Notes: generated from the letters alone by a model not told the origin. Numbered from the stretch's first letter, positions 1 to 64,000 are shown. The stretch is 64,000 nucleotides of DNA from Xylographa opegraphella (GCA_022813865.1 JALDZX010000016.1:310001-374000), one strand, 5' to 3'. Numbers and translations: made by a program.

Positions 1-1299
1 GCGCTCGAGATTCTCCAGGTCTTCTGCGATAGGGTCGGGGTCTGTCGGCCTAAGTCGACCGTTGTTGGTTGACTGATCCACCGCGCCATCCACAAAAGGT
101 ACAGTCATGCCGTTGGCGAATAGGTCTGCTGTTTCATCTGCTGCATCGAAAGCATCAGAACGGCGATGAATACTGATACCAGCTTTGAGGGGAAATAATT
201 CCTTCTTAAGATTTGTAGCCGCCTTCTTGTTTGGGAATAGTTCTTTGCTGTTGGCAGAAATACCTCGGATCTGATGTCCAACATCGACAGTGGCAGCCTT
301 TGCTGGAAACAACTCCTTGTTTCTGTTCGCCTGTGGGAAGGGATAAGGGTCTCTCGACTCGTAGCGTGGGGGAGGTGTTCGTTTCCTAACGTGCCGGTCG
401 CGACCGTCTCTATCCGGTGATGCACTTCGGTCTCTGGATCGAGGATGGTGGTTGTTCTTCGGACGATATGAGCCTACACGACCGCCTGAGCCTGTACCTG
501 AGGACAAGGACGACCGGGAGTTTCGTCGACTTGATGTACCACACCGTCCTGCGACAGCATCTGCATCGTCGTCATACATTGAGGCCGTGAAACCTTCAGC
601 AACATCAATATTTCTCCTGCGCCTATGTTCTTCATTTCCATAACGCTTCCTCCGATATTCATCCCCAGCCCTACTTCCTCGCATGCGTCTTTCCCTTGGA
701 TCGTGCTCTGGATGCATCAAGTAAAACCTGCTGGATTCGTAGGCTTTCGGTCGCTTTTGGTCTGTAGTGACAGCAATACGTACTTTCAAATCCGACCCAG
801 GGTGAGTAGACAGTGGCTTCGCTGCACGTAGCTGTAAAGGATGCAACAGTGCGATGTCTCCATCTGACTGTAGACTGAAACTTGCAAGAGCTTCTTCGGC
901 TGTACTTGGTGCTCCGTAAACAATGTTCGCTGAAGTATCGTCCACCCATTCAATTCGAGAGGGAGGATGAGCTGAGTAGTTTTCCATCGAGAATGTGCGA
1001 ATGTCATTTGTGGTAAGGTCATCGAGACCCCGTATGTGAACCTTGTGAGGAACAGACTGCTCAGCAGTGATGTTTGACAGAAGCTGAGATGACTGAGCAT
1101 TTTCAGATGGAACTTCGGAGGACGGGACTGGCGCATAGCCCTGGACTTATCATTAGCCAGCCAGCTCGCAATGTTCACATCAGAAGGGTTGGGCACTCAC
1201 CACTTGCATAGGATCAGTGAAGTCCGGACCCAGATCAATATCTATATCCATGTCCATATCCGTATCCATAGCCACCAGTGCTGTTGAGACCTCCATCAT
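1..1299 (-). CDS. NCBP3-like (DUF2414) nuclear cap-binding subunit 3 family protein; 3' end lies outside the window
   Basis: Manual translation: exon 1 1299-1201 (MMEVSTALVAMDTDMDMDIDIDLGPDFTDPMQV), intron 1200-1141 (GTGAGT...GCTAAT...CAG), then an open frame to position 1 containing PHKVHIRGLDDLTTNDI...RIEWVDDTSANIVY, SRFYLMHPEHDPRER and repeated KELFP. Absent from the ORF track. Confidence 0.8.
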
Positions 1300-1533
1300 G
1301 ATGGATGTAAGTGGTGAAGTGGTAATGCGAGTAAATAGCTGTGAAGAAGATCTTTATGTAGAGCAAATGAAGAGTGAAGCTCCGATAGAAGCTCCAAGAT
1401 CCTCGAAAATATCGGCCAATCGGAGGAACTAGAACCCGGAAGCCGTAGCGCGATTATCAAACCCAAGAACTAGGAACGTCAAAGGTAAAGTAAAAGGCAA
1501 CAAACAGAAACTCCGAACGCCCAAAGCCACAAT

Positions 1534-2964
1534 TCAGACCCTGATTCTCTTCGATCTGATAGTATCGCTAGAAACATGGGTGGCATCAGGGCTATATTCG
1601 TCGTCATCTTCGTCGCGCTTTCTCTTCGGCTTAGGCGCATGGTCAGGGAGCGAAGGTGGTAGGTCTTCGAGTTCTTCTTCATCGAATTCTTCGTACTCGT
1701 CTCCGTTAGCTTCTTCGTACTGGTCTCCATCAGCTTCTTGGTGCTCTTCTCTATTTCCTTCTTCATACTCTTCCGTATCAGCGTTTTGGTGCTCTTCATC
1801 AGCAGCTTGGTACTCTTCTCCATTGCCTTCTTCATGCTCTGCTCCATCGGCTTCTTGATATTCTGCTTTACCCCCTTCTTCGTACTCTGCTTCATCGTCT
1901 TCCGGGTACTCTTCTTCACCATCGCCTTCTTGATACTCTACTTCATCGTCGTCATTTCGAAGGTCAGCCTCCATACACTCGGTGCAGAACCAACGCCCAG
2001 CCGGCAGAGTATCAGCCGTTAGACCCACGCACTCGTAATGAAACCACGAACTCAGCTCATGCGTTCCCTCACATGCTATCATGCCATCAACCGCAGCATC
2101 CGGCGCGCCACAGGTGCAAGATTGATACGGGGCTTCGGGCGAGGCTTCGACCGTAGCCGCTCTCTCGGAAGCCTTGATCTTGGGTGCTGGCTTGTTCCGG
2201 ACCCCAGTGGTCATGCTGTCGGTCCTTCGTCTCACCCTCTCCTCGATGCCGAAGTATTTTCGACCCCACCGATTCCACTTCATCTTGACTCCGTACCAGG
2301 TCTTGTTGAAGTTTTCGATCTCGCGCATGCGGGCGGAGATGACGTGCCATTTCTTCTCCGTGTTTGCGATCCCATCAATATCTTCATTCATCACAATTCG
2401 GAGATGCTTGCCCAGGGCCATCATCGCAGGCCAGCGCCATGTGTCCTCGGACTGCCTCTTGGGCTTCTTGGCGGTGCTGGCTGCCGCCTGCGAGGAGGAA
2501 GTTGCGGGAGGAGTGGCGGGAGGAAGATTCGGCGGAGTAGTAGGGGGGACGCGAGAGGATGTTGGGGGAGGAGGAGGAGGAGGGTCATATGATGGTGGAG
2601 GAGGAGGAAGCGTTTTGGCGCCGCTTTGTCGGCGTCGGGGGGCTCCTCCTCATCTTCTTCGTCTTCAAGATGGTCCTCTGGAGCATCATGGTACTCCAAA
2701 TTGTCGTCCTCCTCCTCGTCCTTTTCTCCAAGATCATCATCGTCGGAGAACACCCGGTCCAGTTCCTCCCTCCACTCCGTCATCTGCCGTTCAATCCTCA
2801 ACTCCTCGAGCTCCGCCGAGTTTAGGCCGGGCTCATAGGGCCGATAGTTGTTGCGGGCCGCATCACTGACCCTGCGCATAACCACGTTGGTATGCGTCGC
2901 TGGCCATGACCCCTTTGTCATAGCACGTGCATAACACCTTGTGTAAACAACCGGAGGGCGACAT
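1534..2964 (-). CDS. Myb/SANT-like + PHD-finger protein with an acidic repeat tail; frameshifted in this assembly
   Basis: ORF 1534-2424 has KKWHVISARM...GVKMKWNRWGRKYFGIEER, then PHD CTC...MIAC...WFHYECVGL...RWFCTEC, an acidic repeat and an NLS-like PKPKRKR. Acidic and Pro-rich coding continues upstream across an indel at about 2613-2642. Start is 2921 or 2964 (the latter needs a second indel near 2871). Confidence 0.7.
1675..1938 (-). repeat. Coding tandem repeat, about 24 bp (8 aa) x 11, E[YH][QE]E[AG][DN]GE-like
   Basis: EYQEGDGEE EYPEDDEA EYEEGGKA EYQEADGA EHEEGNGE EYQAADE EHQNADTE EYEEGNRE EHQEADGD QYEEANGD EYEEFDEE. Confidence 0.85.
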
Positions 2965-3161
2965 GATGGTCAATTGAGTAGGTTGTGTATGAAGGAGGGA
3001 GATGTATGAAGCAGTTGAGATGGAAGCGGTGATGAATGAAGAGCAATGGAGATTGGAAACGGTGAAGTATGGAGAGCGATTGAGAAGAAAAGCTGTGAAG
3101 GCTGAAAGAGAACTTATAACACTACCAGAGTGTGCGAACTGTGAATACTGGTGGAAGATAT

Positions 3162-3164
<3 letters not shown>

Positions 3165-3195
<31 letters not shown>
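3165..3195. repeat. (AG)15 microsatellite
   Basis: Read directly; upstream of the PHD gene. Confidence 0.95.
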
Positions 3196-3199
<4 letters not shown>

Positions 3200-4845
3200 T
3201 ATCTGCAGCTTTCGAAGGCCGACCTTGAAGCTGGTTAAGTAGACGAAGAGTCGTCCCGATCGAGCGCATCAATAGCGACTGCTCCATCTCTACCTCGCTC
3301 AGATTGTTTATTGCCGCCTATTGTGGTCGACAATGCCCTCTGGCGTTTCAGCTTGCGTGCCCCCTATTGTCAATAGCAGTCGCATTGTCGCCGCGCTCGC
3401 CGCTCGCATTCTAATAATCACAACCAAGAGAAAAGCAAGCAATTGAGCAATTGAGCACTTCCGGGAACATAACAATAGGGCCGCGACAAGACTCGCTGCA
3501 TTCCGGTCTTTGCTATTCTTCTGCGGAAAGGCACCATTGCGCCAGGGCTAGGGCTTCTCAATCCCCGTGACATATTGTTCTCGCTTGTGGCATCACGCTA
3601 GCTGTTTCTGGCATTAGCGCACGGCGCAAGACTCGCTCGAGAATGCTCAGCACGGCGATTTGAGGAGGCGCGGACGAAGACGATGGCGGGTTGTCGGTGA
3701 AGCTTGCTGTGCTGGTCGCGACTGAGGAGAAGTAGTAATACCGGTCTCTCAGTCCAAGGAGCATGCCCAGGAGATGAAGCAGCGTCGTCGCCGCATCGCT
3801 GTCTTGCAGTACGGACACTCCAAGTATCGCGCACAACAATACCTCCGCTGTACGAACACCCTCTAGACAAGCACGCGGTCCGAACCGCCGTCAGCACTCA
3901 AACACGCCCATCCTCACTTTCCCCCCTACCTCTCAAACACAACCGCATACCTACACAACCAATATCCACAAACCCGCACCCGCTTAAGCCATCTCCCCAT
4001 CCCATCTCATTCACACCCTCCACAACATTCACCTCTCCCACTGGCCACGGCCAACCATTCACACTCCCCCAACACTCAGCGCGCGCCCCAAACCCCAAAC
4101 CCCCACATCCCATCGCAGCCCAAACCCAAACTCCAAACCCCACAACCAAACGCAATCCCTCCCTCCCCAACCCTCTCATTCCAAAAAAAAGGGCAAAAAA
4201 AACCCCCCCCATCTTCCCCACCCACACGCACAAAGTTTCACAAATCCAGAAACTGTCACCACTCCCCTCCGTACCACTCCCACATTTCCCTCCTGCCCCC
4301 TTTCAACCAAGGTACGCAGCCCAACCTCCAACCTCCCCCCCACTCTCCGCAAAGCTTCCAGAAACCTTCTCGAAGCCCCCCACCCCGCCGTGTCTCCACT
4401 CTAGCTCCCCACCGCCCCACATCGCCATCCGCGTAGAACCGGACGCACGTCATGATTGCGATGAGGGCGTGACGATGATGATGGAAGAGGAGGAGGAGGA
4501 AAATAGGTAGGGTACCCCCAGCCCAGCTCTTGGCGCGGCTTTTCAAGGGAGGGAGGCAGGCACATGTCAGATATCAGGAGGGGGGTTGGATACACAAGAA
4601 TAAATCCTGGAAGAGGGGGGAGGGGGAGGGTTTATGCGAAGGGGAGAGAGAGAGCAGCGCGAACAAGCGGCAAAAACAAAAACAACGGTAAAGCGATCCA
4701 AAGTCTCAAAAGGCAAGCCGTAGAAAATGGAGGTCATCACGCCAACGCAGCACAGCACAGCACACCCCCCCTCCGCCATCCATTGATCGAAAATCGATTG
4801 AATTGATTCGAATCCGATCCAATAGTATCAAAAGCCGCCATTATC

Positions 4846-4920
4846 CCCATCCCAATGCCATGCCATCCCATGCCATCCATCCCATCCATCCCATCCATCC
4901 CATCCATCCCATCCATCCCA
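4846..4920. repeat. (CATCCCATC)n / (CCATG)n low-complexity repeat
   Basis: About five near-perfect 9-mers, downstream of the FlbD-like gene. Confidence 0.85.
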
Positions 4921-5341
4921 CAAGAAACATTACCCCTTCCCCCAGGCCCAACACCCCAACGCCTACGCTCCCCATCCTCCCCCTACCCACACCCACCCCA
5001 AATCCCAATCCAAATCCCAATCCCAGCCATCATACCACACCATACCATATCCCAAAAAACAAGCCCACCCACCCACCCATGCGTCCCGTTTCCAGAGTAC
5101 AGAGCCCGTAGGCGTGCCTGCCAGCCCCCCGCCCCCCCACCGGGTCCCCCTCCCGCGAAGAGACTTTTTCCCACACCAGCGCCAAGCAGTAAGGGAGAGC
5201 GCGCGGTAGCAATAGCAAGTTTTTTTTCTCCGTATATAGGAGCGCGAACGAGGAAATTACAAAGCGCTGCCCGTAGAGAAGAGGGGGGCCCTCCCGTCGC
5301 TTCGGCATTAAGGGTCGAGCGAAGCCGGGGGGGGGAGGCGC

Positions 5342-6391
5342 TCAGTTGGAGCTCATGAGGTAGTTCATAGCCATGCGCGAGTCCTTGCGGTCGGGGGACC
5401 TGGGAGCCGGACGAACGGCGGCGGCGGGGGGTTGCACCGCGGCGGGAGAGATGCGGTGCGGGGCAGGCGCGACGGAGGGGTGGCGGCGAGCGTTGGTAGC
5501 CATTTCGGCGAGGTGGTAGAGCGAGCTCGACGCCTGCAGCGGAGGCGGGGGGAAGTCGACCTTGGGAGGCGGCAGCGTGCGCTGCAGGGTCGCGAGGTGC
5601 ATGGTGTCGGTCGGGGAGAAGGCGGCGGGGAAGCTGCGGCGGTGTTCGGCGCGGTGGACCTCGGGCGACGGCAGCACCGGCGGCTGCGCCAGCTGCGGGG
5701 ACGGCGTGAACTGCGAGTCGTCGTCGTCGACCAAGGACGGGGGGTTGACGTCCGACATGGGCGAGATGAGGGGCTGCTCGACGCTGCTGCTGCTGGGGTC
5801 GAAGACCACCTTCCACGGCCGAGCCGCTCGGGCGGGCGCGGGCACCGGAGCGGCGCCGTCGACGAGAGCGTGGGCGCCCGTGTTCACGGGCGGCAGCCTC
5901 GGTCGTGCGGCTGGGTGGAGGCTCGGGTCGAAGGGGCTTTGCAGATTGGTCATGCCCATGTTCGCAGAAGGAAGGGTTGTCGGCAGTGGTTGCTGCGGTG
6001 GAGCGGGGACTTCGGCGTGGGATACATGGCGAAGGTTGCTGCCACGGCGCTCACCCAGCCGCTTGCGACGGTTCATGCCGCCGTTCCACCAGTTCTTGAC
6101 GGCATTGTCGCTCCGGCCAGGAAGCTGTCGAGCGATCTCCGCCCATCGCTTTCCCATCTGGGCGACCAGGCGTTCGATGTGCTCCCCTTCGTCCTGGGAG
6201 ATAGGACTGTGGTCCAGTGTTGGCTTCAGGTTTTGATGGTAGCGTTCTCGGCACTGCTTCGGCGATCGGGTTGCCAGTTGACCGGAGACACTGACCCAGT
6301 TCTGCGGTCCCCTGCTTGCTACGAGACTGAGCAGCCAACGATCCTCCTGCGGCGACCAGGGGCCCCTCTTGTAAATGGTAGGAGGAGCCAT
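5342..6391 (-). CDS. flbD: Two-repeat Myb transcription factor, FlbD-like (349 aa, intronless)
   Basis: MAPPTIYKRGPWSPQED...RSPKQCRERYHQNLKP...KRWAEIARQLPGRSDNAVKNWWNGGMNRRKR and a C-terminal DSRM motif, matching Aspergillus FlbD as I recall it. An alternative in-frame ATG lies at 6478. Confidence 0.88.
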   Translation of the reverse strand: MAPPTIYKRGPWSPQEDRWLLSLVASRGPQNWVSVSGQLATRSPKQCRERYHQNLKPTLDHSPISQDEGEHIERLVAQMGKRWAEIARQLPGRSDNAVKNWWNGGMNRRKRLGERRGSNLRHVSHAEVPAPPQQPLPTTLPSANMGMTNLQSPFDPSLHPAARPRLPPVNTGAHALVDGAAPVPAPARAARPWKVVFDPSSSSVEQPLISPMSDVNPPSLVDDDDSQFTPSPQLAQPPVLPSPEVHRAEHRRSFPAAFSPTDTMHLATLQRTLPPPKVDFPPPPLQASSSLYHLAEMATNARRHPSVAPAPHRISPAAVQPPAAAVRPAPRSPDRKDSRMAMNYLMSSN

Positions 6392-9300
6392 CTTGTTGGT
6401 GCCTTGCGTCAAGACCCTCTGAAGCAACCTCGTTCGCGTCGCCGTCTTGCGGTGAGTTGGTTTCGGATTCTTGACCATGATTAGTGATTGATGCGAAGGC
6501 AACGGTTCAGGCGGTTATACAAAGAAGTAAAAAGATGGGAGATTCGCTACTAACGAACGATTTCTCTCAGGCAGAAGGTAACGATGTATTCGGAAGCAGA
6601 CGACGGTTGGAAGCGGACGCCAAACGGCAGGTCACTTTATAGAAACAAGGTGACAGCTGCAGCTCGACAGCTCAGCAAAGCATATTGGAGTTAAGAGCTG
6701 AGAGGTTGCGTAATGATGCTCAGTGCGAACTCTGTCACAGTGTAGGTTCGAACAGACAGGTGTGGGGAGGTGAAGAGCAGGTGGGCTCGTTCAAAAAGCA
6801 AGACGAGCTCGGCCTTGGGGCGAAGGCTCCACGAACCAAGATGAGATGAAAGTCAAATCGATCGGGCGTGGGGTTTGACAGGCAAGACGATAACAGCAGC
6901 TAGCAAGTGGGAGTAATGACAATATGCTACAAGGGAAGCCTAAGGTTTGGGGTTGAGTTTAAGCTGGGCACCCGGTCGGGGTGGAAGGGAATGGGATGTG
7001 GTTTGGGGTCCTAGTCTGGTCGAGGCAAGGAAAGAGCCGTGTATGGGTGGATCGAGGTTGGAGCGGAACGAGGATGGCAAACGTCCTTGAGATGATGTCT
7101 TCGAGGGCCGTGTGCGCCATGGGAGGGCAGGAACAGGAAGCATCGATTGCCCAACTAGGCAAGGGCAAGGTTGAGGACGAACGGGGCTATACGCCTTCCA
7201 GACGAGGAGGCGTTGGGTGAGGAATTGGCGTGATGCCGCATTGGGGACGGTCTCCGTGAGTCTGGGAGGCGTGTGCTAAGGGCGACAGGCATGCAGCGGA
7301 AGAGCGTCTCCTTGGACCCTGCACCATCTATCTCGTTCCAGAGCGCCGGGACTCGGGCGCCTGTGGTATGTTGGGGAGGATGATGCGCCCGTGGCGTGCG
7401 TGTGAGGGTGAGCAGGGACGCCGTCGCGGGGAGGGCAGAGTTGGGGGGGGGTTGAGCAATGGAGGGAAATGAAGGCAAGCAAAGCCCAAGTGCGTTCGGG
7501 GAAACCGGACTTTCCTAGCGGTTTCTATGTACACACGCCGGGGGTGGATGCAGGAGAATGAGGGTAGAGAGAGAATGGGGGAGAGAGGGGGGGGGGTGAG
7601 AGGACAACGACATCAGCATCACAGTGGAGATTCTTGAAACGGCGCCGGACGAATAGCGGTGGAGATCGCTCGAGGGTCATGGGGGGGGGGAGGGGGGCGC
7701 TGCAACCAGGTTCTGCTGAGGGCGAGAGAGGGTCAAGCAGCCCACTGTGTAGCAATGTTTCCATGGGAATAAATTGGCCGAGGACTGCCAAGTGCCGGGT
7801 GTGGTGGATAGCGATCATGAGTGTGGACCGGCCATCCGGACCTTGATTTGCAGGCCGGAGCGAGTGGCCGAGAATCAATCAATAATGTGATTGCGGTGGG
7901 AGGGAGGAGGAGGAGGAGGAGGAGGATGGTGAAGTCGGTCTTCGTACAGGAAGGAGAGTGCCGTAGGAGCGTTTGGCCATTGAGGATGGCCCAATTGGCG
8001 AAACAGAGCAAGGCCATGTCAACCAGACTTCCCGACGGCTTTCGTGGGCGCACTTTTCTTTCCACCCTTTCAGCCAGCCCGGTGGTCCTACGGGCTCTCT
8101 CCAGGATTTGGCATTGGCACTGGCAGTCACAGTCGCATTCAACAGGCAACTGGGGGGGTTTTGGGCCATGGTGAGCTTCGAATACGTGAAGGTTGCGGTT
8201 GACAACACGACGGGCGATGCGGCGCTAGCGATAGTGGCACCCTCCCATTGGCTGGCTCGATTTCAAATCATCCTCCAGCCTGTGGATATCGCCACCCCCC
8301 CGCGGTCGCCATACCGATCACCACCATCATAAGAATAGAAATCGTCAAATAATAAGAATAATGGTCGCACCTGCAATGCCATCATCCCCCGGACGAAGGC
8401 GCTCCCCTGCGCACATGGCACCTTCAGGGATGTGGAATGCTGAACCCCGGTGCTGGGAATTTCCACACTGCACACTGCAGATGGAAACGCTGCTGCTGAA
8501 CCCGCGGACTCCTGCCGGGTGCGCGGAGAGTGCAGAGGGGAATGCATGAATGCATGAAATGCTGAGGCCGCCGTGGCCGGTCGCGTAATTGCGCTGGTCC
8601 CGCAGCATCGACGGCCAGAAGGTGTAACTTTTGCGCGTGGGACAATTACTTTGGCTCGACTCGTCTTGTTTCTTCGACCAACTGCACTTCCTCCCACGGT
8701 ACAGCAGACCTTTAGCTTGGGAGCCACGTCTACGTTGATCCGGTGCAGCATCACGCAGAAGGCCATCAGCCTGACGCTGAATGTCTGACATTCTCAGCCG
8801 ACGCCCGACTTCATCTTGCTCCCACAGAATGATGCTTAGTAGTGGTCGAGGAAGATTCCCATCGCAGTCTGATATGGTATCAGGTGACACTCAGATATGT
8901 TGAGGCTCCAAGTCCTGACCGGTGCCAAGACGAGAGCATCGTATTATTACCACATGCAGGCTAGCGTCGCCGCTCCCACGTCCTTGCGGCTCTCCGCCGG
9001 CTTTACGGCCGTAACAGCATGCCTTCGCCTAATTATACCCGCCACCTTGAACATATCAAAATGATCGAAACATCGATCTTGCGATCACGCGGCTTCGAGG
9101 TCCAAACAACTCCTTGCGTGCCGTACCGGCCAGCCGACAAGTTCGACCTCACTCTCGGGCTCCTTGTGCCAGCTGCATGTGTCGCAAGCATTCCTGATGA
9201 AAAGCGTTGAAAGCACCGCACGCCGTTCCCCGTGAGCGAGGCTAGGTCCGTGATACGTCCCAAGCACTGGTTAGCCGGTTCGGGGACGCAGGATGTCAGG

Positions 9301-12290
9301 AGTGCCCTCGCTGCAGCAATTTCCACATGACATGTCTCGATCTCAGCTGTGCTGGAACAACTTTGCTGCTCGGGGGCCACTTGTTTGTTTCCCAACGGTC
9401 AGACCACGGCAGCCCTGTCTGGCGTGGCGGGAGTGATGGTCGACGCACACCCGTCTAGCTGACCTGCGCCCATGTTCGAGCGCTAGAATCGGGCCAAGCA
9501 CAGATCACGATCTTGCACGTCGCGTGGGCAAGGGATGCTTCGGATCTCCAAAGGCAAGTCGCACTGTGCGCTCTGCGCCACCCTACCCGGCGAGCCGGCC
9601 AATCCACGGCGCCCACCCACCTTTTCTTCCGCATGTCCAAAAATACCCAGGAAATAAAGGTGTGTTCTGGCACCTGGAGGCTGCAAGCCATGGGGCGCTC
9701 GACGGCAGCCTTCATCCAGATGTGACAGTGCGTTGACACAAAACCTTACTCCATCACAGCCATCTCCGATGATTGCGTTCCGCCTTTGACAGCCAAGCGG
9801 GATTTCTCCCCCATCTCTCTCTCTCTCGCGCGCACTCATTCGTCGCAGTCATCGCTGCCCTTACGCCTCATCTCCCGCACAAGTCGGAACACTCGGCAAA
9901 GGGGGGGTGTGGTTTCAATGTGCAGTCAGAGAGGCCGTCATTCGATGATACAGCGTACGTGATTACAATAAGGTTAGCAGGGGCGACCGTTGGGTCGCCG
10001 AAACATGACCAGCACTATCGGTGCTTTCTACCGACGGGAGCAGCCAATCGTGATTCGTGTTTCCGATCGGGAAGTGGACGCACCAGCCCGGAAGATCCCC
10101 TCGTATGCGACAGCAAAGCCTACGGTCGATCAATCAAGGGTGGGTGATCAGTCATGGCGGCAGGATGCTGCTCCCAACGGCGAGACGAGATGTTACCCTG
10201 CACAATCCATCCTGCCGACTGTGCCCCTGGTGCTCTCGTCCCCAGAAAGTGCAGAGGGATGACTTCTTCCATCCAAAGCATAAGGTCGGTGTCTTACACC
10301 GTGACACCGCATTTCCCTTCACCCGGAGCTTCATGCCGGCACCCACTCGTTCATTTGGCCTTCCACTTGCATCGAACGTGCTTCTGGGAGATCCAGGGTC
10401 CTGGCGGGCACAGGAACATGTTACACCGACTCACGGCGACGCCGAAGCCACGGGCGGTGTGAAAGCCTGCGGGAAGGAAGCAAGCTTCGCTAGGCGGCAA
10501 GCCCCCAACCACGATGCTGGGAATATCGTGCTCCCCTTGCTTGGAGGCGGTCTTCTTTGGTCGACGTGAAAGGAGGGCTTTGGCTCTGATGCTTGGCACA
10601 CCCGGTTCATGGACTGACGGCGGTTGCGACCGAGATTGCACCAATGGCAGGCAGGCTCTCCTAATATCACCCATTCGGGCATAGGCCAGCGTGAGAGGCA
10701 GAGCAGGTTTTAGACGCGGTCTTGCAACCCCTCAACAGCTGAGGATCAGGTTTACTACTACTACGACGACTACACTCGGACCGGTCTGAGCTGGATCATC
10801 TCGGAGCGAGTCGCCGACGGTGAATGCGTATCGGTTGACGGGTGCAAGCTGCGCTCGCTCCACCCCCACTGGTCCACTGGAGATCTGGCGATGAGCGCGG
10901 GAAGTCACGTCACGATGGAGTCTTGTTTCCCCCGAGACGGAGTCGACAGCCCCTTGGCGAAAAGACGTTGGCTCGGTTGGCTACCATTAGGTTGCGGGTC
11001 AACGGGGGGAGATCCAGCTCCTCGGAAACATCTAGCGCGGGGCCCCTCGGCAGCCACGTCGCAGCGACCGCGTTTGCCGTCCCTTTTGACCGCCCCCGTC
11101 CGCATCGGGACACCCTGGCCCCGCTGGCACACCGCGACCATACCGCTCTGGTCGGCAGCGGGCGCGGAGATATTGCCGCATGCGGTCGGTGCAGTCATTC
11201 GTTTTTGGTCGTGTCCTGCTGGACAAGTAACGGGCGCTAAACTGCGAGCGACAGCTTTCGGTTTTCCTGGCTGGGCGCTAGAGCCTTGGCGCTGGAAAGC
11301 ACGCCAGCCACCGTGGCCACATGGCCGCCAAGCCCAAGCTCGCCGACCTTTGGGGGGGGAAACGTCGCCGACCTTTGCACTCGCTGGGCGCATGGGGGTC
11401 AAGAGCAGATTGTTTCGCTGCAGCGATGCGCAGGAAAGAGAGACATACCTAAGGTAGGTAGTAGATACCTTGTCCACTGTATGCGCAGAGCATGCCCCTT
11501 TGAATACTGCTCATAGCCGCCAGCAAGGGGGGCGAGAGGAGTGAGAAGTTTGACTTGGGCAAAGGCAAGAAGAAGGCATGGGATGTCGTCCGAAATGTCC
11601 GGAGGAAGCGTGGCAGCGGTCGCTTTCGTGCTGCTAAGCGACCGTTGAGATTGGGTGTGTGCCGGTTCACGTCAGTCGAGACGATTGGCCGGGAATGGCT
11701 AATCGCACTGCAAACGACACCGGCGGTGGGTGTGGGGGAGAAAAGGGGGAGGAAGGGCGCGCGGTACTTGTCAGTATGGGCACGCGTACAGGCCGTCCTG
11801 ATCGTCTATGGCCCGGCAGCCTTTTGGATCCGACGCCGCATGCCTGTTGCTTGCTTTTCGTCCACGACGCTGCACTTACCAAGCCTTACCGTAGTTACCT
11901 CACTCTTGAGGCATGAAACCTATCCTGCCGCAACGCATCGCCAAATCGATCGGCCATTCAAACAAACAAAGATATTCATCACCCGCCTTGACTACCTACT
12001 GGGGACCCGATCCTGCTTTTCCTGAATCCATCTGCAGGAAGTCGGGATGCCCCTAGCCATCGTCAAGGGTCATTCCAGGTTCCACGACTCCTAGAGCAAT
12101 ATCGTCGACTCGACTCACCCACTCCATCCAACGCGTCCCACTCCCGACTCGCTAGGCGGATGACTCACTTTCCGTCGAAGGGGAAGTCTCTCGCTCGCGA
12201 TGGTTGGATATGTTAAGTTGAGCTGTTTACTTCATTTACACTCTCTTTCCGCGTCCGCGTCCGTGATGCCGTGGGCCGTGGCCTGTGGTG

Positions 12291-12400
12291 TAGTAAGGTA
12301 CGTAGTAAGGTGAGGCACGTAGTAAGGTGAGGTACGTAGTATAGTATAGTAAAGTACGTAGTACAGTAAGGTACGTAGTACAGTAAGGTACGTAGTAAGT
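12291..12400. repeat. Composite minisatellite built on GGTACGTAGTA(C/T)AGTAA-like units
   Basis: Five TACGTA cores plus one CACGTA core at roughly 12-22 nt spacing. Confidence 0.85.
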
Positions 12401-13516
12401 GATGCGCTCCCGCACATTCAGTCCATCGGGTCCCCATTATTCTCTAGGTAAGGTACGCAGTACTAATCTCCTCGCTCCGACTGAGATCTTATTCGCTTTA
12501 TCGGAGTTCGCGCGCGAACGGATTGGAGAGAGGGAGAGAGGGCGAGAGAGTCCCGGACGTGTATGTATGTGTATGTGACCATACATACATAGTCCCTACC
12601 CCCCATGGCCTACCTATTTATTTTCACCTTCCTCTCGTATTCCCCGGTTAGATACGTACCCAGTTCCTCCCATCCCGTTCCGTGCTATCCCATAAAGTAC
12701 TCGACACCTCCTTTCCCCGCCGCCGTGCTTACGTTACCTCTATTGCTTGCCCGCTCGCCCGCCCGTTTTCCCATGCTGGAACCTAAGTACCTTACTTCAC
12801 GCCAGCGCGATCGATTCGATCGGCTCGATCGAGTGGGTGGGTGCGGTACCTACATCCTACCTACCTAACCTATATCGTACCTTTGTCTAGCAGTACATAA
12901 AAATCTAACCCTATCATGGCCCCAGTACCTAGTCAAAACCCACCCCTTCCCTCTCGACGCACCAGTCAGTCAGTCAACCAGCTGAAATCCTCCCCACCCC
13001 AAAACCCGGGCTTTTAACAGCGCTGTTTCGGCAATCTGTGTGCGACCCGACGTCGGCTGTAGGGATCGGCGCGTTTGTGTAAGGTACCTACCTACCTACG
13101 TCCCTGTGATGTATGCTGTATACTGTATGCTGGAAAGTGGGTGGGGCGGCGCATAGATAAGGCGGCGCAGAACAATGTAATTGTAATGTAATGTAAGATG
13201 TGAGATACACCACTGAAGCAGGTATGCTCGGACGCGTGTACGGGGTAAGCAACCTACCCACCCACCCACAAGGACCGTTCCCCGTAGCCGGGTTCCCAGC
13301 TCGAACTACCTTACCCACAGTGATTGATTCGACCCGTTCGCTCCGCGACTGGATGGTGGAGGTCGATTCTATTGCATCCTCTCTAAGGTTTTCTCTCTAG
13401 ATACCTGTCTGCGTGGTAGATAGATCCCGTGCGCTGTGCTGCGCACTCCGTCGATGAGAAACATCCCAGCCACCAAAAACCGTTACAGATCGATCGCCCA
13501 TCCCATCGATCTGTGC

Positions 13517-13541
13517 CACCACCACCACCACCACCACCACC
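13517..13541. repeat. (CCA)8 microsatellite
   Basis: Read directly. Confidence 0.9.
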
Positions 13542-15325
13542 GACCGGCGAGGGAAGGGCAGCATTCGCGTATCTGGGTCGCGAGGCGCGATGTGGGGCCC
13601 GGTGGGGAAGGGGTAGCGGGGCTAGGGCCGATTTGGGGGGGGAGCTCCGTGCGCTAGGGGGGGAGGTAGGGGCCGGTGGGCTAGGGGGGGATGAGCTGCG
13701 CCTGCGCCTGTGGATGGTGGATAATGAATAGATTGTTTACGGTGCGGGAGGGCGGAGGGGCCGGGATGGGGATAGAGAGAGGCATGGTGATGGACCTGCT
13801 GAGAACCGATAGAACAGTAAACGCACAAATGGACGGAAAACGGCATGGGACCGTACTACTCGACGCGAATTCGCCCTCGCTGGCGCATCGCATCGAAGCG
13901 GGTGGCGAAGGCGGAGAGTGGGCGAGCGCGCTCAGCGGACGGATTCGACCCCGACGCCGGGGCCGTCTACGGAATTGACCGTCCGGTAAGGAGGGACAAG
14001 GGAAAGCGGGCGGAAGCGGGTGCGATGGGGCTGTGCTGACGTGACGGCGGTTGGGGATCGGAAACAGCGACGGCTGCGATGCATGCTGGGTTATGGGCGG
14101 GTGGGTGATGTGAATACACAGGGAAGGAGGGCGGTGCTTTTCGTTTTATATTCCCTATTTGTGACCTTTCTTTCGCGCTGGCTAGGTAGCTACATACCTA
14201 CCTACCTACGTATATTACAACTCGCTCTCCGAAAACCCTGTCTCGAAGGGCCCGGTGCGGGGATTAAACTCAGTAAAGCGCTCCGCCATGTGCCGTGAGC
14301 TATTCGATAGCGCCCTGCGTGGATGGCGGGCGGGCGGGTTATGGCCTCCCTGTAACCTACCCTGGACGCATTCACTGGATGGGGAAGGGGAGAGGAGAGC
14401 TCGGTTGGGCAAGCTGGACGCGCGAGGGGGAATGGATGAATGGATGAACGGATGTGCGAACGGAATGAATGGCTGGGATGAGAAAGAGGGAGCTGGAGGA
14501 GCTGGACAAGTGCTGGGTGGTAAGCAGGGAGTTATTGGTTGCAAGAAGAGATGGGAGGAAGGAGCGGCGGGGGTGGGAGGCGATGGGTGTAGAGGAGTGA
14601 CGAGATTGGCGGAGAGCGGATGGGCGAGCTGGGTGGCTTGGGGGTTTGGAGAGATGGGTTTGCGGGGAGATGGGCGAACGGAGGAGAAGGGGAAGTGTGC
14701 AAGGTACGAGCAATCAATGGAGACGAGGAGTGTGGGGGGAGGAGAGATACAAAACAAGACGAAGAAACAGGACGAGAGCACGAAACACCACCGAAGAGGA
14801 AGAATCCACAAACCGAATCGAAGGAGAACACCAAACGAGTGCAAAGCACAAACCGCGCACAAGATCCCCAACAAGACATCAAAACACATCACGAAAGCGA
14901 GCAGCCACAGTCACTCACTGATCGGAGCACATCCTCCATTTCTAAACCAAGGCCGTGAGCCAACCAAACCTCCATCTATCGCAGTCATTATCCACCACTT
15001 AACAACCCAGATCCCGCCCCCAGGCGGTAATCTTGTCTCGCGCCTCTCCCTCGCCCATCCAGATAATCACTCACAATGTCCCCAGCAAAGCGAGCACTTC
15101 GCAATGCCTGACAACCCGCGCCATGTCCTTCGGAAGATGGACCCAAAGGCCTGCTATCCTTCGTCCCACAAACTCCCTGCCCGAAACATCCTTCCGTATC
15201 CCGGCCGGCTCGGAAGCCATATGACCGCCGAAAGACCGTCCCAATGCCGCTTGTTCTCGCTGCACGAAAGAGATCCTCCGCAGTAAAATGCAATGTCCAC
15301 TCGCCATCTCACATCGTCCTCACAA

Positions 15326-18300
15326 TTACAACCAAATGTCGCCACCTTCGCCCGCCACCCAACGTCTCCACGCTTCCTCATACGCATCTTCGAGATCGCG
15401 CACCCATCGCCTCGTGTCGAAGAGTGCGCTCGTCCACCGCGCTTCGTAGAGTATCTTTCTCAGTTCCGTAAGCCGGCAGGATAAACTTCCCCGTCGCTCT
15501 CGCTTTTGCAACGCAGCCGCCAATCCGCTTCCCAACTCTACAGCTCTGGTCTCATACTCCTCATCACTCGAGACCACGAGCTCTGCGGCTGCCTTTTCAC
15601 CTTCTGCGTTCTTGGGCAATGCCCCCTTGAGAATGGACGCGGCCATCCGCGAACACATCTTGTACTCGTACCGCGGAAACGTCAGAAGAGGGGTCCCGGA
15701 CCAGAGCACATCTGCAGCTGTGGTATGGGCATTGCACTCCGGTGTATCAAGGAACAAATCACAGACGCGTGCGCGAGATATGTGCTGATGTTTGGGCGCC
15801 ACATCGGTGAAGATGACGCGGGATGCAACTTCTGCACCGGCCCAGAGTAAAGCTGTCTGCCGTAGATTGGATTCGCCGAGATCGGGAAACCGGAGCAACC
15901 ACAAGATAGACTTGGGAATACGGGATAAAATGCGGAGCCAAGTCCTGAAGGTCGTTGGCTCAATCTGGGTGATTGATTAGTCATGAAAGCTTCAGGCAAG
16001 AGGGAAAACGGGGGTGTTGCCTTGTAAAGCTGATTGAAGTTTCCCAAGATGACGGTGTCATCTGGAAGTTCAGGGAACAGCTCCTTTCGCATCCTCCACC
16101 GCCGCCGCTGCTCCTCCGGCCAGCTAAGTTGCCCTTCTTGGGAATCTGGAGCACTCTGCCTGTGGTCGCAACAGAAGAATGTATCTCGTGTGTAGATAAT
16201 GTTCTCGCCGTAGACCCAATGCTCATGCTCATCGCTGTTGTTTTCGTCCTTGGTTTGATCCGTCACATCAACATTATTTCTCCATGGTCTCAGAGTTTGA
16301 GGCGGTATTGCGGTGGTGTCGGCAAGTAAGTAGTCGCACCATTCTGCACCCAATGTACCTGCAAATCCCATGAAAGACATCTGAATCGGTGCCGGGCGAG
16401 CTGCGAAGACTTCGTTGCGAGCACCACGGGTATACCCGTTAAGATTGATCAGAATATGAATCCCATCATCAAGGATTTGCTTCACCAGACGATCTATAGA
16501 CCACGTAGCAGCATCATAAAACGCAGGCGCTTCACGTTCGATCTGTTCGCGGTGGACTGAACTGTCGCTTGCTGTCGTGGCGTAGCAAACTGCCTTTACA
16601 CGAGCAGGATCGTGAAAGCCAAAGACGGACTGCATCAGGTGCGCCAAAGGGTGATTATTGAAGTCCGAGGACACATAGCCTACGTTGAGGTACTTGTTCG
16701 GTGGTGCTGGAGGATCGAATATCTTCTTCGGAAGCCATGGGGATCGAAGAGTTGAGCAAGATATTCGAAGTCCATTGCGCTGCGAAATCTTCCGAATTTG
16801 TTTCGCTGTAAGCGGACAAGTGAACGTATGAAATGGGAGGACAGTAGGAGCGCTCGGAATTGCCAGTGTCGATGGTAGTTGAGGGCGTGCGTAGCTCACC
16901 GATGAGCATGCCCTTGTCTTGACATATCTGTCCTGATAGAGCTGCCAACTAAGTCTCTTCGTCGCTCGTTCGACAAGTCGCACAACCTTTGCCCCTTCCC
17001 AGCTTGAACCGACCCAACTTGACAAAGCGGTCACCAGAGCGTGAGAATCACGCCGATCTTGCTTTTCAGAGTCACCATTGACAAGGCATTGGTTCATCAA
17101 TTTCTCCATGTCGATACTCTTGAGAATACCAGTACCCCAAGAGTTTCCGTCGCTCAATTGTTTATCCACAATAGCAACCACCCGCGCAATCCACCCGGTA
17201 CTATTGGTGTACGGAAGTTTGGCATCCAACAGCATGCCTTGTTCATCGACGTGCCAGCGATCCCTCTTACTGTTGCCAAAGTACATACCACCACGGCCCT
17301 GCCAGCTGCAGACGGAGTTAAGTGCATTGGCTAAGCCGCAAACGGCCTCCGCAAAGTCCGGGTTGGCATTTACCGCACGCTTGTAATACCCAATTGCATC
17401 ACTGACACGTCCTTGGTCTTTGACAGCATTTGCCAAATTGGCCAATGCAATATCGAAGTTCCCATCGCACGCAACAGCTTGCTCGTACATCTTAATCGCT
17501 GCGCCCAGCTGCCCAAGATCCTTGAGGAGACTCCCCAGATTCGTGTAAAGGTGAGCATGTCGTGAGTCGAGATTGAGTCCAAAGTTATAATATGCCAAGG
17601 CTAAACCGATACCGCTGCCAGGCAGGACGCCAGGAATTTTTGGGATCTGAGGAGGATTCAATCGGGCAAGAAATTTTGATGGGGCCGTTTGTTGGATACT
17701 GGCAAGCAGAATGCCTACGTTGTTGGCCGTCGAAGGGCTTGGCTGTAGGGAGAGGGACAAATAATACAATGCCAAGATATCATGAACCCCCGAGGCAGCT
17801 TCTGGACAACCAGTGGAAGCGCCAGTCGATGACATGCCATCCTGGTATATCTTCGCAAGAGAAAGTAGAGAGTTGCTCGTTGTGGATATAGCCGCTCTTT
17901 TGGCCTGTCCTTCGGGAACGGCTCGAAGTCCAGGAAGCTCTCCATGATGAGGAAACACCGATTTCGCCGTATTCAAAGCCATTTCTGGCAACAAAAGCAC
18001 CGAGTCGTAATTCCCAGGTTCTTCGTGTACGTCCTTGAGCGCAAATATTTCTCGTTCGAAAACCTTCAGTATCTGCTTGATCAAGCCACCGATACCTTCT
18101 GGTCTACCACCAGCACCAATCATAATAGCATCTTCAAATGCTTTGGCTGCTCCGGTATTGTTCCCTAGAGCATAGAGCATATTTCCCTTTGCATGTATTA
18201 ATGCGATCATCCTTCCGTTATCGACTTCCGGAATGCGATAACCACTGGAATGATGAGCAACAGAAGGTGTTGCCGAGACTGAGACACCACAAGCTAGGTT

Positions 18301-20473
18301 GCCGGAGACACTGGGATTACCTTGGAAATCTTCCGTACGATGTGACCATTGTGCATCTCCAGCTGAATCCGTGATTCGCAACGCATTCTCGACAAACTCT
18401 ATGATTTTGACGGCCTCTCTTCCTCGTTGGTCTCCGCATAACAGTCCCACTAGATGCTCTACCGCTTCGAAGTAGCTTGGCCGTAGCTTGACCGATCGAA
18501 TCCAGTGCTGTTCAGCCTCCTTCCTCCGGTTGAGGGATAAGAGCGTGGCTGCCATGTTGGATATGGCCTCCACATTACTATCACGGTCAGTCTCGGTAGA
18601 CATATAGTCTTATGGATAGCATAACCTACTTTACGTCGACTGTCAGTACTTGGCGATACCAATGCAATGCTTTGTCGTAATCTCCCATGCCATAGGCTAG
18701 ACATCCCCCTAATAGCATGCCGTCGATCCATTTCCATCCACTTTCACGAGACAGTCGGGCAAGCATATCAAGCGCATCTTTTGCGAGAGTCGTTGGCTGA
18801 TGCGGATCCGACTCGGTGGAAAAGCTAGGTACCGCAAAGCCTGGGGATTGGTGGCCCTTGGAATAGTGAGAGAAAGACGCAGCTTGGGGATTCCGTGGTA
18901 CTCGTGAAGATCTTATGTGATGCTCGGTATGTCCATTGTTCATCTTTGCATAAGGCCATTGAAAATCACCGCTGTCAGGTAACCTAGATTTTGTCTTGAC
19001 TTGCAGTAAGCTAGGTTCCTTGGGTTCGGGACCAGCATTGATGTTCTCCTGACCACTGTCGGAGAATTCAAGAAATTCGCGAGTGCTGATTGTTCCAGTG
19101 CTCCGAGACATAGAACTCGAATTTTGTGGAGGTTTTGGAAAAAAGGTTGTCTGAGACAGTCGTCTTTCGTTGGGCTGGTGCTTGTTATGGCTATGCTTTC
19201 TTGCTTGATAGATAGACGCTAGCAAGTTTATATAAATACGATGAGCCCAAACAAGTACCTTCTCCTTGAATTGCAATTGGCCGGAGTGCTGGGAGCCATC
19301 GGGAGAAAGCGGTGAGAGGCTCTGAGTGGGCGCGTTGAGCGCAGAGAAATCCGAAGAGTTGTCAAACAGGGTCGGACGTCGCAAGGGTATGGATTCAACT
19401 CTGTAAGGCAATGCTTGCGATTGTTTATCATCAACTTTGAACTTCGAGGGGCTGGGAACTTGAGTTTGGAAACCACGTAAATCATGTAGAGGTCGAGCCG
19501 CGTCAAAGGCTCTATCTGGATGCGCTTTTATCGTCCACTGGCCGTGGCTAGCATTAGCTTGACGATGAGAACTGGGATTGGAGCTGCTCGACCAATTGGT
19601 ACGATGTTCTTGGCATGGTTGAGGGTCTGAAGGGTCAGATATACTGAAGTTGGCGAACTGAGTATGGAAGCGTTGATCACGGAGTGCAGCTGGACGGTAG
19701 GGCTCGAAGGAGCCGTTTGGCCAATACGGACCATAGGGACCAGGCGCGTTGGACGCCGTGAGACCGAGGCAAGGCGGCCACATTGGTTGTAACACCATTG
19801 GCACTTGCTGAAAGCCTTCCAAGTTGTAGGCTTGGTGTGGTAAGGGAGTCTGGTGGAGAACCGAGTCGAGGCTTGGCGTTGGTGGCCCATTCTGCCGCCA
19901 GTGATTTGTCCCGAATTCCCCATCCAAGGCTAATCCTAAGCCATATCTTTCCTGAGGTGATATCACCCCTTCTTTCCAACTTCGATTTGCCCGAACATCT
20001 CTCACTTGGGACCTCGACAAGAAAGTTGCGGTTGATGGCTCCGCAACGTCGGCGTATATAGATTCGCTTGTTCTTCTTGTATCCGATAGTGGCATCAAGA
20101 GGTGCTTGTGGGTATGAGGCTTCGTCGTCCATTCCACCGGTGTACCATCATAACCAGCGGGAAGGGTCCCGTTCGGCGTTTTCCTACGAAGCATGTGCTC
20201 GGAAGGGGCCACCCCAGATGACCGTGGATCGAGAAGTGATGGTGAACTGAGTGCAGAAGGTGGACTCCGTAGAGGATACGCGTACTGGGGAGTCTTCCGA
20301 AGAGCTCCATAGCGTAGCGCATCTTCCGATGCTCCATCCTGTCTGTTCTGTTCTGTGTTGTTGGAGGGTGGACCCGGCATCCAGGTGTGGGGCATCTCGT
20401 GATAAGAAGACGAGGGCATCGGGTACGGGAAACAGGACGTTGGCTGTTGATGGCGGGTCATGTGTGTAAACAT
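15326..20473 (-). CDS. O-GlcNAc transferase (GT41, TPR repeats) with a long low-complexity N-terminus; 3 exons
   Basis: TPRs (HLYTNLGSLLKDLGQ, ALANLANAVKDQG), VGYVSSDFNNHPLAHLMQSV, NLNGYTRGARNEVFAARPAPIQ, NFNQLYK/IEP, DLFLDTPECNAHTTAADVLWSGTP. Introns 18629-18578 (GT-AG) and 16020-15965 (GC-AG). Confidence 0.93.
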
Positions 20474-20946
20474 CTTTGCGTGCTGCCACTAAGGCGTGGT
20501 CTCTTGAAGCCGAGATTGATAGCAGGCTATGAGGTCGATCATCAGTCCACAGATAAGCGAATCGTGTTGAGAAAAGCAATTACTGCAGCAGAGACGTGGC
20601 GGGTGAGGTTTCATCGAGAATGGCGTGTTCCAACACCTTTGCGAGTTCTGAGGAGCAGATGCACGCCTGACATTTCTCCTGCGCAACTGAGAACTCAATC
20701 AAGTGAAATTTCGAGATCGCGGGATGAAGAGGTGCGAAATGGTGCGCTGGTCCGCTAGTCCGCTAGATTGCCCTGGAAGCGACGGGATGGAGCAGTGATC
20801 ACCCAGTCACGGCGAGCAGGTGAACGGATTGAGAAGGGCGGTAGGATGCAGCAGAGCGGGGGGGGAGTGATGGGGAGAATTCGATGTCGAAGAAGGCAAT
20901 GGTCATGCACAGGTGTTGTTGAAGCACCTCAAGAATAATACCTCAC

Positions 20947-20981
20947 GGTAAGGTAGGTGAAGGTAAGGTAAGGTAGGTAGG
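20947..20981. repeat. (AGGT/AAGGT)n short repeat in the OGT upstream region
   Basis: ggtaaggtaggtgaaggtaaggtaaggtaggtagg. Confidence 0.8.
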
Positions 20982-21651
20982 CTGACGTCCGAACTTTTTG
21001 AGGCTGGCGCCCACTAGTGACGATGTGAAGGGGGTTTTCTGTGGTAGCAGGACGGATGCTAGTGAGATAGGGCATGCAGCTACGCACTCTGGCACTGCAG
21101 GCTTTCAGCTCGGAGGCAACACCGTCGCTCTAGCCGCCGACCCGCTCACTCGGACGTCTGGGTAGCCGGAGACAAACAAACTCGAGAACGCGGCGAACAA
21201 ATGACTCGGCAATCAGCAACAGGAGGGATGCGCAGAATGGAGAAACGAAAAGAAGGAAGAAAAGGAAAACGGAGGGACGAGGACGAGGACGAGGGACGAT
21301 GCCGGAATGCAGAGGCGTCGAACACGGAAACGATGCCAGTTGCGGCGGCGATGGGCTGCTAGTGATGCTATTGGGCGCATGGGCTTGTCGTTGGCGTTGC
21401 GCGGGCTGGCAGCCTTAAGATTAATGTGTGCTGGGCAGGGATGTTTTGCAGGCAGGAGGAAGAGCCGTTGAACCAGCTGTCAGCGACTCAGCGGCGAGAC
21501 CTCCCTCGGCCTCGAATCACATCCCTCTCTCGCCACCCTCTCCAGCTTCACGCGAGCAAAAGAGCCAACGGAGGATCCGGTGGAATGGGCATGAATACTA
21601 AGGTAATGGTTCTCTAGAGCAATTGACCCGACTACTCTTTCACCTTGCTCT

Positions 21652-21705
21652 GCTTCGTGCTCCCTGCTTCGTGCTTCGTGATTCGTGCTTCGTGCTTCGT
21701 GTTCC
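21652..21705. repeat. (GCTTCGT)n 7-mer tandem repeat, about 8 degenerate units
   Basis: gcttcgtgctccctgcttcgtgcttcgtgattcgtgcttcgtgcttcgtgttccc. Confidence 0.8.
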
Positions 21706-22581
21706 CGTACCCGGCATTGTTCAGGATGATCCTTTCTGGATGCAGCCGTCACGCTGCTCGATGGTCTTGGGATCGACACGGCAGCTTGCGCCATAGTTAG
21801 TGCAAACTGCATCTGTCTGATCGACGACGTTTGCTGTTTCCGAACCTGATTCACCGGCCCTGAAACCACTGCAATGCACCGATCTTGCGCTGCAGCATCT
21901 ATGTGTAATCGTCCACGCTGCCGACATGCAGTGACCTCTTTTATCTGCCTACCTTGCCTGGCACCCAATGTACTCAGCCACATGCACTGCATGTCCTTCC
22001 ACCACCCTGCGTCGCCATGCAGGAACGTCCGAATTCCTCCTCCGTCCTACTCTGGCATGCACGACGGTGTTACAAAGAGGTGCACAGCATCAGGATATGG
22101 TCATGTGCCTGTGAGCGATTGCTGCACTCCGACTACCAAAATACGAAGTCGGCTTGACCTTGTGTTCATACCAATTCTCATTTCGGGTGAAACGAGAATC
22201 TCCCACAGTATCAAGCAGCATGGGCATGACTTCACTCGGAACACAGACGAAGTGGGCAACGATGTTGTGGAATGATGAGATTTAGACCCAAAAGATGGAC
22301 CCCCACATCCACTCCAGAGGAAGAAGATGTCGCGGTGAGTAGTGGGACTTCCAAAAAGATATCATCTTCTTTGCACCAAAATAGGCCCAAACCATTGATC
22401 AATGCCAATCCACAAGGGAAAGCGGTAGGGGCCAGAGTGTTGGCAAAGTGGAGCAAGACACCACTGGGGTTTTCACGTTCTCACGTAGATCGGATTTGGG
22501 CTGACTTCATATGATCCCATGAATTGCATTAGTATGCTATGCAATGCGTGCCATGTTCCCATACGATTGCAAAAATAGACT

Positions 22582-23364
<783 letters not shown>

Positions 23365-23686
23365 GATGATCGAGATTTCAGGATGCTGGGTTGATGTCTT
23401 TCGAAGAATCTATGCGTCCGCAGTTCTGGAACGCAAATATTGTAAGTGTGGGCGCTAGTGATAACTAGCTTTGTTACAGTTTACGCGGGCGCAACCTCTA
23501 TCTTACTAAGCTACCTTACCCTACATCGAAATCTATAGTAGTCGTTACGAGCTCAGCGTGAGTTCGGCATCGCGTCTGTCTGATTGTTACATTTCTTACT
23601 CTCATTGCTATCAAGACTATCAATATCATAACCACCGCCTTCACATGTTCTTCTTTTAGGAGAGTATCCTTACTCAAAATAAGATT

Positions 23687-26419
<2,733 letters not shown>

Positions 26420-27096
26420 CCCTGCTTATTGCCAGCTCTCCAACCAGTGCAGCTGCTTGCGTCCTTATGGGACTGACGTCTCCTAGCTTCACACGCAAAG
26501 GAAGGAAGAGTATGAAGTAGTCATGTAATTTCAATTCGCCCTTTGGTGTCAGTGACTCGGTGGCAGAAAGAAAATAGGTAGGATCAAGCCAACCGGCCAC
26601 ATATCTGCCTAGTATCGATTAGGTAAGGTGGACTTTCCTTAACTTTATGTCAAAATTCGTTACTCACGACTTCGTTTCTTCTACATCTACATTAGACGCC
26701 GGTAAACTCACATTACTGATGACAATCCTGAAGCTTCCCGTATCTTGATTGCTTTCGCGCTGAGCGTATATTTAGACTACCCATGGCTGGGCGCCTGACT
26801 TCGAAGGGTCGTTTCGATCCTCAGGAGAGGTTGGGAATCAGCAGAGGTTACATGTCCTTTTCATACTATCCGACAACCTGATACCTCCGTCTATAAAGCC
26901 GTACTGGTTGACTTTAAAGAGCTTGACAACGCTTTGATGGTGGTTCGATGTTTCCACCTATATCTATACCTTCTGTCATCTCAGCCTGTTGATAGCTGGT
27001 TTCAATCATTCTTAAATACAGACCTTCTTAGTAGGCTTAACATTGCAGAGTCCATTATCTAGGGGGTCACGTTGAATCTCTTGTACTACTCAATTC

Positions 27097-30000
27097 CTAT
27101 ATTACAAGCCATCTCGCAGTAAGTTTTTGTGCTAATTCAACCTCTCCACTTGCTGCCCAGTGTAATTGCAATGCGAATGCAGCTTCCACGGAATAGTCCT
27201 CAGCTGGCCCCAGTCCACCATCTCGTTGGACCTCCCTACTCATATTCAAGCATCGCTCGTAATAAGGAATTGCCAGATGAGTAAGTCCTAGCATATGATA
27301 AGCTCGGCCGACATTGTATTCACTCTCCTGCCTCTCTATGGAAAATTCGGATCGCTTTCGCAGGTCGTAATACTTAAATAGGAATGAAAATCCTTGCATG
27401 ATCATATACTGTCTATTTCCCGATTGCCTTTTAATGGCGACGTGCAGATACCCCAGGGCTAAGGACAAAATTATCATGGGATTGCCCGGGTCCAGAGCAT
27501 ATGCTCTATAGAAGTAATCTAATAGAATTTATAGTTAGGATCATGATTTCCGGAACGTTGAACAGATAGATGATTCAAGAGCAAGGTTTATCTCACTTAG
27601 AGCGAATGTGTGACTTCCCCCTGTGAAGAGAATGTAGCCATATGCCATTAGCAAAGCAATATCCATTTCCTCAGCATGTATCGGATTGCCAGCTGCATCT
27701 TTAGTGCTATATGAAGCTCGCTCCTCGTAGAAATTTTTCCGGCGCTCTTCACTCATCAAAGAGAAGTCCACAGCTTTGACTTGGCGAAGAATGTACTTCT
27801 GCGTTGGACCGTTGTTATACCATACATTCTGTCTGTTGCAAAGTCTGTTCAGAATCGAAAATAAGCGGTAAGTGTCTGTTACGAATTGAAACTCCTTCAT
27901 AAAGTATCTGGCGACGCCGCAAAGAGTCTCGTCGTCATCTACAGCCAAAGCACATACTGCATATATAACCGATTAGCCCCAACAGAATTTCTTTTTTAGC
28001 TCTTTGGCTACTCACTAGACCACGTTACATGTATCAAAAACATCAATTCTTTCGAGTCGTGGAATACTTTTGCTTCTGTAGCAGAGATGATAGTTTCATA
28101 TGCTTGAATTTTGTCACCGCCTTTTGCGAGAACAACTGCATACTCAAGGAATATATCCAGCCATTGACCGAAGGAAACGTTACAGTATTCAACCGCTGTA
28201 TATTCAACTTCCTCTTGCACGTTATCTGTATAGTGTTCAGCAAATCTTTACTTCGCAAATTGGCTGTTGTAGGATGACCGACCCAGCAGTTGTTCTAGAC
28301 GACCTGTCACTGTTTCCATCTCTTCTCCATCGCGCAATTGTAGTTTCGTTGGGTAGCCACTATACTTGCGATGTTTCTCCACCCCTGCGGAATAGAAACT
28401 CTTTTTCTTTTTGAACTCATCAATCAGAGTCTTTGCAATACCCATCCATTCAACCCTTGCCTCGGACTCGCCATCTTCAATTTGTTGTTTCAAAATCATC
28501 AACTCACGATACAGGAGCTGGACCTTTTCGTTTAGCTCAGCCTCGCGTAGTCTCTTTAAGTTTCGTGGTCGAGTATCAGGCTTTCGTCCTGCCATAGGAT
28601 CAAGCATCGTCTGTTTACTTGCTGATGCGATCGGCTTATGTAACTTGGTAGAAGCATCCGCTCGGCTACGTGGTCGAGGCGCTCCTTTTTGTAAAGCTCG
28701 CGCACGCTTCAAAGCAATGATCCTTTCTACATATGGTTCAGCTCGATCGGGCATATCCGCGTTCTCAAACATCGTAGCCAGTTTGAGTAAAATTTCGACA
28801 TTGTCTTCATTGTTCTCCAAAACGATACGAAAAGATTCCTCGGCCTCATCATACAGTTCCAAGGCATGATAGCATGAGCCCATATTTTTGAAAAAGGATA
28901 TACTTATGTATTCCTCTAGTTGTTGCAAGGGCTCATAAAAGCGGAGTGCCTCATGCGGGAGTCCACAGAGACGTAGTGCTTCGGCGATATCGCCGAAGAG
29001 ATCTGGGTAATCATGAATCATACCTCCTGGTCCAGTATCCTTGGGAGCCAGCCATTCAAAATGTCTCTGAGAGATAAATCAGCACTGACCACCTCATCGG
29101 CTTATACACGCTTACTATCGCCTCTTCAAAATGCTCTTCCCCCAACTCTAGGCGTAACAGACCTAGTCTCGTACGTATCTCAAGCGGTAGACCATTGCCA
29201 TAAGAACCCAAGTCATGCCTATCACGATCAAATTCCGGTACTAGCAAGCGGCGAGGATCATCCGTGGCGTCAAATTCTCGATCATCATGAGTATAGTTGT
29301 CCCAAAATTCATCCTCTCCTCGATTAAGCAACCATCGGCATACGCTCTTGATCTTTGAGATGCCTTTTGCGATTTCTCCGGGCTCCGTCGAGTACATGAA
29401 TAACTCAGCATAGATGTTGAGATCGGACCAAGTGAAAGGTGTTACACTGGACTGTTGCAAGGATTGGAAATGAGCAATACTGGTTTCGTAGTAGTCCATA
29501 GCACGTGCGCCTTCTCCTATCTCGATATACACCTCCGCCAGGTTACGTAGTACAGTCGTATCGTGCGGTAACAGTCGGAGTAAACGAACATAGTCATATG
29601 CTGCTCGTCGCTCATTTCCGAATTCCCGATGTAGTGCTGCACGCTCATAACGTGCCTCAACATGACTTGAGTCTGATCCTATAACACGATTATAGCAGTA
29701 GATAGCATCCAGGTATGCAGAGGCCCTATCATCTCCCGCAATCTCCATAATCAGTTTTGCTACTTTAGACCAGAGCGCGGTGTCTCGAGGTCTCGTATGA
29801 GCACCATTAAATAACGCATGCGTCGCTCGACTTCTATCACCGCGAGCCATATGTATTTCCGACAAAAGAGAATAGGCGGTAAAGATCTCGGGGTTGCATT
29901 GAATAGCTTGTTTTGCAAGCTCTTCTGCTGCATCATAGTCCTTCTCAATGAAAGCCAGCGTCGCTTGGGAGTGTAGAGACTTAAACTCCGGGCTCGGTTC

Positions 30001-30550
30001 AACAGGCTTACGAATACCTCTTTTGATACCCTTGCCTCCACGACCTTGTCCCTTTGGACGGCCTCGGCGTCTCTGAATACCAGAATCAAAACCGAGAGCG
30101 CCGTGACCCCGGCCACGACCACGACCGCGGCCTCGGGCACGGCTTCCACGGCCACTTTTCTTAACCTTACTTTGACTTTCGGGATATGTAGCTGGAGCAG
30201 GAGCTTCAAAATCTGAATCCGCTTCCGAGATCAGTTCATCGTCATCACTCCTAATCTAGTGTCAGCTGAGAGCTTTCTATCAACAATATCATTATAATCT
30301 AAATATACTTATCGCTGTCGTCCTGGTACTGGAAATCTGGATCAATTACTCCACCATCAGGACCGAAAAATGATGTTCCGTTCTGGGAGTCCTCGTCCGG
30401 GGCAAATACATCTGGCGCAACCATATCAAGATCGTTCATATAGTCATCAACCTCTTCAAAAGCGGCGGTCACGGTTTTGACACCAGCCCATGCGAAACTC
30501 GGCGTATCACCAGGATCAGGATACTCATGGTCTTCATGATTGTCTCCCAT
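27097..30550 (-). CDS. TFC4: TFIIIC TPR subunit (Tfc4/tau131-like); 6 exons
   Basis: Acidic/RG-rich N-terminus, TPR arrays, LPLEIRTRLGLLRL, C-terminal ERQESEYNVGRAYHMLGLTHLAIPYYERCL...ARWLVI*. Five GT-AG introns join the ORF pieces in frame. Confidence 0.88.
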
Positions 30551-31722
30551 GGTTCCCAGATTGGCAATTCTACTGCAGTCGTCTGTAGCTAAGTTTGCTA
30601 GAGAAGTATTTTCACGAGGAAGCGAAGCTGAGTGAGAACTTGTATGTGAGCCGCTGCGGCCAGGTACCTCTATGCCACGAAAGTTTTAAACCCCATCATG
30701 GCGCTATTCAATTGTGAGTAATTCCACGTCATGAAGTTCTGCTCTTTCGCAAGAACCATGTATTATCCCAGACAAGAAGAATCCGTTTACTCTTCCATCA
30801 CATCGCATCCAAGAACATATATGTGGGAAAATCCTAGTCCTGCAAAGTACCTACGCTGCAGTGTTGAGTCACTTTTGAAACAAATTTCGCACTGATGCTA
30901 TGCTCTTGCTTCAGTCAGATCGTTTCTCAATGCTATTTACGCTACCTGCGCGCTCTCGATCGATTGTAGCAAGTCTGACATTTGTGATGTTAATATCATA
31001 ACCCGCGAGATTCGTTACCTTCATCTTTCTCTAGCGGTTTCAATAGCGTCCACGCTATTGCCGGATCCGGAGCCAGATTTAAAAATGGCTGAAAGGACAG
31101 GCAAGCCTGCCTTATGGCTTAGCGCGAGGTTCGAACGATCCTCAAAATGTGTCTTCACTTCTTTGAATGTCACGATCCTCTCCCTCTTCGCAGCTCTATT
31201 TCTCTCCCTCCCGCGCTCTCCTTTTGTCCTTGTAATTCTGTTTCTGTTATTCCTCTGGGCATAGCTGGAACTCCGAGTTCGATCCAATACGGCAGCCACC
31301 CCGTCTGTTAAATCCTGAAAGTGCTGTGCGTAGTGTGAACGTATTACACAACGGGACCGCTCACGCTATCGACCACATTCATAGTCGACTATTCTCTTTG
31401 GGGTCGCCACTGGTCTGGTTTCCACACAGGCAGCTCGGAATACCTATCTCGTCATTTCGGGTTCCTGGTCACCGTTATTCAGATACCTTTCTACAGCCCA
31501 ACGACTAATAACCTACCCTTTCAGCCCTGTCCACATATCTTAGTCTTTGAAACTCCTTTGAGGTCAGCAGGCACTGCAGGAGTCGTCGAGAAGCTCTATA
31601 GGTTGAATACGCTGCTTTTAAGAGAACAAAAGCAGTTTGACGACTTTGCGCACCCAAATCTCCTAGACATTTCGAAAACTGAATATCCCTCTTACAGCTT
31701 CTTCAAAACATATACCGCAAAC

Positions 31723-33693
31723 ATGTCGGCAAGCCATATCATTGGTAACCGGAACAGTACGCCTGAAGCTTCACATTCCAGCCTTCGCCCTCCTTCGTCA
31801 CGAAATGCCGGCAATGGCCATCATCTCCGTGCTTCTGCTGATATATCAGGGTTCCCGTTGTCTCCACTCGGCAATCGTAACATACGACCCTCTTCGGAAG
31901 TCTACTTTAGTCAGACACCGCAATCTCAAACCCAGAGCAATGTCGATGATGCCAGAGATAAAGCCGCACAGCAATGGATTGCTGATATCGATCAATATGA
32001 GAACACATTGGAGGAAATGGCTGCTGCTACTTTGGACCAAGATTTTAAGGACGAACTGAGTGCTATTGAACAGTGGTTTAAGGTCTTGAGTGAAGCGGAG
32101 AGGACTGCAGCCTTGTACGCTCTCCTCCAGCAGACTACGCAAGTCCAGATACGTTTCTTCATCCAAGTCTTGCAGGAGATGGCCAAAAATCATCCCATGT
32201 CTGGCGTACTTTCACCTGCGAACTTTGACGAGAAGGGTAAGTCACAATGTGACATGAACAACTCGATGAATCCCGCTTACATAACCTTAGATGCCATGTC
32301 CAGTCGTCTTAGCGATGCCATGAACAAGCTGAGCGTTGAGGGATCTCGGACTTCGTTTGGGCGCCCCCCTCCATCTCCCGGAAACAAGCGTAACTCAGGG
32401 CTTGATGTCAACACAATCAATGCCATGTTTCCCGACGCTGCAGCGGCCATAGCAAAAAAGAAGGCTGAATACACTCAACAAACTGGCAATGCACCAACTT
32501 CCAATCGCAATAGCGCTGTATATGTTGACCGCTCATCACTCGTAGCGCCCACTATCTCAGCTCTTGCTGAAGCAAAGGAGAATGCCGCGCAACCCTCGCC
32601 TGTACCTTGGGGCCAGCGTCCTGTGGAGCGTCCTAAATCGTCCTCTGGACCACAACCGATGGGGCAGTTTGCGCAACCACCACCTTCAGCGGGGCTCCGA
32701 TCTCCACGCCCGATGCAACTGTCTGGAAATTCGAACCTGCAAAGTACCAATATCAATGTGCCCGATCACCATGCTAGTGGCCATGAGTTGCCTATGCTAT
32801 CACCATACAACATGAATGCCAGCTGGGCTTCCATGACCAATACACCGATGGTACCTAATTTCAACACTCAACAGGCAACAACTCAAGCTGATATGGTTGC
32901 TAATGCCACGGCCATGAAACTGGCGGCACTATCAACTGTCAACAATCGAATTGCGCTTGATGACGTTCGCAAGTTTCGGCGGACCCGTTCGAACGACGGC
33001 CAAGGAAACGGAAACCAGATGCCTATGTCTCCCGGTTTGTCCCCTACCAACGTCCTTGTTGTGAATGAGAGCGGCCAGTTAGTTGGCAATGGGGCTTTAA
33101 ATAACCAACAGATGATGGCTCTGCAAATGCAGCACCAAGCTAGTCTTGGTGCTCAGCGATCGCGACCCAATTCTCCAGGGTTTTCCATGCAGACAGCGAA
33201 CCTCGGTGGCATGGGGTTTGCATCTCCGCAAAACAATGGCTACCTTGCAGCATATGATGGCTCATCTGGCTTGGTTGGTGGCATGGGCTCTCTAAACCTT
33301 GGCCAATTCGGTATGGCTCATGGCAGTGGTCATGAAGGATACATCTCGGATCACTCGGACATGACCCGAGGACGCTCTCCACGAGGAAGGCGTGGTACAT
33401 CAAAACCACCGGAGGATCCAACTGACCCCAGTCTTCTAGGCGACATTCCAAGCTGGCTTAGGAGCCTCAGGCTCCACAAGTACACGGACAATCTCAAAGA
33501 CATCAAGTGGGAGGACCTTATCGAGCTCGACGACAAAGGCCTGGAAGACCGCGGTGTCAATGCACTGGGTGCAAGAAGAAAGATGCTCAAGGTAATTGGC
33601 TCCCTTGTTGCTACGTTGCCAAACCTGTACTAATTCGTGACTTGACAGGTGTTTGAGCAAGTTCAAGAGGCCAAAGCGGCGGGAAAGCTCTGA
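31723..33693 (+). CDS. VTS1: Vts1/Smaug-family SAM-domain RNA-binding protein; 3 exons
   Basis: [40 protein letters not shown] and [21 protein letters not shown]...[17 protein letters not shown]; introns at about 32237-32290 and 33592-33648. Confidence 0.93.
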
Positions 33694-34628
33694 TTCGCCA
33701 TACGAAATCGAGCTGTTATCCTTCCGATACCTTGCACGACCTATCGATTTCCGATTGCTGTAAGATGCCTTGAGAACAAAAAGTGGGATGGCGACCGATA
33801 GCAAAAAAAAGCGGACGTGGAGGATGTGCTAACACACTGGGCTGAGCTTGCGGTTTCCTTTCGATCGTGGCACACATAGCGTCTTCGTTGGTGGAATAAC
33901 CCATATGACGATTTGCGGTTGGGCTTCAGGAGCCGGGTTTGATTGTACGTACGACACCAGACAGGGGGTCCAGCGGCATGCATGACATTGCACAGGAGCT
34001 TGCATTATGATTGCATTTTGCTACGTTGCTGTCTACGATACCTACCAAATTTGATACATGCGTGCACTTGAATTTTCCTCATAGAAGATCGGTTTCCACA
34101 GTAGCGAGTGACGTTGAAATCCTTCGGGCTGGAGAATTAAGCAATTCCGGGTCAGAGCCAGCTCCGTTGCCATGTGTGCGTGCACGCGTTGATACAAGGT
34201 AAGGTAGTCGTAGTTCCGTGGATATCTCTACGGTACCCAGACATGTCTTCCGCCACCCCCCCACCACGGCCCGCTGTGCGCAGATGGGGTAGCTTGCGTT
34301 CGCATTCAACGTGTTCATGACAATAATAATTTCAAATGGCAACATTCAGAAACAGATTTCCCCAATCCCGAATCCCCATGCCCGTTCCATCGAACGCCTC
34401 CGCATCATCCCGTTTCTCCGCTCCCGCAAGCAAATCTCCCCAAACCAACCCCTTTCCCATCCACAAAACGCACAAAGCGCACAAAACACACGCCTCCCAA
34501 CCAACCAACCATTATCAACTCTTACATCAAACCCCCAATACCATCCCTGCCAAATCCATCCAACAAATCCCTACTCTTACAAAACCCATCCTCCCTCTCC
34601 TCCGTCCCCCACCCCAGCACCATCCCCA

Positions 34629-37135
34629 CTACGTAGGCGTCGGCTGCGGCGGCGGCGTCGCCACCAGCTGCGTATTGTAGTAAATATCCACGGCATCGCT
34701 CCCGCCACAGATCTCGGCGCCGTCGCCGCTGCAGGGAAAGGAGCAGCCGGTGGACACGGGCGCGGACGCGTTGTACGCGTTGCCGCAGAAGCCTAGCCGG
34801 TGCGGGGAGTCAGCCAGCTTGCGGTCTCTAGGGGTGATAGATAACTGCGCGGGTTGGGGAAGGGAGAGAGGAAGGGAAACGTACACTGGGAGTAGTACTC
34901 CATGCCGAAATAAGCATAAGGCCCGCCCGCGGCGCCGAGGCAGTAGCTGGCGCACAGCTCGATGGAGCCGGTACTATCGTCCTCCGCGGCGGAGAGCAAG
35001 CGGCCGTAGAGGTTGTCGACGTAGCACGCGAGGTGGACGTAGGGCGGAGCGGTAGGGACGGTGGTGAGACCGCGGGTGGGGTGCTGGTAGTGGAGGCGGT
35101 GGCGGGCAGGAGGTCGGTGGCGGAGTAGACGCCCATGGCGTTGTCGCCGCCACAGACCTCCGTGGCGGCGCCGCTGCAGGGGAGCGTGCAGTGCGGGGAC
35201 AGGCGCTGGCGCACGTCGAGGGCGTTGCGGCAGAAGCACTGGTAGCTGTATTCGATGCCGAAGTAGGTGTACGGGCCTGTGGTGCTGCTGTTGTAGCAGA
35301 ATGTGGCGCAGTCTTCGATGCTCGTGGTGCTGAAGTCGTTGGGGCCGTCGATGGGGCGCGTGCCGGAGAGGTCGGCGTAGCAGTTCTGGTATACGTATGT
35401 ACCGGCTCGTTGGACGATGGTGGGGCTGGTGGTGGTGGAGGAGGTGTGGCTGGGGGAATTGGTTGGAGGGGAAGCCGTTGCGCTTGCGGAGACTGCAGCG
35501 GGAGCATTGCTGCCTGCGGGGGAACTGTCGGGTGTGGGACTCATGGCTGCGTTGATGGTGGTGGTGACGGTCTCTGTTACGGTTGCGGTGGGTGCGGAAC
35601 AGCTTGCGGTTGCGGTAGGTGATGATGAATTGGACGAGGCGAATGATGGGATACTTGGACTTGAGAGTGATGCCGTTGTAGACCTGGAGCTCGAACTGAA
35701 AGATGAGGTACTTGAGCTTGAGAACGGAGTTGATAGAGTTGACGGAGTTGAAGAACTGGAACTCGTGTTGGAAGACGGAGAACTGGAGCTTGAGAACGAT
35801 GAAGTTGACAAAGTTGACAAACTGGAACTCAGACTGGAAGAAGACGTACTTGAGTTTGAAAGCGATGGAACTGACGAAGTTGATGAACCAAGGCTCGAAC
35901 TGGAAGAAGTAGACAAGGAGGAAGTGAGAGGGACCGAAGAACCAATAGCAACCGAGTTTGAAAAACCTGACGACGAAGACGGTGTGACGGGGATCGACGA
36001 GGTGGAAGCTGATGAGGAAATACTACTCATGCTCGAAGTAGTCGTCGCCAGAGTACTCGAACTGACGACGATAGAGTAAACAACGGCAATAGCATATCCG
36101 CCTATGCTATTATATCCACCGCACACTTCCGATGGATTGCCTGGGCATGCAACCGTAGGACCACCGGATGCAGTCGCACCGCTGTCGAGCGCAGAGCCAC
36201 ACAAACATTGGTTACCAGCCTGATAGGACATGTAAACGTACTGAGCACTATTCGCGAAATTATCGTAGCCTGCAGCACAGTCTACAGCGCAAGCTTCGAT
36301 ACTTCCAGGATTTCCCTGACTGAGGGCGTTGTCGAGGATGACGCCACCAGGATTCTGGTAGGTGCCAATATAGGTATATGGTGTTGCTGCCTGTTGTACA
36401 ATCGTTGGTGGTGCGCTGGGGCTGATGAGGATTCGGAAGTAGACAACGACATGGAGCTGGTGGTACTCGAGGTAGTCGAGCTTGAACTACTTGGCAATGA
36501 CAAGGACGAAGTCGAGCTGGAAGATGGCGAATTTGAAGCGCTGGTTGAGATAGCTGACGACGACGAACTAGGCGATGATGGTAAAACGGAAGTGGTTGTA
36601 GGCACTGCTGTGGACACAATCTGTGCTAGTCAGTGTCGCCTGCTTAGGACTTGAAATCTTCTATCCATAGCTTCGAATCTCAAATTGGGAATGATAGATG
36701 ACGAGCATAACTTACAGTGGTGGTAGAGGTTTCATCGTCAACAGAAGTTGTCGTAGCTGTCACCGTCGTGGTCCCTGTAGCTACGTTAACCGTCCGAGTG
36801 GTCGTAGTCACCACCGTTACCGTGCTATCAGCTGAAACCGTGTATGTTATCGTTTCGGCAGAAGCGGATGTAAATGTGTATGTAAAGGTTTGATCGGGCT
36901 CGGCGTCACGAGGCGCAATATAGCCTGTCCCATCCTGGACACTGTGTGAGATAGGAGGACACTCCTCTCTATTCCCTGACATAGAGCCATCATCGCAGGC
37001 ATTTCGTGACACCCTCACAATCCGTCGTGTCGAGACTAGGGTCACAAGATGCATCGCTCGTAGGAGTACGCCGCCCCAATACATAATGTCGCACGCCACG
37101 GCCAGAAGAAGACAGATAGATGTAAATGAAGGCAG
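34629..37135 (-). CDS. Ser/Thr-rich, probably secreted protein with three WSC domains; frameshifted in this assembly, start unresolved
   Basis: Three WSC-type modules (SIEACAVDC..QCLCG..CPGNPSEVCGG; NCYAD..SIEDCATFC..QCFC..CSGAATEVCGG; ACYVD..SIELCASYC..QCFCG..CSGDGAEICGG) separated by S/T tracts. Introns 36715-36621 and 34884-34793; frame changes at G4 runs 36418-36421 and 35078-35081. Confidence 0.8.
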
Positions 37136-38676
37136 TCAAATACTCAGACTCAATCAATGCACAGTAGTGACCGTGCACCTGTAGGAGCAACAGCAACGCC
37201 CTTCGAGAGGAGTAGGCTCTGTCTTTGGAAAGGGATGACTGAGCCATGGCGGTCATATCGCACGGAGAGTTATGCATGATTTCCATCGGCGGAAGGCCAC
37301 ATTGTAGACTGGCCGGAGCCCGACGTTTTCAGCTTGAGAAGAGGTCTTGGGAGTTTGGTTATAAGACAGTCGATGTCCAACGCCGAAAGCGGTAATAAAA
37401 TACGCCAATGCTAAAACAGAAGATCAAAGTCACCCACCTCGCCGTAGCACTAGTCAAGGGCTCGGTGGACGATATGGACGCATATATACTTCCGATCGAG
37501 CCAGTGGACGTTCTCGGCAGAGCTGAGACATTCCAGGCTCGAGCGGAGGAAGGGAATGGATTCCACCTCCAACCGCACCCCTCTTGGGACATCAGACGAT
37601 TGAAGCGGCGCAGGGAAGGTAAATACAAAGGTTCAAACACATTCACGGTGAAAAGAGCTGTTGACAAGGGTTCGCGGCTAATAGAGCCAGTTCTCGCTCT
37701 TTACCAGAATCTATCATTTGCCCAAAGTCGGCAGATGTGAATGCTGTCACGAGGCTCCTGCTTTGAATTATTTTGACCATCGAGGCCATTATAGGATACC
37801 CGATTTGGCAATCACACGAATCAAACCCCGACATATTACAACGTACCTTAGTATCTGAAGCCTTCAGTCAGGTACCTACATTGGGAGGCAATTGACCAGC
37901 AGCACGGACCACATGCGTAAGGTAGAATACCATACCTAGACTAGCATCGCCCTGTCCGCCCGTGATTCGTGGTGGCGTCAAGGCGTTGAGGCGCCCGATT
38001 GGCGTGGACAGTGCAAACGCTATCTGGAGATGCGAGTATCGTGAGCTTGTGGGACGTTCAATAGTACATCGTCGTAGTAGTCTAGTCTTGCTGATACCCG
38101 GATCTCTCGTGCGGATGTCAATCTATCTGCCCTTCTCTCCCTCCCGCCGTGATCATCTAAATGATAACCCATCTACTACCTTTGCATCTCCGTAGACTAC
38201 CTTACGATGATTATCATCCAACGATACCTAGAGTGCAAGAGCTTGACGATCGTCGCTGTCAAGCCGAATTAGGCCGACTCGACCCTCCCCTCATTTGCCG
38301 ATCAGAGCGACATGGGCCCTGAAAGTCTATCCTCAGCCCAGCCTAGACTCCGCCGGAAGTGCAGATCGAAGTACGGCGTGCGTGCAAACGGTCTCCTCAA
38401 TTCCCACGCTGCAGCCGAAACTCACATCCTTCCCCCTCTGCCCCGTCCCCAGTTCGAGCTGAGTTGATGAGTCGAATACCTGGGTGTGAAGGTCGAGTAC
38501 ATGAGTAGATGCGTTTTCTCTGCCATGCTGTCTCACTGAGCTCTCCGTTAAACCAGCAAGCACCCTCGGTCCGCTTGCTGCGCCCACGACAAAACGTGGG
38601 GCTCTCACTTTTCTGCCGCGGCCTACAACCACACTCGTGGAGCAGAAAAGGCACGCCTGAACCTCCAGCATAGATT

Positions 38677-41600
38677 ATGCCCAACCCGCCTGCACAGCTA
38701 CTCAACGGCTATGGACCCGAACCCTCGACTTCCCCAGAACTGGAACAATTCTCAAGCTTGAAGCAATCGCTGTCGGCTTCTTTGACAAATGGCTTCCGAC
38801 ACCCCAAGCCACCGAATGGAGAGTACTTTGGTGCACAAAAGGCGGAAGAGCATTCCTCAATGCCCGTGAAGAATAGCCCGCCTCTATTCGTCAACATCCC
38901 GCAAGCGCGGAATGCGGCAGATATCGCACTCGCAGCTCTACAGCATCTTCCCACGCCAATCTTAGTGCTCTCGAGCCTAAAGACGGTGGTTCTGGCCAAT
39001 GAAGCTATCGGAAGATTGCTTGGTCTGACCGGAAATGATGCTGAGCCTATGTCCGGTGGAAGTGCGGCGGGGAATGATGTGGGATCGTTACGTGGACAAA
39101 CCTTGAGTCAGCTCGGCATTGACATAATACAAGACGGGCAAGCGATCTGGGTGAGCTGGGAGAGGTATCTCGATGATATAGCGGACGAGCTCGAAAACGG
39201 TGGCCAAGATATCGGTTACTCCGAACGGAACGATATAGCGAGACCTGATCACAAGGAAAATACCATCCAAAGCGCATCTACTACCCAACCCGGAAGGCCT
39301 ACCACTTTCCAGCGCCAGCCGCCCTTGACGAGGCGGAAGAGCCAGCAATCAGTATATGACACCGTGGTGGATGTTGTACTTACCTCGCAGTACATCACTG
39401 CGTCGACTACCCCGTCCTTCCGAAGCTCCAAGTCTTCAAACCATGACGGCCAAGTCAGTGCTAGGATGACAATCTCGATCTGGCAGCTAGAGGACCAGCG
39501 CTATTTCACTTTATCTTTCGCTAGCATTCCTAACAACACCTCTTCACCAGTGATACCTCGTGCCTATGCCGGTTCGCATACCCCAACATCAGCTCCCATG
39601 TCGCCGACTTCGCGGATCAGTCCTGCTGCCTTGGAAGAGTCAGTATCCTGCCCCAATTGTGGTGCTTGTGCCATATCTCTTCATCGAGAAGGGACCGGAA
39701 CGTCTCACACAATTTTCCCCTTCCCTTCACACGAAGTCTCTGACACTAGCAAGGGGACTTCCGGCCCTTTCCTTGCGACGTCTGGGATATCAAGCGGTGG
39801 GATTACACCTTCGATATTACAGAAGACGTGGAGGATGAAGGATGCGATACTGGATGCTATGGAAATTCCCGTTTTCGCCATGTGGAAGGACCAGAGTCTG
39901 ACCTTTCCAAATAAAGCCGCAATCCGCTTGTTACAAAGGCATATTGACCCCACAAATCAAGAATCGTACGACCTTCTATCCCGGACGAAAGCGTGGACCG
40001 AAGATTTTTCACGTGAGCTGAGTGAGGACGAGCATCCACTGGTTCATCTTTGTAAGACTCAGAAGCCAATCAATGGATGGAGAATCGGCATTAAAGATCC
40101 TCAGAAAGGTCGTATGGTATACGACTGCAGCGGTGAATGCTACTTTGATGAGAAAACGGGTGAATTCCTGGCGGGCATAGTTGCCCTCAAGGACGTCACT
40201 GAGTATACATCGGCTCTGAAAACGCAATCTGAGGAGAGCGAGCAGCAATTCGAGTTGATTTGTCATACAATGCCTAATATGGTAAGCAGAACTTTAATTG
40301 ACAGCCTTTTGCGCATTGGAAACGGAACTGATCATGTCGGTGTCTGGCTCTAGCTCTGGACTACAACCCCAGCAGGCATGCACGGTAGGTTTTCATTCAA
40401 TCCTGATCGGCTTCTTCAATGCTAAAACATTGTGCAGATTGGTTCTCGCGTCGATGGTATGACTACACGGGTCTCACTCCCAGAGAGTCTCTTGGCATGG
40501 GATGGCAAAGTCCATTCCATCCGGATGACATGGAAGAAACAAACCGGCGATGGCAACACTCACTGGCCACAGGGGACGAATACACCACTGAGTATCGGTG
40601 CAGAAGATACGATGGGCAGTGGAGATGGATGCTCGGGCGAGCACTTCCTCAACGAGATCCCAAAACAGGTAAAATTGTCAAATGGATGGGTTCCCTGAGC
40701 GAGTAAGCCATCAGCCCTCTAGTGTCTCTTATAGGAGTCTCATATCTGTCATAGTATCCACGAGTCGGTTGAGGCAAGACAGGCGGCGAAGCGTACGCGC
40801 GAGCAACTGCTAAATGTAATCAAGCATGCCCAAGTCACTGTCTGGGCTATCGATAGACTCCGGCAATTGACCTTTTTGGAAGGAAATCTCATGTGGGATC
40901 CGGACGAGAAGTATCTCAATGAAGATGTCCTTGGGAAGAACATTTACGAAGTGTTCGGCCAGCACCAAGGAATTGTTGACTTGCCTCATTACAGAGCGCC
41001 GATTGAGGACATTTTGAATGGGAAAGCCACGGAGCAGATCGCCGAACATCATATAGACGGTAATGGGCGCTGGCTTCGTACCAGATTTGTCCCAATATTG
41101 GGTAAGAAATGTGGCGGAGGGGCGGTAGACGAGACTTTCGTCGATGGGGTGGTAGGCGTGTCAATGGATGTTAGTGAAATAAAAGAACGTGAAGCGGAAC
41201 TTCAATCGCAAGAGAAGGAAAACAGCAGGCTTTTGTCGGCCGAGATAGCCGCAAAGGAGGCGAGCCGGCTCAAGAGTCAATTCCTTGCCAACATGAGTCA
41301 TGAAATCCGAACACCAATAGCTGGAATCATAGGTAGCTCACCATGTTATTTGGGAAGTCCCAAGCTGATATCGTGATCCAGGTATGGCAGAACTTCTCGT
41401 GGACACGACTTTGGACTCGGAACAGCGTGAGTTTGGGGAAAATATACAAAGGTCTGCGAACGGCCTCTTAACTGTGATTAACGATATTCTGGATCTTTCG
41501 AAGGTGGAATCAGGGCGATTGGACATTGAAGAGGTCCAGTTTAGCCTTTCGGTTGTTGTCCGAGATGTCTGCAAGATGATGTCGTTCGCTGCCGAGCGCA

Positions 41601-43294
41601 AAAATCTCACTTTCAACTCGGATATTCAGATCGGTGTACAAGACGACATCATAGTTCTCGGTGATCCCGGGAGGTGTCGCCAGATTCTGACTAATCTGTT
41701 AACGAATTCCATCAAATTCACTTCTCAGGGATCGGTCCAATTATCAGTTGCAACGAAAACAGAAACCTCCGAGACGGTTGAGATCCTGTTTTCTATAGAA
41801 GACACGGGGATTGGGATTGAAGAAGAGGTGCGAAAGAGGCTATTCAAGCCCTTCAGCCAAGCAGACTCAAGTACAGCCAGGAGGTTTGGTGGAACTGGTC
41901 TGGGGTTGACAATATGTAAGAATCTGGTAGATCTGATGCATGGTCAGATCACTCTTGACTCTGTGCTCGGGACGGGTACCAAGGCAACATTCTCCATTCC
42001 TTTCAACAAACCACAGTTCCAGGGGAACTCGTCTGCTTTGGTCGATCTTGCATCCATTCCTGATCGATTACGATCCGAAAATTCCGTGTCTGGGTGCGGC
42101 TCCGATCATGGTCGTGGGGTGTCTACGCCACCGCAATCTCCACTTGAGGCATTTAGCGTTACCAAACCGGAGTCTCAAGGAACCTCTTTCGACTCGAAGC
42201 CCTCCAGACCACAATTAGCAGTCCTTCCTCATGATCATAGTTTGGGCCTCCCGGAATCGGAACGAAAAATGATCCATGTGCTTGTCGTCGAAGACAATGC
42301 CATAAACCAGCAAATTGCACAAAAGACAATCAAGAAATTAGGATTTTCAGTCAGTGCTGTCTGGAACGGAAAAGAGGCACTGGAATACTTGTTGCAACCA
42401 GCATCGAAAGACCACCCGAAGCCCGATATTATCCTTATGGATGTGCAGATGCCTATCCTAGATGGCTATCGCGCCACTCACCTGATCCGGCATCACAGTC
42501 CCTACTCATCACTTCCGGGAATGCGTGCCGTACCCATAGTCGCGATGACCGCGTCAGCCATACAAGGTGACAGGGAGAAGTGCGAGCGCGCAGGAATGGA
42601 CGACTACCTCGCCAAGCCCGTCAAAGGTAAGATCCTCGAGAACATGCTTGTCAAATGGGCGTTACGCAGCAGACGCCACGGACAGCACAACACCAGCTAC
42701 CACTCCACTCATACCGGGCATGAATCTTATTGCGACCATCCCGCGTCCGTCACCTCCTCCAGCAATACTGTGAAAGCAGTCCAATCCTCGGACCGCATAG
42801 CAGACCGAAGCGACAGTCAAGATCTGATCGACACTGCCCGCCTGCCCGGAACCGAATCCGAAGCCGACCGCGGCCTCCAGCGCGCCGAAGCCGAGGACAA
42901 GGCCACCTCGCTCCGCAACGACAAGCTCCTGAACACCGCGAACGAGGAGTACATGCTCAAGTTCCACACCATCGTCCCCTCGCCTGAAGAAGCTCCCGCT
43001 CCCACTGCCGCATTGACGGAGGAGAACATGGGCAAGCTGGGCCGGGACCTGAAGCCGGCAAACCTCCTCGGCCGACTCCCCTCGGCTGTACCCGTCACCG
43101 ACCTGCACTCGTCCTCCAGCATGGCGGCCGAGGGCGGCACCACCAGCCCAACGAGCACGCCGGGCAGTCCGAAGGCCACGCTTCCGGCGAAGGGGAAGAA
43201 CGCGCGCAGGGCCCAGCTGGCGCGGAACGAGAGTGAACTGAGCCAGCGCACCGTCACGCCCGAGAGCTCGATGGAGAAGGAGGGGGGCGAGTGA
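38677..43294 (+). CDS. Hybrid sensor histidine kinase, PAS/PAC-HisKA-HATPase-receiver (group V-like by architecture)
   Basis: PAS/PAC (WQSPFHPDD..EYRCRRYDGQWRWMLGRA), H-box FLANMSHEIRTP, N-box QILTNLLTNSIKFT, DTGIGI, GGTGLGL, receiver ILMDVQMPILDG. Introns 40282-40353, 40385-40437, 40703-40754, 41333-41381. Confidence 0.93.
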
Positions 43295-43941
43295 GGCGCA
43301 TGGGGAGTGGGTTGGTGCATGGATAGATAGTCTCGGGCTTTTCAAGTGTTTCATCGAAAATTCAAGGTGTCTGGTGTGATTTTTCCTGTGCGTTTGCATG
43401 GCCTGGTCTGGGAGCATTAGCATTGGCGTCTGGGAGTGGCTGGCTGCGTACATATCTACTCCGTCGGCGGGTTTCCGCTCCATCAGTAAGTAAGCGGGGC
43501 ATCGTGGCATGGCATGGCATGGCGGGGACGGCAGGGCAGGGGGTGGGGTGGAGTGGGAATATTGCATCTTGGGCCTATCCTCCATCATAGCTACGAAGTG
43601 CATCACCACCAGCGAATGAGCGCGGGTCATAGAGCAGATAAGTGTGTAGGTGCGGCGAAGGGATGAGAAGTAGCTGAAGGGGGTGGGTTGGTTGGTATGG
43701 ATAGATATACGCTACGATCAGACTGCATTCATCTAATCCGATCTGGTACAGGCTAATGCGTTCGGCACCGCTGTATCTACCTCACTGTACGAACCTATAA
43801 AAAAAGTCGCACGCGCTATATACCTACACCGGTTTTTTTAATGATCCCCTACAAGCTTCCAGCCTCGGTACTTATTCAACACGCCTACCCCATACACCCG
43901 GTCCCCACGTTCCCTGCCCCGCCCTGCCCAGTCTGTCTTCA

Positions 43942-46151
43942 TCACAGCTCCCCATGCCTCACGCCCTCAGCCTTCGCCTTGGCAGCCGCAGTCGCGCGCT
44001 CGACCTTCTCGCCCACGACGGAGGTCACGCTGTCGATTTTCTGGCCGACCCGCTCACCCAGATGGTCCGCCGGGGCGGTGTTGCCGGCCGCGGTGGCGGA
44101 GAGGCTGGACGCAGCGGAGGAGGCGCTGTCGGTGGCGGTGGAGACGGCGCTGGAAGCGGCGGAAGCGACGCTCGAGGCTGCGGAGCTGGCTGCGGATGGG
44201 GCGCTCGAGGCGGACTCGCTGGCGACGGAGGTGGCGCTTGAAGCGGACTCGGCCACGACGGAGGTCACGCTTCCGGCTTTCTCGGCGACGGCGGAGCTGG
44301 CTGTTGAGATGTTGGCACCCACGACGGAGGATACGCTGGAGGCTTTTTTGCTGGCTGCGGACGCAGCGCTTGCAGCAGATTCGGCGATGATGGAGGTAGC
44401 ACTGGCGATGGTTTCGCCGACGCTTTCGGTTGCGCTTGCGGCGGTTTGGCCGGCTTGGGATTTGACGCTTTGAACTTTGTCGGCAGCGTTCTGGGCTGCT
44501 TCACTGGCCATGTTGGTGGCTTCTGCTGCTTGGTCTTTTACTTTGTCTGTCATGCTACTGGCGGTCTCCGCGGCTTTCGAAGTGACACTCTCCACCGTCT
44601 CGCCCACGACAGACGTCGCGCTCTTTGCTGACTCGGTCATATCTTCTGTGCTGACCAGGCCTTCCGGCAGTTTCTCTTTCTTGCCCTCTCCTAGTCTCAT
44701 AGCATCAATCCAATCCTCGACTGCGTTCTTGCCGAAGCCTTTGTGGGCATCGTAGCCTCGCCACCACCATCTTCGTCCATTGACGGCGACTAATTGGATT
44801 CCTTCCTCGAGTCCTAACCCTTCCCTCAAAACCGTGTTGCCCTCGTTGGTTGATGAGACTGCAAAAAATGGGAAGAGATGCGAGCCACGGGCTTTGTGTT
44901 TCTCACTTATACTGCTTAAGGAGGCCATAGCGGAAGCGGCAGACTCGGGAAGCTGGTTGGCGTCATCGTTCATTGGGTTAGCCGGAAGAAGTGCAAGGAT
45001 GCAGGTTGGGGTCTTGGGACCCAGGCAATGTGCGCGAAGTTCTGCTTGCGTTGAGAGAGTCTGTAGTGGAGGTGCAACGTCTGGCACTGCGACCGGAACA
45101 GGCGCGTCTTCATCGGTAGCGATAGGATCGGGTGAAGGTGTCGCTCCATTCGGTTCTTCGACGGTGATTGTCGTAGCTGACGCCGCGGCAGCCGAGCCTT
45201 CAGATGCTTTATGAGCAGCGGACGCGGCAGAGAACGTTGAGGAGTCAGAGGATGCCTTATCCTTCGCTATGGGCTTTTGCTTGCTCGCTTTCGAGTCTTG
45301 GAAGCCTGTACCAATAGAAGCGTACTGAGAAAGGAACTCTGCCATAGGCGTTTTGGCCATCTCGCCGGAGTATGTCACAGCGGGAGCCGTGCCACCTGGG
45401 AGGACGATGAGGGTGGGATATTTGGTTATACCAAAGGTGGAGACGGCGGTTGTATCCTTGTCCCTAATTTGCGCGAAGTGCATATTACCATAGAACTCTC
45501 CTGCGAGAACCTTGATAGTAGCACTTGTCGTTCCCTTGTTGCTGAACAGGATGGCTTTGGCTGTTGAATTATCATCGTCAAGCCATTTGTCGAGTTCCTT
45601 GTCCGAGACCCGTGTAACATGATTAGGTATTATGTCTTTCACAGCTTCAACGATTCCTGCAACTGTTCTAGCTCCTTTGTAGTCCACCCGGATCGACTTC
45701 CCCTTCTTCAGCGTAGGCCGGACAGTTTTAAGCGTTGGGAAGCCTTTGATTCCCATACTACCGCAGAATGCCTTGTTCTCTTCATCGTCACAGTTGACAG
45801 CCGCAACGTTGGCCAGACCCTCAAGACTTTTGGCCGCTTTCTCATAGGCTGGCTTCAGGTTCTTGCAGTGCCCACACCAAGGTGCGTAGAACCTACAAGG
45901 TGGTCAGCACTGGGGCACCCATTGGCATGGTAGGGACCTACTCTACTATCTTCAAGAGTTATTAGCGCAATCCTTAAATGCTAGTAAAGAGTTCAACGTA
46001 CTGAAGCTTTATTAGAGTTCGTGATGAGCTTGTCAAAGTTCTTAGCATCCACCTGAAGGACGGAAGAGCCTTTGGAGTAAATGCTCTCAGCGTTCACTGA
46101 TGATAAAGCAATTAGAGCAGCAAAAGCTGCAAATGTCACGGGGTGATGCAT
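43942..46151 (-). CDS. ER protein disulfide isomerase-related protein (MPD1/PrpA-like) with an 11-mer repeat tail ending HGEL
   Basis: Signal peptide MHHPVTFAAFAALIALSSVNA, IVE/FYAPWCGHCKNLKPAYEKAAKSLEGLANVAAVNCD, GIKGFPTLK; 8-nt microexon 45949-45942; C-terminal HGEL*. Confidence 0.9.
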
Positions 46152-46516
46152 GTTACTCTGGAGCGAAGAGTTGAGAAACAGAAGAAAGAGCGAAGACAAT
46201 GACACCTCTGTTCATATCATCCTGAAATCTGGCCAGATCTGGAGCTTCGCCGCCCTATCCATCCATGCATGGCAATTGCGGGGGCTAGTGCGCTGAGGAC
46301 CACCTCGAGCTCCCCAACCCCTGTTCCGTTGGCATCACGTCACCTGGTCACTGACTACCTTATGGGGTTTATGGAGTATTCTAGACTAGAGTTAAAACAG
46401 TGCTTGTGATTAGGCTGTGGGATTTTTTTACTATTGAAACTGCATCTGCTTTTCGCGCTTGGGATTTGCGCGTTCTGTACTGTAAAATTGCTTCTGGTCT
46501 CTACGGATTTACAGTT

Positions 46517-48053
46517 ATGGTAACGGTTGTTCCGGCAGCGTTGAAGTCTACGGACATCACACGCTTTGCGATACGAGCTGCGCAGGTTGAGAAGGCGAAA
46601 CCTCCCATAGCTTATTGGTGTTAGTTTGTGCTACCCACCAAGGGCTTCATCGTGGCTAAGTAGCTTAGGCAACTACTGGATTGTCAATCAGATACTTGCC
46701 AAAGGGTTGCACACCAGCGACGATGAAAGCACAACCTACACGATGGGGCTCATGGACAAACTCGAACAGGTTTGACTGAAAGCCTTCAGTGACGTTGAGC
46801 CACTGACCATTTTCAGATGAAGGCAGAACATTCACAAGATGATGCAATAGTGGATGATGTTGCCGGGCAGGCATATGTTGAACAGTTCGGTCTCGAGACT
46901 TTCCAAAGAGGCCATAATGCTATGAGCCAAAACAAAGTGACAAAGTACGACAAACTTAGTGACTTGCAACGAAGTGTCCTAACAAAATCGCAGACAGACG
47001 GCTGACACATTTCACGCCGCCGCAACTTTCCTCGAACTTGATCATATTTGGGGTCCTTTGGATCCTGATATAGCTGCCAAAATTAAGTACGCTAAGTTCC
47101 ATGCGCTGCGAATAGCGAAAGCTTTCAAGGCTGGCGAAGATCCAAATCTCTCCAATCCCGCACCTGAATCGCCCAGCAATGAACCTCAGCCCCTGGATCC
47201 CAATGACCCCGATGTCCAGGCACTAAACGGGCAGGGTTCCACTATAAATGAGCATGCCAAGCTTCAGCCATTTGTCGAAGAGATCCCGGACGAGCATCAT
47301 AGATTGCAGTCCAGAATAGCACGGGCTTCCTCATTGGATCAGTCGCTACATCCCTCCAGAGCAGCATCGCTTCCACGAACATCAAGTCGAGATCTTCTTC
47401 CACCAAATGAAGCTCCCTCTCCTCAAACTTCGAACCCCGAGAATTTTTATCAAGGTGGACCCAATGAAGAAGTCTCTCCTCTCGCTCCTTCCACTACAGA
47501 TAGAGGAACCTCGGAAGGCGGAGGATACTTTCCTATGGTTCCCCAGGAGTACTCTGATAGCAACCGTCCCGTGCTACCTGGAGCCCCTTTCATAGAACCA
47601 GATACCTCTAATGAATATCACACTTTGAAGTCGCCTTCACTGCAGTCACAAGCTCCCAACGACTTCGAGATACATTCGACAAGCTTTTCTCAAGAATTTC
47701 CGAGCCACCCAGACCAAGTTTTCCAACATATCCAACCATCCTCATCGCAGTTCAGTCCTTCCATTTCACAGACTCCTATACATCCGGCAGACCCTCCGCC
47801 GCCACCCAACTTTAGAACCCACGTGCCACACCAGCACGCGCAAGGCCCACCGTCTGTCCATACATCACAAAGACAACCTATCTCGCAGTATACGTCGCAA
47901 CCTGTGGTTCAACATTCGTATTCTACAGATGAAGAAGCCGTCATGAAAGCCCAGAAACATGCGCGGTGGGCGATATCGGCGCTCAACTTTGAAGATGTAA
48001 ACACTGCGGTGAAGGAACTAAGGGGTGCATTGGAGTCCTTGGGGGCAGCGTGA
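46517..48053 (+). CDS. VTA1: Vta1 (ESCRT / Vps4 cofactor); 4 exons
   Basis: N-terminal MIT-type region (KPPIAYW/CNYWIVNQIL; KIKYAKFHALRIAKA) and C-terminal VSL AQKHARWAISALNFEDVNTAVKELRGAL; three GT-AG introns restore the frame. Confidence 0.93.
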
Positions 48054-48504
48054 AGGGGTCATGGTAGTATCAGGTGTGATTTCATTGTACTCTACTTCAA
48101 GATACCCATAATTCAGTATGTTTTGACGTCATCGCATTGCCTGCTGTAACAGCTGAGCTCGTTGGAAGTTGCAGAAGGTGTATAAATGGCAGTTCATGAT
48201 AGCTACACTGTCGCGGAAAATCCTTTACAGAACCATCTCTTTAAACCATCACAAGCATAGAAGCATAATATGTGAATATTAAACGTGTTTGGATATGGAA
48301 ATACAAACTTCTTCTTTGTTCATCTTTAACAGCAAGATAATTCCAGCAGTGTCCTTTTATTAGTAAAGGCTATCTCTATTTTGGTATACCGGAACTTTCG
48401 CCACTGCAAGCATTGATTTGGACCGGTCTTTGAGTGGTGAATGAGCCTTTTTGCAAACAACAGAGGGTATGAGTTAACAAGAAGCGGCAGTAGTATACAA
48501 AACA

Positions 48505-48631
48505 CAGAGGTTGGCTCACTGGGAGCACACACGACCTTAATCCTGGATGACCATAGAATACCTCGGTTGGCTATCGGTCGTTCAGGGGTAACGGTTCGTG
48601 ATTAGCCAGGGTTCGACTCCCCGACCTCTGC
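48505..48631 (+). ncRNA. tRNA-like Pol III gene (atypical tRNA, pseudo-tRNA or tRNA mimic) with a 54-nt hairpin insertion; anticodon position reads TTA
   Basis: Acceptor stem CAGAGGT/ACCTCTG, A-box-like TGGCTCACTGG (48512-48522), anticodon stem CACGA/TCGTG, B box GGTTCGACTCC (48610-48620), T8 run downstream. Confidence 0.65.
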
Positions 48632-48642
48632 ATAACATAACC

Positions 48643-48650
48643 TTTTTTTT
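48643..48650 (+). terminator. Oligo-T Pol III terminator
   Basis: T8 starting 12 nt after the tRNA-like 3' end, followed by a further T5. Confidence 0.6.
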
Positions 48651-49088
48651 CGTTTTTCATTTTCTGATCCACTGAGTTGTCATACTTAGATATCTAGTTC
48701 TCTTTTTGTACGGACTCAGAAGCGAGGATAGAGCTGGTGGGAGTAGTTTCTCAGGGGCATATGCATTATGGACATTTGTCACCAGACCCTGGTCATCTGT
48801 CGAAGGTGAGTTCATGGTACAAGCGTTCGGTAATAGACAATTTAGAGCTTGGGCTGGGCCTCGGTCACCTCGCTTACATAGCCGCGAGATCACAAGATCT
48901 TTGTACCTTCTCGATTCACGTCTTACGACTCTACGTCAACTTGGACCACTTCACCCACAGCTAGACCCATACAAGGCTGTGTCTATCAATCTCATCTGTG
49001 TTCGGATGACAAGTAGGCCTTTTACGGTGAGAAGAGAGCTGGCTTGACAGGGTCAATATTTGCTACGTAAGTAGCAAAGCACATTAGG

Positions 49089-50402
49089 ATGACCAGCTTT
49101 TCACCAACAGTTGATGCTACAGATGGCAAGGTATCAAGCATAATAACAGCACCCCAGAATCTCTACAAACCAGATTTGCCGAGACAACACGATAAAACCT
49201 CAACTGAGACAATGTCTCATGATCCACTTCTTGCAAGAATTGCTGCTGTCAAGAAGAACTCGAGTGTCCGACCAGCATATCTTGATTATAGGCCAAAACC
49301 CTTCCCTGGCACAGACTCAAGCAGCCACCGGGACCGGACTCACCTGGACAAATTAAAATTCGAAATCTTGGATGATCCACTCGCAGTAGAGCCACGTCTC
49401 CAATTTGGCCGAGATCTCGGAGTACATGTTTCCGTACCAAAGATCCTGAGAAGCACAAGGTCAAAAAGATCGCTTGATCTTGCTCAAAGTCTTCACGGTA
49501 GAAGGAGAGGAACTGTCACAGGAAGTCCTCAAGCTACAACGAAGAAGCAGAAGCCACCTGCTACAAGTGCCAAAGAGCCCTTAATCAACTCACCTCTTGA
49601 TACAAGAAATACCTCGGTCACCAGACTGTCAGTTACAAATCCTTCTTCAACAGCGGCCAACAATGCGTATCTAGGGTATTCAGTATCACATGGTACGAAG
49701 CGTCAGGATACTCCTGAAGCTATCAATAATTTCAGAAAACGTGCAAGGCTGGATCCCAATCTCACAGCTACTTCAACCCCACAGATTGCTCCACCTGTTA
49801 CACAGTGGAACAATATTGCAAGGAACGCAAGGAGAGCATCTGACGGCGCACCGGGGTTCTTCATACCTTCCATGACTGGCAATGGAAGGCCGCGCCCCAA
49901 TGGACGCCTGGCTACGACTGGATCTGTACACCATGACGACACCATCATTACGATCGATGACAATTCTGACAGCGCTGAAGTCACTGATCATTTATCTCAA
50001 ATTACTGGCCCGAATGCTCCAAGTAGCACCAAGTTTGAGGCTAAAGTGACGATAAAAGCGCAACGACTCTCAAGCGAAATCATGAGCAAGACGACTCTTC
50101 TGGTCACAGCGACCAATCTGCACGACATGGCCCCCGTTACGGTCAAGTTGTCGTGCTTCAAGGGTTTCCGCAGTTTCCTGGATTTCCTCGCAGACGAGTG
50201 TGTGCTTGGAGACCTTTCCAAGAAAGTCACCGATGTGAGTGCCACATACACCTGGAACGGGCGAAAACATAGGTTCCGGAAAGAGAGGTTAGATGTGGAT
50301 TGGCTAGCATTCTGTAAGGTACTGAGAGACGCCTTTCAGACGAACCCGACACTCACCAAACAGGGCTCTGAAGTGGAAATGCTTCTGCATGTTGCAGTAT
50401 AG
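49089..50402 (+). CDS. Hypothetical protein (437-aa ORF; disordered N-part, globular-looking C-terminal ~110 aa); 5' structure uncertain
   Basis: Long ORF in moderate-GC sequence with no long antisense shadow; possible upstream splice sites at 48807-49122; no family recognised. Confidence 0.65.
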   Translation: MTSFSPTVDATDGKVSSIITAPQNLYKPDLPRQHDKTSTETMSHDPLLARIAAVKKNSSVRPAYLDYRPKPFPGTDSSSHRDRTHLDKLKFEILDDPLAVEPRLQFGRDLGVHVSVPKILRSTRSKRSLDLAQSLHGRRRGTVTGSPQATTKKQKPPATSAKEPLINSPLDTRNTSVTRLSVTNPSSTAANNAYLGYSVSHGTKRQDTPEAINNFRKRARLDPNLTATSTPQIAPPVTQWNNIARNARRASDGAPGFFIPSMTGNGRPRPNGRLATTGSVHHDDTIITIDDNSDSAEVTDHLSQITGPNAPSSTKFEAKVTIKAQRLSSEIMSKTTLLVTATNLHDMAPVTVKLSCFKGFRSFLDFLADECVLGDLSKKVTDVSATYTWNGRKHRFRKERLDVDWLAFCKVLRDAFQTNPTLTKQGSEVEMLLHVAV

Positions 50403-53015
50403 ACAGGGCAATGACTTTGAACGAGGTATCGACCGTTACGAAACCGAGGCAACATATCAAGGATCTATATCAGACGAAGTTCTAGAGAAAGAAACAGTTG
50501 TGGAGTGGACAGAAGCTTGGCTAGATCGCCTGTTGAAATCGCTATTTACCCTTGTCGAGAAATTTTGTAGAGCTTCCGTACTTCTGTCTACAGACACTGG
50601 CCTTGCACTTCTCACGGCCGCCACGAACCTTCTGTGTCTTCAATGCGGACAGAAACAATCTGGCCGGGAACCACCAGATTATTTCTCCAACGTTTCTTGT
50701 GAGTCCCTTTAATTTAACGTTCATGGTGACTAATAGAATCTCGATATTGCTTGAGCACCGCCTAAGCTTTCGATATGTCTCAGCTGCGCACCGCCATCGC
50801 AGACCCACATTTCAATGCTATTCTTCAATCTTCATGCACGTCGCTATCTACCTCGCTCTCGCCCCACGGGTTCTTCCAAGAGCGCCACATACAGTCCCCT
50901 CCCGCCTCGGCACAGCCTGCCCACCTCCCCTCTTCATCCTCATCATTTCCCAACCGCGTCTCAACCCCATACACTCGTATACACGGAAGCTTACAAGCCC
51001 ATTTGCTGTCAACCAGCTCTGCTACATTACACAGAAACAACAAGCTCATTGTCCCGAGCTGAGCATTGAAGTGAGATTACGATCCAACAGTGGGGTCACT
51101 GAAAGCCGAGCAGATCGTTTCGTAATTCCCAATTAGTGACCGCGCGAGGGTCTGGGTGGTCTCTTGGGTGCCTGAGGCGAGTGGCAGGGCCAATTTACAA
51201 GAAGTCGTCTAGCAATACTATGGTCAGCGATCGAAGACAGATGCGATATAACAGCAGACGGTGATTCCTATTTGTCGGGGTTCGGCTTCTGAGAAAGCCG
51301 CAGCCTTGCTGAGGTACCGCGACGCAGCGCCAGGATGCAACCACTTTACATTCGTCGACTTCGGTCCTCCTATCTCGACTTTATCGGCTCGCACGACATT
51401 GCTTGATATCTCTCAACATTGTCTTCGTCAGACTGAAACAAGGACATGAGTGGTTTTAATGAGGAGAGCACTGGTGAATAGTGGAGCCGTAGTCATGCTC
51501 TATGTACAGCCGTGCTGAGTCACACGATCTTAATGATAACAAGCAAAACAATGGAGCATGCTGAGAAGGTCATCGGTACTTGGATCCAGAAAGACTCTTA
51601 TGAAGTGCCTCTGGCATTGCTGTGAGGGATTTGTTACAGGATGCTATGATAGGCCTAATGTTTCCAATCTTCGTTGTCGAGGCTCTGAATAGTGATAGTG
51701 AATAGGATTACTGGAGGCTCATTGGTTGCTTACAAAAGCAAGAAGACGATTGGAGGATTCTGGCGTTGTCAGCGTTGGATCTCAAACAAGTTTCAGCCTT
51801 GTTGGCAGCAGGAGCCGGTGACATCATCGACAATGATCCCAGAGCGTGAGAACGTGCAGCAATATTCACGCCGGCTCCCAAACAATGAGCATCAGATATT
51901 GCTTGGATGTGTAGCAGATACAATCACTATGGCATCGGACTTTTCAAGTGCTGATCGGAATGACGAGATCCCGATTGTCATGCTTCCGACGGTGGTCCAT
52001 GTTTCATGCACGGTATTCGCGCCCGTTTCGTGGCTCCCATTCCCAGGCCTCTGGAACGGCTCAGACGATGTGATACTACGCGCTTGTTCAGCTTCTTGCT
52101 TTCTTGAGCAGATGCTGCTGTGCTCCTATACGACTAGCCGTGCGCGATGATTCCGTCATGAGGAAGTTATCCATATCGACCGTCATTTTGCAACCACGGT
52201 GTGCTCCAGCCCTGGCGTGTTGGGCAATGCGACCCTATCAAAGCACACCTTCACTTCCCCCCTTCATGCAACTGCTGCAGCTCCCACCGGGAGGAGACTG
52301 CGCTCTCGATGTGCTTCGCTCCATCACGCTGCAGAGCACGGTTGCGGCATGAGAAAGAATGTGCTGGGTGAGCTCGCCGTTCGAGCTGCAGCAGCCATTC
52401 CTCGAGCGTGCAGCGTGCAGTGTGCAGTAGGCTCGCGACGACGAGTTCACTGAGAGGAGTGCATGCCGAGTCACACCACAGCATGCATCGACCGTCGCCG
52501 TCGTGCCTATCAGCGCCAGTGTGCCAACCTGGACGCTTGACCCTGCTCCATGAGGGTTCTCGCCCCAACGCTGTATCAGCAGCTGGTTGGCGCTTAGAAG
52601 CTGCTCGGTCGCGTTGATTCGCCAGAGCGCTGCAACACCAACGAAACCCTGTTCCCCTCCTCCGTCGGCCCCATTCACACCTCGTTCCTCTATAATATAG
52701 GCGCTCGTACTTCATCAACGGTCTGCTGCTCGCTCTCGTCGTCGGTTTGATCAGTCGCTGTCCAGCCCAATTGTGCTTTACGTTTCGTGTCTCAATTGTC
52801 CTTGATTGGCTGGCCCAATTCCTTCCACCTACTACCGTCCTCAAAGTTTGCCTTGCTCGCGCTGCCGTTAATTTATATATTGTTCATCGACCTCTGTTGA
52901 TCAGAATTGCCCAGCGTTATACAGTTTCCACGCTTGTCACTTGTGTGCAAATTTCACCAACACATCCGAGATCAACTCCCATTACAAATCAGCAAAACAG
53001 CACAACACCATCAAA

Positions 53016-53381
53016 ATGCTCCGCGCCGCAAAGCCCAAGCTTTCCCTCGCGGTGCCGACCGTTGCCGCCAGTCATGGCGCCCCGAAGTCACCTTTCCCGC
53101 TCCCCATCTCTCCGTCGCCCATCAGCAGTCCCACTGCCCGCAACACGGCGCTCAACCAACGCGGGTTCTCAACCGTGCAACAACCTACATTCGCCTACGC
53201 ACAGTCGTCAGCCATGAAGAGCATATTGAAGAGAGACCAAACAAGCAGCAACAGTGGTAGCAAACGAATCCAGTTTACCGAGAAACCCACGATCAACCCG
53301 GTGTCGCCGATGCCTCCAGGGTACCACGGAGAGTACATCAAAATGAGCCGGGACGAGCGACGCTGGGGACGACCATCCTAG
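53016..53381 (+). CDS. Small basic protein (121 aa) with SILK and RVxF-type PP1-docking motifs
   Basis: Good start context (TCAAAATG) after a CA-rich leader, C-biased codons; MLRAAKPKLSLAVP...KSILKR...KRIQF...ERRWGRPS*. Confidence 0.7.
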   Translation: MLRAAKPKLSLAVPTVAASHGAPKSPFPLPISPSPISSPTARNTALNQRGFSTVQQPTFAYAQSSAMKSILKRDQTSSNSGSKRIQFTEKPTINPVSPMPPGYHGEYIKMSRDERRWGRPS

Positions 53382-56300
53382 AGCGGAGCCTAATGAGCGA
53401 ATCTCGGTCCGTCTTTCATGACTTGCAAACGGGCCCCGAACTGACCAGAGACCACAGGTCGGTGGCTGCCACGTGGATAATCGACTAATGACATGGAGGT
53501 GGTAATGATCAGGGATGAGGGATTAATTAACGAGGGCAGCGCTAGGACCGCTCCGCCCGCACCAGATGGCATGATTGACGAAGGACACGATTGCGCTGGG
53601 CACGATAACGGCAAATGTACCAGTTCATTAGCTGAATCTAAAAAGCCCATGAACCTGAAGCAACTGTCGCATCTTGCGGCTTGGAGTGATTATTCATCAG
53701 TGCCGCATGTCTGACGTGGTAGAACGCCGCCTCACTTCGTAGTTGCACGATCTCTCCAGCGTGGTCCAGCAGCGGCAGCACGAGATCGTGGGCTCGAAGC
53801 TTGATGCTCCTCCCTGGCTCTCTACGCAGTAGTAGAGGGTGTTCGAGAAAGTCTCCGAGTCGCAGCTGCGGAGTGTTTTCGTCGCCGATCTTTTAAACTA
53901 CCCAGTGATTCCTCGCACGTGGCTCTCCGCTTTCTGTAACACTGTAGCACACTGCCTACACATCAGTCCAGACTGCCTCGTACGAACTCCGGGTCGTGCG
54001 TCCCTCCAACAACCCGAGCATCGCACATAGCCTCCCTCGCTCTCTGTCTCTCTCTCGCTCGCTCGGCGAGGTCAAGCCCTCGTACCAGACGCACGCCCCG
54101 CACCGCATTGGCGAGAGACGTCAACACGACCTGCTGTGATCCCGCTCACCCGACCTGTCACCCTCAGCGTGGGGACCGATGGCAGCGAGCGCCGCCGCGT
54201 CGACGACCCCACTCATCTCCACTAACAACGGCGGGTGCGACCATGGAGGCTTTCTGCTGGTTGCCAGAACAGCGTGTGAGCGTACAGCGACGAAGCGATT
54301 CCAAACGGTTTCGCACAGCCTCCAGGAACGTGTGAGATTGGTACGTCATTCAGCCATCAGGGCACGGGGGGTTAAGTGATCGTGGGATCCCGATTTCTAC
54401 TTGCATGTCACAGCTTGGGGGCAGCAGGGTGGTGGTCGTGCCGTCTTTCTGCGCGCCATCGAGGGGGATACGATTGCCCTCTCCGTCGTCGATGCTATCG
54501 ATAAATCGTAGCTGTGGGAAGGTGGTGGTGGTGGTGGTGGTGAGGGCACAAGGCTCCGCCCCCACCCCACATAATGTTCCGACGCTCACGATTCATTTGG
54601 TTGCTTGCTAATACTGCAGACGCACTTGAGCCGCGACTTTGTAAGCACGCAGAAGCTATTAATAGCAGACGCAATGGAAAGTCGTTACCAGTGACCGTGT
54701 GCTTGCCCCGGCCACGGTCGAGGGCAGACAGCGGTACTCCGCCACCCCGCTGAACAGGCTATGGTCCAGTCCGGGTGTAGCTTGCTGTGGGGAATGCTAA
54801 CTTGGAGCGGAGTCGGGACGGGCCACGAGGGGAGACCGCGTTCGCGAGGGGTGAAACAACCGCAGGCAGGTGCATGGACTTACGAGTGGGAGAAGGGAGC
54901 GTTCGAACAACAGCGCGCCAAAGAAGATGCTGTGTTTTCCGGAAGCCTCCTGTCATCGTCCACCGGGGGAGAGGGCCAGGGTGGCAGTGAAAAGCTGTGA
55001 TCGAGCTGTGGTCGAGGACAGGGACGCATAAAACAGCAGGATGACATGGGGCTGCTCTCTTGCCGCATGAGCCCTGATGCATGGAAGCTTTGAACGAGAT
55101 TGGGAGTGGTGCATGCACACAATCTGTCGCAGCCCTGAGCAGCAGAAGAAGATTCTACGTGATTGAAGCTTAATCCCCGACCGTTGTCGCCTGGGCGATT
55201 GACAATAGCAACAAAAGCATGCATGGACCGATTTGGCATCGCAGGGTCAAATGTCCGTTGCGCTGAAGATAGCGGGCGAGCAGGCAGTTCTGGCGGACGT
55301 CTATTTGGGTGATGAAGCCGACCTCACCGGGGGACTGATGGAGGTGCCTTTTGTCCGTCGTTGGTGGGAGACTCCACTCACACCCACACCCACACCCTCA
55401 CACACTCACTCTCCCACTCTCTCCCACTCTGACACTCTCTCCCCTCTCCCCTTCGTGCACGGCGGCGGGAGTTTGGTTTTCTATTTTTAGATCCCCAGCC
55501 CTAAGCCCACGATGCAGAACTCCGCCTTGGCCGGATCGGGCATAGCAGCGGCAGGCTAGAGCGTTCGTGGACGCTGGACATCAGATTGCGGCTCCCTCCA
55601 AGCCAGAGTAAGCGCCGGCCAACAACGACGACCAGCCACGATTCTACTGAGCTCTTTCTACACGGACCAGATGGCCCTCGAAGCCAATGGCCCGCTCGCG
55701 ATGAACCGTCCTCGTCCAGGGTGGAGAGCACCATCTCCATCATCCTAATCCCCCCACCCACCGCCAGTCTAAGAACAGAAACACAAGCTCGACAAACCCC
55801 ACTGGGGGCCCGGGGATTGGGTCTCCCGGGCGCCCTTGAAGCTATTCCTCCATCACCCCCCCTCTTCCCCCCAGTCCACTGTTCGGCGGTCAGGAAAGTG
55901 GCCGCGTTTCAGCTTTGGAAGTTGCTAAAGAAAGACTCCTCCGAATTCGAAACACACTCTCCAGCAGACGAGCGTCAATGAGCGTGCAAGCGGTCCGTCC
56001 AATATGCACGCACTCTAAGGTTGGAAGACATAAGTATCTTTGACTTCGCCCACTGATGTCGGGGGTCTCGAGATGCAGCAGACCTGGGACCATACGCAGC
56101 ACCTTGTTGATTCCACCTTGCATTCTTCCGTCGTCGCCGTCCCTTTCCTTGACCGTCTCGCGCTTTTCCTGCATTCCGGGCACCCTTGCCCTCGCTAAAG
56201 TTCGCTTCTTGCTTCCAGATTCTAATACGTATACCTTCGTTTGCTCCCTCCCTTTCTCTCTCGCTCTCAGTCTACCGTTTCATCTTCATATATCATCTCC

Positions 56301-56403
56301 ACCCTAGACCCATCGTGCATCTCAGCTTTCCAGCTTACGGCACGGTACTCGTCACCTATCTTTTATATATGAACATCTTCTTCCTTTCCCGCCCCCCTTA
56401 TCG

Positions 56404-57526
56404 ATGATTATGCCCAAAGAATTGAAGGCAGCCAACAACTCTCACCGCTCCAACCCCTATCCCCTCGGCAACAACATGTCACTCCACTCCAATCGCCCTC
56501 TCGCACACAACTCCATGCCTCCCGTCACCAACGACCGGCCCCCAGCCGCCTGGTCGCCCATGGACGACGAGCTCCTGAAGCAGGCACGTGCACAAAACAT
56601 GAACTGGGCCCCCATCGCCACCAAGTACTTCCCGCACAAGACTCCGAACGCCTGCCGCAAGAGGCACGAGCGGCTGATGGAGAAGAAGAACGCCGAGAAC
56701 TGCGACGGCGTCAAGTTCGAGGAGCTGGCCAGAGCGTATGTCGAGTGCCGGGAACAGATGTGGAAGATCCTGGGCGACAAGGTGGGCGAGAAGTGGCAGC
56801 ACGTGGAGACGAAGGTGTGCTTTCCCCCCTTTCAGATACCATCTCCTCACCGCCTTCCCATCGCTTCACACATCAACAGCTTCCTCACCCCTCCGTCCTC
56901 TCCCCCCTCTCTCAACCCCCCTCCCCCAACCGATGCCCCACCCAGACCCCCTGCCGACTAACCCACGTCCACAGTGCATGGAAAAGGGCCTCAAGACCAT
57001 CATCTCCGCCGCCCGCCCCCGCCGCGCCAAAGCCTCCACGTCCCCGACGTCTCCCCTCCCCTCCGAGCACGACCACGACCCAGACCCCGACTTCGACGAC
57101 TCCGGCCTCGGCCCCGACGGTCCCGGCAGCTCCCCCCACGGCGGCGGCAACGGCAGCGGCAACATCGGCAGCGGCGGCCTGAACCCAGAGCCACTGCGCC
57201 ACCAGCGGCAGCACTCGAGTCAGCACAGCTCCGGGCAGCCCTCCCACCACGGCTCCTCGCTCCAGAGCACGCCCGGCGCCTCCTACGCCAGCCTGCAGTC
57301 GGGCTACAGCGAACCACCACCCCCCACCGCCGCCGCCGCCGCCGCCGCCAACTACCCGTCCAACTACCTGCCCACCCTGCAGCACCAGCAGGCGCACCAC
57401 CCGCACCCGTACCACCCGCACGCCTCGCGCCTGCCCAGCTTCAGCTCCGGCTTCGGCGAGCAGCAGATGCCGGGCCTGGCGCAGATCTTCGCCGGCCCGG
57501 GCGCGCCCATCTCCGCTAGCTACTGA
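56404..57526 (+). CDS. Single Myb/SANT-domain protein; 2 exons
   Basis: WSPMDDELLKQARAQNMNWAPIATKYFPHKTPNACRKRHERLM...GEKWQHVETK/CMEKGLKTI; intron 56815-56974 (GTGTGC...ACTAAC...CAG); start at 56404 or 56410. Confidence 0.88.
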
Positions 57527-58235
57527 CCCCGGCGACGGGCGGTTCGTGGGTGTGTGAGGGGACAAAGGGCGCTGGCTTCGGTGGTGGGGGGTTGAGTTGT
57601 CCTGATCTGCGGATTTCGCTGATGTCGGTATATTGGCTTACCTTACCTGCTGGTATGCCGACTTACCTACCTACACTACACTACCAACCTCCCTCCTACC
57701 CACCCCTCCCCCCGCCCCACCGACTCACACTCCACCACCACCCCCCACTTCAATGTATTTGTACCACCACCACCACCAACGGGGATACGAGAAAAGAAAA
57801 ACGGATTTGTCACGGGAACGGCATGATACGATAACGATACGATACGCTAGCGCATAGAGAAAAAAAGACGGACAGGAAAAAAGAGATCGCGGGGAGCGCG
57901 GAGTCCTCTTGTGGGCGGAGTTTTCTTCGGTGGGGGGGCATCTGGGCGTGTTTTTTCCCCCCCGTTTCATATCTTTCGCAGCCTTTTTTCTTTAATTTTT
58001 TTTTTCCTTCCTTGGCTCGCTTTGCGCTTTCTTTTCTTTCTTTTCTTTGTCTGTGCGCTGCTTTGGGGGGAGGTGGGGGCGCAGGGCAGCGGAGCTTGGG
58101 GGTGGGGTTGGAGGTTGTGTATGTGTATGTGTATGGTGGAATGGGTTCCCTTACGGTCGCTGTGCATGTGGGGGTGGGGGTGGGGGAGGGGAGGAGAGAG
58201 CGGGCGGGCTTGGGAGTGGGGACTTGGAGTAGAGG

Positions 58236-58333
58236 ATGAATGGATGTATTAATTGAATGGATGAATTGATGAATTGATGAATTGCGTTTCATCGGATCGG
58301 ATCGGATTGGATCGGGTCGTATCGGATCGGATC
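58236..58333. repeat. (ATGA/ATTG)n followed by (ATCGG)n short repeats between convergent genes
   Basis: atcggatcggatcggattggatcgggtcgtatcggatcggatc preceded by atgaattgatgaattgatgaattg. Confidence 0.8.
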
Positions 58334-58495
58334 AACTCCGCGAACCTGACATGCAGCGCGCATGCAACCCTTCCCCATGACTCCACACCTCAGAGCACCT
58401 ACATACATCATGCTCGCATTCAGATCCACACCTTCCCATCACCTTTCCCTGCCCATCCCACCATCCTCCCCAAGACATGCCCCACGCCCCACCCT

Positions 58496-60144
58496 CTACC
58501 TCCGCACCCACCCCCCAACGCCCAACACCCCGCCATCGGCCCCCCGCTCATCGAGCCCCCACTTCCGCAGCGCCCGCACGCCGAGCGCGCTCGCCCAGCC
58601 GGCCTCCCACATCTCCAGCCCGGCCCACGCGATCATGGCCGCGTTGTCGGTGCACAACGCCGGAGGGGGCACGACGATCTGCACGTGCGGGAAGCCGCGG
58701 GCGGTGAGGAAGGCGCGGAGGCTGAGGTGAGGTATAGGAGTTAGCGGGAGGTTGGGAGGGTGGAGAGGGTATTGAGAGATAGGGGGAGGGGGGGAAGAGG
58801 GGCAGAGAGGTGGATGGAGAGATCGCGATGGGGTTACGAAGTAGGGATGGACGCAGGGGTTTCGAGGGCTGGTTAGAGGGCGGGGGAGACGTACACGGCT
58901 CTGAGGAATCTGTTAGCCGCTACTCCGCCGCTGACGACGAGCACTTCTGGTTGCGGTGTCGGCTTCCCGGTAGTTGCGTTCTCTTCGTTACGGGTTCCGA
59001 TATTCTGGAACGCTATGACTACTCGCTCGGCCACGTGCTCAAACGCCACGCGCATGGCCTCTCTTGCGAGGTACCTCCGCTCTTGGAACCCCATCTCCGG
59101 GTCGGTTTCGGTGATCCGCCGCACCGCGCTGTCGAGCCCGCTGAAGCTGTATTCCATGCGGGTACTGCCTTTCCCTCCCCGGGTTTCGGCAAGAGGGGAG
59201 CCAAGAGACCATCCATAGGGCGTAGAATTGCGGGTGATAGATTCGCCCCGTGTAAGCGGTGGGTGGTAGGCATAGTCCGAGTCTCCGTTTGGGAAGCAGA
59301 AGATCTCAAGTAAGCGGCCGTAGGAGATGTTAGCATCATTGGAGGCGATAACGGCCGGGGGAAGGATGACCCGCGCGATTTTGTCGATGAAGTCTCCGAG
59401 AGCGATGTCGGTGGTTGTGGCTAGAAGAGGGTGCTGGGTCAGGGAAGTGGAGTGTAAGAGGAGGGTGTGCCCTCCAGAGAGCAGAACGGAAAGAAAGGGG
59501 AACGGTGGAAATGGCTTGTGTGAGGTGCTTCTTGGGGGCGAGCTGAGCGCGGACACAAGGCGCGGTGTGAGAGCGTGCGCTTGCATGTGGTTTACCCCAA
59601 GCAGAGGGATCTGCCAAGCGATAGCAAGACCTTTGGCAGTATCGAGGCCGGTGGAAAGGGAGGAGCGCATGCCGGGGCCTCGAGTCACGGAAACGAAGTC
59701 GGGTTTGCGCTTCTGGACGTGGCCATCACAGACAAGGATTGCCGAGGTGGACAAAGAGGCATCGTCCACGACACCAGGCAGCGAGAGGAGGCTTTTGGCA
59801 ATCAGGGTACCAAGGCTGCTTTGATGGGAATCAAGGGCTGTGAGGGGGTGTATCCCGCCATACTGCCTGTTGTCTGCTGTAATTTTTTCATGGAAATGAA
59901 GAGTTGCCGAAGGATGGTCTTGAACACCGTCGTGTTTCTCAAGAATGGCCACAGATGTATCATCACTGCGATTTTGTTAGCTCTGGATCGGATCTCAGAC
60001 GCAGGGCTCTAGAATGGAGAAGATAGACCATGATGTTTCAATTGCTAATGTCAACAATGGTCTTCGTGACACCCACAGACCAAGAGCGCTCTTAAAACCA
60101 GAAGAGACAAGAGCATTATGGCGGAATTTGGTCAGAGACTGCAT
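58496..60144 (-). CDS. QRI7: Mitochondrial t6A synthase Qri7/OSGEPL1 (Kae1/TsaD family); 3 exons
   Basis: Basic presequence-like N-terminus, LTLAIETSC/DDTSVAI, YGGIHP, VTRGPG, GVNHMQAHALTPRL, LLSGGHT, SFSGL, VVSGGVAANRFLR, LCTDNAAMIAWAG. Confidence 0.92.
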
Positions 60145-60602
60145 AAGCCATGTACAGATCTTTGATACGGAGTGTGCTCAAGATGGAGCTTTGAGGTACT
60201 GCATAGGTACACAAAGATCCACTAAGTCTTAGCGCGTCATTGATGCTTCGGATAATTCGTAACCTCGGGCTGCGCTATGCTTATAAGATGGAGATAAATC
60301 AATCTCTTCGTTTCGGCTTCTGTCTCATGATGGGTGTGATCTTATTGTTCGAATTTACATGATACGGTGTAGAACTGTCGCCCCGAGAACATTCAAAGGT
60401 TCGGCGTAAAACATTACCAAATTCTGAAGTATGGATAGTAATGATACTTAAAAGCACATCTAAACAATACGACAGTACAATTACTTGGGGCTGGAAATGG
60501 CGACTAATTCTTCATCGGTGTTAGAACTAACTACATCATCTGGCAATATGCTACAGATATACTGAGTCGTGCTATCGGTGATACTGGTTGGAAGCTTTTG
60601 CA

Positions 60603-60654
60603 GATTTGCTTCGGTGATTTGCTTCGGGGATTTGCTTCGGTGATTTGCTTCGGA
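60603..60654. repeat. 13-bp tandem repeat (GATTTGCTTCGGN) x 4
   Basis: gatttgcttcggt gatttgcttcggg gatttgcttcggt gatttgcttcgga. Confidence 0.95.
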
Positions 60655-61013
60655 ATGCCCATCCAGAAGTCACGAGGGTCGTGTAAATGGAATTGTATCT
60701 TGACAACCGTTCAATTGCTATTTTAAAGACACTAAAGAATGCTAGAACACCTTGTGCAGTTCGGAAACATGGACGCTATAGCATTCCATCCCATTGCCGG
60801 ATATGTGACAAAGCCATCGACGCCTTCGCTAAATTACGCTTCCAAATAGCCTCGTCCATGTTACATAGAACTCTCCATCACAAAGGGCACATGTTTCATC
60901 AAATATTGTGTCTCGTGGACGTATTGATCAGAGGAGTGACGGTTATCGCACTCGCGTGGAGCCGAGTCAAGTCTTCCTGGGAAGAATGACGTAAGATAAA
61001 CAAACCGAAGTGA

Positions 61014-62313
61014 TCAGGAGAGTGGATTTCCACAAAATAAGCATATCAGACGCTCATTCCACGTCTTTGGCTTCGCTTTGCTCCTCTTGTCTTCAAAAAT
61101 TACGGTCCCGGTTATCTCCGCATACCCGTCGTCAACAACTTCCCGCGATTTTCTCTCAAGGCGAGCTTCTAGTTGCCCCTTCCAATCAAGAGTTTCACTT
61201 TCTTCCTTCTTTGCTTTAATATTTTTTCTTGATTTGCCTTTCGCCAGACTCGCCTTTCGTACTGTATCGAGGCTCGTCGTTGCATCTGTCCCGCTTACCT
61301 TGGGATTTATCTGGATAGTATCTTCCAACTGCTCACTACTTTTAACTTTGCTCGTATCGTTGGATGAATCTAATTGAATACCGTTCAGACGGGACCATAC
61401 TCTATCGGTAGCAGCCTTCAGGAGACAGTCTTCATGCATCCATTTCCCGCAGCCATCACTGGCACAATGAACCAGAAGCTTTTCCGGATTATGGTACTGC
61501 TTACATACACAGTATATTCTCAATGGCTTGAGATCACTATCAGTGTATACTTAAATATCGTGTGAAGTGTTTTCTTACGGAGAGTGTTTTAGTTCTAAAG
61601 TCGAACTTCTGCCTCCAGTAGAGTCCTGTTACAGTCGGTGCATCATCTTGCTCAACAAGGTGTGTTACCTCGGCCATTCCAGAAACCGTCATTGCATCAA
61701 TTATGTCCATGTGATTACTGGCCACCAGCTCCGATTTTCCATGGTAATGCTCTTGCCCTAATGGCAGCTCTGTGGGCCAGTACATCCAATAGACTCGCAA
61801 ATAAACAGCACTCGGACTGGAAGCGCGCACTTCTAGTACATGTGCGATCCAAAACTGCCTTTCGTCTTCTATCACTTTTACTGATGCCGAAGACCCGTGG
61901 TTGACGTAAATGAAGTCGTGAATGCCGAACTGCTTGTCCGAAACTGCCCGGTACGGCTCAGCTCTGGCAGTAGGAACCAGCAACTGCAACAGACACATAC
62001 CAATGAAGTTTTTGTACTTTCTCATGCTGTCCCATAACGAACCAGGCAAAATCATGTATGCTGTAGCAGGATCGAACTGCGTTAGACCTACCCCATCTTT
62101 TGCAGCTGTATGGTCCTTGTAGTCTATATTATCCTTTGCGCCTGTTCGCTTCTTCCTTGGTTTCACATCTCCTGGCTTGACATACACAATTGTGAAAGGC
62201 GAAGAAGTAACGGGTACAACTTCCAACTCTATTTGCGGCGTTTCCGATCGATCTTCGGCTTCGTTACTTGTCGACGTGGCATAGGATTCCCGCTTGCGCT
62301 TTTGGGACACCAT
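61014..62313 (-). CDS. BAH + split-PHD chromatin reader (EPR-1/BP1, EBS/SHL-like); 3 exons
   Basis: BAH FWIAHVLEVRA..VYLRVYWMYWPTELP..YHGKSELVASNHMDIIDAMTV; PHD CVC..NP..C....CGKWMHEDC with the last CLFC pair about 130 aa later. Confidence 0.85.
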
Positions 62314-62969
62314 TGTGGAGAACACAGAGGTTGGTGTGATAGCAGGCTCCTTGGGTATATCTTTTTGCGGTAAGTATGTGCATAAGGAGCGCCCCAACTG
62401 TAAGAAAGAGAACAGAAGTAACTACATCGCAATTTGTCAGTGAATTTGTGCAAAGCTGACTTGACATGGCTTAGAAACAAACCTGCTTTATGTTGACGAC
62501 CAGCCTCTAATACATTCGGAGAAGGTAAGAGAAGCGCAGACGAAGCAGCATTGTCAGAGCTGGCACGCGGTATCACGATGAATCGTGTATCGGAATAGGT
62601 TGTGCCGTCAGGCGCGTCATACAGAGAGTGGAGGTTGGAGTGAAAATACAAGACCGGCCAGTATTAAACCTTGCAGCGCTAAGTCTTCCGCGCGTTAGCG
62701 TGCAGAACTACTCACAAGTGAGGAATGTTGGTTATCGGCAAAAGTTTCCTCCTCAAAAAGCCAAAAAAAGCTGTAAAATAGCATGGGCATTGATCGTGCA
62801 GTGAATAAGAAGATAGATACCGAAGGTTCTAGCATTCTTGAAGGTAACTAATACTCCGGCTTTAGCGATTTTATGACACAAGCGACTGTACGGAGTATTC
62901 AAAGGGGTAAAAAAACATCACGAGCACGAGAGGGTCTCAGTGTGATTCTTACCGTATATAAGCTTCGAT

Positions 62970-63565
62970 TTAAGCAGGCCGTCTCCTGACGAACTCTTCC
63001 AGATCACCCTTCGTAGCGACACCAAGTACAAATCTTCGTGCCCCGTCTGTGACAACTGCGAAGTCCTGCGGTTCACTACCATTTACCCCACCGTTGAAAA
63101 ACTCTTCGAGTTCCTCCAGCGGTGTGTCCATTGTGATGACCTTATAGACACTCCCCTTTCTTCTAAATTTTTGCATGGCTTTATCCACAGAATCGTTGTC
63201 CCTCACTGTTCCATTCTTCAACAGCTGTTTGAGTCTGGGGATATTGAGATAGCCAAGTAATGCTCGAGTATCCTCTGAGACGACAGTCAAATGCGTATAA
63301 TCTCGTTCGTATGCATTAAGCAGAGCTGTTGAAATTGGATCGGTGGGCTTGGAGGAAAGTGCTGGTGGCGGATCCAGGTCTTCAACCGTAGCCTATGAAG
63401 AAGATTCCGGTCAGCAAGCTGTTGTACTCTCGGCAATCTAAAAATACTTACACCACGATATTTATCAGCCCAAGATGATTTGGTTGGTATGATTGGAATC
63501 TCCGGATCAGCCTGAGGACCAACGAAGTCCTGCATAGCCGGCCGCAACGACGATGCCGATGACAT
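62970..63565 (-). CDS. Small CBS-domain protein; 2 coding exons
   Basis: WADKYRG/ATVEDLDPPPALSSKPTDPISTALLNAYERDYTHLTVV..RALLGYL..VITMDTPLEELEEFF..FAVVTDGARRFVLGVATKGDLEEFVRRRPA*; intron GTAAGT...GCTGAC...TAG. Confidence 0.8.
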
Positions 63566-64000
63566 GACTGTAAAAGGATTATGCTATTAGAGACACTAGA
63601 TCGTGAGTCTCATTTCATGGGTCGGGTTGTACAGTAATACTGAGCTTGGGTGTATTGAATTCCGAGCGAACGGTGCTAACAACCTTTGTGGTACGAAGTA
63701 CATCAAAGAATCTTTGACCGTAAGGCTGAATAAGGCAGGGATGTGGTACGTCATAGGACGGGCAGCTATCGCCCGACGCCAGTTGGACTCTTCCCCGCTG
63801 CGCGCAACTATTCGCTTTCACAATTCATGCTTGTTAGAACCGTGACCTATTCGCATTGGCTGCTATAGTCGGAGGTCAAGCTTATAATACCGGAAGGATT
63901 GGCTCGTTTCTGAAGGTATACTTGTTTTCTAATCTCTGAAGTAGAACGGATTGATATACCGGAGATAAGAAGTTTACTGCCGGCTGACCTTTTGTCTATG

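Follow-up and report, generated by a model that had tools for sequence, protein, structure and literature searches.

A tRNA-shaped gene with UUA at the anticodon position and a hairpin insert in Xylographa opegraphella: tRNA relic, structured RNA or UAA reader?

Does a tRNA-shaped gene with UUA at the anticodon position read UAA codons, does it give an RNA with another role, or is it what is left of a former tRNA gene? The question is raised by a locus of Xylographa opegraphella that lies in the window, i.e. the whole stretch of 64,000 nucleotides that was analysed (GCA_022813865.1, JALDZX010000016.1:310001-374000). The window contains one tRNA-shaped gene, at 48505-48631 on the plus strand, with a hairpin insert and UUA at the anticodon position; its parts are listed in Table 1. 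A sequence-only reading of the locus had described a 7-bp acceptor stem, an A-box-like sequence, a B box, a T arm with one mismatch, the stem CACGA/TCGTG and a T8 run, and all of these were recovered at the same positions. The deviations from a normal tRNA that it had listed (C33, C15, a shifted D arm and a variable loop of 6 nt) are likewise all present.

Table 1. Parts of the tRNA-shaped element, with positions counted from the first letter of the window
Feature	Position	Strand	Details
Acceptor stem, 5' strand CAGAGGT	48505..48511	+	7/7 pairs with 48624-48630; C1 pairs with G72
A-box-like sequence TGGCTCACTGG	48512..48522	+	U8, A14, C15, G18 G19; 10/11 against the consensus
D arm, two registers	48514..48528	+	shifted GCTC/ACTGG/GAGC or canonical GCTC/ACTGGGA/GCAC
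Anticodon stem, 5' strand CACGA (positions 27-31)	48530..48534	+	5/5 pairs with 48596-48600
Anticodon-loop letters C32 C33 U34 U35 A36 A37	48535..48540	+	UUA at the anticodon position
54-nt insert at the canonical 37/38 intron site	48541..48594	+	hairpin 48541-48556/48571-48587
U38 (T48595) and anticodon stem, 3' strand TCGTG (39-43)	48595..48600	+	from sequence and fold
Variable loop ATTAGC, 6 nt	48601..48606	+	the Rfam alignment has an insertion here
T arm CAGGG/TTCGACT/CCCCG	48607..48623	+	A50·C64 mismatch; 4/5 stem pairs; holds the B box
B box GGTTCGACTCC	48610..48620	+	full match to the consensus
Acceptor stem, 3' strand ACCTCTG, and discriminator C73 (C48631)	48624..48631	+	7/7 pairing
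T8 (48643-48650) and T5 (48653-48657), putative Pol III-type terminator	48643..48657	+	12 nt past the discriminator (11-nt trailer)

The tRNA ancestry of the element is beyond chance, since ARAGORN with introns allowed gave a single call in the window, exactly at this locus, and no call in 40 dinucleotide-preserving shuffles of the 64-kb window, since neither strand of the window has a second match to the B box, and since the Rfam tRNA model (RF00005) aligned over its full length, model positions 1-71. Within the A-box-like sequence the sole mismatch to the consensus is C15. Canonical tRNAs have a purine at position 37, a pair between purine 15 and pyrimidine 48, G18 G19 and T54 T55 C56, and in class I tRNAs the variable loop is 4-5 nt long. 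The element has A37, G18 G19, T54 T55 C56, U8, A14 and A58, and it departs from canonical elongators in C33, in C15 together with C48, and in the length of its variable loop. A further T5 run is found on the same strand at 48448-48452, 53 nt upstream of the tRNA-like gene.

The element is also a poor tRNA. With its default settings, without introns, ARAGORN called nothing in the window. A check with Rfam, which had been proposed along with the first description of the locus, went against a sound tRNA: RF00005 gave it 19.0 bits, where the gathering score is 29 (E 0.14 in a search of 251 nt), and the element was absent both from the gathering search of the whole window and from a search of 14 kb at E<=10. 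Since the alignment passed over the complete anticodon arm, treating it as a local insertion of 71 nt, a spliced form would score 19 bits or more. Relaxing the ARAGORN threshold to -ps80 gave 131 calls across the window, which were set aside as noise. At a slightly relaxed threshold a second call appeared, a tRNA-Leu(caa) with an intron of 22 nt at 38702-38814 on the minus strand; it is probably a false positive, since it lies inside an open frame of 559 aa on the opposite strand (38674-40353). Rfam also matched two H/ACA snoRNA families defined in yeast, snR32 with 46.1 bits (gathering score 45) and snR80 with 41.9 bits (gathering score 40), at 26682-26855 (+) and 22280-22452 (-) of the window.

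The deviations read from the element are C33, C15 and C48 with no 15-48 pair, the register of the D arm, the 6-nt variable loop, the A50·C64 mismatch and U38. The run A36-A37-A38 is the signal for i6A37, and U38 would remove it. According to the excerpt of PMC5041475 cited here, U33 is almost invariant, C33 is known only in many eukaryotic initiator tRNAs, and G33 is found in the tRNA-Ser(CAG) of Candida, the reader of the reassigned CUG codon. The D region reads GCTCACTGGGAGCACA, preceded by U8 G9, and can be paired in two ways. The shifted register, offset by 2 nt, has four of four pairs and a 5-nt loop and is followed by a 3-nt linker, ACA; the canonical register keeps two of its four pairs, C11·A24 and U12·C23 having failed. 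Constrained folds gave -55.2 kcal/mol for the shifted and -45.7 kcal/mol for the canonical register, i.e. 9.5 kcal/mol in favour of the shifted one, and in one constrained fold U8 and G9 can lengthen the shifted D stem.

Counted in the canonical register, 3 of the 21 stem pairs of the element are broken, namely A50·C64 and the two pairs of the D stem. There are 7-8 deviations in 73 nt, 42 of these 73 nt lie in stems, and a uniform scatter of changes would break a similar number of pairs, so that no clear excess of intact stems is seen. On this point the sequence-only reading has to be divided. A tRNA-derived gene with Pol III-type boxes, a T-run, UUA at positions 34-36 and an insert at 37/38 is supported, but the preference for a tRNA mimic or a UAA-reading tRNA over decay, which leaned on the intact stems, is not.

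The register of the anticodon follows from counting CACGA/TCGTG as positions 27-31 and 39-43, which places UUA at 34-36 and starts the insert at 37/38. Sequence reading and stem count here agree with the earlier assignment of C32 C33 T34 T35 A36 A37 followed by 54 inserted nucleotides. Removal of 48541-48594 in silico leaves a sequence of 73 nt, which ARAGORN calls tRNA-Stop(tta) and whose MFE structure is a cloverleaf of -25.7 kcal/mol. ARAGORN does not discriminate between splice sites, because 53 of 300 in-silico splice variants were called (52 besides the canonical one), with many different anticodons; the canonical stem count alone was therefore used. The program's own model of the locus has an anticodon stem ACGAC/GTCGT, an intron of 34 nt inside the anticodon 'tat' and a variable arm of 25 nt, and was rejected because its constrained fold reaches -19.5 kcal/mol as against -55.2 kcal/mol for the cloverleaf with the rod. 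A fold like that of tRNA-Sec was also tried and dropped; the 7/5 geometry of acceptor and T stems, the lack of a long variable arm and the anticodon all misfit.

Folded as RNA, the whole element has an MFE of -55.5 kcal/mol (z -4.21, none of 200 shuffles as good), and the structure is made up of the acceptor stem, the D hairpin GCUC/GAGC, part of the T arm and one long rod. The MFE fold reproduces the hairpin of 16 pairs, three of them G·U, with one bulge, here assigned to C48575, and also the pairing of TAA back to TTA that the earlier description had proposed. TTA 48537-48539 pairs with TAA 48589-48591 and CC 48535-48536 with GG 48593-48594, and the rod is composed of the 5-bp anticodon stem, CC/GG, UUA/UAA, a 1x1 loop and the 16-bp helix, nearly continuous over about 26 bp. 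Alone, the rod (48530-48600) folds to -33.1 kcal/mol with z -5.39 and none of 200 shuffles as good, and the insert alone to -24.0 kcal/mol. The reverse complement of the rod reaches only -22.3 kcal/mol, as against -33.1 on the plus strand, and the minus strand of the whole element has z -2.21, as against -4.21. On the plus strand the 16-bp hairpin has three pairs that are not Watson-Crick, each of them G·U and none A·C. This bias is the sole hint of selection at the RNA level, seen post hoc and on three pairs.

Whether the insert behaves as an intron can be judged in part from what is described of pre-tRNAs. Canonical introns are 6-133 nt long, and the splicing endonuclease measures its distance from the tRNA body, as a ruler (PMC4090602, section 5). 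The insert of 54 nt at 37/38 agrees in position and length with such an intron. In the part of PMC10275265 cited, eukaryotic tRNA introns are complementary to N33-N35 or N34-N36, the cleavage sites are single-stranded, in a bulge and a loop, and in the A-I pair C32 or U32 joins the antepenultimate A or G of the intron and extends the helix. In the element N34-N36 pair with 48589-48591, which gives the complementarity between intron and anticodon, and the A-I pair is lacking: C48592 occupies the antepenultimate position of the intron, and the partners of C32 and C33 are G48594 and G48593. At the 3' splice site the fold has just 1-nt bulges (U48595 and C48592) and a 1x1 loop, in line with the earlier remark that no 3-nt bulge is obvious there. 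The missing A-I geometry does not imply that the insert is retained, since pairing of anticodon and intron is no prerequisite for splicing and no defined local motif is required (PMC4090602, section 5). Splicing of the 54-nt insert is possible, and not assured. A C/D-box snoRNA within the insert was considered and rejected, as GATGA is present and CTGA is absent inside the insert.

The use of UAA in the window bears on whether the code is changed. There are 37 stop-to-stop frames of at least 200 aa, which end in TGA (19), TAG (9) and TAA (9). The Pfam test took seven of the nine TAA-ending frames, the two omitted being antisense to longer frames, and five of these seven have Pfam family matches. 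In two of the seven the C-terminal domain model finishes just ahead of the TAA. One is a Vts1-like RNA-binding protein (31339-33633, +), whose SAM domain runs to profile position 65 of 66 at residue 756 of 764; the other is the C-terminal fragment of a GT41 glycosyltransferase (15326-15976, -), where profile position 543 of 543 is reached at residue 195 of 216. UAA thus looks like an ordinary stop in the window, which fits the standard code. Normal UAA stops argue against a code change; they say nothing on weak read-through or suppression. Pfam also recognised a fragment of a TsaD/Kae1-type tRNA t6A enzyme at 58873-59976 (-).

Plus-strand genes lie on both sides of the element: a VTA1 homologue, with its last exon at 46983-48053, has its TGA stop 452 nt upstream, and a frame of 437 aa (49089-50402) follows after 458 nt. 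The VTA1 exon is 100% identical to an NCBI protein of Xylographa opegraphella; the next matches are from three other Xylographa species (83, 81 and 79%), Lambiella (58%) and Trapelia (55%). Judged from its sequence, the host is a lichen-forming ascomycete. Five frames across the element were looked up exactly in a protein collection and none is present, a negative that is clean for the ATG-start frame only, the other four starting with GTG and possibly having been read as V where the frame list had M. Further upstream, a minus-strand frame of 604 aa (43942-45756) has a long, repetitive C-terminal half rich in alanine and serine, and an alanine-rich frame of 210 aa (43841-44473, +) lies antisense to it.

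No direct or inverted repeats flank the element within 47000-50500, and the 64-kb window has no second copy, the best other blastn match being 14 nt long. In metagenomes the pattern of D arm plus B box found two loci, both chance matches: at one (L001) the first half of the pattern lies upstream of an unrelated tRNA of bacterial type, and the other (L002) has no tRNA shape. In sequencing run X1 one contig covers 46500-50500 with no differing letter at a mean word depth of 161, though this run may be the window's own source and so not independent. Runs X2 and X3, searched at 80% likeness, matched five and two short conserved pieces of VTA1 coding sequence; being too distant, they gave no match at 48108-50500 and hence no comparison of the element.

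Taken together, we read the element as a tRNA-derived Pol III gene that has degenerated into a pseudo-tRNA or tRNA-gene relic and does not decode, and we give this reading slightly less than an even chance. The ancestor would have been an intron-containing class I tRNA gene that has since drifted from a working tRNA. TFIIIC may still bind the intact B box and the near-intact A box, Pol III would begin transcription a few bases before 48505 and terminate in the T8/T5 run, and RNase P and RNase Z could trim the ends, since both the acceptor arm and the T arm are intact. Excision of the 54-nt insert by the splicing endonuclease may or may not follow; if it does, a 73-nt RNA with UUA would result. 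Because of C33, the missing 15-48 pair, the out-of-register D stem, the 6-nt variable loop and U38, this RNA would decode poorly or not at all, with little effect on termination at UAA. If the locus has a role today, it would act as a weakly transcribed tRNA-like gene and not as a decoder.

What is described elsewhere is consistent with a tRNA relic. Suppressor genes with a TTA anticodon were predicted by tRNAscan-SE in 21.65% of the eukaryote genomes sampled, so that a predicted TTA gene is not rare (PMC9858662, in excerpt). Yeast has weakly transcribed relics of tRNA genes, among them ZOD1, from an ancient tRNA-Ile, and the YGR033C locus, from a tDNA-Arg ancestor (PMC5356446, in excerpt), and low tRNAscan scores, below 55, suggest pseudogenes in the account excerpted from PMC12168002. 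Several features speak against decay. The acceptor stem (7/7), the anticodon stem (5/5), the B box and the terminator are intact, the 16-bp helix is kept, and a cloverleaf is still the MFE structure once the insert is removed in silico; in a long-dead gene more damage would be expected. The UUA may be old and not a fresh lesion, because the UAA of the intron pairs perfectly with it, which would take two changes from Tyr(GUA) or Lys(UUU) and one from Gln(UUG).

A rival reading is a selected, tRNA-shaped non-coding RNA in which the rod of about 26 bp takes over from the anticodon arm and would be the working part. We think this unlikely, while giving it real weight. The acceptor, D and T parts would provide both the promoter and what RNase P, RNase Z and CCA addition need to act, and the rod would stay unspliced or be released as a structured piece of 54 nt, perhaps to bind a protein or to yield a small RNA. 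The unusual stability of the rod and its better fold on the plus strand agree with this, as do the non-canonical geometry of the splice site (C48592, 1-nt bulges) and the change of translation-specific positions alongside retained processing handles. Against it, the excess of intact stems is statistically unclear with 3 of 21 pairs broken, long structured introns, like pairing of the anticodon with the intron, are ordinary features of pre-tRNAs, and neither the window nor the metagenome scan held a second copy or family member. The perfect segment of 16 bp is also short for a Dicer substrate. Precedents in fungi are one microRNA-like RNA of Neurospora, made by Pol III from a tRNA precursor in a manner that needs RNase Z (PMC3547838, in excerpt), and the 'tRNA-like transcripts' of Pol III in yeast, given as of unknown function in the cited part of PMC5356446. 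Splicing that can do without a defined local motif (PMC4090602, section 5) weakens the argument from the splice site.

A broader proposal joins conservation with expression: the element would be conserved in this lichen-forming group of fungi and expressed as a tRNA-shaped Pol III RNA kept for a role other than ordinary decoding, either as an unspliced RNA of about 130 nt with a 26-bp rod for its anticodon arm, a protein-binding or small-RNA-generating module set on tRNA processing handles, or as a UAA reader crippled by C33 with programmed low read-through. This we consider distinctly improbable.

A working but weakened ochre suppressor, spliced at 37/38, charged and reading UAA at a low level that C33 keeps tolerable, is also improbable. 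The pair C1-G72 is a hallmark of eukaryotic tRNA-Tyr, and the element has it; tRNA-Tyr has A73, where the element has C73. In favour of a suppressor, UUA follows from the canonical count, and ARAGORN's tRNA-Stop(tta) call and the cloverleaf fold were both obtained for the spliced form. Against it, the element scores 19 bits with Rfam, and C33, the lost 15-48 pair, the D register, U38 and C73 would be expected to oppose efficient charging and decoding. The use of UAA also speaks against it: UAA closes frames right after complete C-terminal domains in two of the seven tested, and its frequency matches that of TAG (9 and 9 of 37 frames). Further points in favour of the suppressor come from the literature. 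An insert of 54 nt falls within the 6-133 nt range, with cuts set from the tRNA body by the ruler mechanism (PMC4090602, section 5), and pairing of N34-N36 with the intron is a described pattern (PMC10275265). Genes for tRNA-Tyr almost always bear an intron, and intron-containing tY(UUA) suppressors function in yeast, as far as the excerpt of PMC12168002 goes. An altered position 33 also accompanies the reassigned CUG reader of Candida (PMC5041475, in excerpt).

Two further readings have little in their favour. tRNA-like heads with altered loops are typical of SINEs, but the element is very improbable as the head of a tRNA-derived SINE or other dispersed repeat: the T8 run comes 11 nt after the tRNA-like part and leaves no SINE body or tail, no other copy is found in the 64-kb window, and no repeats flank the element. 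Nothing was found in favour of assembly or sequencing errors in what would really be an ordinary sense tRNA, and this reading is barely credible, as several independent changes would be needed to restore a normal tRNA and the X1 contig, possibly the window's own source, is identical over the locus.

The outcome matters in different ways. If the element is a decayed tRNA copy, it concerns annotation alone: such a gene should be kept out of counts of suppressor tRNAs, and no change of the code in lichen fungi should be deduced from it. Should relatives turn out to retain it with compensating changes, a fungus with the standard code would have either one of the rare natural readers of a stop codon, restrained by C33, or a new Pol III RNA of tRNA shape that bears a rod where the anticodon arm would be. 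A literature search that was not aimed at lichen fungi returned no paper on such an element in them.

Among known systems, the UUA suppressors of yeast tRNA-Tyr are single-base mutants of a normal tRNA with U33, A38, A73 and a short intron, and they share C1-G72 with the element. The S. cerevisiae tY(UUA) suppressor, mentioned in PMC12168002, has in common with it also UUA and an intron that follows position 37 and is complementary to the anticodon. The element differs in C33, U38, C73 and its 54-nt rod, and is set apart by description and not by sequence comparison. The cloverleaf of ZOD1 is far less complete than that of the element. ZOD1, the YGR033C locus and the six tRNA-like transcripts TLT1-6 are likewise degenerate tRNA-derived loci that keep Pol III promoter elements; they are defined by occupancy of Pol III and TFIIIC together with transcripts, whereas the element is known from the sequence of its promoter boxes and terminator (PMC5356446, in excerpt).

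The Sup(TTA) predictions of tRNAscan-SE (PMC9858662, in excerpt) resemble the element in being tRNA-shaped, with a TTA anticodon, in organisms with the standard code; the element is distinguished from them by C33, the out-of-register D arm and the 54-nt hairpin insert. With the canonical bulge-helix-loop pre-tRNA (PMC10275265 and PMC4090602, both in excerpt) it shares an insert at 37/38, a length within the described range and complementarity to N34-N36, and it differs in having C, and not A or G, as the antepenultimate base, a 1-nt bulge at the 3' splice site and a rod of about 26 bp. Neurospora milR-4 is also a fungal Pol III transcript that joins a tRNA fold with a hairpin. In milR-4, however, RNase Z cuts off the tRNA moiety to give the pre-milRNA (PMC3547838, in excerpt), and its hairpin is not an insert in the anticodon loop, as it is in the element.
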